DNA from: Candidatus Poseidoniales archaeon
GTDB lineage: Archaea; Thermoplasmatota; Poseidoniia; Poseidoniales; Poseidoniaceae
DNA: 64,000 nt
Direction of reading: 5' to 3'
NCBI GenBank assembly: GCA_038150305.1
Contig: JAYOTG010000001.1
Coordinates: forward strand, 97,286 to 161,285
Part shown: piece by piece, positions 1 through 64,000 of the stretch
Position numbering within the stretch: position 1 is the first letter of the stretch
How the letters are laid out: each line of letters begins with the position of its first letter
Made by a program: the position numbers and the translations under genes
The notes under the pieces: model-generated
Seen by the model: only the letters and a program-made list of their open reading frames with translations
Told to the model about the DNA's origin: nothing
The model's database searches: none

Positions 1-221
1 TCCATCCACATCTCGGCACGTGCGGTCACCAGACCCGGGAGCACCTCGTCAACCTGCGCGGTTGTCCGCAACGCGCCGTCGGAGGCCGGCTCGTGCGGCA
101 TCGCCATGCCGGCGACCTTGATCGAGAAGATGGCCATCGACATCAGGGACAGCAGGAGCACCATGCCCGTGGCCAGCAGCATCTGACCGTGATCGTCGGA
201 TTGCCGTTCACCATGACGCAT
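1..221 (-). CDS. Pilin-like protein with class III signal peptide (partial, runs off the window start)
   Basis: Read by hand: ATG at 221 overlaps the upstream TGA (TGATG). It translates as MRHGERQSDDHG/QMLLATGMVLLLSLMSMAIF, a G-Q cleavage-like site followed by a hydrophobic helix. It is the last visible gene of the Tad/T4P operon. Confidence 0.65.
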   Translation of the reverse strand, partial: MRHGERQSDDHGQMLLATGMVLLLSLMSMAIFSIKVAGMAMPHEPASDGALRTTAQVDEVLPGLVTARAEMWM

Positions 222-664
222 CAGACGCCACCTCCACGGTGCCACACGTCCAGCGTGAGGGTCCACACGGTACCGTCGGTCACCAGCAGCTGGTGCACGG
301 CCACGGTTCCACCGAGCGGCGTGGCGGTATCACCATGCGGAGACGCCGGCGCCCGGTCCGCCGCAATCCAGCAATTCCCGTCGTGTCCATCGGTCAAGCG
401 GTCTTGCAGCAGGGCGCAAGCAGCGTCGAGGTCTTGCGCCTCGAGGTGGTCGTGGAGGCGGCTCTCGGCGTCCGCCTCGGACGGCGTGGCCAAGGCCGCG
501 GTGAACGCGTCCACGCCCGCGTGTTCGAGGCCTGCGTCCAAGGCGACGGAGGGTGCATCGGGAACCTGAATCTGAATCAGAAAGGTCGCGGACATGAAGA
601 ACATCCAGAACAACGTGAGCATCTCGAGGATGTGCACTTGGGCCTGGTCGTCCTCGGGGCGCAT
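221..664 (-). CDS. Putative archaeal minor pilin-like protein
   Basis: N-terminus MRPEDDQA/QVHILEMLTLFWMFF resembles a class III prepilin signal with a nearby Glu and a hydrophobic helix. It lies directly downstream of the TadB/C genes. Confidence 0.65.
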   Translation of the reverse strand: MRPEDDQAQVHILEMLTLFWMFFMSATFLIQIQVPDAPSVALDAGLEHAGVDAFTAALATPSEADAESRLHDHLEAQDLDAACALLQDRLTDGHDGNCWIAADRAPASPHGDTATPLGGTVAVHQLLVTDGTVWTLTLDVWHRGGGV

Positions 665-667
665 GAC

Positions 668-2221
668 TCACACCCAGTTAAGCCGTGTTGGACTGTACGG
701 GCCGGCGGATTGGTTGAGGCCGTCGAGGACCGTCACGCCGATCAGATCTGGTGAGAAGGCGATGAAGTTGAACACAAGGATGGCCAGGACGATCATCATG
801 CCAGAGTGCTTGAAGCCGCTCGTGATTCGACCTGTCGCCATCAGTCCTGCCATCGCACCGTTGCCCATCGCTTGCATGGTCACGCCGTAGTAGAAAATCG
901 TCAGGAAGAACAGCGGGTCGATGGCTCGAATCTGCATGTTTCCGATGTTCTGACCGCCCGAGTCGCCACCGTCGCCACCGCCGGCGTTGGAGTCCGCAAT
1001 CGCGGGAATGAACACCTTGGCCAGCACGACGATCACGCCGAGGAACACGCCGTACGACGTCCAAATGACGGCGATGTACGAGCCGATGGCCCGTTGACGT
1101 TCGGCTTCGAGGAACTTGATCTCACGGCTGTCGTTGGCGGCCGTGATGAGGATGTCCGAAATTTTTCCACCCGCGCGGTCGGCTTCTGAGATCAGTGAAA
1201 TCGCCCGCTTCACCAGCGGGGTGCCGACGCGCTCCGCGAAGATGTTGATGACGTCCCCGAACTTGACGCCCCAGGACAGCTGGCTGGACATCTTCCGGAC
1301 CTCGTCGTTCAAGGCGCCGTATTCGGAGGTCGCCAGCGTTTGAACGGCGACGGTCATCGACAAGCCACCCTTCCAGTATTCTGCAAGGTCGCGGAGGAAA
1401 TCAGGGAACTTGTCCTCCTTCTCGTTGCGCTTGAGGGCGACGCGCTCAGCATAGTACGAAGCTGGGAAGATGTAGAGGAAGAAGGTCAGACCGAAGAAGT
1501 TCAGGAAGATCATCGGTCGAAGTTGGGTGTCGCCCAAGGTGGGACCAAGCCAGAGGGACTTGTTGTTCATGTTGTCAGGAATGCCGTCGTAGTACTGGGC
1601 CTCAAAACGGAACTTGACGTTGGACAACACCTGATCTCGATCGTCCACCCAGAACCCGAATTCGTAGCGCTCCCCCGGCTCAAGGTCGTCCACATACAGG
1701 CTGCAATCGTCGCCCGGCTCGCCCGCAACGCCCTGGCTGTAGGCGATGGTCATCTTGTACTTGTCACGGATGGCGACCGTGTAAGGCGTTGGCTCAGCAG
1801 CGCTCAACGTGCAGGTCACCGTGACCGGTTGGGTGATGACGACGCCCTGGTCAACGAACGTGCGGTCGATGCCGGGCATGTCAAACGACGCACCAGCGCG
1901 CTCAACGTTTTCCCAACCCTCGTTCTCCTCCCAGACGACGACCTCGGGGTTGTCTTTGAGGATGGAGCAACTTTCGTTCATCGCATAGGTTGGTGTTGCA
2001 GGGCCGTTGAAGGCTTGGTCCCCGGTCATGGTCGAACACGCCAAGTTGGTGAACATGGGCTCGCCGTTGGCGGTCGGCAAGAAGCCGGAGTTGGTGATCC
2101 AAAACAGACCCGAGGCGGTGCCCAGCATGATCGAGAAAAAGAGGATGATGAGGAAGTTCCGTTGCGTGGGATCGTCCTTCGGAAGGTCGAGGTCCACGAC
2201 GATTTTCTTCTTCTTCGCCAT
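668..2221 (-). CDS. Type II secretion system F-family (TadC/FlaJ-like) membrane platform protein with extra N-terminal extracellular domain
   Basis: C-terminal half has the T2SSF pattern FPDFLRDLAE...G..YGAL..EV...GG.ISDIL followed by TM helices. Confidence 0.85.
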   Translation of the reverse strand: MAKKKKIVVDLDLPKDDPTQRNFLIILFFSIMLGTASGLFWITNSGFLPTANGEPMFTNLACSTMTGDQAFNGPATPTYAMNESCSILKDNPEVVVWEENEGWENVERAGASFDMPGIDRTFVDQGVVITQPVTVTCTLSAAEPTPYTVAIRDKYKMTIAYSQGVAGEPGDDCSLYVDDLEPGERYEFGFWVDDRDQVLSNVKFRFEAQYYDGIPDNMNNKSLWLGPTLGDTQLRPMIFLNFFGLTFFLYIFPASYYAERVALKRNEKEDKFPDFLRDLAEYWKGGLSMTVAVQTLATSEYGALNDEVRKMSSQLSWGVKFGDVINIFAERVGTPLVKRAISLISEADRAGGKISDILITAANDSREIKFLEAERQRAIGSYIAVIWTSYGVFLGVIVVLAKVFIPAIADSNAGGGDGGDSGGQNIGNMQIRAIDPLFFLTIFYYGVTMQAMGNGAMAGLMATGRITSGFKHSGMMIVLAILVFNFIAFSPDLIGVTVLDGLNQSAGPYSPTRLNWV

Positions 2222-2233
2222 GAATTCACCCCC

Positions 2234-3253
2234 TCACATTTCTTGCTCTTTGCTGCTCGACCACACCAAGAAGGCGTAGGCCACGTGGATGAGCGGGATG
2301 AAGCCGAGGACGATGCCGTAAAGCATGCCCTCAGACATTTGGGCGCCCGAGCCCGACACCCAGAACATGATGACGAGCATCACAATGAGGAAGAGCGGCA
2401 TGGCTACGGCGACCACAATGTAGGACTCAGCAAGCAAGGCGATGCTTTCCAAGAACTTGTGGAGCCGCGTCCTGTTTTCGCGCATGTAGTGCTCGGCTCG
2501 GTTCAGGAAGAAGAGCTTCAGCTGACCACCGGCGGTCAGGGTGCCAATCATCCCTTGGAAGAATTCCGTCAACCATGGCGATGCAGCACGGTCCACGGCC
2601 ATTTTCATGGCCGTGATGAGGTCGTAGCCCATCAGCGTAATGTCGCGATAAATCATCGCAGCGTCGTCAGCGACGTCACCGTAGATGTCCTTGTTCATCG
2701 CGAGGGAGCGGAAAATCTTGCCCGGGGTGGCGTTGGCGGCGCTCATCGCGGCGGTGTAGGAGGCGGCGTAAGGGAGGTACTTCTCGATCTTGTCACCGCG
2801 CTTCTTGGCGGCGGAGGCCGCGCTGCCGCCGGCCACCTTCCAGGTCACGAAGGGCGCGATGACGCCAAACACGCCCCCAATGGCGGCCTTCGCGAAGAAG
2901 GGGAAGACCCGGGTGCGGTAGTAGGGGCAACCCTGGTAGGGCAACGAATCGTCAAGCAAATCCTTGTTCCAGTACACCCATTCGAAGCACTTGTCGTCAA
3001 TGGCGGGGTCCATCAGCCCCTCATAGAGCGCGATGGCGCCGATTTCAGGGAAGAACACCGCGGCCAAGATGAGGGCGCAGATGGCGCTGACCGCGAGGGT
3101 GATCAGGATGGTCTGCGCGATGTAGACCTCAGGCATGATGTCCAGTTTGCCCTTGACGATGTTGTCCGAGAGTTCCTTGTTGGCTCGGGCGCGCTTCTTC
3201 AGCATCCGCCCAAGCAGGCGGTTGCAGAACTGCTGCCAGAGGGAGAGCTCCAT
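2234..3253 (-). CDS. Type II secretion system F-family (TadB/FlaJ-like) protein
   Basis: IEKYLPYA...YGDVA...GYDL..A...FFQG....L..GG pattern. It lies between the ATPase and the second F protein. Confidence 0.85.
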   Translation of the reverse strand: MELSLWQQFCNRLLGRMLKKRARANKELSDNIVKGKLDIMPEVYIAQTILITLAVSAICALILAAVFFPEIGAIALYEGLMDPAIDDKCFEWVYWNKDLLDDSLPYQGCPYYRTRVFPFFAKAAIGGVFGVIAPFVTWKVAGGSAASAAKKRGDKIEKYLPYAASYTAAMSAANATPGKIFRSLAMNKDIYGDVADDAAMIYRDITLMGYDLITAMKMAVDRAASPWLTEFFQGMIGTLTAGGQLKLFFLNRAEHYMRENRTRLHKFLESIALLAESYIVVAVAMPLFLIVMLVIMFWVSGSGAQMSEGMLYGIVLGFIPLIHVAYAFLVWSSSKEQEM

Positions 3254-3265
3254 CGTCGTTCCACC

Positions 3266-4789
3266 TCACCTGAGTCCGTCGACCCGAGCGAGGACCTCCT
3301 GGGGACGGACGTAGTATTCCGTCACGATTTGAGACACTTGGTCGGCCTTTCGAATGTCGTTCAGCACCATCCATTCGAGGATGCGCTTGCGTGTGCGGAG
3401 TTCACGGCGCATTTCCTCTTGGCTGTAGTTGATCTTGACCATGATCTTCTCCAAAACGTAGGACTTTCCGCTAAAGATGAAGTCGTCGGAAGACACGTCC
3501 CAGCGGAACACCTCGTTGGTGATGACTTCCAACGAGTTGGGGTCGATGCCGACGATTTCGACGACCTGCTTGGTGCGGCGAACACGGTTTCCGTTGATCC
3601 TCGTCTGGATTTGAATCGAGCACGCTTCGAGCGCGGGGAGCAACACACGCGGGATGTCAATGGGCTTGTTCTCAAGCCGGTGCACGAGCGAAGGCACGGA
3701 GTCGGCGTGCACGGTCGAGTAGGCGCAGTGGCCCGTGGCCATGGCCTGGAACAACACGTAGGCTTCCGCACCACGGATCTCACCCACAATGATGTATTCT
3801 GGACGTTCACGAAGCGCGGCCTTGAGCAGTTCGAACTCTCCGATGACACCTTCCGTCGATTCACCACCAAACCCTTGCCGGGTCAAACCAGGGACCCAGT
3901 TGGGCTGGGGAATGTTCACCTCACGGGTGGACTCGATGGAGACGATCTTCATCTGCCATGGAATGAAGATGCACATGGCGTTGAGGGTCGTGGTTTTCCC
4001 GGATGCCGTACCGCCGACGAAAAGCATGGGGACTTCGTTCTGGAAGGCGATCCACAGGTAAGCGACCATCAGCGAGGACATGGTGCGGAAGGCCACGATG
4101 TCGGCCGGCGAGAAGGGGTCGTCCTTGAAGCGCCGAATACAGAACGAAGAGCCACGGGTGGACACCTCACGGCCAAGTTTCATGACGATACGGGAGCCGT
4201 CCATCAGCGTCGCGTCGAGCAGGGGGTCGGCGACGGAGATGTGCTTGCCACAGCGCTGGGCGAGTTTGATCACGTACGATTCGAGTTCGTCGTCCGTGTT
4301 CCACACGCAGGTGGTTTCCACCGACTCGAACTTGCGGTGGTAGGCGAAAATGGGCACGCCGGTGCCGTCCAGGGAGATGTCCTCCACGTTGACGTCGTTC
4401 ATCAGCACGTCCATCTTTCCATAGCCGATCAGGTCACGGCGGATGTAGTAGAAAATCTTCGACTTCGACTTCTTGCTGATTTTCATCCCGTAGGACTTGA
4501 TCACCTTGTCCATCGCCGCCCGGAGGTAGGCTTCGGGCTGCGTGTCAATTTCCTCGATGTTCGACTGCAGCGAGCGGATGAAGATGTCCATGATCTCGTC
4601 AAGCTGCTCCTGTTCCTTCTTGGTCATCGGAGGCTCGATGATCTGGTAGATGATGTTCAGCGTACGCTTATCGCGTACGATGCGGGCGAAGGCGTGCGGG
4701 GGCATGACGGGGTACTTGTCCAGTTCATCGTACATGGCGCGCTGGGCAGCACGACCACGTTGGCCTCCTTTCCCCCCTTTTCTCGCCAT
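3266..4789 (-). CDS. Type IV pilus/secretion ATPase (TadA/FlaI/VirB11 family)
   Basis: Walker A GGTASGKTT, IESTRE, LRERPEYIIVGEIRGAEA and ATGH..ST.HA motifs. Start is ATG 4789 or GTG 4795. Confidence 0.93.
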   Translation of the reverse strand: MARKGGKGGQRGRAAQRAMYDELDKYPVMPPHAFARIVRDKRTLNIIYQIIEPPMTKKEQEQLDEIMDIFIRSLQSNIEEIDTQPEAYLRAAMDKVIKSYGMKISKKSKSKIFYYIRRDLIGYGKMDVLMNDVNVEDISLDGTGVPIFAYHRKFESVETTCVWNTDDELESYVIKLAQRCGKHISVADPLLDATLMDGSRIVMKLGREVSTRGSSFCIRRFKDDPFSPADIVAFRTMSSLMVAYLWIAFQNEVPMLFVGGTASGKTTTLNAMCIFIPWQMKIVSIESTREVNIPQPNWVPGLTRQGFGGESTEGVIGEFELLKAALRERPEYIIVGEIRGAEAYVLFQAMATGHCAYSTVHADSVPSLVHRLENKPIDIPRVLLPALEACSIQIQTRINGNRVRRTKQVVEIVGIDPNSLEVITNEVFRWDVSSDDFIFSGKSYVLEKIMVKINYSQEEMRRELRTRKRILEWMVLNDIRKADQVSQIVTEYYVRPQEVLARVDGLR

Positions 4790-4891
4790 GGTCACGCCCG
4801 TCCAATCGGTTTTCCCACACCCGCGGCCCGACTATAACCTTTGGTCGCTTCACGACGCCGCCGCACCCCGAACAGATGGGAGATTTGGGCG

Positions 4892-5443
4892 TCAGGCACC
4901 CAAGTCGACCAGCAGGGCTCGGGCCTCGGCGCGAAAGGCGCTCAGCGGGTCGCGGTTGTGCAGCACGTGGTCGGCTTCATCCATCAGCTGGCCGACGCCC
5001 CAACCAAGCTCCCGAACGTCGCGGGCTTGGAAATCTTCGAGGGAGCCGTCCTCGGCACGGGCGCGCGCTTGACTGCGGCGGAAACGGACCTCAGCGTCGG
5101 CATGAATGGCGACCACCCGGAACGCTTCACCCCAACGGGCCGCGAACACCTCGCGTTCAGCAACGCCACGAAGGCCGTCGATCACCAACAAGGCAGGGCG
5201 GTCTTCCATGCCGTCAATCGCGTCGGCAAGGCGGACGGCGAGCACGTCGTCGCCGTGCTTCGCCCGCAGTTCAACCGCGATTCGCCCAAAGACACGCGGG
5301 TCGCCCTCGAGTCCTTGGCGCACGACCTCCTCTCGCACCATGTCGCCCATGGAGCGAACGGGGAGCGAGAGCGAAGCAGCGACGTCTGCAAATTCCCCCT
5401 TGCCACAAGCGGGCAGGCCACAGACGGCCAACACACGGACCAT
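4892..5443 (-). CDS. P-loop nucleotide kinase, archaeal UPF0200 / dephospho-CoA kinase-like
   Basis: GLPACGKG P-loop, SMGD.VR, IDGLR, R..R.ED and RD.RELGWG motifs. Confidence 0.8.
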   Translation of the reverse strand: MVRVLAVCGLPACGKGEFADVAASLSLPVRSMGDMVREEVVRQGLEGDPRVFGRIAVELRAKHGDDVLAVRLADAIDGMEDRPALLVIDGLRGVAEREVFAARWGEAFRVVAIHADAEVRFRRSQARARAEDGSLEDFQARDVRELGWGVGQLMDEADHVLHNRDPLSAFRAEARALLVDLGA

Positions 5444-5485
5444 GCCCGGCCGTGCAGGCGAGGGGACATGAAGGGCGCGACCGGC

Positions 5486-7204
5486 TCAGTTCTCGAAGGG
5501 CTTCTTTCCCCAGCGCACGTCGATGAGCGCCCACAGCACCGCGGAACCCACCAAGAGGCCGCCTGAAATCGACAGGATGCCAAGGTAACCGCCACGCACC
5601 ATCTCAACGTCGTAGGCGGTGGCGGTGGCGCTCAGTCCGTCTTCGCTGACACGCTCCCACCAGTTGCCGTACAGGTCCACGTCACCCTGGGTGAACGACA
5701 ACAAGAACAAGCCCAGCAAAGGCAGTACCGTGCCCAGCCAGAACCAGAACATGATGCGTCCGTCAAAGATGGCTTTGTTTGGACGCAGCCCCATCAGGAA
5801 GGCCGTCAGGGCGACGATGTAGATCGAATTTGCAAACATGACCGCCAGGCCCGTCGGCAGTGCCGCCCATTCGTCGAGCCGCCACGCCATGAGGACGAAG
5901 AAAATCAGCGAAATCCACGACGTGGCGAGGAAGTAGACGACCACCTTGGCACGAAGCAATTGAGGGACGCGAAGGGGAAGGCCGTTCATGAAATCGGGAT
6001 CGTCGAGGATGGTCAACCACGAGTAGAAATTGAACCCAAAGAAGCCCAAAAACGGCGCATAGGAGAGCAAATTGATGGGGATCGGGGCCTCAGCGAAATC
6101 GATCAACCACGCCATCCCGAGCAGCACCAAAAGAGGCACCGAATACGACACGGTCATTTTCTTCATCGTCCCAGAACGGATGAGGTCCACGAATTCCTTG
6201 GCCACCAACAAGCGGAGCGGTCCGTTGCCAAGGAAGCGCAGGCGGCGCATCATTGGATTCAGCAGGTCCTTGCGCGACGTGACCTTGACCTCGAAATCAT
6301 CGACGAGCAGGGAACTCGCGATGGCACCGAGCACGCCGGCACCCACCAAGCCTCCAAGAAGCGGCAGGAGGGCGTGGTCGCGCTGCACGGCGAGACCGAC
6401 CAGGGCTGCGTCCCACGGAAGGAGCCCCAATCCTGCCGACAGCCCGACGCCCACCGCGACCACCGGGCCCAGCCAGGTGAACGGCCGACCACGGAGCCAC
6501 AGCACGGAACCGAGGAAGGCCAACGCCAACCCCTCCGCCAAGGTGGTGGCCATGGCGGCCCAGGTCCAGAACACCGAGGACCATTCGAGCGGCGTCTGAA
6601 TGAGGCCACTTTCATCGAGCACCAAGCCAAGGCTCATGCCGGCAACGATGGGCGTGAGGATGAGCAGCACGTAGTAGATCAGGTCCTTCACGAAGTACGT
6701 GAAGTGAGCCGCGGACATCGTCAAGGGTTGCAGGGCTGGGGCGGCCAGCAGCCTGTTTTTCGAGCCCGTGCGCTGCATGATGGCCTCTTGGCCCTTGAAC
6801 GCGAAGGTGCCCATGCCCAAGGAGAACATCAACAGGGGCAGGTGAACGCCGATGCGCAGTTGGTCCCAGCTGAAGGTGCGCTCGTCGATGTCCGACACCT
6901 GGGCCGCGCCGGTGCCGACCAAGAACTGCAGCCCGATGGTCGTCACCGCAGTGATGAGCGTCAAGAGCAGGGGAAAGAGGATGATTTGGCGCGCTTGGGC
7001 GAAATCCACCGTTTCGCGCCATTCTTCGAGGAACATGGCTCGGAACGTGGTCCGGAAGGCCGCCCAGCCGCGACGCGGTTCGTTGAGGTGCAGCCCGGGA
7101 ACATGCGTTGAGCCGTCGCCAGGCGGCAGCGCTGCGCGAAGGTGGCCAAGGGCGTCCACGACCTCGTCCCAATCGCGGGAACGAACGCTTGCGCCCACGT
7201 TCAT
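5486..7204 (-). CDS. Multi-pass membrane protein, probable ABC exporter permease
   Basis: About 12 hydrophobic segments, and the start overlaps the stop of the adjacent ABC ATPase. Confidence 0.7.
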   Translation of the reverse strand: MNVGASVRSRDWDEVVDALGHLRAALPPGDGSTHVPGLHLNEPRRGWAAFRTTFRAMFLEEWRETVDFAQARQIILFPLLLTLITAVTTIGLQFLVGTGAAQVSDIDERTFSWDQLRIGVHLPLLMFSLGMGTFAFKGQEAIMQRTGSKNRLLAAPALQPLTMSAAHFTYFVKDLIYYVLLILTPIVAGMSLGLVLDESGLIQTPLEWSSVFWTWAAMATTLAEGLALAFLGSVLWLRGRPFTWLGPVVAVGVGLSAGLGLLPWDAALVGLAVQRDHALLPLLGGLVGAGVLGAIASSLLVDDFEVKVTSRKDLLNPMMRRLRFLGNGPLRLLVAKEFVDLIRSGTMKKMTVSYSVPLLVLLGMAWLIDFAEAPIPINLLSYAPFLGFFGFNFYSWLTILDDPDFMNGLPLRVPQLLRAKVVVYFLATSWISLIFFVLMAWRLDEWAALPTGLAVMFANSIYIVALTAFLMGLRPNKAIFDGRIMFWFWLGTVLPLLGLFLLSFTQGDVDLYGNWWERVSEDGLSATATAYDVEMVRGGYLGILSISGGLLVGSAVLWALIDVRWGKKPFEN

Positions 7205-7971
7205 TCCTCCTCAGTGCTGGTTCCCGCGAGGTGTTCCGCTTCCTCGATGGTGTGCCCAACAAGGCGAATGAAGACGTCTTCGAGGCTCTCTCCGTCGAGT
7301 TTCAGGTCGTCGATGGCACCGGCGGCCAGGACCTTGCCTTCGTTGATGATGGCCATCCGGTTGCAGAGACGTTCAGCCGATTCAAGCACGTGGGAGCAGA
7401 GGAAAATCGTCCCGCCGCCGGCCACGTGTTCGAGCAGCCATTCGCGGCACTTGCGTTGGTAAATCGGATCGAGGTTGGCGAACGGCTCGTCGAGGAAGAG
7501 CAACTTTGGCGCATGGATGAAGGCCGAAGCGAGCATGACCTTCTGACGCTGACCCTTGGACAAATCTTTGCACATCGTGTCGCGCTTTTCCTCGAGGCCA
7601 AACCACGACAACCAGTGGTCCACCTTGCCGTCCACGTCCTCCAAACCACGCAGCTTGGCCACGAAGGTGAGGAACTCGGGCGGCGTGAGGAAGGACGGCG
7701 GCGATTCCGATTCAGGCACGATGCCGATGTTGGCCTTGAGGTGCTGCGGGTCCGCAACCGCGTCAATGCCCAGCACCTCGATGCGCCCGATGCTGGGGCG
7801 GAGTTGCCCCGTGAGGAGTTTGATGAAGGTGGATTTGCCTGCCCCGTTTGGCCCAAAGACGCCGAAGAACTCGCCCTCGTGGACCCTGACGTCCAGCGGG
7901 TGCAGGGCCACGAAATCCCCGTACCGCTTGCCGATGTCCTTGGCGTCGACGAGGAGTTGACGGTCGGACAT
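7201..7971 (-). CDS. ABC transporter ATP-binding protein (CcmA/multidrug type)
   Basis: GPNGAGKST, LSKGQRQK, LFLDEP and SH motifs. Start set at ATG 7971 (MSDRQLL). Confidence 0.92.
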   Translation of the reverse strand: MSDRQLLVDAKDIGKRYGDFVALHPLDVRVHEGEFFGVFGPNGAGKSTFIKLLTGQLRPSIGRIEVLGIDAVADPQHLKANIGIVPESESPPSFLTPPEFLTFVAKLRGLEDVDGKVDHWLSWFGLEEKRDTMCKDLSKGQRQKVMLASAFIHAPKLLFLDEPFANLDPIYQRKCREWLLEHVAGGGTIFLCSHVLESAERLCNRMAIINEGKVLAAGAIDDLKLDGESLEDVFIRLVGHTIEEAEHLAGTSTEEE

Positions 7972-8090
7972 GCTTCCGCTGTGGCGGCGGACCCATATGA
8001 GCGCACCTGAGGCCGCCACGGCCTTGACGAGGGCGAAAAGGCCCATCCCCCTCAGCGCATCGGTTGAAAAGGAAAGCAGGGCTGGACCAC

Positions 8091-9254
8091 ATGAGGAAGA
8101 TGGCCACCACGCTCCCAATGTGCGTCGTCGACTACATGGACACGACGAAGTCTCCTGAAGAGGAGGACATCGCTGCGGCCATCCGGGCCGTTCGCGCTCG
8201 CCTTGGCGACAAGGTGCTCATCCTCGGCCACCACTACCAGCGTGATGGGATCGTCGAACACGCCGATTACATCGGGGACTCGTTCATGCTCAGCCGGAAA
8301 GCGGCGGATTCCGACGCGACGACCATCGTGTTCTGCGGCGTCCACTTCATGGCGGAATCTGCCGACGTGCTGACGCGGGACGAGCAAGCGGTGCTGATGC
8401 CCACCCTGCGGGCCGGGTGTTCGATGGCGGACATGGCCACCCTCGGCGAAGTGGAACGCGATTGGCCCGCCATGCTGGAGCAAGGCGGATGGGCGGACCC
8501 TGCGGAACGTCAAAATCCGACCGCGCCCGCCGGTGAAGGCGATGCCTTCCTCGTGCCTGTGACATACATGAACAGCAGCGCCGCGCTGAAGGATTTCGTC
8601 GGCCGCCACGGCGGTGTCGTGTGCACCTCTTCCAACGCCCGTGGCGTCTTGGAATGGGCCTTCGAGCGTGCAGGAGAAGGTGGCGCAGTCCTCTTCTTCC
8701 CCGACCAGCACCTCGGTCGAAACACCGGCCTGAAGATGGGGTTGGAAGAAGACCGCATGCCCGTGTGGATTCCAGAAATGGGCGCAACGGGCGATCTGAA
8801 CGAGGCGCGAATCGTCCTCTGGCACGGCTTTTGCAGCGTTCACAAGCGCTTCACAGCGGAGCAAATCGCCGAATTCAGAACGCGTCATCCTGACGGCGTG
8901 GTGGTCGTTCACCCCGAGTGCCCTCGGGCCACCGTTGAGGCGGCTGACGCCGACGGGTCAACCGAGTACATCAAGCGCTTCATCGACGCTCAGCCCGCCG
9001 GCTCGAGCATTGCTGTTGGGACCGAGATCAACATGGTCGCGCGAATGGCCAAAGAGCATCCGGACAAGCACATCGAGTGCTTGGACGCGGAGGTGTGCCC
9101 ATGCTCCACCATGTACATGATCCACCCCGCCTACCTCCTCGATGTCCTTGAGCGCCTCGAGGCCGGGGAGCACGCGAACCAAGTCGTGGTTCCGCACGCC
9201 GTTCAAGAGGGCGCCCTCATGGCGCTTGAGCGCATGCTTTCCATCATCGAGTGA
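8091..9254 (+). CDS. nadA: Quinolinate synthase A
   Basis: ILGHHYQR, GDS, FCGVHFMAE, three Fe-S Cys motifs (AGCSMA, GFCSVH, CPCSTM), FFPDQHLGRN and HPEC. Confidence 0.95.
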   Translation: MRKMATTLPMCVVDYMDTTKSPEEEDIAAAIRAVRARLGDKVLILGHHYQRDGIVEHADYIGDSFMLSRKAADSDATTIVFCGVHFMAESADVLTRDEQAVLMPTLRAGCSMADMATLGEVERDWPAMLEQGGWADPAERQNPTAPAGEGDAFLVPVTYMNSSAALKDFVGRHGGVVCTSSNARGVLEWAFERAGEGGAVLFFPDQHLGRNTGLKMGLEEDRMPVWIPEMGATGDLNEARIVLWHGFCSVHKRFTAEQIAEFRTRHPDGVVVVHPECPRATVEAADADGSTEYIKRFIDAQPAGSSIAVGTEINMVARMAKEHPDKHIECLDAEVCPCSTMYMIHPAYLLDVLERLEAGEHANQVVVPHAVQEGALMALERMLSIIE

Positions 9255-9264
9255 GGATGACCGT

Positions 9265-10365
9265 ATGGACGAAGACCGCGCAGCGCGACGCATCACGCTG
9301 GCTGGGGGCTTCGTCAACCTCGTCTTGACCTCCCTCCAAGCCGTGGGAGGCGTCATCTTCGGCAGCGTTGCCCTGTTGGCGGACGCTCTCCATTCGCTGA
9401 CCGACCTCGTCTCCGATGCCGTGGTCTACATGGCAGTCCGCCTCGGAGCAGCCGAAGCCGACGAGAACCATCCGTACGGCCACCGCCGCTTCGAGACCTT
9501 GGCCTCGCTCGCCGTGGGCCTGCTCATCGTGGTCGTCGGCGTGATGCTGGTGCTCGAAGCGGCGGAGCGCTTGCAAAGCCAGACGTGGGTGTCGCCTGAG
9601 CAACCCGCGCTGGTGGTGGCCGGCATCACCATCTTCGCCAAAGAAGGCCTCTACCGCGCGACCATGCGGGTGGCACGCAAGCACGACCATGCGCTGCTCC
9701 GTGCTAACGCGGTGCACCACCGCACCGATGCCCTCTCCAGCGTCGCGGTCTTTGTCGGTCTGTTCGCCTCGATTTACGGGTTCTCTTCCGGGGACCTCAT
9801 CGCCGCTCTGGTGGTCGGTTTGTTGCTGATCAGGGCCGGTCTCCGGATTGTTTGGGAAGCGGGGTTGGAACTCTCCGAGGCGGGTGTCGACGCCGACACC
9901 TACACCACCATGCGCGAATTGATCCTTGACACGGGAGGCGTCGAAGACCTGCATCTGTTGAAGACCAAGACCGTGGGTGGACGCATCTTTGCGGAAGCCC
10001 ACGTGCAAGTTCGCCCAACCCTTTCCGTGACGCAGGGCCACGAAATTGCGCACCGCGCTGTCGACCGCGTGATGGACGCCATACCGTTGTTGCAAGACCT
10101 GACCGTTCACGTCGACCCAGAGGACGATCAAGAGGACGCTCCACCCCTGCCAAACGGCCACCTGATCGAACGCGCTGTGCACGGCGCATGGGAGGAAGCG
10201 ACGGGGGAGGCGCCCGAGGACCTGACCCTCCACCTGCTGGTGCAGGCCACGACGGTGGTGCTGGTGTGCTCCTCGAACCTCGATGAGGGCGCCATTGAAC
10301 GGGGCAAGGCCGCGGTCCTTGCCGTGGATCATGTGGACGACGTTCAGGTGTTGTCCCCGCGATGA
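9265..10365 (+). CDS. Cation diffusion facilitator (FieF-like) with C-terminal extension
   Basis: S.ALLADALHSLTD, HPYGH.RFE and HHRTD motifs, plus a C-terminal metal-binding domain (H...H..P). Confidence 0.9.
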   Translation: MDEDRAARRITLAGGFVNLVLTSLQAVGGVIFGSVALLADALHSLTDLVSDAVVYMAVRLGAAEADENHPYGHRRFETLASLAVGLLIVVVGVMLVLEAAERLQSQTWVSPEQPALVVAGITIFAKEGLYRATMRVARKHDHALLRANAVHHRTDALSSVAVFVGLFASIYGFSSGDLIAALVVGLLLIRAGLRIVWEAGLELSEAGVDADTYTTMRELILDTGGVEDLHLLKTKTVGGRIFAEAHVQVRPTLSVTQGHEIAHRAVDRVMDAIPLLQDLTVHVDPEDDQEDAPPLPNGHLIERAVHGAWEEATGEAPEDLTLHLLVQATTVVLVCSSNLDEGAIERGKAAVLAVDHVDDVQVLSPR

Positions 10366-10737
10366 TCACGCGGTCAGCGCTTCGGCCACGGACCAACCGC
10401 ACCATGCCAAGAGTGGACAACCCAGGAGCGTGGTGAACACGTATCCGAAGGCCAGGACACGCTCACCGCCGTCAACCAAGCGCAGCACCTCGACCGCGAA
10501 CGTGGACATCGTCGTGAAGGCACCGAGCAGGCCGGTCCCCAAGGCAAGGGCCTGTTCCCTGCTGAGCACCGCTTCGGCCAGGAGGACGGTCATGGCGCCA
10601 AGCAGGAGCGAGCCGAGAAGGTTCACACCGAGCGTGCCCCAAGGCACCCCTTCTGCGTCGGGTGAAGGCGCGACGCTCCATCGAAGCACGGCGCCGCATG
10701 CACCACCCACCGCCACGAGGATCACGGGGGCGACCAT
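10366..10737 (-). CDS. crcB: Fluoride efflux channel FluC/CrcB
   Basis: VGGA.GA.LRW, PWGTL.VNLLGS and G.LGAFTTMSTF signatures. Confidence 0.92.
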   Translation of the reverse strand: MVAPVILVAVGGACGAVLRWSVAPSPDAEGVPWGTLGVNLLGSLLLGAMTVLLAEAVLSREQALALGTGLLGAFTTMSTFAVEVLRLVDGGERVLAFGYVFTTLLGCPLLAWCGWSVAEALTA

Positions 10738-10810
10738 GCCTCTGCGATGAACCGACCAAGCATCAAGCCTCGTGCCGCTTTGTTGAAGGTGGAGGCTTTG
10801 ATGGCCCAGC

Positions 10811-11461
10811 ATGGCCCGCATCCACTTCCTAACCGGGAACGAAGGAAAACTTGCCGAAGCTGTGCACCACTTGGCGCCCCTCGGACATGAGGTCGTGCAC
10901 CTTTCCGTGGACGGCATTGTTGAGCCTCAAGCCGAGGATTTGGACACCGTTGCTCGCTCAAAACTTGAGCAAGCCAATGCCCACCTCCCCAACCCAAACG
11001 ATTGGTTGTTGGTCGAAGACGCTGGCCTGTTCGTCGAAGCCCTGGACGGGTTTCCTGGCGTCTACTCGTCCTACGCGCTCAGTACCTTGGGCAACCATGG
11101 CCTGCTCCGCCTGCTGGATCACCTGCACAGCGAAGATCTCCATGTGGAGGCGGGCTTGCGCCGTGCAGAATTCAAGGCCGTGGCCGCCTTGATGACGCCT
11201 GAGGGCGTCTTCATCGGCGAGGGCTCGTGCGTCGGTCGCATCGCTCCCGCCGTGGACGGTGAGGGCGGATTCGGATTCGATCCGGTGTTCATTCCTAGGG
11301 ACCTTGACCTCGCGGGCGAGCCCACCGAAATCGGCGTGCAGGGTGAGGTGTCCACACACGGTCGCACCTTCGCAGCCGTGGACATGGATCTGAAAGGGAA
11401 CTTCAGCCACCGAACCCGCGCGTTGAAGGATCTGCTGACCCAACTCGGCCCTGCCGAGTGA
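10811..11461 (+). CDS. rdgB: Non-canonical purine NTP pyrophosphatase (RdgB/HAM1)
   Basis: TGN.GK..E, EDAGL.V.AL.GFPGVYS, GFGFDPVF and K..SHR motifs. Confidence 0.92.
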   Translation: MARIHFLTGNEGKLAEAVHHLAPLGHEVVHLSVDGIVEPQAEDLDTVARSKLEQANAHLPNPNDWLLVEDAGLFVEALDGFPGVYSSYALSTLGNHGLLRLLDHLHSEDLHVEAGLRRAEFKAVAALMTPEGVFIGEGSCVGRIAPAVDGEGGFGFDPVFIPRDLDLAGEPTEIGVQGEVSTHGRTFAAVDMDLKGNFSHRTRALKDLLTQLGPAE

Positions 11462-11508
11462 GCGGCATCAGCGTCATAAGCACAAGCCAACACTGAGGGT
11501 TGAGGCAC

Positions 11509-12417
11509 ATGAGGACACTCCGCATACTCGTGGGGCTTCTGTTCCTCGGGGTGTTGGCCAGTTACCTCCTTTTGGCCGGAGAATTGGTCGAAGAGGCGCA
11601 ATGGGGCACCGTCGGTGCCCTCGGCGTCCTTGGCTTGGCGTGGGTCCGCCTTGGCGGCTCGCCGCGCCCGCAGGCCGTGGTTCAGCCCGCCAAAGCCGCG
11701 GGGGCCTCAGCCGCTCCAGAAGCCGTCTCGGAATCTGCATCGGACGAGGCCTCCGAAACACCGGCACCTGTTCGCGCTGAATCGCCGGCCACCATGGCGG
11801 AACGCAAGCGCATGAAGGTCGCGGCCGCGAAGGCCGCACAAGCTGAAGCCCTCGCCGCTCAGGAAGCCGAAGCGGAGGAGGCTCACGGCCCGGTCATCGA
11901 GGTGGAGGTGGAAGAAGCTCACGTCGCTCAGGAATTTGTGGTTGAGGTGACCGCCGATTCCGTTGAAGACGCCGATATCGCCGTGACCGTCGAGGAGCGC
12001 CGTGAGCGCCATGCGGCGGTTCGCGAGCGCATCGAAGCACGACGCAGAGGCCGCATGGCGGAAATCCGTGCCGCAACGGTGCGCATGTGGGAAGAAGCCG
12101 AAGCACGCGAGGACCTCGTGGCCCTGCTTCGCACGCCAAACCATGGCCTCCACGTCTACGACCTGCCGGAGCATCCAGAGCCAGGCCGACCCTACGGCGC
12201 GACCTTCGTTCGCCTGGACGAGGCCCGCGTGATCAAACTCCGTGTTCCGCTCGACGAAGGCTTCAGCAGCACGACGAACGAGCCGGAGCCGCTCCCCGAA
12301 CTGCCACCCCTCCCCGCTCCTGGTGAATTGCCGCCCCTCGGCGACCTTCCCCCGCTCCCAGATCCCATCGAAGCGCGTTCAGATGCCCTGGCCGCGCTCG
12401 CGCCCAGCGACGACTAA
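11509..12417 (+). CDS. Hypothetical membrane-anchored protein (2 TM, Ala/Glu-rich coiled region, Pro-rich tail)
   Basis: Long ORF with typical codon usage, two N-terminal hydrophobic helices and LPPL repeats at the C-terminus. Confidence 0.65.
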   Translation: MRTLRILVGLLFLGVLASYLLLAGELVEEAQWGTVGALGVLGLAWVRLGGSPRPQAVVQPAKAAGASAAPEAVSESASDEASETPAPVRAESPATMAERKRMKVAAAKAAQAEALAAQEAEAEEAHGPVIEVEVEEAHVAQEFVVEVTADSVEDADIAVTVEERRERHAAVRERIEARRRGRMAEIRAATVRMWEEAEAREDLVALLRTPNHGLHVYDLPEHPEPGRPYGATFVRLDEARVIKLRVPLDEGFSSTTNEPEPLPELPPLPAPGELPPLGDLPPLPDPIEARSDALAALAPSDD

Positions 12418-12524
12418 CTGTCGCCAGGAAAGCTTCTTTTTGTGAAGCGCTGAGGCTTGGCACTCACCTTGCTGCAGTCTGTCCATCCGCTCCGTCCACG
12501 TGCAAGCGTTGGGCGGCCAACAAG

Positions 12525-12557
12525 ACATGATTCAACATGAAAGCTACATGTTTAAAG
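12525..12557 (+). promoter_or_regulatory. Promoter with ACATG repeats and TATA box (TTTAAAG 12551-12557)
   Basis: ACATG at 12525, 12535 and 12546 (10-11 bp spacing, including the inverted pair ACATG-N7-CATGT) directly abuts TTTAAAG. Confidence 0.6.
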
Positions 12558-12579
12558 CCTCTCGCGGCTAGCCTCTACC

Positions 12580-12597
12580 ATGGCACAGCCCATCTGA
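12580..12597 (+). CDS. Putative leaderless uORF (MAQPI*)
   Basis: ATG GCA CAG CCC ATC TGA starts 29 nt after the TATA box, the same spacing as other leaderless starts in this window. Confidence 0.45.
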   Translation: MAQPI

Positions 12598-12599
12598 CC

Positions 12600-12657
12600 C
12601 TCCGATGCCGGATCGAGCCTGCTGGCCACGAGCCAGCTTTGGCCACCGGCATAGGAG
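12600..12657 (+). promoter_or_regulatory. Structured 5' leader hairpin sequestering the Shine-Dalgarno site
   Basis: CTCC-G-ATGCCGG (12600-12611) pairs with CCGGCAT-A-GGAG (12646-12657), and there is an inner stem GCTGGC/GCCAGC. Confidence 0.6.
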
Positions 12658-12668
12658 AAGAACAGATT

Positions 12669-13064
12669 ATGGGAAGCAGAATTGGAAAGAAGGAACGGCG
12701 CGCGCGCCGTTCACGACGCGACGACATGGCCCGTGGTGCCAAGGAACCACAGCACGAGATGACCTACTCCGAGCGGGTCAAAGCCTCCAGCAAAGGCGGA
12801 TCCCTCGGGAAGCGCATGAACGCCAACAAGCGCCGGCACCGGACGCCGACCGTGTCCCATGCCCCGCGCCCCTGCTGCGCGAACGACGCGGCTCGAAAGG
12901 AGGCTACGGCACGGATGCTTGCGGACCTCCGCGACGCCCGCCTCGATCGGAGCTGGGTCAACGGTGCATGGAAGATGCAAGCGCCAACGTGGTTCCTTCG
13001 GAAGCACAAGCGGCACCTCCATCACTTGCCCGACGACGTTCGGGCGAAACTGAACCTGCGCTGA
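12669..13064 (+). CDS. Small highly basic hypothetical protein (131 aa)
   Basis: AGGAGA SD-like site upstream of ATG 12669. The product is Arg/Lys-rich and no family was recognised. Confidence 0.7.
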   Translation: MGSRIGKKERRARRSRRDDMARGAKEPQHEMTYSERVKASSKGGSLGKRMNANKRRHRTPTVSHAPRPCCANDAARKEATARMLADLRDARLDRSWVNGAWKMQAPTWFLRKHKRHLHHLPDDVRAKLNLR

Positions 13065-13101
13065 GGCGCGCGTTCAGGTCGGGACTTGGCGTCCCGTGGC
13101 C

Positions 13102-13133
13102 GCGACCTGAGGTCCTGCGGGGCCTCAGGTCGC
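13102..13133. terminator. Strong GC hairpin between convergent genes
   Basis: GCGACCTGAGGTCC-TGCG-GGGCCTCAGGTCGC forms a 14-bp stem with one G-U pair. Confidence 0.55.
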
Positions 13134-13134
13134 C

Positions 13135-13971
13135 TCATTCATGCGTCCACTTGGGCGTTTCACGGCTCAAGAAAGCCTCGACACCGATGGCGGTGTCGGC
13201 GCTGTCGAACAGGGCTGAGAAGGCGTCCAGCTCGACAATCAACCCGTCGCTCAGCGATGTTTCCATGCTGGCGCGCATCGTGGCTTTGGCCACCTTCATC
13301 GTCGCCGCGGACTTGCTGCCGATGGTGCGGGCGAGCGCCAGCGTGCGCTCCATGACGTCCTCAGCAGGCACCACGTGGTTCACCAATCCGATGCGGTGGG
13401 CTTCCCTTGCGTCGATCATCTCGCCGGTAAACACCAGTTCCATGGCTCGACCAAGACCCACCAAGCGGGCCAAACGCTGGGTCCCCCCACCGCCGGGCAT
13501 GAGACCGAGGTTGATTTCGGGGGTGCCGAAGCTCGAACGGTCGCTGGCGACGCGAAGGTCACAGGCGACCGCCACCTCGCATCCACCGCCAAGGGCGAAG
13601 CCGTCGATCATGGCAATGGTCGGCTTGCTGATGCCCCAGATGGCTTCCCACCCGTTGTCGGCAAAGATGGGGTAAATCTCCTCGCCGCTCTTGCCTGCAA
13701 ACTCCGAGATGTCGGCCCCGGCCACGAAGGCGTTTGGTTTGGGACGACGACCTTCCGGTGCAGGGCCCGGTGCGGCTCCGGTGAAAATGACGCAGCGAAC
13801 GTGGCCCTGCGTTTCAACCTCTTTCGCGTAGGCCTTGATGGCGCTCATCACGTCCTGATTGAGGGCGTTCAGTTTGTCTGGCCGGTTGATGGTGACCAGA
13901 GCGATGACGCCTTCATCGTCGGAATCTGGAGCGACGGGGAGATGTTCGACAAGCAGCACGTCTTCGGCCAT
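13135..13971 (-). CDS. Enoyl-CoA hydratase/isomerase (crotonase)
   Basis: NRP.KLNAL, AFVAGADI, G.ALGGGCE and PE..LG.MPG.GGTQRL motifs. Confidence 0.93.
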   Translation of the reverse strand: MAEDVLLVEHLPVAPDSDDEGVIALVTINRPDKLNALNQDVMSAIKAYAKEVETQGHVRCVIFTGAAPGPAPEGRRPKPNAFVAGADISEFAGKSGEEIYPIFADNGWEAIWGISKPTIAMIDGFALGGGCEVAVACDLRVASDRSSFGTPEINLGLMPGGGGTQRLARLVGLGRAMELVFTGEMIDAREAHRIGLVNHVVPAEDVMERTLALARTIGSKSAATMKVAKATMRASMETSLSDGLIVELDAFSALFDSADTAIGVEAFLSRETPKWTHE

Positions 13972-14057
13972 GCTGCCCCCACGCACCGCCCCCTCAAGAG
14001 CGCACCGACGGCGCCAAGCACGCCGAACGTTCAAGGCGTTCACCTGAAGGCAAGGGC

Positions 14058-16130
14058 GTGGAAGGCGTCTACCTGACGTGGATGATCAGCGCGCTCGCGC
14101 TGGGCGTGGTGCTTCTTCCCGTCTATGCACCGCCATGGAGCCGCTTAACGCTCTCGGGCTTCGTGGATTTCATCCGCCGGTATTGGGTGCACGTCCTCCT
14201 GCTGTTCATGATCTACAACGCCAAGGACTTCCTCGATCAGGTGGATCGAATCCTGATGGCCAACACCAACCTCGACATGACGGCGTGGATTTACGCCATT
14301 GAAGGCGACTTGGTGTTGCGGATACAGGAGGCGTTCGAAGCCAGGTGGTTGTCCATCGCCTTGACCCACTTCTACGTGGCTGGATTCATGTTCATCTGCT
14401 ACGTTTCTGTCTTCTATGTCGCGTACTTTGACGACCGCTGGATGGCCGACCGCATCGTGCTGTCGATCGCGTGGGTCTACATTTTGGCCGTGCCCTTCTA
14501 CCTCTTCTTCAACGTCCGCGTGACAGGAGACGTCATCCCAGGCATGGAGACCATCGCCTACGATTTGACCCCTGAAATCGCGGATTGGTTCCGCCGCATC
14601 GATCCCTTCACCAACGGGATGCCCAGCCTGCACATCGGCATCCCCTTTGTCGTGTGGCTGTGCCTGCTTCGGTACGACGAAGACCGTCGCTGGACACGGT
14701 ACCGCCACACGGTATTGCTCTACACCGTGATCACCGCGTTCACCATCCTGTACCTCGGCATCCACTGGATTTCCGACATCGTCGGAGGCCTGCTCATCGC
14801 GGCAGGAGCAGTAGCCATGACCGAGCGAACTGTGGGCTTCGTCTGGCGCATCGGCGACGAGCGAACCATGAACGCGCGCCTCGCCTCGCTGTTGACGCAG
14901 CCAAAGGTCGCGCTTGGCGCCCTTGTTGCGCCCGTCAAAACACAGCTCAAGCGGTTCCGCACGCCAGGGGCCCGCGAATCACGGTTGGGACTCGGCGTGG
15001 TGCTGTTCCTGGTCCTCTTGGTCGTGACCTACGATTTGACGCACCAAGCGTTGCCGGCCAGCGGCATTGAAGCCCCCGAGGGGGCCGCAGCCGCGGACGG
15101 TTGGGTGGCGACCATGGACAACCGAAGCGGCGTGCATACGGTGGTTCTGAACGACTTGTCAACCCCCGACGTGGTCATCGAGGTCGCGCAACCAAACATG
15201 ACGGAGGGCGACTTGGTCGCGCTTGACGGGAGACACGTGGTGATGGCCAATGCGTCGGTGATCCGGACCGTCCGGACCGACGCCCCACAAACGGTCACCA
15301 TGGAGACACCGATTGAAGCCAAACCGTCCATCCTGACCCTCGCCGACGGACCTCAGGGAACCGTGGTGCTGGCGGTCATCAACGGCACCCTTCACGGGTG
15401 GACGATGCTTGGTGAAGACGCGGTGCTGCCTGCTCAGGCGTCAGGCGTGATCGCGCTGGTCACCAACGGGGCGGAGTTGGCGTGGACCACGGAAGACCAG
15501 CCGCTCGACGTCCGCATGGCTCGCTTGGGGACCAGCGGGGCGTTGACCGTCCCGCTCAACGCCAGTGCTACACCCGAGCAAGAAGCCGAAATGGCCGGCT
15601 GGGGCCTTCCCACAGACGTGGACAACGGGACCGTCATCGATCTTGAACTGAGCCAAACGCATCTTGTGGCCGTGGTGAACGTCAGCACCGTGGACCGCCT
15701 GGTGCTCTACGAGCGCGCGCTGGGCACCATGCATCTCATCGGGGACGGCAAGTACTCTGCCGCCGACCCTGCCCTTGGCGCGGACGTGCTCGCCTACACC
15801 GGATGGGACCACCTCAATCCGATCAACCCCGAAACCAAATACCTCGACAGCGAAATCCATCTTCACGACCTCTCCACCAACCTTACGGAGGTCTTGACCG
15901 CTGACACGCGAGACCAGTGGTCACCAACGGTGCTTGAGGAGCACATCATCTACCTGGAACGAAGCGCGTCCGATGAGACGTCGGTCCGGATTTACAGCCG
16001 AGAAGTGGTGCTCCAGCCGTACTCAAATGCCGTGCTTCAAGTCGGTCTGATGGTCATGCTCGCGTTGACCTTCGCCTACGTGGTTCAGATTCAACAGGAA
16101 GCGCGCGGACGGCGCACTGAGGAAGAATGA
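14058..16130 (+). CDS. PAP2/Aur1-like (inositol-phosphorylceramide synthase-like) membrane phosphotransferase fused to an extracellular beta-rich domain
   Basis: NGMPSLH and YLGIHWISD PAP2 motifs in a multi-TM N-terminal half, then a beta-propeller-like region and a C-terminal TM. Confidence 0.75.
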   Translation: MEGVYLTWMISALALGVVLLPVYAPPWSRLTLSGFVDFIRRYWVHVLLLFMIYNAKDFLDQVDRILMANTNLDMTAWIYAIEGDLVLRIQEAFEARWLSIALTHFYVAGFMFICYVSVFYVAYFDDRWMADRIVLSIAWVYILAVPFYLFFNVRVTGDVIPGMETIAYDLTPEIADWFRRIDPFTNGMPSLHIGIPFVVWLCLLRYDEDRRWTRYRHTVLLYTVITAFTILYLGIHWISDIVGGLLIAAGAVAMTERTVGFVWRIGDERTMNARLASLLTQPKVALGALVAPVKTQLKRFRTPGARESRLGLGVVLFLVLLVVTYDLTHQALPASGIEAPEGAAAADGWVATMDNRSGVHTVVLNDLSTPDVVIEVAQPNMTEGDLVALDGRHVVMANASVIRTVRTDAPQTVTMETPIEAKPSILTLADGPQGTVVLAVINGTLHGWTMLGEDAVLPAQASGVIALVTNGAELAWTTEDQPLDVRMARLGTSGALTVPLNASATPEQEAEMAGWGLPTDVDNGTVIDLELSQTHLVAVVNVSTVDRLVLYERALGTMHLIGDGKYSAADPALGADVLAYTGWDHLNPINPETKYLDSEIHLHDLSTNLTEVLTADTRDQWSPTVLEEHIIYLERSASDETSVRIYSREVVLQPYSNAVLQVGLMVMLALTFAYVVQIQQEARGRRTEEE

Positions 16131-16133
16131 GCC

Positions 16134-16802
16134 TCAACCGTGGTAGCGTACACGGCTTCGGACCTGAGACAAGCGGTCCAAAACGTCCGCCGCTGACGGG
16201 ACCATCCCGCCCGGTGCTTCGGTCTGTCCTGCATGCTCGGAGTCAAGGTATCCCGCTTCGAGGGCGGCCATGGCACCTGGACGGTCTGGGTGACTGGCAC
16301 CGAGCACCTCGTCCAACACGTGAAGGTCGATGCCGTAGCGCTCGAGGTCGTACTCGATGGACGCAAGACCGAAATCGATGAGCACCACACTTCCATCCTC
16401 GCGGATCATGATGTTGTTCGTGGACAGGTCGCCATGCGTCACCGCCTGTGCGTGAAGGTGACGAACCGCTCCTCCGACCGCGTGCAACAAGGGCTCGACA
16501 TCGGAAACCGATGCATCACGGAGCACCTCGATGAGCGGGCGTCCCTCGACGTGCTCCAGCACAAGACGATCTTCATCCACGTCCGCGTCCAGCAGCGCTG
16601 GAACGGGCAAACCCGAGCGATGGAGGCGCAGGAGGATTCGAGCCTCGGCCAGCATGCGTTGGCGCCCAAGGCGCTCGTCGAGGTCAGGATGGCGCCATCC
16701 TCGGGCTCGACGCTGCTTCATGACCGCTGGAAGTCCAAGCCATGTGCCCGCGGTCACCTCGGCTTCCGCGCCGAGGTGCAGACGAGCCTCTGGCTCGAAC
16801 AC
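16134..16802 (-). CDS. bud32: KEOPS complex kinase/ATPase Bud32
   Basis: GAEA, K.R....RHP.LD, HGDL.T.NI, IDFGL and DL.VL motifs. Start set at GTG 16802. Confidence 0.9.
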   Translation of the reverse strand: MFEPEARLHLGAEAEVTAGTWLGLPAVMKQRRARGWRHPDLDERLGRQRMLAEARILLRLHRSGLPVPALLDADVDEDRLVLEHVEGRPLIEVLRDASVSDVEPLLHAVGGAVRHLHAQAVTHGDLSTNNIMIREDGSVVLIDFGLASIEYDLERYGIDLHVLDEVLGASHPDRPGAMAALEAGYLDSEHAGQTEAPGGMVPSAADVLDRLSQVRSRVRYHG

Positions 16803-16806
16803 CGGC

Positions 16807-17163
16807 TCACCACGCTCCGTGGACGTAGGGCTTGCCGCCGTCCGGGTCCTGGCGGTTGGCGAGGGCCCACAAGCGCTCAAAGCGGTAAATGCCGGAGCTG
16901 CAGCCTGAGTCTTCCCAATCGAAGGTGAGCGCGTAATTGCCGACCGTCCGGACCGTTGGTTTGGTCGGAGGCAAGGCTTCCACTTGACGGCGGAGCGTCT
17001 TGCTCGTCTCGTCGTCGTTTCGGGATGGGGCGCACTTTGCGCAAGGGCAAGCGTGGCGGAGGTCGTCGTACGAGACGGTGAATTCCGAACCGTCATCATA
17101 GGTCAGGTGGAGGTCCACCTGGCGGCGCTCAAGGCGGGTCAGGGTCGGCATCGCTTCGCTCAC
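16807..17163 (-). CDS. DUF971 / GBBH-like N-terminal domain protein
   Basis: LR.ACPCA.C, VGNYAL.F.W.D and G.SSGIY..E.L motifs. GAGGTG SD lies 7 nt before GTG 17163. Confidence 0.85.
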   Translation of the reverse strand: MSEAMPTLTRLERRQVDLHLTYDDGSEFTVSYDDLRHACPCAKCAPSRNDDETSKTLRRQVEALPPTKPTVRTVGNYALTFDWEDSGCSSGIYRFERLWALANRQDPDGGKPYVHGAW

Positions 17164-17174
17164 GAAGGCTCACC

Positions 17175-18182
17175 TCACACGATTTCGAGGCCCGTTCCAC
17201 CGGACTGACCGATCTGGGCTTGAATGGCCGCAACCACGTCAGCGAAAGCGACGGACGCGGCGCCTTCAGGGTCGCTGACGATGCGGTGCACCCCATCGTC
17301 TCCCCCGCGCACGAAACCGGGGTCAAAGGGCAACGCGCCGAGGAAGGGGATGCCGAATTCTTCGGCGGTCGCCGCGCCACCGCCTTGCTTGAACAGGTCG
17401 AGGGTCACTTGGAAGGCACCGTCATCGTCGGCGGTGGCGCTGTGGGTTCGACCGCCGGGTCCCGCGATCTGAACCTCGGTGCCCGCGGGCGCGCGTCCAT
17501 GCAGGGTGTACCCGCTCATGTTCTCGACCACGCCAAGCACCGGGACCTTGAGCGACTCCGCGAAGCCGATGGACTTGCGGCTGTCGAGCAGGGCCACGTC
17601 CTGCGGCGTGGTCACGATGACCATGCCGTCAATGTCCGGCAGGGACTGCGCCACCGTCAGCGGCTCGTCAGACGTGCCCGGCGGGAAATCGATGACGAGG
17701 TAATCGAGGTCGCCCCACTCCACGTCGCCAATGAACTGCTGAATCGCGCCGAGCTTGATGGGGCCGCGCCACACCACGGGGGTGTCGTCGTCGTCCAGCA
17801 GGAAAGCCATCGAGATGACCTTCACGCCGAGGTGGCCTTGGGCGGGATGGATGCGCCCTTCTTCGACGTGGAGGCGTCGGCCGTCAAGTCCCATCATTTT
17901 GGGCACGTTTGGACCGGTGATGTCGATGTCGAGGATGCCCACCTTGTGCCCTTGCTGAGCCAAGGAGAGGGCCAATCCGGTGGAGACGGTGGACTTCCCA
18001 ACGCCGCCTTTCCCCGAGAGCACCATGATCTTGTGTTTGATGCGCTTCCCGAGGGACTGCATGGCCATCTTGCGCTTCATTTGCGCGTAAGCCTGTTCCA
18101 TCTGGCGCTGTTCCTGAGGCGAGGGCCCGTCGGGAGCGGGGCCATCGCTTGGCGTGTGGGTGGACACAGGGGAGCCTGCCAT
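17175..18182 (-). CDS. Mrp/NBP35 (ApbC) family P-loop ATPase, cysteine-free variant
   Basis: [34 protein letters not shown] and ENMS motifs. Confidence 0.92.
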
Positions 18183-18284
18183 GGCGTTCCATCGAGGGGG
18201 GTCTTTTCAATTCACGCTCAACCCAAGCGCCCGTGTTTTGCCCACAACAGAGCCCTTCAAATGGTGTGAAGGAGGTGTCCTTCC

Positions 18285-18665
18285 ATGCACCTTGCCTTTG
18301 TCTGTGTGGGCAACTCCTGTCGCTCCCAATTGGCGGAAGCCATCGCTCGTTCGATGGGGTTCGAGGCCTCGAGTGCGGGCACCCATCCGGCCTCGGCCGT
18401 GGCGGAACATGCGCTCACGGTCCTGAACAATCGCGGCATCGACGCGTCAGGCTTGCATCCAAAAGGCATCGAGGCCGTGGACGCGAAGGCTGCTGACATG
18501 ATCATCTCGATGGGCTGTGGAGTCTCTTGTCCAGCGCTGCCCATTACCGAAGACTGGGGGCTTGACGACCCGGTTGGCGGGCCGTTGTCCCTGTACGAAG
18601 CGACCGCCGACGAGATCACGCGGCGCCTTGAGGCGATCCGCGAGGCTCACTCTTCTTCGTCCTGA
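18285..18665 (+). CDS. arsC: Low-molecular-weight phosphatase / thioredoxin-type arsenate reductase
   Basis: FVCVGNSCRSQLAE, SAGT, GC..CP and W.LDDP motifs. Confidence 0.85.
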   Translation: MHLAFVCVGNSCRSQLAEAIARSMGFEASSAGTHPASAVAEHALTVLNNRGIDASGLHPKGIEAVDAKAADMIISMGCGVSCPALPITEDWGLDDPVGGPLSLYEATADEITRRLEAIREAHSSSS

Positions 18666-18973
18666 GCGGGCACGTCGCCTTCGCCTTCGAGGACGATGTG
18701 AATGACGCTCACGCCGCGCTGACCGCCGCCGTCGCGGCGTTCGGTCATTTCCGTGGCGATGTCCACCGAGCGCACGTGCACGGTTTCGGGCAGGCCCGCA
18801 GCGATCGAGCCGTGACGACGGCGGCACAATTCCGCCGTGTCCACCGCGTTCCCGATGGCGGAACCCCGTGCGGTCAGTCGGACCACGCGGTCACCTGATT
18901 CCATGGCCATGACCACGGCGCGCACGTAGAGGTGAACGGGCTTTTTGCCCACGAAGATTTGGCGTTCGTCCAT
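18647..18973 (-). CDS. alba: Alba DNA/RNA-binding protein
   Basis: IFVGKKP...YV.AV, ARG.AI..AVD.AE and VS.I.I.L motifs. Confidence 0.9.
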   Translation of the reverse strand: MDERQIFVGKKPVHLYVRAVVMAMESGDRVVRLTARGSAIGNAVDTAELCRRRHGSIAAGLPETVHVRSVDIATEMTERRDGGGQRGVSVIHIVLEGEGDVPAQDEEE

Positions 18974-19031
18974 GGCAAGATGACGGGGGTCGTTGGATTC
19001 AACCTACCGGTGCAAAAACAGGGTACTGGAG

Positions 19032-19103
19032 TGCGAGCGCCGGGACTCGAACCCGGGTTCTAGCGTTGGCAACGCCAGGTGATAACCACTACACTACGCT
19101 CGC
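19032..19103 (-). tRNA. tRNA-Gly(GCC)
   Basis: Reverse complement GCGAGCG...TTGCCAA...GGTTCGAGTCC...CGCTCGCA folds as a cloverleaf, and CCA is not encoded. Confidence 0.95.
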
Positions 19104-19130
19104 GTGTGCATCCGTCCCACCGGGGCCGAG

Positions 19131-19136
19131 TATAAA
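19131..19136 (-). promoter_or_regulatory. TATA box of tRNA-Gly
   Basis: TTTATA on the minus strand about 28 nt upstream of the mature tRNA 5' end. Confidence 0.6.
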
Positions 19137-19165
19137 CGGTTGTCGGAGCAGGTGCGAATGCGCCT

Positions 19166-22100
19166 TCAGCGGTCCCCAAACCGGTCACCGCCGGCGCCTT
19201 CGCGGCGTGACAAACCGACGAGCAAGCCAACGACCACCACCACGAGGAGGCCCAAACCACCCCACAACAGCACGGGTGAAATCTCGTCGTTCTGGCCGCC
19301 TCCACCACCGTCTCCTCCGGCGTCGAGCCGCATGACGGTTGAGACCGTAGGGGCGACTTCCCCGTACGTGTCCGATGCGCGAATGAGCAGCTCATGGGCC
19401 CCGAGAGGGGTGCCCGTGCGGACGTCAAGGCATGCGGACCAGACGTCGTCGCCTGCTGCCTCGTCTGGGCCGAGGCCGTCGTTCCTCATCGAGGCCCAGC
19501 CTGCTTGTTCGCCAAGCGGCGTTAGCGTCCCTCGATTGATTTGGACGGCGTTGATGCCGTCTTGGTCGGTCACCTGCACGGTGTAGGGGACGCACGGGTC
19601 GCCTCGGCTTCCTTCATCGACCACAAGGGCCTCTGCCACGATGTCCGGGGCATCGTTCAACACGAGCAACCGTGACCAGCCGAGGTCAGCATCGTCCGGT
19701 TCGAGGAAAGGACCGACCAAGCCGCCTGACGCGCCGACGAGGACGGTGCGTGTGACCACCGCCGACGCGCCTTCTTGGTCTTCAACCGCCCAAGGCAGTG
19801 TCATCCAACCCGGTTGCACGCCTGAGGGGAGGGTGAATGCACCGCTCCATGTGGTGGTGCCGCTCACCTGAGCCAGGGGCACCAGCGCACCGCCAGACAG
19901 GCCGCTGAGGTCGACGGCCACGGAGGCCACGCCATGTTGGTCGACCACGTTGGCCTCCACAATCACCGCGCCGCCGCGCTGCACGCGGTCGGGCACCAGG
20001 TCGATGCTGATGATTCGAGGTGCAGGGTTGTCGATCTGCACCGTCGCGTTGTCGTAGGTCGTTGAGGTGAACGCGTCAACCACCGTCACAGGGGCGCTGA
20101 ACACGCCTGTGGTGATGTCGAGCACCGTGAGCGTGGTGGTCCAGCGGTCGTCGTCGACGGCTTGGTCGCCGTCTTGGCCACGATCGTTGAGCACCCGCAC
20201 GCCCAAGCCGAGCGCGGTCAAGTCGACCTCGACCCGCTCAAGGTTCCAATCCACGTCCACGACCTCGGCGACGAGCAGGCTGCTTCGTGCGCCCTCCGCG
20301 GCAGCCAATCCGTTCGGTTGGCTCAAGCCGAGGAAGACCGGAGGCGTGTTGCCCTCTGCGGTCACGACCGAAGGCGACAACACCCTGGCCAAGGTCTGTG
20401 ACTCGTTCAGCCAAGCGGTCTCCTCGCCTTCACCGTAAGGCACCTCGAGGCTCCGGGTCACGGAGGTGGAGAGCCCTTTGAGCGGACCTACGGCCACGAG
20501 GTGTCCGTGTGCTGTGCCATCGAATTCGTTGTAGGTCCCGGACCACTGCACGGTCTCGAAGGTCCGTCCGTCGGCGTCGTCGGTGCTGTAGGCCAGCACG
20601 TCCACGACGAGCTCCATGCCGGCTTGCTCAGCCAACAGGAAACGGTCGCCGGGGGCCGCAGGAATGGGCATCAATCCGGTTTCACGACCGACGGTCACGT
20701 TGCCGAGCCCTTCCACGGGCTCGGGAGCCTCAGGCTCGCGTGGAATTGGCGAGCGCTCAGGCTTCTCATCGCCTTCGGACGGGTCAGGACCGGACTGCTG
20801 CCAAATCACGCGGATGGTGCGGTTGTCGTGGTCGATGTCCACCACGTCGTAGGACCACGATTCGTTGTGGTGGGCGCCAAGGCCCTGATTGCCAAAGAAG
20901 GAGCCTCCGTTGAGGCCGGTGAAGTTGAACCATTCTTCCTGATGGATGATGTGCACCCGATGGACAACGCCTGAGGCGTTTTCTGCGTCCAGCGTTGTTT
21001 CGATGTCGCGGAGGATCCCGAACGTGCCCTCCGCGTCGCCGGTCAAAACCCCGTCCACGTGGAGGCGGTCGGCCACGACCTCTCCGTCCTCGCTCCACTG
21101 GTGAAAGTCGTGAACGGTCCCGTTGATGGCCACCGTCGCGTTTTCATCCTGCTCGACGAAACCAAAGGTTCCCGAACCACGGATGCGTTCGAGTTGGTCC
21201 ACGCGGGCGCCGTCTTCCCAACGCTGCAGGGATTGGAAGGCTTCGAGGTCGAGGTCCATGCGGGTCCCGTCCTCGATGAGCGTGAAGTCGGCCGTGGCCT
21301 CGATCTGCTGGTGGTCGAGCCGACGCACACCGTCTTCGTCCCACAGTTCAAGCACGAGCACCGCAACGGTTCCGTCGATGTCGAGCGACCCTTCGCTCTC
21401 GTTGGCATCGATGGTGTGAACATCCAGTGAGCCGTTCGCCTCGATGCGGAGACGTTCGCTCACGAGGCCGTTGATCACCGAGCGGTTCAGGGTCGCATCG
21501 CTGACGGTAGCGGCAACTTCTGTTCGCGCTCCGTCAATGTCGTCGATGAGCGTCAATGTGCCAAAGCCCGAGGCATCGAAAACGCTGGCTTGGAGGACGC
21601 CGGCCGTGCTGGATTCGTTCCGCCACACCCGGTCCAGGACGAGGTCGAGGTCAATGGTCGAGTTGTCGGCGGTCTCGAGCATCACCAAACGGCCGTCTCC
21701 AAGTTCCCACGCCGTCAGCATTTCACCCACGCGCTCTTGCCAGCCATGGCCGTCAAATTCGAGGAAGAAACGCTGCGGAGCGCCGTCGTTCACGGTGCTC
21801 TGGTCCAAGGTCCAATTCGATGAAGTGGTGATTTCGTGGTCGGCGAGGGGCTGGTTCCAGCGACCGACCTGCACCGTTCGCTCCACGGTGGGCCAGTCCA
21901 CTGGAACGCCGTCCATGCCCACGACATCCACCACGAGGTCCACCGTGTCGTTCCACGCCAGCGATTGGTTCACGACCAAGGTCGCGACCGACCGGCCGTC
22001 CTCCACCGACCATGTCGTGGTCAGGTTGGTGTCGAGCGGGTTGCCGTTGCGCGAGTGGACCAGATTGACCTCGATGTCGTAGGATGCATCGTCGCCCATG

Positions 22101-22237
22101 ACCAAGCGGTAAGCGTGGTCGTCCGCCTCGTGGCCCCAGTCCACGTGCAAGGCTGGACTGGACGCAGGTTCCTCAGCGTTGACCGGGAGGACCGCCACCA
22201 CCAGGAGCAGAAGCATCAGCAGGGCACGCCGTTGCAT
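19166..22237 (-). CDS. Large cell-surface protein (signal peptide, beta-rich domains, choice-of-anchor-X-like Ig repeats, C-terminal TM anchor)
   Basis: N-terminal signal, the motifs LNDRGQDGDQAVDDDRWT and MRNDGLGPDEAAGDDVWS, and a Gly linker, TM and basic tail at the C-terminus. Confidence 0.75.
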   Translation of the reverse strand: MQRRALLMLLLLVVAVLPVNAEEPASSPALHVDWGHEADDHAYRLVMGDDASYDIEVNLVHSRNGNPLDTNLTTTWSVEDGRSVATLVVNQSLAWNDTVDLVVDVVGMDGVPVDWPTVERTVQVGRWNQPLADHEITTSSNWTLDQSTVNDGAPQRFFLEFDGHGWQERVGEMLTAWELGDGRLVMLETADNSTIDLDLVLDRVWRNESSTAGVLQASVFDASGFGTLTLIDDIDGARTEVAATVSDATLNRSVINGLVSERLRIEANGSLDVHTIDANESEGSLDIDGTVAVLVLELWDEDGVRRLDHQQIEATADFTLIEDGTRMDLDLEAFQSLQRWEDGARVDQLERIRGSGTFGFVEQDENATVAINGTVHDFHQWSEDGEVVADRLHVDGVLTGDAEGTFGILRDIETTLDAENASGVVHRVHIIHQEEWFNFTGLNGGSFFGNQGLGAHHNESWSYDVVDIDHDNRTIRVIWQQSGPDPSEGDEKPERSPIPREPEAPEPVEGLGNVTVGRETGLMPIPAAPGDRFLLAEQAGMELVVDVLAYSTDDADGRTFETVQWSGTYNEFDGTAHGHLVAVGPLKGLSTSVTRSLEVPYGEGEETAWLNESQTLARVLSPSVVTAEGNTPPVFLGLSQPNGLAAAEGARSSLLVAEVVDVDWNLERVEVDLTALGLGVRVLNDRGQDGDQAVDDDRWTTTLTVLDITTGVFSAPVTVVDAFTSTTYDNATVQIDNPAPRIISIDLVPDRVQRGGAVIVEANVVDQHGVASVAVDLSGLSGGALVPLAQVSGTTTWSGAFTLPSGVQPGWMTLPWAVEDQEGASAVVTRTVLVGASGGLVGPFLEPDDADLGWSRLLVLNDAPDIVAEALVVDEGSRGDPCVPYTVQVTDQDGINAVQINRGTLTPLGEQAGWASMRNDGLGPDEAAGDDVWSACLDVRTGTPLGAHELLIRASDTYGEVAPTVSTVMRLDAGGDGGGGGQNDEISPVLLWGGLGLLVVVVVGLLVGLSRREGAGGDRFGDR

Positions 22238-22281
22238 GATTCGACCTTAGCCGGCTCCCTCAAGAGGGTTGGGGGATGATG

Positions 22282-23241
22282 TTAGGCATCGAGGACGTAT
22301 CCCAAAAGGAGCGGGAGCACCAGCGTTGCATCGGATTCGATGACAAAACGTGGGGTTTCTGGAAGCAGTTTGCCCCAGGTGATTTTCTCGTTTGGAGGGG
22401 CTCCGGAGTAGCCACCAAAGGAAGGTGTGGATTCGCTGATCTGCGCAAACCACGACCAGTGCGGGACGTCTTCACCCAGGTCTTGGCGCAACATGGGCAC
22501 GGTGCAGATGGGAAAGTCACCCGCGATACCGCCACCCACTTGGAGGAAGCCCACGGGTCGGGTTTGGGCGCGGTACCATGTCGCAAAGCGGAGCATGTAG
22601 TCCACGCCACTTCGGACGACGTCGGTGCTCTTGAGGGACCCAGAGAGGACGTGAGAGGCCATGATGTTGGCCAACGTGGAATCCTCCCAACCGGGAACGA
22701 CCAGCATCAGGTCATCCTTGGCCGCAGCCCGCAACCAGGAGGTGCCGGGGTCGGATTGGAAGGAGTCGTCCAGGACGCCGTCGTTCAGCAGCCCGTACAG
22801 GTACTCGTGGGGAAGGTGCCGTGCCTGGTCAACCTCTGCCGCTTGCCACCGCTTGAGCAAGTGGTGTTCAACACGCCTGAAGGCCTCTTCTTCCGGAATG
22901 CAGACGTCGGTCACCCGGTTCATGCCACGCGCAAGCAGCGCGGCTTCGTCTTCCGCGGAAAGGCCGCGCCAATCCGGGACCGATTCGTAGTGGTCCAAGG
23001 CCACCAAACGGAACAGGTCTTCCTCGAGGTTGGCACCCGTGCATGAGATGGCCCCGATGTGACCGGCACGGATCATTGGCGCGATGCTGCGGCCTAGGCC
23101 CGCCGTGCTCATGGCGCCGGCAAGGGTCAGCACGAGAACGCCGCCTTCTTCCAAAAAGGCCGTCAGGCTCCGTGCCGTGTCCCGAAGAGCGCCAGCGTTG
23201 AAGTGCTGGTAGTGCTCCTCAACAAAGGCACGGACGGACAT
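22282..23241 (-). CDS. Deoxyhypusine synthase-like protein (bacterial SpeY / homospermidine synthase type)
   Basis: HFNA, AGAMST, CTGANLEED, GGGIAGDF and GGYSGAPPNEKITWGK with the catalytic Lys. Confidence 0.88.
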   Translation of the reverse strand: MSVRAFVEEHYQHFNAGALRDTARSLTAFLEEGGVLVLTLAGAMSTAGLGRSIAPMIRAGHIGAISCTGANLEEDLFRLVALDHYESVPDWRGLSAEDEAALLARGMNRVTDVCIPEEEAFRRVEHHLLKRWQAAEVDQARHLPHEYLYGLLNDGVLDDSFQSDPGTSWLRAAAKDDLMLVVPGWEDSTLANIMASHVLSGSLKSTDVVRSGVDYMLRFATWYRAQTRPVGFLQVGGGIAGDFPICTVPMLRQDLGEDVPHWSWFAQISESTPSFGGYSGAPPNEKITWGKLLPETPRFVIESDATLVLPLLLGYVLDA

Positions 23242-23243
23242 GC

Positions 23244-23693
23244 TTACGCCTCCTTAGGATGCAGGAACCGATCCAACACCACGCGTTGCCGGACCACGAG
23301 ACTGGGCATGTCAGCCATGAAGGAGTTGAGGACATCGTCGACGAGGCCTTCAGCATCGGTCCCCCCACAGGTGAAGCAATCGATGGCCAACCAACCGCGG
23401 TCGGCGTAGCAATGCGCGCTGAGGTGGCTCTCGTCCAAGAGGACCACTGCGGCGAAGCCGGGTGGAGAGAGTGAACCGTCGAACACCTCGGCATGCGCGT
23501 GGACGTTTCGGGCTCCCGAACGCGCCACAGCATCTTCCAACACGGAGAGGACCCACGCCGCTTCGTCGGGGCCCGGCGAAGCGTATCCTGTGAGGTCGAG
23601 CACGACGTGTTGGCCGTGGGCGGCGAGGGCATCCTTGGACGTCAACGCGCGCCGGACCGTCAAATTGGATTTGAATCCATCAGTTCGGAACAC
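23244..23693 (-). CDS. speD: Pyruvoyl-dependent decarboxylase proenzyme, SpeD/AdoMetDC class 1b family
   Basis: GQH...DL.G, LLDE/SH self-cleavage site, H.Y and DCFTCG motifs. The start is uncertain (GTG 23693 or TTG 23645). Confidence 0.85.
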   Translation of the reverse strand: MFRTDGFKSNLTVRRALTSKDALAAHGQHVVLDLTGYASPGPDEAAWVLSVLEDAVARSGARNVHAHAEVFDGSLSPPGFAAVVLLDESHLSAHCYADRGWLAIDCFTCGGTDAEGLVDDVLNSFMADMPSLVVRQRVVLDRFLHPKEA

Positions 23694-24687
23694 CTTGGGT
23701 GAAGGTATGACGGTTCATCGGAGCCCGGTCCCCCGCATGCCCGGCTGCGGCCTTCTCCCAACGGCCTGCTCGGCGTGCTGAAACGTGGGCTCCGACGATT
23801 TTCGTGGCCACCATCGCGGCCGTGAACTGGGTCAAAGGGCTGCCCTCTTGGCGTGCAATCTCGTTCACGTCCGCGCTGATGACGGTCGCCTTGGGTGCCG
23901 CGAACACCGCCTCAATGGCCTGAACGGCGTGCCAAAACGTCAGGCCACCAGGCACCGGCGTACCGGTCGCAGGCACCAAGGTACCGTCCAAGCCATCGAT
24001 GTCAAAGGTCAGATGGACGGGCCCTTCCAGGCCCTTCAGCACCTCGATGAACGACGCCCAGTTCGCTTCGCCCCCGCATGGCGCCATGACGTCCCGAGCA
24101 AACCACGTCGTGATGCGTGCGTCGTCGTCAATGCGCTGCTGTTCCTCGAGGCTGTGCGCGCGAACGCCCACCTGAAGCAGGCGGCCGACGCCGAGGTCGA
24201 GGGCACGCGCGGCGGCGCTCGCGTGGGAGAAGGGCTCTCCATCGAGCTGGCTTCGGAGGTCAGCGTGTGCGTCGATTTGCACCACGGTCAAACGACCGAG
24301 ATCGCCTTCCACCGCTGGGTGATCGCGCAACGCCGCAAGCAGTGGAGGGAGGATGCCGTGTTCGCCTCCGAGGGCCATCGGAAACACGTCCCCGGCGCAC
24401 CACGGTCGAAGGAAGGCTTCCATGTCGTCCAGTTGACCGAGGAGCGAACCAGCCTCAGAGGACCACGGCTTTTCGGTCCGAAACACGAGGCCTGCGGGCA
24501 GGTCCTCGCCAAGCATGACCTCGTGCACTTCGACTTGGGCGCTGGCCTCCAGGCACGCCATTGGACCCTCCGCCGTGCCTTGGCCATAGGACGTGGTCAA
24601 TTCGTACGGGAGCGGGAGGACCACGACGTCCGGTGCTGCTTCGCCGTCCTCGGGCAAACCGAGGAAGGTGGGCAGGCCATCGTCCAT
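23680..24687 (-). CDS. speB: Agmatinase (ureohydrolase)
   Basis: TTSYGQGT..GP, GGEH, DAHAD, SHA, DIDGLD and TGTPVPGG motifs. Confidence 0.92.
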   Translation of the reverse strand: MDDGLPTFLGLPEDGEAAPDVVVLPLPYELTTSYGQGTAEGPMACLEASAQVEVHEVMLGEDLPAGLVFRTEKPWSSEAGSLLGQLDDMEAFLRPWCAGDVFPMALGGEHGILPPLLAALRDHPAVEGDLGRLTVVQIDAHADLRSQLDGEPFSHASAAARALDLGVGRLLQVGVRAHSLEEQQRIDDDARITTWFARDVMAPCGGEANWASFIEVLKGLEGPVHLTFDIDGLDGTLVPATGTPVPGGLTFWHAVQAIEAVFAAPKATVISADVNEIARQEGSPLTQFTAAMVATKIVGAHVSARRAGRWEKAAAGHAGDRAPMNRHTFTQGVPN

Positions 24688-24835
24688 GGTTGGCGGGCAG
24701 GGTCGGTCATCAAGAGCGTTCGCCCGAGGGGGCTTCCGGCAACGAAAGGCCGATGTCCGGAAGAGGGTTGATATAGGGTGTCGAACAATATACAGTACCG
24801 TTGCGGAGTAGAATTCGCGGCGAGGTGGGACGGAC

Positions 24836-25255
24836 ATGAGCATGACCCTGAGAGACCTCACGCGTGCCATCCAACAGCACATCGACACCGACATGGACGT
24901 CGAGGTCGCACGCGGCATGGCCGAGCACGCGCTGGGCTTCTTTGGGTTCTACAACCGGATCATCGACAACGCGCTCGAGCCAAACGACCGCAACCTGTTC
25001 TACATGTTCCAAGATTGGGACCTTCTGACGACTGAGTCCGAAGAAACCACCCTGTGGGACGGACGCGAGTGGAGGATCCACTACTGGAAGTTCAAGCCCG
25101 ACCTCCGCGAGCGTGTGGAGGCCTACATGCAGCGCAGCCTCGACACCGAAGAGGTCGACCCGTACGCGGACGTCTACGCCGGAGATGCGGCGATGATCTG
25201 GACGCGTGAATCGGAGCGCATCGCCAACCCCAACGCCTTCACGTCCGACTGGTGA
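24836..25255 (+). CDS. DUF6015-like protein (Thermoplasmata conserved)
   Basis: FFG...RIIDN.LEP.DR..FY..D..LL.T..EET.L.DGR.WRIHYW pattern, with a GAGGTG SD. Confidence 0.7.
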   Translation: MSMTLRDLTRAIQQHIDTDMDVEVARGMAEHALGFFGFYNRIIDNALEPNDRNLFYMFQDWDLLTTESEETTLWDGREWRIHYWKFKPDLRERVEAYMQRSLDTEEVDPYADVYAGDAAMIWTRESERIANPNAFTSDW

Positions 25256-25295
25256 AGGTGGGAAGGGTCATCAGACCCAAGCCCGTCGGCGTTCC

Positions 25296-26687
25296 ATGCG
25301 CGGCCGTGCTTTGCTGCTGGTCATGGTGCTCCTCGCACCGTTGGCGGCTGGAACGGTTCAAGCGCAGTGGCCCGAGGTCGTCGCTGAAGAAGCGTGGCCT
25401 GGCGAGCCCATCGACAACCACGTGCACATGACGTGGGCGGCGCTGACCTTGGAGGTCAACGGATGGGCCGACGATCATCCTGACATCGTTGACCTGATGG
25501 ATGTTGGTGATTCTGAACTCGGGCGGACCCTCTGGGTCGTTCGCCTGTCGGATTGGTCGATGGACACCAAACCGAATGGAACGGCGAAAGAAATCATCTA
25601 CATCGACGGCGGACACCACGGCAACGAATACCTCGGTACGGCGCTGGCCTACCTCACGGCGAAATTCTACATCAACGAGTGGGAGGCCGGCAATCAGGAA
25701 GCCATCGATGTCTTGCAAAACACGGAGTTGCACATCCTCATCATGCTCAACCCCGACGGCAACGACATCGACACACGATGGAACATCAATCAAGTCGATC
25801 TGAACCGGAATTACGACCACTATTGGAACACGTGCCCAACCACGCAACCTGGCAGCAGCGCCTTCAGCGAGTCCGAAACCATGCACAATTCAGACTACAT
25901 GAACGCCTACGTCACCGATGCCGACCTCTACGTCACCATGCACACGGGCGTGTGGATCATGCTCTACCCGTGGGGCAAGTGGGCCGACCAGCCCCCCGAC
26001 TGGGAGTTGTTCTGGGGCATCCGGGAAGACGTCCACGCCACCGTCTCGGACATCCCCATCCAGAACGCCAACCAAGGCCTCTATCCGAACTGCGGCACCA
26101 GCCGCGATTACGGGTATGGCGTGATGGGCTTCCCGACCTTTACCTTCGAAACCGACGACGAACAATTCGTGCCGGGGAGTTTCGAATCCTTGCACAGTCG
26201 ACTAGCCGAGGAACTTGACGTCATGCGCTTCCTGATCAACAACGTCTGGTACTGGAGGGCAAGACTTGACGTCGCCTCACTCGAAGTCAGCGAGGACAGT
26301 GTTTCCCTTGACGTGACGAACCACGGCTACGCGAGCACCACCAACGCCTCCCTCGAATACCGGCTTGAGGACGGGAGCGTCGCGTGGGCGTCCTCCCTGT
26401 TCAACGTCAACGCCACCACCTCGAAGACCGTGGACCTGGCGTTTGAGTCCACCCTTCTCAGCCCAGGAGGATCGTGGAACCTGAACTATCAGAAGCGCGT
26501 CATCGACGCATCAACATGGGTGAACGAAAGCGTCCCGGCCGAAGCCGTCGATGAATCCGGCGCGGCGGGCGGTGAGTCCATGCCGATCGCCACGGCACCG
26601 CTGCTCGTGGTCTCCCTGCTCGCGGCCATCGTGGCCGAGCGTCGGAGCGGCCGCGAAGGCCGCGCCGAAGATGCGACCGAGGGTTGA
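25296..26687 (+). CDS. Secreted, membrane-anchored M14 zinc carboxypeptidase
   Basis: Signal peptide, GGHHGNE (HxxE), NPDG, DLNRN, MHTG and catalytic E in TFE, plus a C-terminal hydrophobic anchor. Confidence 0.88.
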   Translation: MRGRALLLVMVLLAPLAAGTVQAQWPEVVAEEAWPGEPIDNHVHMTWAALTLEVNGWADDHPDIVDLMDVGDSELGRTLWVVRLSDWSMDTKPNGTAKEIIYIDGGHHGNEYLGTALAYLTAKFYINEWEAGNQEAIDVLQNTELHILIMLNPDGNDIDTRWNINQVDLNRNYDHYWNTCPTTQPGSSAFSESETMHNSDYMNAYVTDADLYVTMHTGVWIMLYPWGKWADQPPDWELFWGIREDVHATVSDIPIQNANQGLYPNCGTSRDYGYGVMGFPTFTFETDDEQFVPGSFESLHSRLAEELDVMRFLINNVWYWRARLDVASLEVSEDSVSLDVTNHGYASTTNASLEYRLEDGSVAWASSLFNVNATTSKTVDLAFESTLLSPGGSWNLNYQKRVIDASTWVNESVPAEAVDESGAAGGESMPIATAPLLVVSLLAAIVAERRSGREGRAEDATEG

Positions 26688-26721
26688 AGTGCCACCCCTC
26701 GGTCCACGACTGGGAATCCAC

Positions 26722-28218
26722 ATGCGCATCGAAATCAGCCCGAGCAACACGCTGCACGGCACCCTCATTCTGCCCCTCACGCAAGGCGACGACGTCGCCG
26801 ACGCCAGCCTCACTGGCGTGCCATCCGCGCTCAAGGCGCAGATCGCCAACGCGCTCAGCGACGGCGACTTCAAGGGCAAGAAGGGCGAAATCCTCGCGCT
26901 GGTCGGAACCGGAGAAGGACGTGCTCTGCTCGTGGGTCTTGGCAAAGCGAAGGACCTCAGCCGTGACGTTTGGCGCGACACCGGCGCCAAGGTCACGGCC
27001 GCCATGAAGCCCAGCCACGGCAAGGAGTTCACCGTCGCGGCTGAAAACGGCGACATGCACGACCTTGCAGCGATGGCCGAGGGCATGATGCTCCGTGACT
27101 ACAGCTACGACGTCTACATCACAAAGGACGATGAGGACGACGAAGACGACAGCGAGGCCGTCGTTCGCTTCGCCTGCGAAGACGAAGACACCGAACCGCT
27201 CGCAGCCATCGTCAAGCGCATGTCCGGTGTCGTGAAGGGTGTCCACCGCTCTCGTGACCTCGGGAACTGCCCCCCCAACGACCTCTACCCGATGGCCTAC
27301 GCACGTCAAGCGATGGAGTTCGCCGAGACCTCCGACCGGCTCAACGTGTCCGTCATCACCTACGAGGAAGCCCTTGAACGCGGCATGGGCGGCTTGGTGG
27401 CCGTCGGCATGGGGTCCTCCCGCAAGCCCTGCATGGTCATCTTCGAGCTCAACGCCGAACAAGGCGGTCGGGCCCCCGTCATCGTTGGCAAGGGCATCAC
27501 CTTCGACACCGGTGGCATCTCGATCAAGCCAAGCCCCTCCATGGACGAAATGAAGTACGACATGGGCGGCTCTTCGGTCGTCTTTGGGCTGATGCAGGCC
27601 CTCGTCGAGACCGGCTGGGAAGGCAAGGTCACGGGCATCGCCTGCATGGCCGAAAACATGCCTGCCGCCAACGCTCAGCGCCCAGGTGACGTGATTCGTA
27701 CCTACTCTGGCAAGACCATTGAGGTGCTCAACACCGACGCCGAGGGACGCCTTGTCCTCTCTGATGGGCTTTGGAAGGCCGGAGAGTACGACCCGGAGTA
27801 CATCATCGACCTCGCGACCCTCACCGGTGCGTGCGTCGTGGCCCTCGGTCACGAAGCCACGGGCCTCTGGTCCAACGACGACGACCTGCGCGCTCGTATT
27901 CACGAAGCGGGCAACGCGGTGGGCGAATTGGCCTGGCCGATGCCGCTGCTCCCCGCCTTCGAGAAGGAAATGACCGATTCCAAGATCGCCGACACCCGCA
28001 ACCTCGGGGCCGGTCGATGGGGCGGCGCCAACACCGCAGCCGCCTTCCTGAAGCAATTCGTCCCCAGCCGCGGCAAGGGTGACGACAAGGAGCAGATTCC
28101 TTGGGCGCACATGGACATCGCAGGCACGTACTGGGGCGCCAAGACCAACGCCACGGTCAAGCACGGGGCGACGGGCGTGCACGTTCGAACCCTGCACCAC
28201 CTGATCACGGGCGAGTGA
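26722..28218 (+). CDS. pepA: Leucyl aminopeptidase (M17)
   Basis: VGKGITFDTGG, MKYDMGG, NTDAEGRL, ATLTGA and W.H.DIAG motifs. Confidence 0.95.
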   Translation: MRIEISPSNTLHGTLILPLTQGDDVADASLTGVPSALKAQIANALSDGDFKGKKGEILALVGTGEGRALLVGLGKAKDLSRDVWRDTGAKVTAAMKPSHGKEFTVAAENGDMHDLAAMAEGMMLRDYSYDVYITKDDEDDEDDSEAVVRFACEDEDTEPLAAIVKRMSGVVKGVHRSRDLGNCPPNDLYPMAYARQAMEFAETSDRLNVSVITYEEALERGMGGLVAVGMGSSRKPCMVIFELNAEQGGRAPVIVGKGITFDTGGISIKPSPSMDEMKYDMGGSSVVFGLMQALVETGWEGKVTGIACMAENMPAANAQRPGDVIRTYSGKTIEVLNTDAEGRLVLSDGLWKAGEYDPEYIIDLATLTGACVVALGHEATGLWSNDDDLRARIHEAGNAVGELAWPMPLLPAFEKEMTDSKIADTRNLGAGRWGGANTAAAFLKQFVPSRGKGDDKEQIPWAHMDIAGTYWGAKTNATVKHGATGVHVRTLHHLITGE

Positions 28219-28231
28219 ACACCACGCCGCA

Positions 28232-29740
28232 TCACGCGGCGCTGAAGTGCTCGATGACCTTCCTGGTCATGTCGACGACGAGGCCAACTTCCTCGCTGGT
28301 CAAACCGAAGTGAGGCGTGTATCGAAGAGCGTTGTGACCGCCGTGGATGATGCCAAGGCCGTGACGGCGGCACCACATCTCCACTTTCTCGTCCCCAACG
28401 ACGGGGAAACGCTCCGGGTCCAGCTCTGCACAAACGAGCAGACCCGTGCCGCGAACGGACAACACGGCGTCGGGATGGTCGGCCATGACCTCCTCGAGTC
28501 CAGCGACCAACTCAGCACCACGCGCGCGGATGTTGTCCCGCAACTCAGGAGTGATGCGGTCGAGCACGGCGATGGCGGTCTCGAGGGCACGGGGATTGGT
28601 GGTCATCGTGTTGCCGTAGATGCCGGTGACGTACTTGTCGGCCACCTCGGCGGTCATGCCAACCACCGAGAGCGGGAACTGGCCGGCGTTGATCGCCTTC
28701 GACCATGCTTCCATGTCAGGTGCTTCGGCGTCTTGGAAGCCTTCGTAATCGACGATGCTGAGGCAGCCCTGACCACGGATGCCGGCTTGGACGGAATCGA
28801 TGACCAGCATGCTGCCGTGTTCTTTGGTCAAACGACGGGCCTCGTCGTAGAAGGCCCGCTCCACACAGACGCCGGGTGCCCCCTCGCCTTGCACGGGCTC
28901 AATGGCAAGCAGTTCGATGAACACACCGTCTGCATCCGCCTGTGCGAAGGCCGCCTGGAGGGCAGCGATATCGTTGGCGGGAATCAGCGCGAGGTTCTCT
29001 CGGCCTTGGAAGGTGTTTAGGTTCTTGTCGTAGCCGTCTTTGCAGGAGTGTGAGATCTGAGCGGGTCGGTCGGTGCGCCCGTGGAAAGCGCGCTCGATGG
29101 CCAGCATTCGGGTGGGCTTTCCTTCGTGTCGTCCCCCTGGCCCGGTCATGTGAAGGGCATTCACGTCGCAAATGCGCATGCCCACAGTCATGCCTTCTGA
29201 CCCGGAATTCATGCAGATGAAGCGGTCGAAGGGGCAGCCGTCCTCGCGGCTGTGTCCAATCTCCCGGCGCAGCCGCTGGATGAAGCGGTGCTGGCTGAAC
29301 GACGGGGTCATGACGTTGGCCATCACGTGGTTGCCGGCCATCGCGTCGATGACGTCCTGAGGCCCGTGCCCCGCGCCCAACATGCCGTATCCACCGTTGT
29401 CGTGCAACACCGCGCCATGGGCGGTCACGATCCACGGACCACGAGCAGCCAGCGCCACGTACGGGTTCACGGTGGGGGCGGCGTAGAAATTGACAAACCC
29501 GGATTGGAGGTCCCGAACGAGGTCGCCCTCGTCGCGGAACACCGCGCTTTCACCGAGCTCTTCCACCAGGACGTCGAGACGCTGCTCGGCTTCATCGATG
29601 GCCTGGAGCAGGCGCTCGTCCGATTCGAGGAAACGAGAAATCGTTGCGTCGTCGAGCCCCGGGGTTCCGCTCGACCCTTGACGGGCACGGAGCGCGTGGA
29701 GGCGTTGGAGGGCATCGTGCTGAACGGCCGCGATGGTCAT
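28232..29740 (-). CDS. Class III PLP aminotransferase, probably L-lysine 6-aminotransferase type
   Basis: NSGSE, FHGRT, EPVQGEG, DSVQ, SKA and YGNTMTTNP motifs. From memory, the extended N-terminus (GFVNFYA..VNPY.ALAARGPW) matches Lat of Xanthomonadales/Flavobacterium lutescens type. Confidence 0.8.
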   Translation of the reverse strand: MTIAAVQHDALQRLHALRARQGSSGTPGLDDATISRFLESDERLLQAIDEAEQRLDVLVEELGESAVFRDEGDLVRDLQSGFVNFYAAPTVNPYVALAARGPWIVTAHGAVLHDNGGYGMLGAGHGPQDVIDAMAGNHVMANVMTPSFSQHRFIQRLRREIGHSREDGCPFDRFICMNSGSEGMTVGMRICDVNALHMTGPGGRHEGKPTRMLAIERAFHGRTDRPAQISHSCKDGYDKNLNTFQGRENLALIPANDIAALQAAFAQADADGVFIELLAIEPVQGEGAPGVCVERAFYDEARRLTKEHGSMLVIDSVQAGIRGQGCLSIVDYEGFQDAEAPDMEAWSKAINAGQFPLSVVGMTAEVADKYVTGIYGNTMTTNPRALETAIAVLDRITPELRDNIRARGAELVAGLEEVMADHPDAVLSVRGTGLLVCAELDPERFPVVGDEKVEMWCRRHGLGIIHGGHNALRYTPHFGLTSEEVGLVVDMTRKVIEHFSAA

Positions 29741-29866
29741 CGAACAGCTCACCTCAGGTTCAACCCATGAACTTGACCTTACGGCCGTGGCTCGATTCGC
29801 CATACCTTGAAATACCCCGCCGCTGACGCGACTATGAAACCTAAGGTTCACTAATGGGGCGAGGTC

Positions 29867-30574
29867 ATGACGAGCGGCGACGACTGGGAAGAACGGCTCA
29901 TGGAGCAACTTCTGCAGATGTTAGCCACCTTTGGCATCGAGTTCAATCGTGACGATCTCGAACGCATGATGGACCTGTTCCGGAACCACCTTGAGAACAT
30001 GGGCCTCGATCTCGAGAAGGCCAACGGCGACGTGCGTTTCAACCTCGACATGGAGGAACTGGGCCGCCTGTTCCAGAACGGTGGCGGGCTTGAGGACCTC
30101 ATGCGTGGCCTCGGTCTTGACGTGACCGTGGACGCAAAGCAGGTGGAAGTGGACGACGAGGCGCTGGACGCAAATCCCGACATCGAATTGCCACCCAGCG
30201 ACGTGTTCCTTGAAGATTGGAACATGATCATCACCCTTGACGTGGCCCGCAAGGCCGACCTTACCGAGGATCAAGTTGAACTGGCTCTGGTCGAGCGTGG
30301 TCAGCAAATCGAGGTGCTCCGACGCACCCAAATCACGCCCGTGGCGCGCGTCGCGCTGCCGCACCGCTGCGAAGACGTGGTGGATTGGACCCTCAACAAC
30401 GGCATCCTCGACATCACGCTCCGTTTGGTGCCGTTGGAGGATGCGCCCGCGGAGGCGGACATCGACGAGGCCTACGACGACGAGCAACCCGTGGTTGAGG
30501 ACGGCAGCATCGCCATCGATTTGGCCGACGATGATGACGACGAAGACGACGACGGCGGCATTCCCATTCTTTGA
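29867..30574 (+). CDS. Hsp20/alpha-crystallin-like protein with acidic tail
   Basis: C-terminal LP...NNGILDI motif, and it sits directly upstream of dnaK. Confidence 0.7.
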
Positions 30575-30594
30575 ACACACTTGGAGGAACACAC

Positions 30595-32475
<1,881 letters not shown>

Positions 32476-32516
32476 GCCGACGCACGGTTGAAGACGTGCC
32501 CCCCGGTGGTTGCGCC

Positions 32517-34133
32517 ATGGCCGAGGCTCCGGTGCTCGAAGACACCGAGCGCACGACCGGCCGTGTGGCGCTTCGAAAGAACATCGCGGCCGCGATGGCG
32601 CTCTCGGGTGCGGTGCGCAGCACCCTTGGTCCGAAGGGCTTGGACAAACTCCTGCTCGACGACGAGGGACGCACCCTCGTCACGAACGACGGCGTGACGG
32701 TCCTCGAAACGGCGCGCGTGGAACATCCGGTGGCGCGCATGCTCATCGACGCCTCGTCCGCACAGGACCGCGCCGCGCGTGACGGCACCACGTCCGCGGT
32801 GGTCATCGCCGCGGAATTGCTCCGCAACGCCTGGCACCTCGTGCTCCAAGGGGTCCACCCGAGCACCATCGTTCGTGGCTATCGCATGGCGGAAAGCGAA
32901 GCCATGGCCCACCTCGAGGGGCTCGCCTTCGAGGGCAGCGAAGAGGACCTGACCACGGCCGTACGCTCCAGCCTGGCTGGCAAAGCGAGCCACGCCGTTC
33001 AGGATCGGCTCGCTGAATTGGCCATGGAAGCCGCGTTGTGCGTCGAGCGAACCGTGGACGGCGTCCTTGAGGTGGACCCAACGCGGGTCTCAACGGTCAT
33101 GGCCGTGGGCCGCCCCGCCACCGATTCGGAGATCGTCGAAGGGCTCGTGCTCCAGAAGCGGCGTGCGCACCCAGACATGGTGAAACTCGTGGAAAACGGC
33201 ACCATCGCGCTGCTCGATGGCGGGCTGGAGCGGCGAAAGATGCGTGGAGACGTGACCTTCCAAGCCACCACCCCCGACGTCCTGGACGCCCTCCGCCGCC
33301 GTGAAGTCGAACGCTTGCTGGACGACGTCGAGGCGGTCGCGGCCGCTGGTGTGGACGTCCTGGCCGTTTCAGGTGCCATTGACGACGAAGCGCACCGGCG
33401 CTTGCTTGACCTTGGCATCCAAGCCTTCCGCAGGGTGCCGGGGAACGACCTGGACGTGCTCGCCCTCGCCACCGGCGCAACGGTGCTCCACCACGTGGAT
33501 GTGCTACACGCGGACGCTTGTGGACATGTGCTCGAAAGCCGCTCGCACATGCTCGGGGACCTTCATCACTGGACCGTGCGAGGGGAAGGTCATGCAGCGA
33601 CGCTCATCGCACGAGGCAGCGGCGACGAAATCGTTGAGGAAACCTCCCGCTGTTTCGATGACGCCTTGGGCGTCGCGGCACAGCTTCGCAAGGATCGACG
33701 TTTGTTGGTCGGAGGCGGTGCGAGTCATGTTCACCTTGCACGTCACCTCAGGCGCTTTGCTGAAGCCACACCGGGGCGAGAGCAAATGGCCATCGAGGCT
33801 TTTGCCGACGCCTTGGAAGTCATTCCACGCGCCTTGGCAGAAAACGCTGGTTTGGATCCCATCGACGCGCTGCTCGACGTGACCGCTGCCCAAGCTGATG
33901 CCGCGGATGGAGCCGAGCGCATCGGCTTGCACCTTGAGCAGCACGTCCCCGCCGACCTCGGGGCGGCAGGGGTGCTAGAGCCGCTCAGCGTGATTCGACC
34001 CACCGTGAGCGGTGCCACTGAAGCCGCATGCGCTGTGTTGCGGATCGACGACGTGCTCTGGGCGCGCCTCGAGGCCCAAATTCCAGACGACATCCAGGCT
34101 CAACTCGACGCGATGGGCGAGCAGGACGCCTGA
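32517..34133 (+). CDS. Divergent thermosome (group II chaperonin) subunit
   Basis: STLGPKGLDK, TNDG.T.L, RDGTTS (normally GDGTT), GGGA, LAENAG.DP and LRIDD motifs. Confidence 0.88.
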   Translation: MAEAPVLEDTERTTGRVALRKNIAAAMALSGAVRSTLGPKGLDKLLLDDEGRTLVTNDGVTVLETARVEHPVARMLIDASSAQDRAARDGTTSAVVIAAELLRNAWHLVLQGVHPSTIVRGYRMAESEAMAHLEGLAFEGSEEDLTTAVRSSLAGKASHAVQDRLAELAMEAALCVERTVDGVLEVDPTRVSTVMAVGRPATDSEIVEGLVLQKRRAHPDMVKLVENGTIALLDGGLERRKMRGDVTFQATTPDVLDALRRREVERLLDDVEAVAAAGVDVLAVSGAIDDEAHRRLLDLGIQAFRRVPGNDLDVLALATGATVLHHVDVLHADACGHVLESRSHMLGDLHHWTVRGEGHAATLIARGSGDEIVEETSRCFDDALGVAAQLRKDRRLLVGGGASHVHLARHLRRFAEATPGREQMAIEAFADALEVIPRALAENAGLDPIDALLDVTAAQADAADGAERIGLHLEQHVPADLGAAGVLEPLSVIRPTVSGATEAACAVLRIDDVLWARLEAQIPDDIQAQLDAMGEQDA

Positions 34134-34188
34134 TGGGGCCATCTCGGCGAACCGGCCTGCACCGCTTTGCCTCAACACGAGCGTTCAT

Positions 34189-35775
34189 ATGCCGTCCGAC
34201 AGCCCGGGGCATGTGACTTCCGAGGGAGATTCCTTTACCGTCGGTATTGACGACCTTGCCATTCACGTTCCTCGCTTGTACCTCGACATGCGGGAGTTCG
34301 CTGAACTCCGCGAGGCGGATTACGACAAGCTGAACAAGGGACTGGGCCTTTCCGCGATGGCCATTCCCGACGTTCATGAGGACACGGCGACCATGGGCGC
34401 GATGGCCGTGATGCGGCTGATCGACCGCAACGGCCTCGACCCAAGGGGCATCGGCCGGCTCTACCTTGGCACCGAATCCGCGCTCGATGGAGCTAAGCCA
34501 ACCGCGACGTACATTGTTGACATGCTCACACAACGTTACGCCTCGCGTTATGGCGAGGATTGCTTCCAAAACTGCGACGTGGTCGACATGACCTTCGCGT
34601 GCATCGGCGCCGTTGACGCCCTTCACACCACCTTGGACTGGTGCGCTCGGAGCACCGATGACGACGAGCGAATCGGTATCGTCGTCTATGCGGACAACGC
34701 GAAGTACGAACTCGGGTCGCCCGGGGAATACACGCAAGGCGCCGGAGGTGGCGCCCTGCTTATCCGTCGAAACCCACGCTTGCTCGTCATTCCGGATTGC
34801 TGGGGCATCTCAACCAGCCCCGCGCACGACTTCTTCAAGCCACGCCGCGAAATGAGTCTGCGCGCTGTCATGGGCGACGTGCTCGATCTTGCGCGAGAGA
34901 CCGGCGCGAACCTGAAAGAAGGCATCCTTGACCGCATGGTCCGTCACCTGCCCGGCTCAGCCCTGCGCAGGCTTGGCATCTTCGCGCACGGTGAAGAGCG
35001 CATCAGCATCCACCGTGACGAACCCGTGTTCGACGGGCAGTACTCCAACCGCTGCTACCAGAACGCCGTCCGCGACGCCTTCCTGGATTTCCAACGGCGA
35101 GCCGCTCGGACGGGCCGTTACACCCACGACGAGGACCAACGCTTCACCGAACAGTGGGAACGCATCATCATGCATCTGCCGTATGCCTTCCAAGCGAAGC
35201 GCATGTTCCCCGCCGTGTTCCATCGTGACCGGGAAGGAACGGCGATGTGGGACGACGTGGAAGCCATCGTCGGCGCACCACCCGAGCGCGAGGACGATCA
35301 AGACGACGCGGCATGGGAGAAGGCGATGGACCAGTACCGTCGTGCCATCTCCAAGACCGAGGCGTACGTGACCTTCCACCGCGACCGCATCGAGAAAGGG
35401 CAGCGCGCTAGCAGCCTGATTGGCAACCAGTACACTGGAAGCATCTTCCTTGCCCTGATGTCGACGTTCGAATCTGATCTTGAGGACAACACGGACCTCG
35501 ACGGCGTCCGTTTCGGGTTGTGCGGATACGGATCAGGAGCCAAGGCCAAGGTCTTCGAAGGCGTCGTCAGCCCGAACTGGCGCGAAGTGGTGTCCCGCTG
35601 GAACCTCTTCGAGCGCTTGGCCGGCCGCGTGGCCATCGACGCCGTGGTCTACGAAGAACTCCACAAGGGGGTTCGCGAGGCCTCCGTCGTGCCGCCCAAC
35701 GAAGAGTTCGTCCGCTCGGAAGAAGAAGAAAGCGACCTTGAAGGCGCTCGCCGGTACTCCTGGATTTCAGCCTGA
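34189..35775 (+). CDS. mvaS: Hydroxymethylglutaryl-CoA synthase, bacterial type
   Basis: GTES..D..KP, FACIG (catalytic Cys), E.TQG.G, DFFKP, H.PY, GN.YTGS and YGSG motifs. Confidence 0.92.
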   Translation: MPSDSPGHVTSEGDSFTVGIDDLAIHVPRLYLDMREFAELREADYDKLNKGLGLSAMAIPDVHEDTATMGAMAVMRLIDRNGLDPRGIGRLYLGTESALDGAKPTATYIVDMLTQRYASRYGEDCFQNCDVVDMTFACIGAVDALHTTLDWCARSTDDDERIGIVVYADNAKYELGSPGEYTQGAGGGALLIRRNPRLLVIPDCWGISTSPAHDFFKPRREMSLRAVMGDVLDLARETGANLKEGILDRMVRHLPGSALRRLGIFAHGEERISIHRDEPVFDGQYSNRCYQNAVRDAFLDFQRRAARTGRYTHDEDQRFTEQWERIIMHLPYAFQAKRMFPAVFHRDREGTAMWDDVEAIVGAPPEREDDQDDAAWEKAMDQYRRAISKTEAYVTFHRDRIEKGQRASSLIGNQYTGSIFLALMSTFESDLEDNTDLDGVRFGLCGYGSGAKAKVFEGVVSPNWREVVSRWNLFERLAGRVAIDAVVYEELHKGVREASVVPPNEEFVRSEEEESDLEGARRYSWISA

Positions 35776-35838
35776 ACCTTGCAGGTCAAACCTCAAGGGT
35801 CGTGGGCCTAAGCCTTGCTTGTGCAAGCGGAGGGCACC

Positions 35839-36891
35839 ATGCTGGCGTGGACAAAAGTCCGCGACGAAACCGATGGCTTCGACCTCATGGAGCACCCGGT
35901 CCCTGTGCCTGGCGAAGGTGAGGTGTTGATCCGCACCCGGGCGACCAGCATCTGCGGCACGGACCTGCACATCTGGCAATGGGACGAGTGGAGTCGAGAA
36001 AACGTCCCTCTTGGAACGGTCACCGGACACGAGACATGCGGAGAGATTGCTGCCATCGGGCCAGGCGTGGTGGACCGTCAGGTCGGTGACATGGTCGCCA
36101 TCGAGTGTCATCTTGCGTGTTGGGCGTGTCCCCGGTGCGAGGAAGGAAACGCCCACGTGTGTGAAAACGGGACCATCTTTGGCGGCCACGCCCACGGCGC
36201 TTTTGCGCCCTACTGCGTCGGGCCAGCGGTGACGGCACGGCCCGGTCCTCGAGGGCTGAAGCCCGAACACGCCTCGATTCAGGACCCGCTCGGCAACGCG
36301 ATCCACACGCTGACCGGAGGCCCCATCGAGGGGGCGACCGTCGCCGTGCACGGGCTCGGCCCCATCGGCTTGTTCGCCGTCAACGCGGCCAAGGCGATGG
36401 GCGCCGCCAAAGTCATCGCCGTGGATTGGGACAACCGCTTCCGCATGGACCTCGCCGAACAGCTCGGGGCAGACCTTGTGCTCGGGAAGGACCACGACGT
36501 GGTCGCTGAGATCCTGGCGGCGACCGATGGACGGGGCGTGGACAACGCGTGCGAGTTCTCTGGCGCACAAGCCGCCCTGGCCAACGCCATCCGGTCCACA
36601 CGCATGGGCGGCTTCGTGAACGTGCTTTCGGTGTACGGCAGCTCGATGCCGGAGGTGCCGATGAACGAGGTTGTGTTCCGCTACCTCCACCTCAAGGGCA
36701 TCAACGGCCGCAAGATGTGGGGCACCTGGGACCGCATGCACGCGCTGCTTGAGGCAGGAGCCATCGACGTCGAGCGCATCGTCACGCACACCCTCCCCGT
36801 GGCCGAATTCAAGCAAGGCATGGACCTGGCCGGACGTGGAGACTGCGGCAAAGTGGTCTTGATGTTCGACGAAGATTCGTCCAAACCGTGA
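35839..36891 (+). CDS. tdh: L-threonine 3-dehydrogenase (Zn-dependent)
   Basis: SICGTDLHI..WD.WS, GHE, C..C..C......C, PLGNA.HT, GPIG, EFSG, GI.GRKM..TW and GKVVL motifs. Confidence 0.88.
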   Translation: MLAWTKVRDETDGFDLMEHPVPVPGEGEVLIRTRATSICGTDLHIWQWDEWSRENVPLGTVTGHETCGEIAAIGPGVVDRQVGDMVAIECHLACWACPRCEEGNAHVCENGTIFGGHAHGAFAPYCVGPAVTARPGPRGLKPEHASIQDPLGNAIHTLTGGPIEGATVAVHGLGPIGLFAVNAAKAMGAAKVIAVDWDNRFRMDLAEQLGADLVLGKDHDVVAEILAATDGRGVDNACEFSGAQAALANAIRSTRMGGFVNVLSVYGSSMPEVPMNEVVFRYLHLKGINGRKMWGTWDRMHALLEAGAIDVERIVTHTLPVAEFKQGMDLAGRGDCGKVVLMFDEDSSKP

Positions 36892-36916
36892 AACCAAAAA
36901 GCGCTCAGGCCACCAC

Positions 36917-38779
36917 ATGGGCGACCCGCGTCAAGATCTGCATCAAGGCACCTTTGTCTTCGGTGCGCCGATGGGCCTGGCTGGATGGATCGCCATGGGC
37001 ATCGGCCTGCTCATGCTGGCCATCGCTGTGCCGACCTTCATCATGGCAGGCACCTTGGTCGATGCTCCGCCCCCGGCCGAGCTGCCGGTGGTCGCTGACC
37101 CCGGTGGGGAGCAACCTGACGACGCGCCCACCGTGTTGCGCGAAGGCCGACAAGGCGACGAAGGGCACTGGGTTCGTACCACGGCCACGACCACGAAGAC
37201 GTACGCAGAAGTGACGTGCACAACCAACGAAGACGGTGACGAGTCTTGGAGTTTGTACGTCCTCAACCCACGTTCAACCTTCAATCTGCCAAACGGTGAC
37301 ACGTTGGAGTTGACCAACCCCAGTGCGCCGCACGGCTACCCAACGCCCGGCTGCTCAGACTACACCATTCAGGCCGGCGAAAACGTGGAACTGCTCGTGT
37401 TCGTCAACCATGAGACCGGAGAGGAGGAGGTGCTCGGGGTTGGCGTTCGCGGTGAACAGGCGCATCGCCCCATCGGTCGAATGACCGCGTTCACCACCTC
37501 TTTTGCCACGCTGGCCATCGCCTCGCTGGTCCTGATGGGATCCACCTCGCCGCCCGGTGCGCGCATGCTCAGGAAACTTCAGCGCGCGCATGACCCGCAC
37601 CCTCGCCTCCACCAAGACCAGGAAGGCCTGCGCTACGCGGTGGCCCCAGAATGGCAAGGGGACCAACACGACTGGGTCTTCGACCCGCCCGGAGTGGAAG
37701 CTTGGAACCGCAGCATGCCGTATGCGGCAGACAACCCTGAGGCGTTGCTGCCCGAGCACCCCAACAACCTCGGGAAACTCCACTTGGCGACCTTCACCAT
37801 GTATTCCGTCTGGGGCTTCGGCTTTGTGGCGGCGGTCACCATGCTCGGCATCTACTCAGACCGCGCGTACGGGACCATTGGACGCTTCATCATGCAAGGA
37901 GGGCTCGCCTTGTTCAGCGGCTTGGTCTTCTGGGCTTCATGGGGACGCTGGAAGCGGCTGCACAGCATCATCGACACCCCGACCTCTCCCGTTCGCTCGG
38001 TGGCGGTCGGGATGGCCGAGGTCGTCGGGGAAGTACGCCCCGCCGCCTCCGGTTCCCTGCGGGTCACCGTCGGCACGCAGCACGTGCCTGGCTCAAGCAC
38101 GGCCATCACCGCCCTGACCAGCGGCGTGGCCAAAGCGGCCATCAAATCGATGACCGGCCAACACCTTCAGCAGCACACCGTGGACGGCGTGGTCGCCTAC
38201 AAGTGGCTGCAGGAGGTCTGGGAAACCCGTGGCAGCGGGGACGAAAAAGTCACCAAGTGGTGGCATGAAGCCGACGACAAGGGGTCCACGCCCTTCCTCA
38301 TCCATGACGGAACCGGTGGCCTGTATGTTGACCCAGCCACGTGGCTTGACCGCTCGTGGGCCGCAGCCTCACAGGGCAAGGGCTCTCGGATGGCGTCCTT
38401 GTTTGGCGGTGGACGCTCGACGTTCAACTTCGGCCCGGCCATCTTTGATTGGCAGGTCGGCAACATCGTGAGCGTGGGCTCCATGACGGGCATCAACCGT
38501 CCGCGTCGATGGACGATGCACTGCTTGCGTGTTGGGGATCCCGTGTACGCGCTCGGGAAGGTGCAACCGCGACCAAGCGCTGATCTGGCCGCAGAAGGAC
38601 TCGATGGCAGCGTGCCGTGCTCGAACCTCATGATGACCGGTGAAGACGACATTGGCGTCTCGGCCAGCATGCACCGCGGCACCGAATTGTCGGTGATGTG
38701 CGCCGTTCGCTCGACCACAGAAGCCATCATCACGCCGGCGCTGATGGTCATCGCAGCCGTGTTGCCCATCCTGATGTAG
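36917..38779 (+). CDS. Membrane protein with GIDE (MUL1/MAPL-like) domain
   Basis: I.DTPTS.VRS.AVG..E..G...PF.I.DGTG...VDP...L.VGD.VY.LG pattern typical of the GIDE domain, with several TMs. Confidence 0.7.
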   Translation: MGDPRQDLHQGTFVFGAPMGLAGWIAMGIGLLMLAIAVPTFIMAGTLVDAPPPAELPVVADPGGEQPDDAPTVLREGRQGDEGHWVRTTATTTKTYAEVTCTTNEDGDESWSLYVLNPRSTFNLPNGDTLELTNPSAPHGYPTPGCSDYTIQAGENVELLVFVNHETGEEEVLGVGVRGEQAHRPIGRMTAFTTSFATLAIASLVLMGSTSPPGARMLRKLQRAHDPHPRLHQDQEGLRYAVAPEWQGDQHDWVFDPPGVEAWNRSMPYAADNPEALLPEHPNNLGKLHLATFTMYSVWGFGFVAAVTMLGIYSDRAYGTIGRFIMQGGLALFSGLVFWASWGRWKRLHSIIDTPTSPVRSVAVGMAEVVGEVRPAASGSLRVTVGTQHVPGSSTAITALTSGVAKAAIKSMTGQHLQQHTVDGVVAYKWLQEVWETRGSGDEKVTKWWHEADDKGSTPFLIHDGTGGLYVDPATWLDRSWAAASQGKGSRMASLFGGGRSTFNFGPAIFDWQVGNIVSVGSMTGINRPRRWTMHCLRVGDPVYALGKVQPRPSADLAAEGLDGSVPCSNLMMTGEDDIGVSASMHRGTELSVMCAVRSTTEAIITPALMVIAAVLPILM

Positions 38780-38845
38780 GCCCCCGGATTCCATCACGCA
38801 ACGCTCATAGAGGGCGGGCAACGGATTCTCATCCCGTTGGGGGCC

Positions 38846-40480
38846 ATGCGATACATCGTTGTCTCAGGTGGCGTCCTCAGCGGACTCGGCAAAGGCGTCA
38901 CGGCGAGCAGCATTGGCGTATTGATGAAAGCCTGTGGCCTTCGGGTCACCTCCATCAAAATCGACCCCTATCTGAACTCGGACGCAGGAACGATGAGTCC
39001 GTTCGAACACGGCGAAGTCTTCGTGCTCGACGACGGTGGGGAAGTCGATCTCGACCTTGGAAATTACGAGCGCTTCCTCGATTTGAACCTCGGACGTGAC
39101 AACAACCTGACCACTGGAAAGGTGTACTCGAAGGTCATCGAAGCGGAACGGCGCGGCGATTACCTCGGCAAAACCGTCCAGGTCATCCCGCACATCACGG
39201 ACGCGGTCATGGATTGGATCGAGACCGTCGCGCATCAGCCCAGCGACGACTCCGGCCTCGAGCCGGAGGTGTGCATCATCGAATTGGGCGGCACCGTCGG
39301 CGACATCGAATCTGCCCCTTACGTCGAGGCCCTCAGGCAGTTCCAATTCCGCGTTGGCCGAGACAACGTGACCTTCGTGCACGTCTCCCTCGTTCCAGTG
39401 ATGGGGCCGGTGGGTGAACAGAAGACCAAGCCCACCCAACACACGGTCAAGGAACTCATGGGGCTGGGCATCACCCCCGACATCCTCGTGTGCCGGTCCT
39501 CCGCGCCGCTCAACCCAGAGACGCGGGCGAAACTGGCCGCCTTTTGTCACGTGCCCGAGGCGGCCGTCATCTCGACCCATGACGTGCCAAACATCTACCA
39601 CGTCCCCCTGATGCTCGAAGCGCAGGGGCTCTGCGCCACCCTTGGCCTGAAAGTGCAACCGAACGGACTCCTCGACGACTGGCGCAGGATGGCCCACCAC
39701 CTGGATGCGCTCGAAGAGAACGTCACCATCGCCATGGTGGGCAAGTACACCGATCTGTCGGACGCCTATCTGTCGGTCATCAAGGCGCTTCAGCACGCAG
39801 CCATGGCCGCTGATCGCAAGCTGACCATCGATTGGCTGGAGGCCGGTGAACTCGAGCACGGGGTGCCAGATGACGTCCATGCAGACGCATGGAAGCGACT
39901 GCGCGCCGCAAACGGCATCCTCGTCCCGGGCGGGTTCGGGCACCGTGGTGTCGAAGGGAAGATCCTCGCCGCCAATTATGCACGAACCAACGGCGTGCCC
40001 TACTTCGGCATCTGCCTCGGACTGCAAGTGGCGGCCATCGAATTTGCACGCAACGTGCTCGGCATGGAAGGCTCCACCTCCACGGAATTCGACGAAGACT
40101 GCCCCAACCCCGCAGTGATCTTCATGCCCGAGATTTCCACGACCCATTTGGGCGGCACCATGCGGCTCGGCAGCCGCCCAACCCTGTTCCAAGTTGACGA
40201 TTGCAAGGTCAAGCGCCTCTACGGTGGCTCGGAGAGCGTCGATGAACGCCACCGCCACCGCTACGAGGTCAACCCCGAACTGATTGAGCGCCTTGAGGCC
40301 GCAGGCCTGACCTTTGTCGGCAAAGACGAGACCGGCCAGCGTTGTGAAATCCTGGAATTGCCTGACCATCCTTACTTTGTGGCGGTGCAGTACCACCCCG
40401 AATTCAAATCACGACCGGGACGACCAAGTCCACCCTTCCTTGGGCTCATCCTTGCCGCCAGCGGCCAACCTCTGCCCTGA
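38846..40480 (+). CDS. pyrG: CTP synthase
   Basis: [40 protein letters not shown] and QYHPE motifs. Confidence 0.98.
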
Positions 40481-40513
40481 GCGTTCAAGAACCCTCGACG
40501 CCGATGCGGTTGC

Positions 40514-41749
40514 ATGAGCGCCGTCGAAACCGCCCTCATCGCCGTTGGATTGGCCGCCCTTGTGGGTGGATTGGCGTGGACCATGGCGGGCCGGAAAGCT
40601 GCGGAGGCGCGAGCGGAAGACGGTGCCAAAATCGCGCAATTGGAGGCGATGATGGCTGCAGCAGCCGGGCAAGAACAGGTCCTTGAGGACCGCATGACGG
40701 CCCTGAGCAGCCGCTTGGCCGAACAGCAGCGGAAGGACTTCCTCGACATCGCTGAGGAACGCTTCAAGCGATTGCAGAGTGAGGCTGAGAAGGAAGCAAA
40801 AGCCCAGATCACCGAAATGGAAGGGCTCGTGAAACCCATCGAAGAATCCCTTGCCACCCTCGGGGAAGCCACCCAAGCGCTTGAGGAGAAGCGCATCGGC
40901 GCCATCGCAGGGGTTGAGCGGCAAATGCAGGAGGTGGGCGCGCTCGCTTCTCGTCTCGGGACGGAAGCCAGCAACCTGTCCACGGCACTGAGGCGATCCT
41001 CTGCCGTTCGCGGCGACTGGGGAGAAGTGGCCCTCCGGAACATCCTCGAACTCGCAGGAATGAACGCCCATGCCGATTTTGAGGAACAGGCCAGCACGGA
41101 CACGGGCCGGCCAGACGTCATCGTCCACTTGCCTGGGGAGGGCGTCATCCCCATTGACGCAAAAGCGACCGCCAAGCACTACCTTGAGGCCTTGGAGGTC
41201 GAGGAAGGCCCGCACCGTGAGGCCTTGATGGATCAGCACGCGAAGGCCCTGCGTGGGCGCGTCACGGAACTGACCCGCAAGGAATACTGGAGCAGTTTCG
41301 GAGACAGGGCACAATTCGTGGTGATGTTCGTGCCGTCCGAGGCGCTCATTTCAGCGGCCTTTGACCGCGACCCTGGTCTGCACGAATGGGCGATGGACCG
41401 GCGCGTCGTCATCGCTTCACCGGCCTCGCTCATCGCCCTACTGCGCACGGTGGCGCTCACGTGGCAGCAGGTGCAATTTGCCCGACAAGCCGAGGAAATC
41501 GTCGGCACCGCGCGAGAGTTCTACGGCCGCATGGCGACATGGTCAGCCCATTTTGCCAAGGTCGGAAAAGACCTCGGCAAGGCGACGGACGCGTACAACA
41601 AAGCCGTCAGCAGCTGGGAAGGCCGTGTGCTCCCGCAAGCGCGTCGCCTAGAAGACATGCAAATTTCAGACAACACTGCGGCGCAGCTGGAGGACCTGCC
41701 AAGCGTAGACATGGCGCTCAAGGCACCGACCGTGATCGAAGACGAATGA
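40514..41749 (+). CDS. rmuC: DNA recombination protein RmuC
   Basis: N-terminal TM and coiled coil, RG.WGE..L..ILE, RPD.IV.LP....IDAK and FV.MFVP.E motifs. Confidence 0.92.
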   Translation: MSAVETALIAVGLAALVGGLAWTMAGRKAAEARAEDGAKIAQLEAMMAAAAGQEQVLEDRMTALSSRLAEQQRKDFLDIAEERFKRLQSEAEKEAKAQITEMEGLVKPIEESLATLGEATQALEEKRIGAIAGVERQMQEVGALASRLGTEASNLSTALRRSSAVRGDWGEVALRNILELAGMNAHADFEEQASTDTGRPDVIVHLPGEGVIPIDAKATAKHYLEALEVEEGPHREALMDQHAKALRGRVTELTRKEYWSSFGDRAQFVVMFVPSEALISAAFDRDPGLHEWAMDRRVVIASPASLIALLRTVALTWQQVQFARQAEEIVGTAREFYGRMATWSAHFAKVGKDLGKATDAYNKAVSSWEGRVLPQARRLEDMQISDNTAAQLEDLPSVDMALKAPTVIEDE

Positions 41750-41983
41750 TCAGCCGTTCAACACAAAGTAGGCGAGCATGCCGAGCGCAATGATGCTCCC
41801 CCCAATGCTGACACCGATGAGGATCTTCATGTCACGCTGGTGACCCTTGTCCGACCAGATTTCTGTGAATCCACAGGATTTGCAACGGTAGAAATTGCCC
41901 GCCGTCAGGTTCCCCCACGAGCCAGGGCTGTTGATTTTGATGTCCGTGCTCTGGCACTTTGGACAGACACCGCTGTTCTTCAT
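41750..41983 (-). CDS. Small zinc-ribbon protein with C-terminal TM helix
   Basis: CPKC...C.SCG.TE followed by a hydrophobic helix. Confidence 0.7.
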   Translation of the reverse strand: MKNSGVCPKCQSTDIKINSPGSWGNLTAGNFYRCKSCGFTEIWSDKGHQRDMKILIGVSIGGSIIALGMLAYFVLNG

Positions 41984-42021
41984 GGCCTGAATGGCGACAA
42001 GAGGGGACAAGAAGGTCACTA

Positions 42022-43173
42022 TCAGGCACCGTGCACGCGCATGACCCGTGTGGTTCTGAAGCCCTGCAGCACCTTCACGAAGCGACGCTCAAGGAAGGTG
42101 GCGTCGAGGTCAGCGGAGCCCGTATCGATACGCAGCGACGACAAACCGAGCAATTTCGACGGCGTGGCCACCGCCAGCAGATGATCAAGGCCGATGGCCA
42201 GCAGAACATCGGGCGACAGCTGCAGGTTCCCTCGCCCAATGAGGAAGCCTTGGCCGCCCATGGGTGAGAGCAGGAGCACCCGCGGCCCTTCATGGGCCCG
42301 AATCACGTCGAGCAACGCGGCCTCATCGAGGTCCGCATGCACCTTTCCGGCGTGCACCACGTCGATGCCGAGCAGCGTCAGGTCGAGATCGAGATGCCGC
42401 CCAATGGTCCGCAGCGTGCCGCCGCTGCCCCAGACGACCATGAGGTCCTCCTCTTCCATCAGCAGGCGGACGTGCTCGGCCATGCCTTCGATGGTGTCTT
42501 CTTCGGACTCACGCTCGACCTGTTCCTTGGCGCCCTGCATGAAGCGTGGGCTGGCCGGCGTCCACGCTTCACCGTACATCCGAACGCGCCATTCCCCCTT
42601 CAGGTAGACCTCTTCGTCGAGGTCCATCACTTCAGTCAGGGCCGTCCGCAAATCGCCTTGGGCGAAGGCCATCAACACCTCGGCGGCAGCCGTCGGCGTG
42701 GTCGCAAAGCAACCGCTGTGCATCTTGACGCCACCGGGCACGCCGATGAGCGGGGTCGTGGCCGCTTCCTCACCGAGCCGGCCGAGGGCCTCGACGATGT
42801 CGCGGGTCGTGCCGTCGCCGCCCGCATAGAGCACCGCATCGACACCCGCTGAAAGCAGCTCGCCAACCAACTCGGCGGTTGAGGCGGCGCTGGTCGTGTC
42901 GGGCGTGGTCCCAATCGCATCGAAGGACGCGCCATCGGCGAGCCAGGCATCGCCCATGCGCCCGGTCCAGCCGACAAAGGTGGGATTCAGTTTGGTGCGG
43001 TTCAGCGGCGAGGCCAAGAGGTCGGCAAAGGCGCGCAGCGCCTCATTCATCCTCGGACCGGCGCGATCCTCTGCGCCCGCTGCGCGCGCTTCGGCCGCTC
43101 GCCCGTCGCTGCCCTTGAAGGCGAGACGGCCGCCCAAGCCGGCGTCAGGATTGACGACCAGACCGATGCGCAT
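42022..43173 (-). CDS. ATP-NAD/AcoX kinase family protein
   Basis: NP.AG.GG...KGSDG, GGDGT.RD, GVKMHSG and GGQGF..GRGN.QLS motifs. Confidence 0.88.
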   Translation of the reverse strand: MRIGLVVNPDAGLGGRLAFKGSDGRAAEARAAGAEDRAGPRMNEALRAFADLLASPLNRTKLNPTFVGWTGRMGDAWLADGASFDAIGTTPDTTSAASTAELVGELLSAGVDAVLYAGGDGTTRDIVEALGRLGEEAATTPLIGVPGGVKMHSGCFATTPTAAAEVLMAFAQGDLRTALTEVMDLDEEVYLKGEWRVRMYGEAWTPASPRFMQGAKEQVERESEEDTIEGMAEHVRLLMEEEDLMVVWGSGGTLRTIGRHLDLDLTLLGIDVVHAGKVHADLDEAALLDVIRAHEGPRVLLLSPMGGQGFLIGRGNLQLSPDVLLAIGLDHLLAVATPSKLLGLSSLRIDTGSADLDATFLERRFVKVLQGFRTTRVMRVHGA

Positions 43174-43256
43174 GGTCAGCGGAACGGTGGGGACCTCATC
43201 AAGGTCCGCTCGGAACCAGCGCCATCTTCATCGCGCTCCTGCGCTCTGCATAGAAC

Positions 43257-43547
43257 ATGGAGCGACGCCATCCCGACGACACCACACCACGGGTGGAGGA
43301 CCTGTTCGCTGCAGGCATCGCGGAGATGCAGGCGGCCCCAAAAGCCCCGGTGGCCGAGCAAAAAGCGGAGACGCCTCCGGAGCCGGCGCCCTCGCCAACA
43401 CCGGTCAACTACACGGGCGGCACGCAAGCGAAGGCCGCGGACGTCATGCACGTGGAAGGGCGTGAACCTCGCGCTTCGGCCCCGAAGGTCGACCTTGTCG
43501 CTCGACCAACCGTGGACCTCGCGGACGACGACGATATCGCGTGGTGA
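43257..43547 (+). CDS. Small acidic hypothetical protein
   Basis: Fills the gap before thrS with plausible codon usage. It is low-complexity (Pro/Ala) and ends DDDDIAW. Confidence 0.5.
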   Translation: MERRHPDDTTPRVEDLFAAGIAEMQAAPKAPVAEQKAETPPEPAPSPTPVNYTGGTQAKAADVMHVEGREPRASAPKVDLVARPTVDLADDDDIAW

Positions 43548-43606
43548 GCCGTTCAGCGACGGACGGTTCAAGTGGTCGAGCCCGACCCCAAAGCCGAGGG
43601 AGTACC

Positions 43607-45598
43607 ATGGCGATGGTCCACGTCACGTTGCCCGACGGCACCGTCAACGAGTACGCGGCAGGCATCACCGCAGGTGAAGTTGTCACCGACGCCCTTGGCC
43701 GCAAGCACGGCTGCGTGGCGGCGACGGTCAACGGTGTCGAGCGCGACCTGTCCACCGCGCTTCATGAGGACTGCAACGTCACCGGTATCGCTGGGGACAG
43801 CGACGCGGGCATGCACATCCTCCGCCACTCGGCCGCCCACCTGTTGGCCCAAGCGGTCACCGCGCTCTACCCCGACGCCAAGCCGACCATCGGCCCCGCC
43901 ATCGATCGCGGCTTCTACTACGATTTCGCCATGGAGCCGATTGGTGAAGGCGACCTCAAGGCGATTCAGAAGAAAATGCACGAGATCGCCCGCCGCAACC
44001 ACACGGTGGAACGCGTGGAGCTGGACGAGGACGACCTGCGCGAGCACTTCGCCCACAACCCGTACAAGATCGAAATCATCGACGACAAACTCGAGGACGG
44101 CGACGGCTCGACCATCTACCGCCAAGGCGACTGGTACGACCTCTGCCTTGGCCCGCACGTGCCCACCACGGCGACGCTCATGCACGTGCGCTTGACCTCG
44201 GTGTCCACCGCCTACTGGCGTGGTGACCAAGACCGCGAACAACTCGTCCGCATCTACGGCCTGGTCGAGCCCTCGAAGGAGGCGCTGAAGGCGACCCTCG
44301 CACGCCTCGAGGAAGCGAAGAAGCGCGACCATCGCAAGTTGGGCAAGGAATTGCGGCTCTTCCACGTGGACGAAGAGGTCGGCCAAGGCCTCATCCTCTG
44401 GACGCCGCGCGGCGCCGTCATCCGCCAAGAACTCCAGGACTTCATCAGCCACCACCTGCGAAGGCAGGGCTACAGCCAAGTGTTCACGCCGAACATCGGC
44501 AAGCTCGACCTCTACCGCACGTCGGGCCACTTCCCCTACTACCAGGACAGCCAGTACCCGCCCTTGGTCGAACGCGACCTGATGAAGCGGCTCTCCGATG
44601 AGGGCTGCACCTGCGGCGAGTTGTCGAACATGATGTCCGCCGGCGACATCGAAGGCTACCTGCTCAAGCCGATGAACTGCCCGCACCACGTGAAGATCTA
44701 CGCCTCACAAGCCCGCTCCTACCGCGATTTGCCGCTGCGCTTGGCCGAATTTGGCACGGTGTACCGCTGGGAACAGTCGGGCGAAATCTCGGGCATGACC
44801 CGGGTGCGTGGCTTCACCCAAGACGATGCGCACCTGTTCGTGACCGAGGACCAAATCGCGCAGGAAGTGCTGGGCTGCATCGAACTGGTGCAGATCATCT
44901 TCGGCACGCTCGGCATGGAGGACTACCGCGTTCGCGTGGGCCTTCGCGACCCCGACTCCACGAAGTACGTTGGCGACCCCGCCCGCTGGGACAAGGCCGA
45001 GCAAGCCTGCCGTGACGCAGCGGAAAGCCTCGGCGTGGCCTGGACCGAGGAGCCCGGTGAAGCCGCCTTCTACGGACCCAAGATCGACTTCGTGGTCAAG
45101 GACGTCATCGGACGCGAATGGCAACTCGGCACCGTTCAGGTGGACTACAACCTGCCCGAGCGCTTCGACTTGACCTACAAGGGAAGCGACGGCGAGATGC
45201 ACCGCCCGGTGATGATTCATCGCGCACCTTTCGGGTCGATGGAGCGCTTCGTCGGCGTGCTCATCGAGCACTTCGCTGGCATGTTCCCCACATGGCTCTC
45301 GCCCACGCAGGTCCACATGCTGACCATTTCCGAGAAGCACGCCGCCTACGCGGCCGAACTCGCGGCTGACCTGCGCGAGGCCGGCGTCCGTGTTCAGGTG
45401 GACGACAGCGACGACACCATCGGCAAGAAGTTGCGCACACACCGCAAGATGCGCCCGGCCTACCTGCTCATCCTCGGCGAGTCCGAAGTGGAAGGGCGGA
45501 CCGTGACCTACCTTGGTCCGGACCGTGAAGAGCACAAGGGCGTGCCCTTCGATGAGTTCCGAAACGCACTCCTTGAGGAAATCAGCGAGCGCCGCTGA
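43607..45598 (+). CDS. thrS: Threonine--tRNA ligase, bacterial type
   Basis: TGS domain, RHS.AH, DLC.GPH, RDHRKLG, KPMNCP, RVRGFTQDDAH, AFYGPKID and HRA..GS.ERF motifs. Confidence 0.97.
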   Translation: MAMVHVTLPDGTVNEYAAGITAGEVVTDALGRKHGCVAATVNGVERDLSTALHEDCNVTGIAGDSDAGMHILRHSAAHLLAQAVTALYPDAKPTIGPAIDRGFYYDFAMEPIGEGDLKAIQKKMHEIARRNHTVERVELDEDDLREHFAHNPYKIEIIDDKLEDGDGSTIYRQGDWYDLCLGPHVPTTATLMHVRLTSVSTAYWRGDQDREQLVRIYGLVEPSKEALKATLARLEEAKKRDHRKLGKELRLFHVDEEVGQGLILWTPRGAVIRQELQDFISHHLRRQGYSQVFTPNIGKLDLYRTSGHFPYYQDSQYPPLVERDLMKRLSDEGCTCGELSNMMSAGDIEGYLLKPMNCPHHVKIYASQARSYRDLPLRLAEFGTVYRWEQSGEISGMTRVRGFTQDDAHLFVTEDQIAQEVLGCIELVQIIFGTLGMEDYRVRVGLRDPDSTKYVGDPARWDKAEQACRDAAESLGVAWTEEPGEAAFYGPKIDFVVKDVIGREWQLGTVQVDYNLPERFDLTYKGSDGEMHRPVMIHRAPFGSMERFVGVLIEHFAGMFPTWLSPTQVHMLTISEKHAAYAAELAADLREAGVRVQVDDSDDTIGKKLRTHRKMRPAYLLILGESEVEGRTVTYLGPDREEHKGVPFDEFRNALLEEISERR

Positions 45599-45634
45599 AT
45601 AATAATACTCATTAAATATCTAATATCCAGCCCA
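45596..45634 (+). promoter_or_regulatory. AT-rich promoter/putative metalloregulator operator of the metal ABC operon
   Basis: TGAATAATAATACTCATTAAATATCTAATAT is the most AT-rich stretch seen in the window and contains an imperfect inverted repeat, TGAAT-N6-ACTCA. Confidence 0.5.
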
Positions 45635-47569
45635 ATGGCCATGAACCTGCAGACGACAAAGCCTCTGCTCCTTGCCCTGATGCTGATCGCCTCAAGCCTT
45701 GCCGGATGCCTCGGCAACGCCGACGAAGATGACGGGCTTGGCACCGTCATGGTCTCCACGTATCACGTCCAGCAACTCGCTGAAGCCGTTGGTGGTGACC
45801 TTGTTGACGTGCAACTCCTCAGTCCGTCCAACATCCCCGTCCACGACTACGAGCCCACCCCGGCCGACGTGGTGACGCTCAGTTCGGCAGACCTCTTCCT
45901 CTACCACGGACTCGGTCTGGAAAACTGGGTTGACGCCACGCTTGACTCGATGGGCTTCTCTGCCCCGAAGGCCGTGTCCACCCATGCCATGCCAGACGGC
46001 GACATCGCTTTGGAATTCGAGGCGATCCTCATCGCCGACCTGTGCGAGCACCTCAACGAAGGCCCCTACGAAGCGACGAACCTCACCGCCGAGGAAGAAG
46101 AGCACGAGGAGCACGAAGAAGACCACCACGTGGTCGTGATCCATTACCCCGACAACACGTCCGTCACCCTCGAACACGAGGGCGCGAACGAGAACTGGTC
46201 GGGTTGGAACCTGACCTACCGCACCCTTGGCGACAACAACATCACCCTGAACGCGACGCTTGACCCAACCTTTGGACACATGGTCACCAGCATTGGCGGT
46301 GTCGAAGCCGACGCCTCGTGGTACTGGTCCCTCCACCTGTGGAACGAGACCGGGAACCACTGGGAGGTCAGCCAGGTCGGCATCGATGACGTGATGCTGA
46401 ACGAGACCGAACACATCGCTTGGGCGCCCTCCACCGTGAACCACACGATGATCGCTGAACCACATCACGACGAAGAAGAGCATGAAGAGCACGACCACCA
46501 CGAAGGTCACGACCATCACATGGCTGAGGAAAGCATCGACAGCCCGGAGGCTTGTCCTGCGGAGACGATGATTCACATCTACGGCCTGGAAGAAGGCGAG
46601 CACGTCCTCGAATTCGAAGCCACGGACATCGAAACCTTCGACCTTGTCGTGCTGAAGATGGGTGGCGCTCACGCCCACCATGACCATGGCGAGGACGACC
46701 ATGATGACCACAGCGACGCCGACCACGGCGACGACGACCATGACGACCACGGCGACGAAGGCCCCGAAATCCATGCGGAGCACGTGGCCCACCGCCTCTC
46801 CTTCCCTGAGCACGATGAGCACGAATCAGACGACGACCATGGCAACGAGACTCACGTCGAGCACGGCATGATCACGCTGCACATCGAGGCCGGAGGCGAC
46901 TACGGCTTCGCTCTGCCACACGACGTCACCATGCACCTGCTCAAGGGCGAAGGCCACGATGACCACGGTGACGACGACCACGACGAGCATGGTGACGACG
47001 ACCACGACGAGCATGGCGACGACGACCACGATGACCATGGCGATGAAGAAGCGCGCTTCGACCCGCACAGCTGGCTCGACCCCCTTGCCTTCCACGCCCA
47101 GGTCAAGGTGGTCCGTGACGCGATGATCGAAGCCTTCCCCGAGGGTGAAAACACCTTTACCGCCAACGCCGAAGCCTACATGGCTGAGCTTGTTGAATTG
47201 GACCAAGGATTCACCGCGCTTAGCGGGTGTGCCCTCGATGAGGTCGCGGCCAACCACAACGCGTACACCTACATGGCTGAACGCTACGACCTCGAATTTG
47301 TGACCGTGCACGGCCTTGACCCAGAAGGCGAGCCTTCTGCGGCCGACATCGAGAAGGTCATCGATAAGATCGAAGACAAGGGCATTGAGTACTTCTTCAT
47401 CGAGGAATACACCGACGAGGACGCCGTCGCTTCAATCGTTGACGAGGCCAACGGCGTCACGGTGCTGACCCTGTACACCATGGAAATGGCGCCTAAGAGC
47501 AGCGAGGACAACTACCTCACGCTCATGCAAAAGAACCTGGACAACCTCAAGTCCGGGCTCGGGTGCTGA
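45635..47569 (+). CDS. znuA: Zn/Mn ABC transporter substrate-binding lipoprotein (ZnuA family) with large His-rich/DUF4430 insertion
   Basis: Lipobox LAGC, HDYEPTP, DPHSWLDP, H.AY.Y...RY and EPS..D motifs. Confidence 0.88.
   Translation: MAMNLQTTKPLLLALMLIASSLAGCLGNADEDDGLGTVMVSTYHVQQLAEAVGGDLVDVQLLSPSNIPVHDYEPTPADVVTLSSADLFLYHGLGLENWVDATLDSMGFSAPKAVSTHAMPDGDIALEFEAILIADLCEHLNEGPYEATNLTAEEEEHEEHEEDHHVVVIHYPDNTSVTLEHEGANENWSGWNLTYRTLGDNNITLNATLDPTFGHMVTSIGGVEADASWYWSLHLWNETGNHWEVSQVGIDDVMLNETEHIAWAPSTVNHTMIAEPHHDEEEHEEHDHHEGHDHHMAEESIDSPEACPAETMIHIYGLEEGEHVLEFEATDIETFDLVVLKMGGAHAHHDHGEDDHDDHSDADHGDDDHDDHGDEGPEIHAEHVAHRLSFPEHDEHESDDDHGNETHVEHGMITLHIEAGGDYGFALPHDVTMHLLKGEGHDDHGDDDHDEHGDDDHDEHGDDDHDDHGDEEARFDPHSWLDPLAFHAQVKVVRDAMIEAFPEGENTFTANAEAYMAELVELDQGFTALSGCALDEVAANHNAYTYMAERYDLEFVTVHGLDPEGEPSAADIEKVIDKIEDKGIEYFFIEEYTDEDAVASIVDEANGVTVLTLYTMEMAPKSSEDNYLTLMQKNLDNLKSGLGC
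46955..47050 (+). repeat. 4 x 24-bp imperfect tandem repeat encoding HD(D/E)HGD(D/E)(D/E)
   Basis: Units start at 46955, 46979, 47003 and 47027 (cacgaYgaVcaYggYgaYgaNgaN). Confidence 0.85.
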
Positions 47570-47625
47570 TTCCTGCAAGCAGGGCCAAATACACCCCCGG
47601 ACGGTCGCGGTCTGAAGGTGGAGCC

Positions 47626-48492
47626 ATGAGCAAAGGCGAGCCAATCATCTCCGTAAAGGACCTGAAGGTCCAACGCGGAGGGGCCGTGGTCCTCGAAGGC
47701 GTCAATCTGGACATCCATGAGGGAGACTTTGTTGGTCTGTCAGGCCCAAACGGGAGCGGCAAGTCAACGCTGCTCATGACCATCATCGGTGAATTGGAGC
47801 CTACGGCTGGCAGCGTCAAGGTGTACGGCGCTCCACCCGGGTCAAAGGCGTCCCAAGGCCGCCTCGCATGGGTGTCTCAAGCTGCTGCTCAACTCCCAAC
47901 GAACCTGCGGATTTCCGTGCGTGAATTGGTGGCCCTTGGTGCCCTGAAACCGACGGACGTAGACCCGCTCGGTAGGTCTCTTGTGTTGGAGATGATCGAT
48001 ACTGTGTTTCTCGGGGCACTCAGTTTCTTCATCACCGGAGCGCTCAATCTTGTTGGAATCGGACGCCAGGAACAGCGAGAGCGCGTTGAGAAGGCCATCC
48101 AATTGGTCGGTCTGGAAGACGTGGCTGAACGTGACGTGAACCGCTTGTCCGGCGGCCAAAAGCAGCGCGCTGTCGTTGCCCGAGGCCTCGCCACGGAGGC
48201 CGACGTGCTCATCCTCGACGAACCCTTGGCGGGCGTCGATCGTGCATCACGCGACGACTTCCTGAGGCTTCTCGATCGGCTGTGCAGGGAGGAAGGCAAG
48301 ACCCTGCTGATGGTCACGCACGACCAAACGGCCATCCACCAATGCACCCATTGCGCCATTTGCATCGACGGCAACGTTCAGTTCGACGACGATCACACGA
48401 GTGCCCCGGCCGTTCTGCAGGTCGAATCGTTGTCCATTGAGGCGACCTACCCCACCAGCTCATGGGACAAAGACGCCAAGGAGGGAGCATGA
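47626..48492 (+). CDS. znuC: Metal ABC transporter ATP-binding protein
   Basis: GPNGSGKST, LSGGQKQR, ILDEP and VTHD motifs. Confidence 0.9.
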   Translation: MSKGEPIISVKDLKVQRGGAVVLEGVNLDIHEGDFVGLSGPNGSGKSTLLMTIIGELEPTAGSVKVYGAPPGSKASQGRLAWVSQAAAQLPTNLRISVRELVALGALKPTDVDPLGRSLVLEMIDTVFLGALSFFITGALNLVGIGRQEQRERVEKAIQLVGLEDVAERDVNRLSGGQKQRAVVARGLATEADVLILDEPLAGVDRASRDDFLRLLDRLCREEGKTLLMVTHDQTAIHQCTHCAICIDGNVQFDDDHTSAPAVLQVESLSIEATYPTSSWDKDAKEGA

Positions 48493-49439
48493 TGGGACTT
48501 GGGACCGGTCTTCACCATCTGTTGAACCATCCGAGGTTTCCCGTGTTGGAAACGCTTGGCGTGTTGATGCCCGGAGAGGTCTTCCCTGCCTTTTTTGAGA
48601 TGGAAATGCTCCAACGCGCGCTCATTGCTTCGGTGCTTGTGACCGTCGTCGCAGGCCTGTTCGGCAGTTACCTCATGCTGCGCAACCTTTCGCTCATCGG
48701 CGACGGCTTGGCTCACGTCTCGTTCGGTGGCGTGGCTGTGGGGGTGACCCTCGGCTCTGTGGCTCCGTTGTGGTACGCCTTGTTGTTCAGCAGCGTGGCG
48801 TCCATCGTGATCTATGAATTGCAGAGCAGAGACATCGTCGCGGGAGACACCTCCATCGCCATCTTCCTGACCGGCATGCTGGCCTTTGGACTGGTGGTGC
48901 TCCGCCTGTTCGGACAAGGCATCACCACGGACATCGAGGGGTACTTGTTCGGGAGTCTCGTCCTGATTGACACCAACAGCCTCGACCTCATCGTGACCAT
49001 CTGTGTGATTGCGCTCGCTGGGTTGGCCGTCTTCCACCGTGGCCTGCTGGCCATCACCGTCGACAGCGTGGCCGCACGTGTGCAAGGCCTCCCGGTCCAT
49101 CTCATCGGCTTGTGGTTCAGCCTCACCGTTGCTTGGGTGGTGGTGAGCATGGTGCAGGTGATTGGGGCCCTTCTGGTGACGGCCTTGCTGGTCACACCTG
49201 CGGCCACAGGACAATTGGTCGGCAAAAGCTTCCGTGGCTGCATGATGTGGACCCAAGCCTTCGGTTTGACCTCGACCTTGCTGGGCTTGTTTTTGTCTGC
49301 GGAACTCAACACCGGCAGCGGCTCGATGATCGCCTTGGTGGCCGCCATGCTCTTTGCCACCGTTGGCCTTCTGAAGTTGCTCTCCAGCCAACTCCCAGCC
49401 TTTGAAGCATCACCCGAGTCGGAAGAGGCTCAGGGGTGA
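48489..49439 (+). CDS. znuB: Metal ABC transporter permease
   Basis: S.IGDGLAHVSF.G, YLFGS, GALLV.ALL.TPAA and SG..I motifs. Confidence 0.9.
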   Translation: MMGLGTGLHHLLNHPRFPVLETLGVLMPGEVFPAFFEMEMLQRALIASVLVTVVAGLFGSYLMLRNLSLIGDGLAHVSFGGVAVGVTLGSVAPLWYALLFSSVASIVIYELQSRDIVAGDTSIAIFLTGMLAFGLVVLRLFGQGITTDIEGYLFGSLVLIDTNSLDLIVTICVIALAGLAVFHRGLLAITVDSVAARVQGLPVHLIGLWFSLTVAWVVVSMVQVIGALLVTALLVTPAATGQLVGKSFRGCMMWTQAFGLTSTLLGLFLSAELNTGSGSMIALVAAMLFATVGLLKLLSSQLPAFEASPESEEAQG

Positions 49440-49505
49440 AGTGAACCACCTCACCGCGCCTGATAGAAAACGTCGCTTGAAAAGCGCAAACCTTCGCGTC
49501 GGTGT

Positions 49506-52274
49506 ATGTTTGCGCTGTTGCGACGTTTGACCGAAGTGTCCACCCATCGGCCCAAAGCCACCCTCGCCTGCGTGTTCGTGGTCATCATGGCCCTGTCGTC
49601 GGGTGCGCAGCACCTCGTGTTTGACAACAGCGAGGACGGATTCTTTCCCGACGATCCAAGCGTCGACCTGCTCTACGAAATTGAGGACGAATACCGTGCA
49701 ACCGTTGATTTCGTCCGCTTGATTGAGACCATCGAATCTGGGGACCTGGAGGACGATGCCACCTGGGAACGTTTGGCGCGTCACGAAGCTGCTCTGCTTG
49801 CGCAGCCGGACCTTGCCCCGAACCACGTGCCCTTGTTTGGGACACAAGCCAACAGCGGGCCGGCAGGACACGCCATGCAGTGGATGGCCCTGCAGGACGA
49901 AGCCATCGCTGAGGCGTGGTTGACCAACCTTTCCGCTGCCGTCCTTGCGGTGGAGACCAGCGACGACGCGAACCTCTCTGCCGCCCTTGGCGGCCTGATG
50001 ACGGCGGCGGCGGACGTACCGAGCGTCGAAGCCGTGACGGCGGACCGGCTTCTCAACTGGAGTTCGGCTGACGCCGCTGCGTGGCTGACTCGCATGGATT
50101 CGGGCGCCAACCTGACCGACGAGATTAACGGGCTGATGGGACGTGTGGCGGCTCTTCCCGGCCTCCATCCAACACGTGCAGCAGAGGTTGGCCCGGCCGT
50201 GGGCATGACCAGCGGCGCGCTTGGCCCCGTGCTTGGCCTCCAGAGCGTCGATTTCCGTGACCTCATCCTGTCTTGCCTGCCCAGCGAGGACCGCGCATCC
50301 CCGTGGGAGAGCGATGGTCCTGTGCTCATCACGTTGGTCATCGACGGCGAGCCTGCCGCATGGGACGTTGACACCTCAGATGAGGTGAACGCGATCATCA
50401 TGGAGCATGTTGTTGCGCTTGAGGACGAGCTCCTCAAGCAAGACGGCGAGGTCGTGCGGACCTTCACCTTCGCTCAGTTCACCGAAGGGGCCAACGCCAG
50501 CCTCGGTGCAGAGATTGGCATCCTGACCTCCTCGGCCTTCGTCTTGCTCTGCATCATCCTCTGGTTCAACTTCCGAAGCGTGCGCGATACGGCCTACGTG
50601 ATGGTCCTGGCCGTGCTGGCCATTGGTGCCACCTACGGCTTGTCCGGCTGGCTGCAGTTTGCGGGCATTGAGATGACCTTCAACGCGGCCATGAACTCCA
50701 TTCCGGTCCTGTTGTTGGCCATCGGTGTGGATTATGGGTTGCACGTCGTGGCCCGCATTCGGGAAGAATACCGGGACGGTGCTCCCCCGGACGCGGAAAC
50801 GGTGCGCGATCTTGACCTCGAGTTGCGACGGCGTGCCGTGCGACACGGCGCCATCATGACCTCGGTGGCCCTGGCCATCGCGATCTTCACCGACGTCATC
50901 GGCTTCCTTTCGTTCCGGCTCTCTTCCCTCGTGTTCTTGCAGGTCTTCGGAACCGTCATCGCCATCGGCTTGCTGATGATCTACCTGCTGAGCATCTCGG
51001 CCCTTCCGGCCCTGATGTTGACCCTGCCGCCCAAGCGCATGGCGCTCGAAAAGGCGGTCAAGACCGAGCCTGGCCGCTGGTCAAAGGCGTTGGCTCGCTT
51101 GTCCGACGACCCGCTCAAAGTGGCGGGCATCGCGGTGCTGCTGCTCTTGCCCATGGGCATCGGCTTCATGCAACTCGAAGTCGCTTTCGACGAACGGGAA
51201 CAACTCAACCCTGAAGTCCCGGTCGTCTCCGATTTCATCCTGCTTTCGGACGAATTTGCACAGAGCCCAGCGCCGATCTACGTCGTGGTTGAAGGCACCG
51301 TGTTCAGCGATGAAGGCAGGGTTGCGTGGAACGCGGCCCTCGCCGTGGTGGAAGCCACGGACGGCACGTCCTCCATCTCGGGCCTCTGGTCCACCTTGGA
51401 CGCACAGCGTGCCCAAGATCCGGATCTCGACGGATTGCTCAACGACGTGGACGCTGGGGCTGACGGTGCATGGGAGGCCCTGTCCACCTGGGCCCTGAAC
51501 AATCAGACCGGCCGAGAGGTTACCGCGGCCACCCTCGCGGCCGATGGGCTGCAGACGGTGATTTCTTTCCAAGCGGAAACCGCCGCGTGGGACGAAGTCG
51601 TGGCGTTCGCCGAGAACACCGCGGAAGCCTTGGACGACGCCGAGGAAGGCCTGCAAGGCGCGCAGGAACTGGCGCTGGCCGGCCGAAGCCTCGTCAACGC
51701 GCAAACCACCGCCGACGTGGCCTCCGCCTCCATCCTCTCGACGGGCATCGTCGCTGGCGTCATCCTCGTCATGCTCGTCGGCATCCACACCACTCGCCAG
51801 CGGAACTTCGTTCGCGGCCTCTCGCGCGGCGTGGTCTCCTGGGTCCCGCTGATGATGGTCGTCGCCTGGGTGTACGGCATCATGGGTTTCACGGGTTACG
51901 ACATCAACCCGCAAACGGTCACCATTGGGGCCCTCGCCCTTGGTCTGGGCGTGGATTACGCGGTGCACATTTCCATCCGCATGGAGGAGGAAGCCGAACA
52001 CGACCCCTTCGCCACCGAACAGATGTGGGTGGAACGCTCCATCTCGACGACCGGTCGAGCGATGTTTGGTGCCGCCCTGACCACCGCCGGTGGATTCAGC
52101 GTGCTCAACCTCTCGAGCCTCCTTCCGCTTCGTTTGTTCGGACAGGCCTTCGTGGTCGCCATCACCCTCGCCCTGCTCGCAAGCCTGGTCATCCTGCCCG
52201 CCTTCTACCGCCGCTTCCTGCACGTCGAAGCGGCGATGGCGAAGGCCAAGCTCGGCGCAGCCGAAGAGGCCTGA
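49506..52274 (+). CDS. MMPL/RND family transporter
   Basis: Two repeats of a large extracellular loop plus TM bundle, with AIGVDYGLH and GLGVDYAVH motifs. Confidence 0.9.
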   Translation: MFALLRRLTEVSTHRPKATLACVFVVIMALSSGAQHLVFDNSEDGFFPDDPSVDLLYEIEDEYRATVDFVRLIETIESGDLEDDATWERLARHEAALLAQPDLAPNHVPLFGTQANSGPAGHAMQWMALQDEAIAEAWLTNLSAAVLAVETSDDANLSAALGGLMTAAADVPSVEAVTADRLLNWSSADAAAWLTRMDSGANLTDEINGLMGRVAALPGLHPTRAAEVGPAVGMTSGALGPVLGLQSVDFRDLILSCLPSEDRASPWESDGPVLITLVIDGEPAAWDVDTSDEVNAIIMEHVVALEDELLKQDGEVVRTFTFAQFTEGANASLGAEIGILTSSAFVLLCIILWFNFRSVRDTAYVMVLAVLAIGATYGLSGWLQFAGIEMTFNAAMNSIPVLLLAIGVDYGLHVVARIREEYRDGAPPDAETVRDLDLELRRRAVRHGAIMTSVALAIAIFTDVIGFLSFRLSSLVFLQVFGTVIAIGLLMIYLLSISALPALMLTLPPKRMALEKAVKTEPGRWSKALARLSDDPLKVAGIAVLLLLPMGIGFMQLEVAFDEREQLNPEVPVVSDFILLSDEFAQSPAPIYVVVEGTVFSDEGRVAWNAALAVVEATDGTSSISGLWSTLDAQRAQDPDLDGLLNDVDAGADGAWEALSTWALNNQTGREVTAATLAADGLQTVISFQAETAAWDEVVAFAENTAEALDDAEEGLQGAQELALAGRSLVNAQTTADVASASILSTGIVAGVILVMLVGIHTTRQRNFVRGLSRGVVSWVPLMMVVAWVYGIMGFTGYDINPQTVTIGALALGLGVDYAVHISIRMEEEAEHDPFATEQMWVERSISTTGRAMFGAALTTAGGFSVLNLSSLLPLRLFGQAFVVAITLALLASLVILPAFYRRFLHVEAAMAKAKLGAAEEA

Positions 52275-52317
52275 GCCCTGAACACCGGTTCAAAGCCACC
52301 GAGATGAGGGAAACAGT

Positions 52318-52941
52318 ATGCGCGCGCTCCTGCTTGTTGTGCTGTTGCTGACCACCTCCCTTGCAGGATGCGTGGCGCCAGAACCCATGCTTGGCGAACC
52401 GATGGAACCCACGACGCCCAGCGATGAGACCCCTGAACGGATGACCATCGTGGCCCCTACTGCAGGACGCAGCGTGGACGAAAGCGCCGTCCTCGACGTC
52501 GTGGCCAGCGCAGACGGAAACGCCACGCTGCTCGTCTGGGTCGCGGCCGGATGCAGCGGCTGCCACGATTGGACGGAAATGATCGCGACCGCTCGTGAGG
52601 AGGGCAACTACACCGATTTGCGCGTCGTCAGCGTCCACCGCTATCCTTCGTTCGAAGACGCTGACGAGGTCATCGACCGTTACGGTACGGCCAACACCAG
52701 CACCGAGGCCACCTGGCCTTTGTTGCTGCCCAGCGACGGCGATACCGTGATCAACGCCGATACCGGCGAAGCGACCGCTGTTGATCTTGTGGACGCGTTC
52801 CAAGGCCCCGTCACGCCAACGCTGCAGGTGCTGGACGGTGAAGGCCACCTCGTGTGGACCTCCAAGACCTACTGGTCGAACACCTCCGTGCTTGACGAAG
52901 CCGCCACCCTCATGCGCTCCCTCAACGAGGCGTCAGCATGA
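52318..52941 (+). CDS. Thioredoxin-fold (TlpA-like) lipoprotein
   Basis: Lipobox LAGC, WVAAGCSGC (CxxC) and cis-Pro VTPT. Confidence 0.75.
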   Translation: MRALLLVVLLLTTSLAGCVAPEPMLGEPMEPTTPSDETPERMTIVAPTAGRSVDESAVLDVVASADGNATLLVWVAAGCSGCHDWTEMIATAREEGNYTDLRVVSVHRYPSFEDADEVIDRYGTANTSTEATWPLLLPSDGDTVINADTGEATAVDLVDAFQGPVTPTLQVLDGEGHLVWTSKTYWSNTSVLDEAATLMRSLNEASA

Positions 52942-53429
52942 CCCCGCTCGCCGAGGCGATGTTCTGGCTGGCCAACGCGCTGATCGTTCCCGTGTGGGGC
53001 ATGATGTGGTTCCTCCCGGATCATGACCTCACCAAGCGCTACATCGGGGACCTGAAGCTGACCTTCTTGCCGCTGCTCGTGCCCTACCTTGTGCTTGCGC
53101 TGCCGGTTTTGCCCGACCTGCTCATGACCCTCGGCACCCAAATGCCAACCCCTGCGGTCGTGGTGGAGTTGTTCGAAGACCCGGACATGGTGGTGCTCGC
53201 GTGGATCCACATCCTCGCGCTGGACACGCTTGCCGGGCGCCACATTTGGCGCCGCATGCTGGTGGCGGGTCGGCCAAGGGCCGTGTCCTTTCCCGTGTTG
53301 CTCTTCTGCCTCCTGCTCGGTCCGCTCGGCTTTGCGGCAGGCATGGCCCTGACGTGGAACGTGGAAGGTTCGGACCTGGCGCTCGCGGGTGAAACCGCTC
53401 AGAAGGCGCAAGATTCGAGCACGTCCTGA
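52938..53429 (+). CDS. ABA4-like / DUF4281 membrane protein
   Basis: P.W..M.F.P....T, W.H.LA.D...G and L....GP.G pattern. Confidence 0.8.
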   Translation: MTPLAEAMFWLANALIVPVWGMMWFLPDHDLTKRYIGDLKLTFLPLLVPYLVLALPVLPDLLMTLGTQMPTPAVVVELFEDPDMVVLAWIHILALDTLAGRHIWRRMLVAGRPRAVSFPVLLFCLLLGPLGFAAGMALTWNVEGSDLALAGETAQKAQDSSTS

Positions 53430-54688
53430 CCGCCCATGTAGGGCTGCAGCACGTCGGGCACCCGCACGCGCCCGTCTTCGAGTTGGTTCTGCTCCATGAT
53501 GGCGACCAGCGCGCGGCTGGTGGCCACGGCCGTGGAATTCAATGTGTGGGCGATGGGCTGGTTGGCGTGGCCGGGCACGCCGGTGCGGATCTGCAGGCGG
53601 TTGGCCTGATAGTCCGTGCAGTTGGAGCAGGACACGACCTCCTTGTACGCCTTGGCACCAGGCAACCACGCTTCGAGGTCGTACTTGCGGCTGGCCACGG
53701 TGCCCATGTCTCCGGTGCAGATGTTGACCACTTCGTAGTGGAGCCCGAGGGCATCCCACAGGTCGATGCAGTTCTGAAGCAGTTCCTCGTGAAGGTCCCA
53801 CGAGCCCTCGGCATCGCTGATCACAATCTGCTCCACCTTGCGGAATTGGTGCACGCGCCAGATGCCGCGGTCGGACTGGCCATGGGCCCCAACCTCCCGA
53901 CGGAAACAGTCGGACACGCCGACGAGACGCAACGGAAGGTGCTCTTCCGGCACGGTCTCGCCCATGTACATCGCCGTGAGCGGATGCTCGCTTGTGGCCG
54001 TCATGTAGTAGCCGTCGGGCTCGATGCCGTACATCACGGTCTCAAAGTCACCAAGATCGGTCACGCCCTCGTAGGCGGTCCTGTTCATCATCACCGGAGG
54101 CTGCACGAAGGTGTAACCGCGCTCGCGGAGGAAATCGACCGCGTAGGCGGAGAGCGCCATTTCCATGCGCGCAAGGTCGCCCTTGAGGTAGTAGAAGCGG
54201 CTCCCGGTGACCTTGGCCGCACGCTCGAGGTCGACCCAGCGGTTCATTTCGATGAGGTCGTTGTGCGTGCGTGGCTCGAAGGCAAAGGTCGGCTTCTCGC
54301 CATGGACCGAGTGCACGGTGTTGCCCGATTCATCGGCGCCGCTCGGCACCGCGTCATGAAGCAGGTTCGGGATGCTCATGCGCACCGCGTCGCGGGCAGC
54401 CAAGGCCTCGTCGACCTCCTTTTCCATCGAGGTGATGCGCTCGCCAATGGAGGCCACCTCGGCGAGCACGCGCTGCATTTCCTCTTGATCGCCAGCCTTC
54501 TTGGCCGCCCCAATCGCACGGGCGGCTTGGTTGCGCTCAGCCCGCAGCACATCGGTGGCCTTGAGCAAGTCGCGCCATGCGCCGTCAAGCCGAATGACCT
54601 CGTCAATGGCGTCGTGCGGAAGGCCGCGCCGATCGTGGTCCGCACGGATGCGCTCCGGTGCGTCGCGGAAGAGCGCGATGTCCAGCAT
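53399..54688 (-). CDS. serS: Serine--tRNA ligase
   Basis: MLD, GSRFYY, TSE, CFRRE.G, RVHQF.KVEQ, SCSNCTDYQ and HTLN.T motifs. Confidence 0.97.
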   Translation of the reverse strand: MLDIALFRDAPERIRADHDRRGLPHDAIDEVIRLDGAWRDLLKATDVLRAERNQAARAIGAAKKAGDQEEMQRVLAEVASIGERITSMEKEVDEALAARDAVRMSIPNLLHDAVPSGADESGNTVHSVHGEKPTFAFEPRTHNDLIEMNRWVDLERAAKVTGSRFYYLKGDLARMEMALSAYAVDFLRERGYTFVQPPVMMNRTAYEGVTDLGDFETVMYGIEPDGYYMTATSEHPLTAMYMGETVPEEHLPLRLVGVSDCFRREVGAHGQSDRGIWRVHQFRKVEQIVISDAEGSWDLHEELLQNCIDLWDALGLHYEVVNICTGDMGTVASRKYDLEAWLPGAKAYKEVVSCSNCTDYQANRLQIRTGVPGHANQPIAHTLNSTAVATSRALVAIMEQNQLEDGRVRVPDVLQPYMGGQDVLESCAF

Positions 54689-54740
54689 GGTGGTGCCTCC
54701 AAGCCGACGAGCGAGGGACCGTCCTCATCAGGCTTCGCCA

Positions 54741-56909
54741 TCACAAGGAGACGCCAAAGGCGAAGAGGCCACTTCCAACGAAGAGCAACCCGCCAATCAC
54801 GTAGCCGAGGATGGAACCGCCGTTGAGCAAGGGCAAACCGGCCTGCGCGCGGCCCGTCGAGACGGCCCGCATCAGGAATGCATAGCCCGCCAATCCACCA
54901 ATGAGGGTGGCCAGGCCGACCATCAGGCCCTCAACACCACCGATGTATTGGACGGCAGAGAGCACCAGCATGCCGGGGAAAATAACGTCGCCGAGGCCCA
55001 TGAACATCGCATCCCTTCCGCCGGTGCTGGCGGTGCTCGAGGATTCGGCCGGTTTGGCCGCCTTCGATGCTGGCTCAGGACGGTCCTCGGAGAATTGTCC
55101 TTCGCCGTAGCCCTCGCTGTCCTCAATGAAGGAATAGTCGCGCTTCTGAGGTGCGACCAGAAGGATCGGCAAGCGCAGGCCGATCATCGTGTCAGCGAGT
55201 TCAAGCATGTGCCTGCTGCGGTACACGGCCCACGCGTCGTACACGGCTGCCGCAATCATGAACACGATGACCAGCGGCGGCACGAAGGTCACACCGAGCA
55301 TGGTGATGACGCCGGCGCCGACCAAGACCCCGACGGTGTTGACCACGTACCACTCAGAATGGACGACGAGGAGCACCATCATCACCACACCGACGACCAA
55401 GCCAATGAGCGTCGCAAGGCCGTCAAAGACGATATCACCGCGGAGGAACATGTCGCCGGTGAAGACGCCCGTGCTGATGTCGCCCTCCTCCACAAGGGCA
55501 ACACGCCACGCTTCGCCGCCGATGACGGCAACGTGCGTGATTTCAGCCACGCCATCGATCACGAAGAGCTTGATGAGGGAAGCGTCGATGTACATGCTGA
55601 GGACCTCGTCGGTCAAGACCCAGACTTCAACGCCTCCTTTGCCGTCAACGTCGCTGATCACGATGTCCTTCACTGCGCCGCCAACGTCGTCCAAGCGAAG
55701 ACGTCCCTCCTCTTCGGGTGCAGCGTCACCGGCGGTCCAGGTGGTGTTCCACGTCCATGCTTGAACGGCTCCGGCTTCGTCGCCGAGCCAAACCAGACGC
55801 TCATCGGGTGCCTCATCGGGCAGGTGCCAAGGCGACGGGCTGACGTGCGCGGTGGTGAAGGCATCCGCATCGTCGGCTGAACGGTCAACGCTCACCGTCA
55901 GTTCGGCCACAGACCGTGGGTTGTCTTGATCATCGAACCCAATGGACGTGTCTTGCAGTTCAATCACGGCAGCGTAGGTTTCGCTGACGACCATCCAGTG
56001 GTCTGGACCGAGAAGTTCACTGTACACGAAGCCGCGATTCAGGTTCAGATCATCTGGAAGTTGCCACGCCGCTTGCTGCCTGTAGGCGATCACGCCCGCT
56101 TCCTCGACGGCCACGTAGCGCCAGAGCACGTCCACGCCGTCGATGATGTACAGATCGTCGCCCGTCATGACGGCAGCGGCGCATCCGACGAGCTCAAACG
56201 GTTCAAGCTGGGAAGGGTCATCCGAGAGTGGCCTGAGTTCAAAGCAAGAGAAGCCGTTGTTTTGGCTTCCGTCATCGTTGATGCTCCATACGTATGCCCC
56301 GTTGAACAGCGTCATTTCCCCGTCCTCGACGGGATGGTGCGTGGCCCGGACCAAATCGCCGTTCAGGGCCGTATCGTCCGAGGGCGAGTGTGGATGCGTG
56401 GCCGTCCATGACGTGGTGCCGTTGGCCCAATCGCCAGACTGCACCGAAGTGATGATGTTCGTCCAATTGCCGTCGTTGTACTCCAGATCAACAAAGACCG
56501 CATGGTCTGGGCCGAAGTCGCCGACGATGTGCCCTTCCGGACGGGATTCTTCTTCGCTCGCGAAGGGAAGAACGCCAGGGTCGTCCACCAGCAAGACATG
56601 CGCCAAAGGAACCGTCGTGTACATCAGCGCGAGGGCGAGGATGCCCATCACGCCGTACTTGATGACCCACTGCGCGCCCATACGAACGAGAAAGAGAATG
56701 GCCGCAGTGAAGATGAAAATCATCAGGAGTTCCAGCATGACGTATCTGACTTGGGTCGACCCGGATTCTCCGAAAGCTTGGAGTTGATTGGCGTCGTAGA
56801 AGGGGCGGATGACCAGACCCAAGAGAATGGTGCCAACAAACATCCCCGCCATGCCCAGCATGGACGCCCATTCGCCGCGGTCGGTGGACGCCGCCTCCGA
56901 GGATGGCAT
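54741..56909 (-). CDS. Presenilin/SPP-family (A22) intramembrane aspartyl protease with large extracellular insertion
   Basis: AVYDAWAVY, MGLGD and QAGLPLLNGG motifs in TM context. Start set at ATG 56909. Confidence 0.88.
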   Translation of the reverse strand: MPSSEAASTDRGEWASMLGMAGMFVGTILLGLVIRPFYDANQLQAFGESGSTQVRYVMLELLMIFIFTAAILFLVRMGAQWVIKYGVMGILALALMYTTVPLAHVLLVDDPGVLPFASEEESRPEGHIVGDFGPDHAVFVDLEYNDGNWTNIITSVQSGDWANGTTSWTATHPHSPSDDTALNGDLVRATHHPVEDGEMTLFNGAYVWSINDDGSQNNGFSCFELRPLSDDPSQLEPFELVGCAAAVMTGDDLYIIDGVDVLWRYVAVEEAGVIAYRQQAAWQLPDDLNLNRGFVYSELLGPDHWMVVSETYAAVIELQDTSIGFDDQDNPRSVAELTVSVDRSADDADAFTTAHVSPSPWHLPDEAPDERLVWLGDEAGAVQAWTWNTTWTAGDAAPEEEGRLRLDDVGGAVKDIVISDVDGKGGVEVWVLTDEVLSMYIDASLIKLFVIDGVAEITHVAVIGGEAWRVALVEEGDISTGVFTGDMFLRGDIVFDGLATLIGLVVGVVMMVLLVVHSEWYVVNTVGVLVGAGVITMLGVTFVPPLVIVFMIAAAVYDAWAVYRSRHMLELADTMIGLRLPILLVAPQKRDYSFIEDSEGYGEGQFSEDRPEPASKAAKPAESSSTASTGGRDAMFMGLGDVIFPGMLVLSAVQYIGGVEGLMVGLATLIGGLAGYAFLMRAVSTGRAQAGLPLLNGGSILGYVIGGLLFVGSGLFAFGVSL

Positions 56910-56991
56910 GCCGTTTCGTGGGAGGGGGCACATTTGACCGCATCGGTGCGAGCAGCGCCATGATGATGTCCCCTCGCCCCTCCCCCGGGCC

Positions 56992-58269
56992 GTGGATGAA
57001 GCGCGCGCTTGGCTGGAGGCGCGCCGAGCCTTCGGCATGGCGCTGGGGCTTGACACCACCCGTCGGCTCTTGGTCGCCCTCGATCGCCCAGACCTGCGAA
57101 CCTCGACCGTGCTTCACGTGGCCGGTTCGAACGGAAAAGGGACCCTGTGTGCCATCATGGCCGCCAAAGCACAGGACATGGGGCAAACCACCGTGCTGTT
57201 CACCTCGCCCCACGTGGCGCGTATCGAAGAACGCGTGCGCGTCAACGGAAGGCCTGTGAGCGCTGAACGCTTCGATGAGGCGCTTCTCCGAGTGAAAACC
57301 TGCGCGGAGGCCCTCGGCGTGGAGCCGACGTACTTTGAGACGACCATGCTGATCGCATGGGCCGTGTGCGACCTTGTGAAGGCCGACGTGATGGTGCAAG
57401 AAACCGGCCTCGGCGGCCGCCTTGACGCCACGCGGGCCACCAGGGCAGACCTCGCCGTGGTGACGTCGGTCAGCGTGGAACATGCGAGCCTGCTTGGCAG
57501 CACGCGGAGCGAGATCATGGTGGAAAAGGCCGCCATCGCCCGCCCAGGCAAACCGCTTCTCATTCGTGACCCAGAGGACAATCTGGTGCTTGACGCTGCA
57601 CGACACACGGCGCAGCGTGCGGGGTCTTACGACCTCGACGAACCTGGACCTGCAAGCGAGGTCATCGTCGCCCCTGTCCCTGAAAACACCAATGTCCGCG
57701 AGGAAGCCTCGCACTTGGCGCATGCCGCCTGCCAGCTGCTCGGGTGGCCCACAGAGGGGCTCGAAGCGCTGGCCACCCGCATACGATGGCCTGCCCGTGG
57801 GCAGTGGGTGGAGGAAGCAGACTCGGCCTGTGGCCCGCTGTTGATCGATGCGGCACACAACCCCTCTGGGTTGGCTCGAGCAATGCCTGGGTTGTGGAAG
57901 GAATTCCAGCAGTGCATCGGGGCGGGAGCTTGGCGTCTGCTCTTCGGCACCTCACCTCAGGACAACCTGCCTGCCATGGTGGCCCCGCTGCTTGAACGGT
58001 GCCGTTTGAGCCACCCCGACCACGTCATGCTCGTCGCGCCTGAGGGCGGGCGAATGCCGGGCGTACCACCGGGTGAACTGGCGGAGTTGGCATGGTCCAG
58101 TTTGAACGGCGTCCACACCTTCCAATCGGTTCACGACACCGTGCGCCACATGCAGGCAGCACCGATGCCGACCCTCGTCGTGGGCTCGCTCTACCTCGCG
58201 GGCAACGTGCTGGCTGAACTTGGCTTGGACGGTGACGATGACTTGAGCCTCCTGCCTTCGCAAGGGTGA
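56992..58269 (+). CDS. folC: Folylpolyglutamate synthase/dihydrofolate synthase
   Basis: HVAGSNGKGT, TSPH....ER, ETGLGGRLDAT, DAAHNP and GSLYL.G motifs. Confidence 0.9.
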   Translation: MDEARAWLEARRAFGMALGLDTTRRLLVALDRPDLRTSTVLHVAGSNGKGTLCAIMAAKAQDMGQTTVLFTSPHVARIEERVRVNGRPVSAERFDEALLRVKTCAEALGVEPTYFETTMLIAWAVCDLVKADVMVQETGLGGRLDATRATRADLAVVTSVSVEHASLLGSTRSEIMVEKAAIARPGKPLLIRDPEDNLVLDAARHTAQRAGSYDLDEPGPASEVIVAPVPENTNVREEASHLAHAACQLLGWPTEGLEALATRIRWPARGQWVEEADSACGPLLIDAAHNPSGLARAMPGLWKEFQQCIGAGAWRLLFGTSPQDNLPAMVAPLLERCRLSHPDHVMLVAPEGGRMPGVPPGELAELAWSSLNGVHTFQSVHDTVRHMQAAPMPTLVVGSLYLAGNVLAELGLDGDDDLSLLPSQG

Positions 58270-58304
58270 AGTCAGCCGACGCAACCCCAACACAGGGGAC
58301 GGCC

Positions 58305-58775
58305 ATGAAGGACAAGCATCTGGCCATCCGCATCGAGCAATGCCTTGCCCTCGCCAAGGCCTCAAACTGCCCGCGACGGCAGTTCGGTGCCTTGCTGGTG
58401 GACCCTGAACGCAACGTGGTCCTCATGGACGGCTACAACGGTGGTCCTCGCGGCGGCGGCCGTCTGTGCGGTGGCGAAGTGTGCTTGCGCGACGCCGAAG
58501 ACGTGGTGAGCGGTACCCGCGTGGAGATTGGCTGCCACCACGCGGAGATGAACCTCATCTGCAACGCTGCAGCCAACGGTGTGCCCACCAAAGGTGCGTG
58601 GCTCATCGTGACCGGTGAACCGTGCATGATGTGCTCCAAACTCATCCACCACGCCGGGATTGGCCGCGTGGTCATCGTCGACGGAGGCTTCGCTGGCGAG
58701 AATGGCGTAGGTTACCTCGAGCACCATGGTGTCGAACTCCAGCGCACCGAAGGTCCGAAGGATCCTCGGGCGTGA
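58305..58775 (+). CDS. dCMP deaminase family protein
   Basis: S.C.RR..GA, GYNG, HAE.N and PC..C motifs. Confidence 0.9.
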   Translation: MKDKHLAIRIEQCLALAKASNCPRRQFGALLVDPERNVVLMDGYNGGPRGGGRLCGGEVCLRDAEDVVSGTRVEIGCHHAEMNLICNAAANGVPTKGAWLIVTGEPCMMCSKLIHHAGIGRVVIVDGGFAGENGVGYLEHHGVELQRTEGPKDPRA

Positions 58776-61700
58776 TCAAGACCAGAACCGTCGGGTCCTG
58801 GCGTATTCGATTTCGGCTTCGTGCACGGCCTCCAGGAGCCGGTCCATGTCACCGCGTCGGACCTTTCTGAGGATTCGTTGTGCGGTTGCTTCGCCGACGC
58901 CTCTGCCCATCAGGGCCAGCACGGCCTCCATGCCTCGGTTGGCGACGATTTGCGCGTTCTTCTCCATGCGACCACGGTCTTTCTCGTCCTCGCTCTTGAC
59001 CCATCCTTCGAGCATCGACAACATGCCCTCCCTTGCACAAGCCAGCATCCGTCCGCCGCACGCTCGGCACCGGCCGATGTCAGCGATCTCAGGGTGCCGC
59101 GCCACGCGGAAGCGCCGCACTTGCCCACAATTCAGGCAACACAAGGCCGCCCGTTCGTTCATCAGACGGAGGCGGAGGCGCTCCCGCACCGCTTCGTTGT
59201 CCCACTGGGGCAGAAGCAGGTCCTTGCGGGCCCGATTGGACAAGCCAAGACGACCCGCTGCGGTGTGCCGGACGTTGATGTGTCCCGCGTGAATCGCTTC
59301 GAGGACGTGAGCGGCTCCCTCGACGTCCATGCGCTCATGGAACAACTTGCCCAGCACCTCCTCCATCACGACGGTCCCGCGGTACCGTCCAATCAAGGAT
59401 TGGAGGTTGATCTTGCGCGGGTCAACGCCGTGCCTGAGGATGCCGAAGGTCTTCGCCACCTCAGCGAATCGCCAGCGCACCTGCCTCGAATTTGGAAGGG
59501 TCACCGACAGCAGGCCAACCAAGGCCTCGGGCGGCGTGTCGTTCAACCATTCAATCACGTCCTCAGGACCGATGCCGGTGGCCTGGATCGAGATGCGGGT
59601 GGCTTCAATGACCAGTCGGCCCCAAGAGCCGGTTTTGGTGCTCGCCATCGCCAGCAAGAACTGCCCAAGCGCCTCGTTGATGAGCGTCCCATGGCATGAA
59701 TTCAGGACCACAGCATCGTCGCGCTGCTCAACGGTCATGCGCCGCTCGGTCGGCAAATCCCCCGTGGCTTCCACGTGGGCGATGATCGCCTCGGCCAACA
59801 GGCTGCGGCAGGTGGCGTCAAGCGGATGGGCCGCCAAATCCGGCCCGTCCTGTCCAAGGCCGAGCACGTCCAGCGCGGACGACGACTCGTGCGCCGGCAA
59901 GGGGAGGTCAAGGTCAGCCGCCACCGCACGACGCAGGCGACCGATGTCCCGACCGACCTCCTGCGGCACCGGCGGAAGTTCCCCGAGCCACGTGGGCGCC
60001 TGTGCCACGTCCTTGGTGGGAATCACGAGGAGTTCACTCTGCTCCGGGTCCGCATCGACGATGCGCCACGTCATCCCGGCCATGACGAAGCGTGCGATGC
60101 GGCCGTCGTCCTCCTCGCCGCTGTCGTTCAGGGTCAAGACGAAGGCTTCGTCCACCGAACCAATCGTGCGGCGCGTGACCGCATCACGAACGCGGTAGGC
60201 ATGCTTGTCCGGAATCATGGAGAGATGATTGCTGACCCATGTTCTGGTCCGGCCCGCAGTGCCGTACCATCCCTTGGCGTAGCGCTTGGGTACGGGAGCT
60301 TTCAACGCGAGCACGTCATCGGGAAGCTCCTCATCGGGGGTGTTCCACTCCGGCCGCTCGGGCACAGCGTGGCCCTTCTTTTCCAACATCTGAACGGATT
60401 CGGCCCACACGGGAGCCGGCCAGCGCCACCACGGGACCTTGGTGGGATCCTCCACCACGCGGACCAACCAGCCGTCTTCGAGGACCCGCAGCACGTTGAG
60501 GGTATCCTCTTGGGTCCAATCGGGGAATTGTGGAACGTCCGCCAACACAGACGTGGCCTCATGCAAGGGGACCGCTTTGTGGGCATGGGCCATCAGCACG
60601 AGCTGATTGGCCGCGATGCTCCAAGGGCGCGTCCGCCACGTCACCGGTTCGATGGCGGCTTCCATGGCACGGCGTGCCGTGACTGCCGCTTCGCTCAACT
60701 CGTCCACGTCCCAGACCAGCAGGTGGCCGCGTCCAAGTCCTCCAAGTCGGTGATCTGCGCGCCCGACACGCTGCAGCATGCGGTCCACCGAGCGAGGCGA
60801 GTTGACCTGAATCACGCGTTGAACGCTGCCAACGTCAATGCCCAACTCTAGGCTCGACGTGCACACCAAGGCATCGAGTTCACCCGAGCGGAGGTTGTCC
60901 TCCATCGCCTGCCGCGTGTCTTGGGCCAGGCTTCCATGGTGCACGCCGATGCGGAGGTGTGGCGCCATCGTTTGCAGGCGCTGTCCAACGGTTTCAGCGT
61001 CGGACCGGCTGTTCACGAACACCAGCGCTTGCGGCGTCTGTTCGACTTGTCGGATGAGGCGACGGAAGGTGGCGTGGGCACGCGTGGAGAGCGCGTGTTC
61101 CACCGCTCCAATCTCGTCCTCGGCTTCAGGTGGTTCGGACTCAACCGTCAGTTCCGTCTCCCGGGGAGCCACAGCCACCATCGCTTTGCCGCGACCGGGA
61201 GCAAGCCACTCGGCCACGTCAGCCGGGTTGCCGACCGTGGCGGAGAGCCCGATGCGCTGCACGCGCCGCCCGCACAAATGGTCCAAGCGCGACAGTCCAA
61301 CGGAGAGCTGCCAGCCACGCTCGCTCGCGGCGAGGTCGTGCACTTCGTCGACCACCACGGCCTGAACGGTGCGCAGCAAGGCCCGAAGCCGATGACCGGT
61401 GAACATCAACTGGAAGGTCTCGGGCGTCGTGACCAGCAGGTGCGGTGGGCGCTTCACCTGACGTTGTCGCTCCGATTGCGAGGTGTCCCCGTGCCGCAGG
61501 CCGACCCGAAGTCCAACGGATTCAGCGAGGTCGATGAGGCGACGATCGACGTCGCGGTTCAACGCACGCAGCGGCGTGATGTAGAGGATGGCCAGGGGCT
61601 CCCAAGCCTCGTTGAGGCAGCGGTGCAGCAAAGGAAGCACGGCCGCCATGGTTTTGCCCGAACCGGTGGGGGCCACCACCACGCCCTCGTCGCCCTTGGC

Positions 61701-61802
61701 GAGGGCCGGCAATGCAAGGTCCTGAACCGGCGTTGGGCTCCAACCGCGGCCATCAACCGCCGCCTTGAGGGCGGGATGCAGCGCGTCGAAGACCGTCGTC
61801 AT
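58776..61802 (-). CDS. lhr: Lhr-like SF2 DEAD/DEAH helicase (archaeal)
   Basis: APTGSGKT, TPLRALNRD, TTPET, DEVH, SAT, HHGSL, SSLELGID and QRVGRA motifs, with a C-terminal Zn finger and HhH. Confidence 0.93.
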   Translation of the reverse strand: MTTVFDALHPALKAAVDGRGWSPTPVQDLALPALAKGDEGVVVAPTGSGKTMAAVLPLLHRCLNEAWEPLAILYITPLRALNRDVDRRLIDLAESVGLRVGLRHGDTSQSERQRQVKRPPHLLVTTPETFQLMFTGHRLRALLRTVQAVVVDEVHDLAASERGWQLSVGLSRLDHLCGRRVQRIGLSATVGNPADVAEWLAPGRGKAMVAVAPRETELTVESEPPEAEDEIGAVEHALSTRAHATFRRLIRQVEQTPQALVFVNSRSDAETVGQRLQTMAPHLRIGVHHGSLAQDTRQAMEDNLRSGELDALVCTSSLELGIDVGSVQRVIQVNSPRSVDRMLQRVGRADHRLGGLGRGHLLVWDVDELSEAAVTARRAMEAAIEPVTWRTRPWSIAANQLVLMAHAHKAVPLHEATSVLADVPQFPDWTQEDTLNVLRVLEDGWLVRVVEDPTKVPWWRWPAPVWAESVQMLEKKGHAVPERPEWNTPDEELPDDVLALKAPVPKRYAKGWYGTAGRTRTWVSNHLSMIPDKHAYRVRDAVTRRTIGSVDEAFVLTLNDSGEEDDGRIARFVMAGMTWRIVDADPEQSELLVIPTKDVAQAPTWLGELPPVPQEVGRDIGRLRRAVAADLDLPLPAHESSSALDVLGLGQDGPDLAAHPLDATCRSLLAEAIIAHVEATGDLPTERRMTVEQRDDAVVLNSCHGTLINEALGQFLLAMASTKTGSWGRLVIEATRISIQATGIGPEDVIEWLNDTPPEALVGLLSVTLPNSRQVRWRFAEVAKTFGILRHGVDPRKINLQSLIGRYRGTVVMEEVLGKLFHERMDVEGAAHVLEAIHAGHINVRHTAAGRLGLSNRARKDLLLPQWDNEAVRERLRLRLMNERAALCCLNCGQVRRFRVARHPEIADIGRCRACGGRMLACAREGMLSMLEGWVKSEDEKDRGRMEKNAQIVANRGMEAVLALMGRGVGEATAQRILRKVRRGDMDRLLEAVHEAEIEYARTRRFWS

Positions 61803-61893
61803 GCCCCCGCCTCGTCCTCTCCCGCGGCCCGAGAGCCTTGAGGTCACCGATTCGTTCGGACACAAATGCAGGTGCGCGGTGAATGAGGAGAGG

Positions 61894-61906
61894 TGGACGT
61901 GGCGAG
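61894..61906 (-). repeat. Direct repeat of the tRNA-Ala 3' end (att-like)
   Basis: TGGACGTGGCGAG occurs at both 61894-61906 and 61985-61997. Confidence 0.65.
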
Positions 61907-61984
61907 CCAACGGACTTGCAATACGCGTCGATGAAGGCCGTGGCAGCACGGCCATTTCGCTCTACGCAAATTGGTGGAGAGAAA

Positions 61985-62057
61985 TGGACGTGGCGAGATT
62001 TGAACTCGCGGCCTCTTCGTTGCGAACGAAGCGATCTTCCAACTGATCTACACGCCC
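61985..62057 (-). tRNA. tRNA-Ala(CGC)
   Basis: Reverse complement GGGCGTG...CTTCG-TTCGCAA-CGAAG...GTTCAAATC...CACGTCCA, with a G3:U70 pair. Confidence 0.95.
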
Positions 62058-62163
62058 TTGTGCAGCCTTCCGCTGGACGCGGCCCACTTAGCCCTTGCGA
62101 CCAAGTGGAACGGGCGCGTAGGACCGGAAACAGGTTGATAGGGCGGTGCCTCGTGTTCCTACC

Positions 62164-62607
62164 ATGACGACCCCTGTGATCGATGCCGAAGCCCACTGTG
62201 ACGGACCCTGCGGCGTGTACGACCCTGCGAGCGCACGCGTGGCGGCCGAGGCCGTCCAATCGATGACCAACAAGATGCTTGGTCACGCCTGCCCCGACAC
62301 CTCTGACGCTGCTGCCATGGCGGCCTACCTCAACACGATGTCCCGCTACGCCGCCATCAAGGAAGAGGAAGCGCAGAAGTGCAAGAAGGAACTCTTGGTG
62401 CTCTGGACGGACTTCTTCAAGCCCCAGCACCTCGAAGCCAACCCTGACCTGCACGACGTGTTCTGGAAGGCCGCAAAGCTCTGCTCGGCCTGCAAGGTTG
62501 AGGTCTCCGCGGTCCATGCGCAGGAACTCATGGACGCCGTCGAGGAAATCCACGCCATGTTCTGGGCCGTCAAGGGCCGAGACGTCCCCTGGATTCGCGC
62601 CTCCTGA
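62164..62607 (+). CDS. sodN: Nickel superoxide dismutase precursor
   Basis: Ni-hook HCDGPCGVYDP after a 10-aa leader, plus LWTDFFK and CK motifs. Confidence 0.96.
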   Translation: MTTPVIDAEAHCDGPCGVYDPASARVAAEAVQSMTNKMLGHACPDTSDAAAMAAYLNTMSRYAAIKEEEAQKCKKELLVLWTDFFKPQHLEANPDLHDVFWKAAKLCSACKVEVSAVHAQELMDAVEEIHAMFWAVKGRDVPWIRAS

Positions 62608-62616
62608 GGCCGCTGC

Positions 62617-62922
62617 ATGGACGCAACAGTCCACGTGCGCATCCACGGTCACAGCATGTGGCCGACCTACAACGATCAGCAGATTGTTCCATTTCGAAAA
62701 AGAGGGCCCGAAGAGGCCGTGCCTGCCGGGACAGTGGTCCTCGCTCAGCACCCATTGAAGCCCAGTGTGCGGGTGGTGAAGCGCGTGCGTCACCTCACCG
62801 AAGACGGGCGGCTCTTCCTCGAAGGGGATCAGCCCGATCCGCTTGGATCGGAGGATTCACACAATTTCGGGCCCGTCCAGCCAAGCGCCATCCTGGCCAT
62901 CGCTGAGGACGAACAAGCGTGA
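62617..62922 (+). CDS. sodX: NiSOD maturation protease (S26-like)
   Basis: G.SM.PT, HP......VKRV, GD...S.DS..FG.V motifs, adjacent to sodN. Confidence 0.9.
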   Translation: MDATVHVRIHGHSMWPTYNDQQIVPFRKRGPEEAVPAGTVVLAQHPLKPSVRVVKRVRHLTEDGRLFLEGDQPDPLGSEDSHNFGPVQPSAILAIAEDEQA

Positions 62923-62923
62923 A

Positions 62924-64000
62924 TCAGCCGTCGACGTCGTCGTACTCATCGTCGTCGTCGCCGTCCTCGTCCCAAGCCTCTTCTTCCTCGTCGTAGAAGG
63001 CGCCCTCACCGTGGTCGATGGCCGTGCGTTGTGCGACGGTGGCCACGACCGCAACAAGCAGGAGGCCGACAATGGAGAAGAGCCAAGCCAGGGGGTTCTC
63101 GCGGTAGGAATCCTTCCAGCCAAACCCAGCAGCATACGCCACTTCGAGCCCGTGCTCGGCCTCGTTGTCGTCATCGTTGGCTTCCAGCACAAGGTTCTCC
63201 TCGTCGACGACCACACGGATGCGGTCGACCTCTTCGGCGTTCCAAGTTTGGATGAGTTCAACGGTCTCATCAGCGCCAAGCCCAGAAATCGTACTCCTGG
63301 CGAAAGGCTCCTCAGCATCGCCTGCGTAGAAGTGGACGTTGAACGACGTGTTCGTCGCTCCGCCCACGTTCTGGATGCCTACGGTGATGGTCACTGATGA
63401 GCGAGGCGCGACGTGGTCGTCGGACAGCGCGATGGACGCCACGCGGAGTTCTGCACCCACGGCGCCCAAGCGCACCCATTGACGCTCGAAGTCGGTGTCG
63501 TCCTCAGCAAGCTCGGGAATCGGGCTCGCTTCGGAGTTGGACACGACCGGGAAGTCGTTGCCGGCAGCATCGTAGCCCGAGACAAAGAAGCCCACGAAGT
63601 CACCTTCGCGCGGAACGATTGTCCCGCCTGCGGTCAGGTCCACGCTGCCCGTCCAGGTCACGATCATGCCGTCTTGCCTCATGCCCAGAGGACTGGACCC
63701 TGCTCCGATGGTGACGGTTCGCGTTTCGTCGCGCATCACCCAGTGCACGTACTGCACCGAGCCCGTCAGGTCAGCGTCTTCCGAACCAAGGAATTCCACC
63801 GGCACCGAGCTGAGGTCGTTCTCGGCGGAGACGTCGATGACGTTGAGCGGTGCCACGCGGCGGGTGACACGAGGTGCGGCGTCATCGACCAACACGCGCA
63901 GCGTGGTGGACACGAGGGTGCCGGTCATGTCTTCACCACGGCCGGGAATGTTCGTGATGGAAATCAGGCAGGTCCGAGTGGGCGAAGATTGGAGCGTCGT
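62924..64000 (-). CDS. Large cell-surface protein with CARDB domain and C-terminal TM anchor (partial, starts beyond window)
   Basis: The frame is open to the window edge. It has the CARDB-like V.N.G...VD..N.V.E.NDDDN, a TM and an acidic tail. Confidence 0.8.
   Translation of the reverse strand, partial: TTLQSSPTRTCLISITNIPGRGEDMTGTLVSTTLRVLVDDAAPRVTRRVAPLNVIDVSAENDLSSVPVEFLGSEDADLTGSVQYVHWVMRDETRTVTIGAGSSPLGMRQDGMIVTWTGSVDLTAGGTIVPREGDFVGFFVSGYDAAGNDFPVVSNSEASPIPELAEDDTDFERQWVRLGAVGAELRVASIALSDDHVAPRSSVTITVGIQNVGGATNTSFNVHFYAGDAEEPFARSTISGLGADETVELIQTWNAEEVDRIRVVVDEENLVLEANDDDNEAEHGLEVAYAAGFGWKDSYRENPLAWLFSIVGLLLVAVVATVAQRTAIDHGEGAFYDEEEEAWDEDGDDDDEYDDVDG

Follow-up and report, generated by a model that had tools for sequence, protein, structure and literature searches.

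In the archaeal gene described here, translation of a 131-residue basic protein appears to be coupled to translation of a five-codon upstream open reading frame (uORF) in its leader by RNA unfolding, a reading that we rate as somewhat better than even. The gene lies in the window, by which we mean the whole 64,000-nucleotide (nt) stretch of DNA that was analyzed. In the model that we propose, the transcript would begin at or adjoining the A of the ATG at 12580 and would open with the uORF, which would be leaderless. A ribosome translating the uORF, and then standing on its stop codon, would keep the 5' strands of the masking helices single-stranded, and the Shine-Dalgarno (SD) sequence of the main ORF would be freed at the foot of an inner hairpin that stays folded. 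A ribosome could then start on the main ORF via the freed SD. What the data show is the anatomy, its retention throughout an archaeal family, the initiation signals of the uORFs and, by computation, the outcome of masking the 5' strand. We infer that the uORF is translated, that its translation activates the main ORF, and where the transcript starts. The arrangement of uORF, masking arm and SD is shared by uncultured marine Group II archaea of no fewer than seven genera.

Anatomy of the leader and predicted masking of the SD

The TATA box, the MAQPI uORF, the 58-nt hairpin, the GGAG and the 131-amino acid (aa) ORF that the initial annotation had described are all present where it had placed them (Table 1), with one adjustment: the ORF is indeed 131 aa long, but it starts at 12669 and not at 12670, as the text of that annotation implied.

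Table 1. Features of the locus, in window coordinates.
Feature	Position	Strand	Description
Direct repeats ACATG (3)	12525-12529, 12535-12539, 12546-12550	+	10-11 nt spacing, adjoin the TATA box; candidate operator
In-frame upstream extension (175-aa form)	12537..12668	+	132 nt; judged non-coding
TATA-like box TTTAAA	12551..12556	+	genus variants TTTATA, TTCATA, TTCAAA, TTAAAA, TTTAAG in the same place, 18 leaders
Mini-uORF	12580..12597	+	ATG GCA CAG CCC ATC TGA (MAQPI*); five codons, predicted leaderless
Outer helix P1	5' strand CCCAU 12589..12593 / main start AUGGG 12669-12673	+	minimum free energy (MFE) fold, RNAalifold
Hairpin, 58 nt	12600..12657	+	P2, P3, P4, P5; uORF stop ends 2 nt before the 5' arm
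P2 (anti-SD/SD)	CUCC 12600-12603 / GGAG 12654-12657	+	fold
P3	AUGCCGG 12605-12611 / CCGGCAU 12646-12652	+	fold
P4	12617-12619 / 12641-12643	+	fold
P5	GCUGGC 12621-12626 / GCCAGC 12632-12637	+	fold; loop CACGA 12627-12631
SD GGAG of the main ORF	12654..12657	+	11 nt 5' of the ATG
Main ORF, 131 aa	12669..13064	+	coding signature; profile matches

The ATG of the uORF lies 29 nt past the first T of TTTAAA. Of 18 leaders of the genus, 15 have this same spacing and the other 3 have 30 nt, even though the spacer itself is only 52% identical. Across the genome, start codons most often follow a TATA-like hexamer by 29 nt (18 cases at -29, 7 at -30 and 4 at -28), so that the uORF begins at the position typical of leaderless start codons in this genome. 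Transcription is predicted to start at or adjoining 12580. An RNA-library contig covers 12581-12998 and thus carries the leader and the ORF together on one RNA-derived contig. The beginning of this contig at 12581 is a weak hint for the transcript start, the RNA data being assembled contigs; the same data, from four RNA runs, contain no contig on 12385-12569, which proves nothing. The three ACATG repeats are kept in the genus alignment, and their triple array occurs once in the 1.92-Mb genome. The view that most neighboring genes are leaderless was compared with start signals across the genome and at the four nearest genes. In the whole genome, 82 ORFs of 60 aa or more begin 28-30 nt past a TATA-like hexamer. 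SD-like tetramers peak as well, at -11/-12, and no clear picture emerged from the four nearest genes.

The fold predicted for the leader is stable. The isolated hairpin has a free energy of -33.4 kcal/mol, and the MFE of 12575-12690 is -45.3 kcal/mol (z -3.65); 200 dinucleotide shuffles gave -31.45 ± 3.79, and one of them did as well as the real sequence. The anti-SD duplex also stands out against shuffles (p 0.005). Helix P1, which was absent from the initial annotation, pairs the 3' part of the uORF, CCCAU(CUG), with the main AUG. The probability that GGAG is unpaired was computed as at most 0.01 in the free RNA and as at least 0.94 when the uORF and 6 further nt were forced to be single-stranded. 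When loose versions of these architectural criteria were applied to the same genome, 78 of the 3323 ATGs that follow an SD and open an ORF of 80 aa or more passed; the scan is unspecific and a single locus proves little, and it is the comparative data that raise the arrangement above chance. The assembly contains neither the 3' end of the organism's 16S rRNA nor any other rRNA, and SD scoring used an anti-SD sequence from outside it.

Recurrence of the uORF and of the fold across leaders of the gene

We compared 107 leaders of the gene from species-representative genomes, which fall into 33 clusters at 75% leader identity. An ATG or GTG uORF of at most six codons whose stop falls between -6 and +4 nt relative to the anti-SD arm was found in 80 leaders, whereas 13.3 were expected from 100 dinucleotide shuffles of each. 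With the stricter requirement of an ATG and a stop at -1 to +3, 47 leaders qualified, compared with 4.5 expected. Arm positions were taken from a best-duplex search, so that a few are misplaced. Leader counts overstate the number of independent events since the genomes are related; by cluster, 24 of the 33 have the uORF-stop/arm arrangement in at least half of their members. The initial annotation had made its proposal depend on conservation of the uORF among orthologs, and these counts bear out that conservation, for peptides that differ.

The features that recur are the start, the frame and the stop of the uORF, while the sense codons vary. The stop-to-arm distance peaks at 0-2 nt (43 of the 80 uORFs) and the modal length is three codons (38 of 80). 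More than 25 different peptides are encoded, unrelated between clusters (MAQPI, MKHP, MNE, MNK, MTY, MYR, MQ, MFEEL and MLTD among them), and in one group all 15 aligned leaders have exactly two variable codons between the ATG and the stop. The residue before the stop is diverse (Q in 15, K in 9, I in 8, N in 8, and others). In the main clade of the window the uORF is invariant save for GCA/GCG and one change of ATC to GTC; the clade of leader L008 has instead GTG AAA/AAG CAC CCA TGA (MKHP*), with a Pro-stop end.

Initiation signals of both kinds precede these uORFs. For 40 of the 80, the best SD-like site reached at least -4.5 kcal in strength, and in another 14 a TATA-like hexamer lies between -33 and -26, giving 54 of 80 by threshold; about nine further uORFs have TTTAAG at about -30 when judged by eye. 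The 26 remaining short uORFs are those with neither signal at the thresholds used. Some uORFs begin with GTG at the presumed 5' end and may initiate poorly. Nearly all 107 leaders have GGAG, GAGG, GGGGUGA or AGGUG about 5-11 nt 5' of the assigned ATG. From the uORF stop to the main ATG there are 71 nt in the window and a median of 80 nt (range 62-144) in the 80 leaders, a spacing too long for linear termination-reinitiation to be a likely fit.

Conservation of the fold is uneven. The median MFE z of the leaders is -2.76. The anti-SD duplex is better than 95% of shuffles in 45 of the 107 leaders and in 13 of the 33 clusters, though not in the other 20, and the MFE fold has the SD core fully paired upstream in 55 of the 107, compared with 29% of shuffles, a modest excess and a poor discriminator. 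No clear helix was found in one clade (L109, L112, L114 and L124). Covariation in the stem, which the initial annotation had also named as a check, is clear in the sister genus and weak in the window's own clade. In the sister genus, 92.6% of alignment cells are paired, compared with 85.9% in shuffled alignments and 31-56% in slid controls, and 8 pairs show double changes where 1.8 were expected, a number reached by none of 500 shuffles. In the window's clade only 2 pairs show double changes, as many as 274 of 500 shuffles reach. There, CUCC/GGAG and CCCAU/AUGGG are essentially invariant. P1 is paired in 15 of 15 leaders with one change of A-U to G-U and, being otherwise invariant, is uninformative for covariation. 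P5 has a compensatory change of C-G to U-A in L005. In P3 some changes are uncompensated; one of its pairs, for instance, is unpaired in 9 of 15 cells, in part owing to misalignment.

MAFFT with RNAalifold missed the outer helix of the g12-type leaders because the arms were misaligned. A covariance model of the leaders in the window's clade (R1) gave 8 strong matches, one per genome and each at this gene, and 4 weak ones (E 0.03-0.99) away from the family gene; it yielded neither an alignment across genera nor a second genomic copy. The Rfam comparison envisaged in the initial annotation, run with cmscan on 11500-14000 at E up to 10, assigned the leader to no curated family and returned only two chance-level matches elsewhere, at 11812-11879 and 13359-13423, both on the minus strand.

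The protein product and competing explanations

The frame of the main ORF is open from the ATG at 12537, and gene callers have given the product lengths of 175, 163-166 and 151 aa in at least 20 database entries. If the 175-aa form were the true product, the hairpin would be ordinary coding sequence. This is almost certainly not the case. The 131-aa part shows 62/60/179 differences at the three codon positions, most of them at position 3, which confirms the coding signature that the initial annotation expected of this ORF, whereas in the extension they are flat (70/54/63). L004 has a 5-nt deletion before the ATG and an open frame of only 133 aa. In addition, the ATG at 12537 falls within the promoter repeats and precedes the TATA box; in distant genera the upstream region contains stops and the ORFs begin at an SD-led ATG; and calls of 130 aa also exist in the databases (P0015, P0019). 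On the strength of the flat codon-position differences and the L004 deletion, we rejected the 175-aa form.

The product was correctly described as Arg/Lys-rich: it contains 23 R, 12 K, 7 H, 8 D and 5 E, for a net charge of +22. The N-terminal half is basic; in the C-terminal domain that follows (residues ~66-131), C69 and C70 (CC or CxC in the family) and H119 are conserved; the AF2 pLDDT is ~95 for residues 70-130. The protein family is an orphan. Of the 199 genomes examined from one Poseidoniales family, 117 have it, and of the 201 from the other two families, none. A protein profile found 42 representatives among 1.84 billion, and a metagenome scan only 14 close loci. Pfam gave no match above the cut-off for the window protein and 28 family representatives, NCBIfam none for 34, and a profile search of the PDB reached a best E of 1.1. 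The comparison by Foldseek that had been suggested for finding a family or fold yielded no PDB match (best E 1.4); BFVD (best E 0.22), VIA-align wide with two models (best Z 3.4-3.5) and the ESM Atlas (no usable match) were no more informative. Nothing in these family and fold searches pointed to binding of RNA or ribosomes, or to the rescue, hibernation or stress role that the initial annotation had proposed. The N-terminal 'HHNGK.R' of distant members, which we took to resemble eukaryotic eL29, was dropped as a lead when the Pfam and PDB profile searches lent it no support. The gene is convergent with an enoyl-CoA hydratase gene in two genera and has PTH2, SelO, a class II tRNA synthetase, an AAA ATPase or MscS as neighbors elsewhere, and the neighborhood across genera gave no functional hint.

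Many ribosomal proteins lock SD-masking folds of their own leaders, which in such systems mimic the protein's rRNA site. The basic protein might do the same by binding the inner hairpin of its leader, with the uORF as a secondary or opposing 'on' input. We give this autoregulation a low but appreciable probability. A strongly basic product with no other assigned function is what it would call for, R1 matches once per genome and solely at this gene, and the inner hairpins keep certain loop types from genus to genus: in the window's genus the loop is a pentaloop, C-N-N-G-A (CACGA, CUUGA, CUAGA, CAUGA), and further types are GNRA tetraloops on a GGCC stem in the sister genus, and in other genera a GCGGRNNCG-CUYGA-CGNNYCUGC stem whose NN positions show compensatory changes by eye. 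However, the leader interior varies so greatly in length and fold between genera that a single binding site is not evident, and autoregulation leaves unexplained why uORF stops abut the arm in so many leaders. The same enrichment of uORFs, which would have to be incidental, weighs against a riboswitch or RNA thermometer. A structured, conserved leader that masks the SD could in principle sense a ligand or temperature, but it has no Rfam match, its interior offers no common pocket between genera, and a fold of -33 to -45 kcal/mol would be far too stable to melt at sea-surface temperatures. We consider sensing of either kind very improbable.

A different possibility, the one put forward in the initial annotation, is that the leader senses the state of the ribosome. 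In its strict form, dwell at the uORF stop, or at a Pro-Pro-Asp sequence, would report on termination, recycling or peptidyl-transfer capacity and so set the level of a ribosome-associated stress factor. The geometry would place a terminating ribosome exactly over the anti-SD, codons for P-P-D stand in the arm or immediately ahead of it in five leaders from three clusters, and the uORF of the L008 clade ends in Pro-stop; PPD is a strong arrest motif when EF-P/IF5A is lacking. Most uORFs (MNE, MNK, MYR, MQ) have no known arrest motif, however, their pre-stop residues are diverse, and the family searches tied the protein to no known group of translation factors. We regard this strict sensor as rather improbable. 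In its most extended version, about which we are equally doubtful, the leader would be a family-wide archaeal gauge of ribosome dwell at the end of a minimal frame (the stop of a 2-5-codon uORF or, in some clades, Pro-Pro-Asp); slow termination, recycling or peptidyl transfer, as set by aRF1, ABCE1 and aIF5A capacity, would induce a Poseidoniaceae-specific basic protein that acts on ribosomes or RNA during such stress, and the hairpin would bridge the stop and the distant start in space for a hand-over of the ribosome. Constitutive coupling by RNA unfolding, the reading that we prefer, accounts for the same anatomy.

Significance and relation to known systems

Leader ORFs that unmask a hidden ribosome-binding site are textbook regulation in bacteria. 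A literature search, mostly of titles and abstracts, found no archaeal case of a leader ORF unmasking an SD, which agrees, for the sources covered, with the initial view that the module had not been described in archaea; archaeal Ribo-seq papers raise candidate uORFs only as a possibility. Here, a single gene carries the device in versions of unrelated sequence, and its uORFs bear signals for either leaderless or SD-led initiation. These versions form a natural set of variants with which to study the coupling, by archaeal ribosomes, of a stop codon to a start that is distant and structured. The analysis also defines an orphan, family-specific and highly basic protein and corrects a recurrent mis-annotation, the 175-aa form. 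The tight translational control that we predict suggests that the dosage of this protein matters.

In the leaders of ermC, ermB and cat, a ribosome on the leader ORF opens the stem-loop in which the regulated gene's SD is hidden. The leaders studied here likewise have a short ORF with initiation signals of its own, followed by a stem-loop that is predicted to sequester the SD. To this extent the analogy with ermC/cat-type attenuation drawn in the initial annotation stands. The part that does not is a conserved, inducer-responsive arrest peptide: the mini-peptides are unrelated, and their variation across clades argues against peptide-specific arrest of the ermC type. The key ribosome position appears to be the stop codon, nothing links the leaders to antibiotics, and the gene does not encode a resistance enzyme.

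A closer parallel may be coupling by RNA unfolding in bacteria and phages (MS2 coat-lysis, f1 gene VII-IX), where, according to a published review, upstream translation opens a structure that hides the downstream ribosome-binding site (PMC12548453). As in those cases, the upstream stop is placed at the masking hairpin or inside it, and the spacing is too long for simple reinitiation. Unlike in MS2 and f1, the upstream ORF is not a gene but a dedicated leader ORF of 2-5 codons, in an archaeal host, and in two genera it would be leaderless at the 5' end of the mRNA; the coupling in our case is predicted from sequence. Short uORFs in bacterial 5' leaders offer a second point of comparison. In Sinorhizobium meliloti they act by translational coupling or RBS occlusion, as summarized in a study of uRBSs (PMC13285730), and in mycobacteria leaderless short ORFs are reported as attenuators that sense cysteine via Cys-rich peptides (bioRxiv 10.1101/834739). 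The uORFs described in those accounts are SD-led or leaderless, like ours, and modulate the downstream gene. Unlike in the mycobacterial attenuators as so described, the peptide content in the archaeal leaders is arbitrary, and the constant is the distance from the stop to the hairpin. Within the archaea, termination-reinitiation coupling of Haloferax volcanii gene pairs is stated to fade beyond 30-40 nt of linear spacing (PMC12548453), a limit that the stop-to-start spacing of all 80 leaders exceeds. The two systems would nonetheless share an archaeal ribosome that passes from a stop to a nearby start, with the difference that here it is the hairpin that would bring the stop and the SD and start of the main ORF together in space.

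Leader anatomy and coding extent

The box, mini-uORF, hairpin, Shine-Dalgarno (SD) site and 131-aa ORF named in the initial annotation were all found in the sequence. The hairpin by itself folds at -33.4 kcal/mol. The 12575-12690 segment folds at -45.3 kcal/mol, compared with -31.45 ± 3.79 for shuffled sequences (z -3.65; equalled by 1 of 200), and contains an outer helix, absent from the initial description, that pairs the uORF-internal CCCAU with AUGGG of the main ORF. Under loose versions of the criteria describing this leader, 78 of 3323 SD-preceded ATGs in the window's GC-rich genome are also retrieved, and the single locus would not be convincing by itself.

Features of the leader and its surroundings (window coordinates)
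Feature	Position	Strand	Remarks
Upstream ORF, 305 aa	11500-12417
Three ACATG direct repeats	12525-12550		spacing 10-11 nt; directly 5' of TATA box
TATA-like box TTTAAA	12551-56	+	from sequence
Mini-uORF ATG GCA CAG CCC ATC TGA	12580-97	+	start 29 nt past the first T of the box
Hairpin, 58 nt	12600-12657	+	basal helix, CUCC with GGAG
SD GGAG		+	11 nt 5' of main ATG 12669; 3' strand of basal helix
Main ORF, 131 aa	12669-13064	+
Two inverted repeats	13081-13131		GGGAC/GTCCC and GACCTGAGG/CCTCAGGTC

In public gene calls the protein is mostly a 175-aa form starting at ATG 12537. Among close relatives, differences by codon position are 70/54/63 in this extension and 62/60/179 in the 131-aa part, where the coding signature is present. 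One relative has a 5-nt deletion immediately 5' of the ATG, and the ATG of the extension lies 5' of the TATA box, within the ACATG repeats. On these grounds we consider the extension non-coding. Database entries P0001-P0014 are lengthened by 20-44 residues into promoter and leader (forms of 175, 163-166 and 151 aa), a systematic mis-annotation that arises because the frame is open and GC-rich.

The uORF starts 29 nt (15 leaders) or 30 nt (3) past the TATA-like box in each of 18 distinct leaders from the window's genus, across a spacer of only 52% identity. Over the whole genome, the commonest position of TATA-like hexamers relative to start codons is -29 (18 cases, with 7 at -30 and 4 at -28), so that the uORF start occupies the position of leaderless starts; among ORFs of 60 aa or longer in this genome, 82 begin 28-30 nt past such a hexamer. 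An RNA-library contig covers 12581-12998 at 96% identity, placing leader and ORF together on one RNA-derived contig. Its end adjoining 12580 is a weak hint of transcription start at the uORF, in a type of contig that cannot show 5' ends and may reflect DNA carry-over. The ACATG triple, kept within the genus and occurring once in the genome, is a candidate transcription-factor binding site.

Three further mini-ORFs in the same genome (G000; C6:82152, C2:6566 and C29:7025) lie 28-30 nt past a TATA-like hexamer. Two of them, ATG TAG start-stop pairs, each lie 49 nt 5' of an SD-led long ORF, in one case a DEAD-box helicase-like ORF with a structured leader; MRLRHQFR is encoded by the third. Use of leaderless mini-uORFs may be more general in this organism.

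The inverted repeats downstream separate the 131-aa ORF from a convergent enoyl-CoA hydratase gene and may form a shared terminator region. The upstream 305-aa ORF is Ala/Glu-rich, with a hydrophobic N-terminus and a Pro-rich C-terminus; it had no Pfam match, and its C-terminal end, adjoining the main gene, is kept within the genus.

uORFs and predicted SD-masking structure across the family

Leaders were taken from species-representative genomes, in which an HMM located the gene at 110 loci; an SD-led start was assigned in 107, with L044, L104 and L134 left out as truncated or masked. The 5' arm was defined, leader by leader, as the best duplex of the SD region with upstream sequence. A uORF of at most six codons (ATG or GTG) has its stop -6 to +4 nt from the arm in 80 of the 107 leaders, where dinucleotide shuffling predicts 13.3; for ATG-only uORFs with stops at -1 to +3 nt the values are 47 and 4.5. 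At 75% leader identity, 24 of 33 clusters have a uORF at the arm in half or more of their members. The stop falls most often 0-2 nt from the arm, and three codons is the most frequent uORF length. The encoded peptides are unrelated (MAQPI, MKHP, MNE, MND, MNK, MTY, MIV, MMN, MYQ/MYR, MQ, MK, MLTD, MLKN, MAQAL, MFEEL, MLEAF and others). Initiation appears in two modes: two genera have a five-codon uORF starting about 29-30 nt past a TATA box (with GTG in the sister genus), and most other genera have their own GGUGA or GGAG 5' of the uORF.

Several clusters counted as negative carry SD-led uORFs (10-15 codons; for example, MPPDTQPTCE and MPLQWTNSGPES) whose reading frame runs on through the arm; in others the arm call was misplaced. 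No clear SD-masking helix was seen in the clade of L109, L112, L114 and L124, two members of which (L114 and L124) have in common a uORF of 15-16 codons starting MES(T/S)KH(L/M)N. Five leaders in three clusters encode Pro-Pro-Asp just 5' of or across the arm: L040 (MTHPPDLD), L129 (MPPDPSPLGI), L131 (MPPDTHPPLLN), L137 (MPPDTQPTCE) and L138 (MPPDTQPTCSE).

Support for the structure is mixed. Leader stability relative to shuffles has a median z of -2.76, with 70% of leaders below -2. The anti-SD duplex is stronger than in 95% of shuffles for 45 of the 107 leaders, and likewise for 13 of the 33 clusters (p 0.005 in the window). Leaders pair better with their own arms than with those of other clusters (-14.2 vs -10.7 kcal/mol); outside the SD core the values are -6.6 vs -4.4 kcal/mol, and 43 of 107 leaders exceed 95% of swaps. 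The covariation expected of the stem is found in the sister genus, where RNAalifold recovers the SD helix, 92.6% of cells are paired vs 85.9% when shuffled (31-56% in slid controls), and double changes occur at 8 pairs vs 1.8 expected, a number reached by 0 of 500 shuffles. It is weak in the window's clade, where the CUCC/GGAG and CCCAU/AUGGG helices are invariant, double changes occur at only 2 pairs (274 of 500 shuffles reach as many) and the P3 helix (12605-11/12646-52) carries uncompensated changes. Searching with a covariance model built on this clade gave a single copy per genome, every time at this gene, and did not reach other genera.

The encoded protein

The 131-aa protein contains 12 Lys and 23 Arg (net charge +22), and its charge is the one basis for calling it a putative nucleic-acid-binding protein. 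A profile built from nine diverse members retrieved just 42 representatives out of 1.84 billion proteins; across 401 genomes of the order it matched 117 of the 199 that belong to the window's family and none of the 201 from the two remaining families. Members have a basic N-terminal part with K..HNGK.R in most genera, an invariant Cys within a CC or CxC motif, a common block W...G.W...P..F..K.R.H..H and one nearly invariant His. AlphaFold predicts a C-terminal domain of a helix, a beta-hairpin and three helices (pLDDT about 95 at residues 70-130). No relatives were found in Pfam, NCBIfam, the PDB by sequence (best E 1.1), PDB and BFVD by Foldseek, 48,161 chains by VIA-align (best Z 3.4-3.5) or the ESM Atlas. 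Gene neighbours vary by genus, suggesting no operon. In one genus the gene (L039, G018, 1800-2165, minus strand) faces a PTH2 peptidyl-tRNA hydrolase gene in convergent orientation, an isolated case that forms no pattern.

Proposed coupling at the leader and related systems

In the free RNA, the computed probability that GGAG is unpaired is at most 0.01. When the uORF and 6 nt past its stop, the stretch set by the ribosome footprint, are held single-stranded, it rises to at least 0.94 with the inner hairpin still folded. A ribosome on the uORF stop codon would hold this stretch open and free the GGAG. From stop to main ATG the distance is 71 nt in the window (family median 80 nt), and termination-reinitiation coupling in Haloferax fades past 30-40 nt according to PMC12548453. 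Because masking frees the SD and the spacing exceeds this range, the best-supported model is coupling by RNA unfolding via a dedicated mini-uORF. Folding of the hairpin may, in addition, place stop and start close to each other in space.

For ermC-type attenuation, the known system cited in the initial annotation, no specific arrest peptide appears, and the arbitrary peptides across clusters argue against such an arrest. Coupling by unfolding may be constitutive, or the leader may report ribosome dwell time. The latter reading is kept alive by the Pro-Pro-Asp uORFs, PPD being a strong arrest motif that requires EF-P/IF5A. An autoregulatory protein-binding site could possibly lie beside the uORF device, as the inner loops are conserved (C-N-N-G-A in the window's genus, GNRA tetraloops in the sister genus).

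A search of the literature outside subscription journals found no archaeal precedent in what it covered (including PMC13285730, PMC12548453 and PMC11456600). The leader, attached to an orphan protein family, would work like the RNA-unfolding coupling of bacteria and phages and like leader-ORF attenuation, but lacks the specific arrest peptide that defines the latter class.

Follow-up and report, generated by a model that had tools for sequence, protein, structure and literature searches.

A cysteine-free Mrp ATPase with a beta insert in place of the CxxC loop, encoded beside a four-cysteine DUF971 protein in a Poseidoniales archaeon

Within the window (the whole stretch of 64,000 nucleotides of Poseidoniales (Marine Group II) DNA analysed here), the Mrp/NBP35-family ATPase contains no cysteine and carries a beta insert at the position of the cluster-binding loop, whilst the next gene encodes a small stand-alone DUF971 protein with four cysteines (Table 1). 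The observations of the sequence-only reading are confirmed, its interpretation in part. With the insert standing in for the CxxC loop and not one cysteine in the protein, this Mrp cannot ligate the bridging [4Fe-4S] cluster usual for its family: an abundant order of ocean archaea has, as its sole copy of a near-universal Fe-S carrier ATPase, one unable to bind a cluster via CxxC. We give an even chance to the reading that the two genes are the Poseidoniales version of the Mrp-DUF971 partnership known from the HCF101 fusion and from bacterial cofitness, with Mrp acting as a cluster-less ATP switch in Fe-S protein maturation.

Table 1. Positions in the window of the Mrp-DUF971 pair, its motifs and its flanking genes
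Feature	Position	Strand	Remarks
PAP2-domain membrane protein, 690 aa	14058-16130	plus	PF14378, PF01569
Bud32 (KEOPS kinase/ATPase)	16134-16802	minus	GTG start; 222 aa; 0 Cys; TIGR03724
Stand-alone DUF971 (GBBH-like_N) gene	16807-17163	minus	GTG start; 118 aa; 4 Cys; PF06155 1.6e-16
DUF971 C-terminal tail DPDGGKPYVHGAW	16810-16848	minus	from alignment; kept only in family f1 (gene after Mrp)
Cys88 of DUF971, in GCSSGIY	16900-16902	minus	His at this position in other DUF971 proteins
CPCAKC motif (Cys39, Cys41, Cys44 of DUF971)	17032-17049	minus	read from sequence
Mrp-DUF971 spacer, 11 nt	17164-17174	minus	contains GGTGA, Shine-Dalgarno-like
Mrp/NBP35-family P-loop ATPase	17175-18182	minus	PF10609 7.7e-88; 335 aa; 0 Cys
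Beta insert, Mrp residues 224-261	17400-17513	minus	replaces CxxC cluster-binding loop; four strands
Deviant Walker A with signature lysine K58, residues 56-64	17991-18017	minus	read from sequence
LMW phosphatase / ArsC-like gene	18285-18665	plus	PF01451 1.3e-20; divergent from Mrp

The Mrp protein scores 294.5 bits against Pfam PF10609 (gathering score 27.1) and is the sole true member of the family in its genome, in which one full-length PF10609 gene was found; a match to the family was present in 40 of the 41 related genomes searched. A Pfam search returned no match to PF01883 (DUF59) in Mrp, and the protein stays below the NCBIfam equivalog cut-offs for ApbC (207.9 against 348) and MrpORP (316.1 against 450). 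By sequence its closest solved relatives are ApbC, Cfd1 and AF2382 (approximately 1e-52), with HypB at 3e-30, and the best Foldseek matches of an AF2 model (pLDDT 88.3) are ApbC (8zkc, 3.6e-24), AF2382 (2ph1, 3.5e-22) and Cfd1 (6g2g, 9.7e-22). GKGGVGKS at residues 57-64 corresponds to Walker A in its deviant form, GKGGhGK[ST], as defined in passages of PMC6345978. An alignment of 80 sequences shows K58, G59-G62 and K63 to be invariant, and the Walker A motif, D85, D87, D165, PPG and ENM are likewise invariant across the 80 relatives: Mrp retains all of the family's motifs for nucleotide binding and dimer formation.

The second family signature is absent. According to the passages of PMC6345978 on the family, CXXC is one of its two signatures and bridges the [4Fe-4S] cluster; our reading of the sequence agreed with the earlier sequence-only reading in finding 335 residues without a single cysteine. 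Zero cysteine is by itself not very improbable: at a cysteine content of about 1% in the window (from a rough ORF set), a protein of 335 residues would lack it with a P of about 0.04, and 4 of the 41 long ORFs of the window are cysteine-free. What takes the loss beyond chance is the absence of CxxC from 30 of 30 Mrp orthologues across the order rather than the cysteine count alone, which also answers the question raised by the sequence-only reading of whether orthologues keep the motif.

All 30 of these orthologues carry the insert, which lies where it had been placed beforehand. Alignments of Mrp to solved relatives break at residue 225-226 and restart at 262-263, with 36 residues in the window's Mrp at a point where the relatives have about nine, and the AF2 model predicts four strands in this stretch (E225-230, E236-240, E246-250 and E256-261; block pLDDT 86-96). 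The Ig-like resemblance that had been claimed for the insert corresponds to a match to Pfam Big_6 (PF17936) that, at 23.8 bits, lies below the cut-off of 27.6 and covers profile positions 12-58 of 83; matches to this family at E up to 0.01 recur in 26 of the 80 aligned Mrp family members. On this profile match the insert would be at most half an Ig-like domain; the Foldseek query was the whole Mrp model, and its matches do not address the resemblance of the insert alone.

The DUF971 protein scores 61.2 bits against Pfam PF06155 (gathering score 22.8). Its CPCAKC corresponds to the CxCxxC motif of the domain, with C39, C41 and C44 invariant among 29 aligned DUF971 sequences; the fourth ligand, a histidine in the usual DGHxxG, is here Cys88. 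The alignments place a histidine opposite Cys88 in the three solved DUF971 proteins (2l6n, 3luu and 2l6p), in 29 of 29 Planctomycetota domains and in a natural fusion from another member of the phylum (G166), and so the replacement of histidine by cysteine that had been noticed from the window alone proved to separate all Poseidoniales DUF971 proteins examined (Cys) from 33 of 33 other domains (His). For the AF2 model of the protein (pLDDT 87.2) the top fold matches are the same three structures, found with probability 1.00 but at E values of 2.5e-3 to 1.8e-2 and TMq of 0.54-0.57, and BBOX1 also appears among the matches. The C-terminal tail is modelled with low confidence (last block pLDDT 58, residues 116-118 below 50), and the tails of DUF971 proteins from family f3 differ from the tail in the window's family, f1. 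As late as 2025, passages of PMC11838916 called the function of DUF971 undefined.

The arrangement of the genes is as the sequence-only reading had it, including CPCAKC, GCSSGIY and a Shine-Dalgarno-like motif ahead of DUF971, here GGTGA: the Mrp stop codon (17177-17175) is followed after 11 nt by the DUF971 start, and the DUF971 stop codon (16809-16807), which a further GGTGA overlaps, is followed after 4 nt by the GTG of bud32, whose product reaches 164 bits against NCBIfam TIGR03724 (cut-off 125). Two contigs from RNA libraries, both from the same study, span the Mrp-DUF971 junction (X5, 17086-17320; X8, 17115-17265) and give a weak hint that the two genes are co-transcribed; the contigs leave the DUF971-Bud32 junction uncovered and are hence uninformative on it. 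Of the RNA runs, X1 has the largest share and probably represents DNA.

Across the order, searches detected DUF971 in 120 of 121 Poseidoniales genomes. When genomes from the phylum were sampled, 25 of 25 Poseidoniales had it and 0 of 124 others, besides two further Thermoplasmatota (G166 and G199), where a single open frame holds it together with Mrp; that of G166 is a true fusion of 469 residues. The co-occurrence of DUF971 and insert-type Mrp within the phylum is one evolutionary event and not replicated evidence. Linkage varies between the three Poseidoniales families: in f1 the two genes are neighbours at 22 of 22 loci, covering at least 10 genera, and at 21 more loci to which DUF971 served as the entry point, but they are unlinked in f2 and f3. 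In f3 adjacency was seen in 0 of 8 loci, and DUF971 lies upstream of Pus10 (4/4 loci). In the genomes G037 and G039, each with a single contig, 127-134 kb separate the two genes. Within Poseidoniales the expected co-occurrence and, in f1, the expected synteny are seen, whilst the unlinked genes of f2 and f3 are an outcome that the sequence-only reading had itself named as refuting its proposal. The outer flanks are conserved order-wide: at all f3 loci scanned (3 of 3), Mrp has the LMW phosphatase / ArsC-like gene next to it and the PAP2 gene after it. Bud32, by comparison, adjoins DUF971 at 11 of 11 loci in the genus to which the window belongs and at 0 of 19 elsewhere, and 7 of 10 downstream ORFs scanned after DUF971 in other f1 genera are the PAP2 gene: Bud32 is a genus-specific neighbour and stands outside the module.

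Inserts of this kind are also present in at least three lineages besides Poseidoniales, and in three of the four insert-bearing lineages seen DUF971 is not linked to Mrp. In lineage f29, whose Mrp is insert-type and cysteine-poor, DUF971 was detected in 0 of 2 genomes (93-94% complete) with the Pfam model and a custom profile. Near the insert-type Mrp of Planctomycetota, a tblastn search with the window's DUF971, which is insensitive at 27-30% identity, gave 0 of 80 loci with DUF971 within 5 kb; a Pfam search placed it elsewhere in the genome, unlinked, in 4 of 5 such genomes. These Planctomycetota proteins are of the ordinary His type, and therefore the change from histidine to cysteine does not track the insert. 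In a P0187-like marine lineage, three queries found DUF971 within 4 kb of the insert-type Mrp in 0 of 80 loci.

With the insert masked, a tree places the Poseidoniales Mrp inside the archaeal CPHC-type Mrps and apart from the HCF101-like G166 fusion, which a split with SH-aLRT 100 separates from the Poseidoniales clade; the tree was a quick one, and the G166 fusion sits on a long branch in it. An origin of the Poseidoniales pair by fission of an HCF101-like gene finds no support in this tree, and the description of the locus as a 'split HCF101' is to be taken as an analogy and not as descent. A single clade of insert-type Mrps spread by gene transfer was rejected by an AU test (log-likelihood difference 87, p-AU 0.004) that was run after the tree had been inspected.

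Prediction of the Mrp-DUF971 complex, which the sequence-only reading had proposed as a check, gave a score of 0.43 (0.43, 0.44 and 0.41 in individual runs), against 0.00 for the best of three controls; the partners had a pLDDT of at least 77, and at least 18% of the contacts were shared by the runs. When the tool was calibrated, 116 of 157 solved complexes and 2 of 215 mismatched pairs attained the mark, with scores of 0.60 or below comprising 18 of those 157 complexes and both mismatches that passed, and the present job differed in its set-up from the calibration by using custom alignments and 2+2 chains. The score thus stands out from its controls but falls in a band of low reliability, one in which errors outnumber correct calls for any guess that was not already likely, and it lends weak support to binding as predicted. 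Independent support for a functional link between Mrp and DUF971 comes from natural fusions, from bacterial cofitness as reported in a passage of bioRxiv 10.1101/072470, from adjacency in f1 and, weakly, from the complex prediction.

On the reading that we favour, Mrp would be a dimeric switch gated by ATP. In solved relatives the CxxC loops come together on the dimer axis; the two inserts should therefore do likewise and could there form a protein-binding platform where a cluster would otherwise sit. The partner that supplies the only cysteine-based metal site of the pair, of the mononuclear Cys4 type, would be DUF971. Both proteins would have a late role in the maturation of Fe-S proteins, downstream of the SufBD system, whose SufB and SufD the same genome encodes. 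Among the other genes of this genome, away from the pair, are one for a DUF59 protein and one for an A-type carrier.

The last two proteins could instead be the actual partners of Mrp: the adjacency in f1 may be inherited synteny, with Mrp working alone or with DUF59/SufT or the A-type carrier and with DUF971 serving a separate role. We regard this as doubtful, though with appreciable weight, given that the genes are unlinked in two of three families, that DUF971 adjoins Pus10 in f3, and that insert-type Mrps in three other lineages have no linked DUF971 or none that was found. Against it speak the existence of fusions, the bacterial cofitness, the tight spacing kept across the f1 genera, the conservation of the DUF971 tail in f1 only, and a complex score that is not zero when all controls are. 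Strict outsourcing of the cluster, as the sequence-only reading had it, seems unlikely to us: the four cysteines of DUF971, either by itself or as a bridged dimer, would bind an Fe-S cluster that can be transferred, and Mrp would only drive loading or release. The pair's only conserved cysteines do lie in DUF971, the exchange of histidine for cysteine is specific to a clade whose Mrp has lost CxxC, and the complex prediction points weakly the same way; but a CxCxxC motif joined by a single distant ligand has the geometry of a mononuclear-type site, DUF971 was not found in the f29 genomes with their cysteine-poor insert-type Mrp, and the equivalent Cys3His site of BBOX1, a solved relative, holds a structural zinc. 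A passage of PMC2805927 names Cys419 of HCF101, within a CX4C motif, as one of three cysteines needed for its cluster, which favours outsourcing if, on our own reading beyond that passage, this residue falls in the C-terminal DUF971 part.

Mrp may also have left Fe-S biogenesis altogether, as a re-purposed MinD/Mrp-type ATPase that serves another metal or target together with a zinc-finger-like metallochaperone, comparable to HypB-HypA. The fold of Mrp also matches Thermococcus ATPase-type HypB and HypAB complexes (5aun, 3vx3), its cluster ligands are gone and its scores stay under the equivalog cut-offs for ApbC and MrpORP; set against its being the only family member in a genome whose relatives nearly all have a match, its place within the archaeal CPHC-type group and the far closer sequence match to ApbC, Cfd1 and AF2382 than to HypB, we hold such a departure to be decidedly improbable. 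The tie to KEOPS and t6A tRNA modification that had been proposed through Bud32 is hardly credible. It can draw on the 4-nt spacing with its Shine-Dalgarno-like motif and on Pus10, another tRNA-modification gene, next to DUF971 in f3, but the adjacency of Bud32 is confined to the window's genus and the PAP2 gene takes its place in other f1 genera; Bud32 and Pus10, moreover, are not known to be Fe-S enzymes.

As a long shot, insert-type Mrps might form a recurrent, undescribed class of carrier ATPases in which two half-Ig modules take the place of the oxygen-labile bridging cluster and close on ATP binding into an inter-subunit docking sandwich, with the cluster or iron of Poseidoniales carried on the Cys4 DUF971 docked via its ...YVHGAW tail. 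If true, DUF971 would be the long-unassigned cofactor-carrying module of HCF101-type proteins, and the recurrence of the class among lineages of marine plankton would be an adaptation to water that is oxic and poor in iron. The locus is of interest as a natural split system: since a cysteine-free ATPase is encoded apart from a DUF971 protein of 118 residues, the roles are cleanly separated and testable by simple biochemistry. This bears on the function of DUF971, an open question since the characterisation of HCF101, and the replacement of the CxxC loop recurs in at least three other lineages.

Among the papers listed by our literature search, none on DUF971 with Mrp concerned archaea, none joined Poseidoniales or Marine Group II with ApbC, NBP35, DUF971 or HCF101, and none described an Mrp that is cysteine-free or of the insert type. 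The pair is nevertheless a variant of an already known partnership, which HCF101 fusions and bacterial cofitness precede. With ApbC, Mrp, Nbp35, Cfd1 and Ind1 (PF10609; 8zkc, 6g2g, 2ph1, 3kb1) the Poseidoniales Mrp shares the fold, the deviant Walker A, the Walker B and the ENMS...GGG frame, whereas their cluster-bridging CXXC loop is missing from it, its place being taken by the longer insert. Mrps that lack CxxC without having an insert (e.g. P0179, P0183, P0195 and P0218) demonstrate that the family tolerates this loss, but they keep a short loop of about 14-16 residues from ENMS to GGG in place of the folded module. Thermococcus HypB-HypA (5aun) offers a working analogy, a family ATPase without metal-binding cysteines of its own that forms an ATP-gated dimer and is joined by a small Cys4-zinc metallochaperone; it differs in inserting nickel into hydrogenase, in that HypA is not a DUF971 protein and in a HypB sequence similarity far below that of ApbC and Cfd1. 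In Shewanella and Pseudomonas, the Mrp partners of bacterial DUF971 presumably keep CxxC. The bacterial stand-alone DUF971 protein, termed 'FeS cluster maintenance protein' by Price et al., resembles the window's protein in being small and functionally linked to Mrp, and differs in having histidine as fourth ligand and in lacking the helix modelled at residues 51-62 of the window's DUF971.

The closest parallel is HCF101 of plastids, apicomplexans and PVC bacteria. Passages of PMC2805927 and PMC7980591 describe it as carrying DUF59 and DUF971 and lacking CXXC, and together with PMC6345978 they bear out the background given by the sequence-only reading, namely that CXXC bridges the cluster and that HCF101 combines its absence with a DUF971 domain. 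Both systems thus join an Mrp without CxxC to a DUF971 that bears CxCxxC. HCF101 is a single DUF59-Mrp-DUF971 polypeptide that uses three cysteines (Cys128, Cys347 and Cys419; PMC2805927), whereas Poseidoniales have two genes and a Mrp without DUF59 or any cysteine; the Poseidoniales Mrp has in addition the beta insert and a core that groups with archaeal CPHC types and not with the G166 fusion, and its DUF971 neighbour has cysteine, not histidine, as the fourth ligand.

The Mrp ATPase of the window has lost the site at which its family normally bridges a [4Fe-4S] cluster. As the sequence-only reading had held, the protein is devoid of cysteine and its CxxC loop is displaced by a beta insert: alignments to the solved relatives 2ph1, 6g2g and 3kb1 break after residue 225-226 and restart at 262-263, and between these points the window Mrp has 36 residues as compared with about 9 in the relatives. 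Among the best 150 representatives out of 1.84 billion proteins, the majority form is ENMSxxxCxxC with GGG about 16 residues on, whilst a minority is without CxxC yet keeps the short loop and a few have a long insert. A further arrangement is seen in the 1334-aa representative P0148, where neither of two Mrp-type ATPase domains has CxxC and a long unrelated stretch lies between them. In the AlphaFold2 model of the window Mrp (pLDDT 88.3), the insert folds into four strands (225-230, 236-240, 246-250 and 256-261; block pLDDT 86-96), and the whole model matches the folds of ApbC, AF2382 and Cfd1, with a weaker match to Mrp/MinD-type HypB. The likening of the insert to an Ig-like fragment holds in part: a Pfam Big_6 match exists and recurs in 26/80 aligned Mrp members, but it is sub-threshold and spans only about half of the profile. 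The Mrp alignment shows no variation in Walker A with its signature lysine, in the switch aspartates, in Walker B or in the PPG motif, so that the ATPase and dimer interface look intact; since the CxxC loops meet on the dimer axis in solved relatives, the two inserts would by analogy meet there as well.

This state recurs across the order. In an orthologue set of 30 loci from 30 Poseidoniales genomes, every Mrp bears the insert and none retains CxxC; 24 have no cysteine and 6 have one, its position varying. The Mrp match at one locus of a single-contig relative (L022, G023:C1:1777267-1778270) is broken, with residues 1-296 in one frame and 280-335 in another with an in-frame TGA, and may be a pseudogene or the outcome of a frameshift or sequencing error. 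DUF971 is present in 120/121 Poseidoniales genomes, and all of the proteins examined (sets of 22 and 29) exhibit CxCAxC and GC(S/N)SG. The noted replacement of His by Cys at the last ligand position is correct, as His is found in three solved DUF971 proteins, 29/29 Planctomycetota domains and the fusion protein of G166, a genome of the same class; on these alignments the change is order-specific within the sample compared.

Within the window, the Mrp, DUF971 and Bud32 genes lie head to tail, with spacers of 11 nt (Mrp-DUF971) and 4 nt (DUF971-Bud32) and GGTGA ahead of each start. The Mrp-DUF971 junction is bridged by contigs of two RNA libraries from one study, which is only a hint of co-transcription. 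The assembly (1.92 Mb, 85.6% complete), assigned to Poseidoniales (Marine Group II) by the names of close homologues, holds one true Mrp gene, its product falling under the NCBIfam equivalog cut-offs for both ApbC and MrpORP, and one DUF971 gene. Also present are genes for SufB and SufD with a DUF59 gene next to them, and for a single A-type carrier.

Features of the Mrp-DUF971 region in window coordinates
Feature	Position	Strand	Remarks
Bud32	16134-16802	minus	GTG start, 222 aa; TIGR03724 164 bits vs cut-off 125 (NCBIfam)
DUF971	16807-17163	minus	GTG start, 118 aa, Cys 39, 41, 44, 88; PF06155 at 1.6e-16 (Pfam)
DUF971 C-terminal tail	16810-16848 (residues 106-118)	minus	low model confidence
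Mrp	17175-18182	minus	335 aa, 0 Cys; PF10609 at 7.7e-88 (Pfam)
Octamer GGTGAGCC	17167-17174; 16804-16811		ahead of the DUF971 and Bud32 GTG starts; overlaps or abuts the upstream stop codon both times
Acidic ORF	19166-22237	minus	1023 aa, N-terminal signal-like segment and C-terminal hydrophobic anchor; probably a cell-surface protein

The expected synteny of Mrp and DUF971 is real in the window's own family (f1), where DUF971 directly follows Mrp in 22/22 loci, but does not extend to the other two Poseidoniales families: it is seen in 0/8 loci of f3, and in f2 the two genes are on separate contigs. In G037 and G039, each assembled as one contig, they are 127-134 kb apart. The order-wide frame is LMW-phosphatase, Mrp and PAP2 membrane protein, into which f1 has DUF971 placed between Mrp and PAP2. 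The tail DPDxG(K/R)xY(V/T)HGAW, found in all aligned f1 DUF971 proteins and missing from those of f3, might act as a peptide by which DUF971 docks on Mrp. A suggested connection to KEOPS found no comparative support, with Bud32 adjoining in 11/11 loci of the window's genus and 0/19 others. In f3, DUF971 and the gene for the tRNA pseudouridine synthase Pus10 point the same way, with DUF971 upstream by 40-80 nt (4/4 loci scanned: L065, L063, L049 and L047); a tRNA-modification gene is hence downstream of DUF971 in two lineages. At a single locus of one f1 genus (G015, L027:1-1101), the gene for quinolinate synthase NadA, a [4Fe-4S] enzyme, stands beside DUF971 on the opposite strand (PF02445 at 1.1e-90).

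Insert-type Mrps also occur elsewhere. In the phylum sample of 151 genomes, the only alignments from outside Poseidoniales to continue across the insert came from two genomes of one Thermoplasmatota family (f29), whose Mrps (representative P0127) have an insert of the same kind and 0 or 1 cysteine. In a Planctomycetota lineage including Rohdeia mirabilis, the single Mrp is insert-type and fused to DUF59 (78/80 loci, two not parsed), and in a marine-metagenome lineage (L200-L279) the DUF59-Mrp proteins bear a beta insert that is longer and variable (79/80 loci), with only 0-2 cysteines per whole protein. A quick maximum-likelihood tree was computed from 84 Mrp cores after the columns of the insert had been cut out. 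In it, the 33 Poseidoniales rows form one clade (SH-aLRT 100) nested in the archaeal CPHC-type group, the f29 sequences form a separate clade of their own and the Planctomycetota insert-type proteins lie across a split of support 100 from Poseidoniales. Constraining all 46 insert-bearing rows together cost 87 log-likelihood units, and a single insert-type clade was rejected (p-AU 0.004; AU test run after the tree had been seen). The tree and test therefore indicate that the insert either arose or moved as a module more than once.

That DUF971 carries the cluster in place of Mrp, as the sequence-only reading proposed, is weakened by the two f29 genomes (93-94% complete), which have insert-type Mrps and in which DUF971 was not found using the Pfam model and a custom profile. 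Lineages with the insert but an ordinary, unlinked DUF971 weaken it further: the Planctomycetota proteins are of the His type and were found in 4/5 genomes. There was no DUF971 within 4 kb of the marine-metagenome Mrps (80 loci). In contrast to such a carrier role, a tie between DUF971 and Mrp is backed by outside evidence: HCF101-type fusions (PMC2805927 and PMC7980591), among them that of G166, and bacterial cofitness (bioRxiv 10.1101/072470). The proposed complex was predicted in one run set from two copies of Mrp (residues 40-335) and two of DUF971, with separate alignments for the two proteins. The result, graded 'weak support', was a score of 0.43 (runs 0.43, 0.44 and 0.41) against 0.00 for the best of three controls, in a set-up unlike the tool's calibration and with no interface in the output; partner pLDDT was at least 77 and contact agreement between runs at least 18%. 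In that calibration the mark was attained by 116/157 solved complexes and 2/215 mismatches, and scores of 0.60 or under comprised only 18/157 solved complexes plus both passing mismatches. Taken as a partner, DUF971 would bind Mrp physically, and the pair may act in Fe-S maturation.

DUF971 in the phylum sample is found in 25/25 Poseidoniales, G166 and G199, and in 0/124 others. G166 encodes a single 469-aa ORF (L168:2446-3855) comprising DUF59, Mrp with CPEC and DUF971 with CPCAGC and DGH, a true HCF101-like fusion; it groups with bacterial-type Mrps and may have been acquired from bacteria or sit on a contig binned in error. In the quick tree this fusion, a long branch, lies across the support-100 split from Poseidoniales, which does not support the Poseidoniales pair as a split descendant of an HCF101-like gene. 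In G199, a non-Poseidoniales member of Thermoplasmatota, Mrp and DUF971 matches share one HCF101-like 494-aa frame (G199:C43:971-2074). Like HCF101, the proteins of G166 and G199 follow the order DUF59-Mrp-DUF971; their Mrp keeps CxxC and their DUF971 has His.
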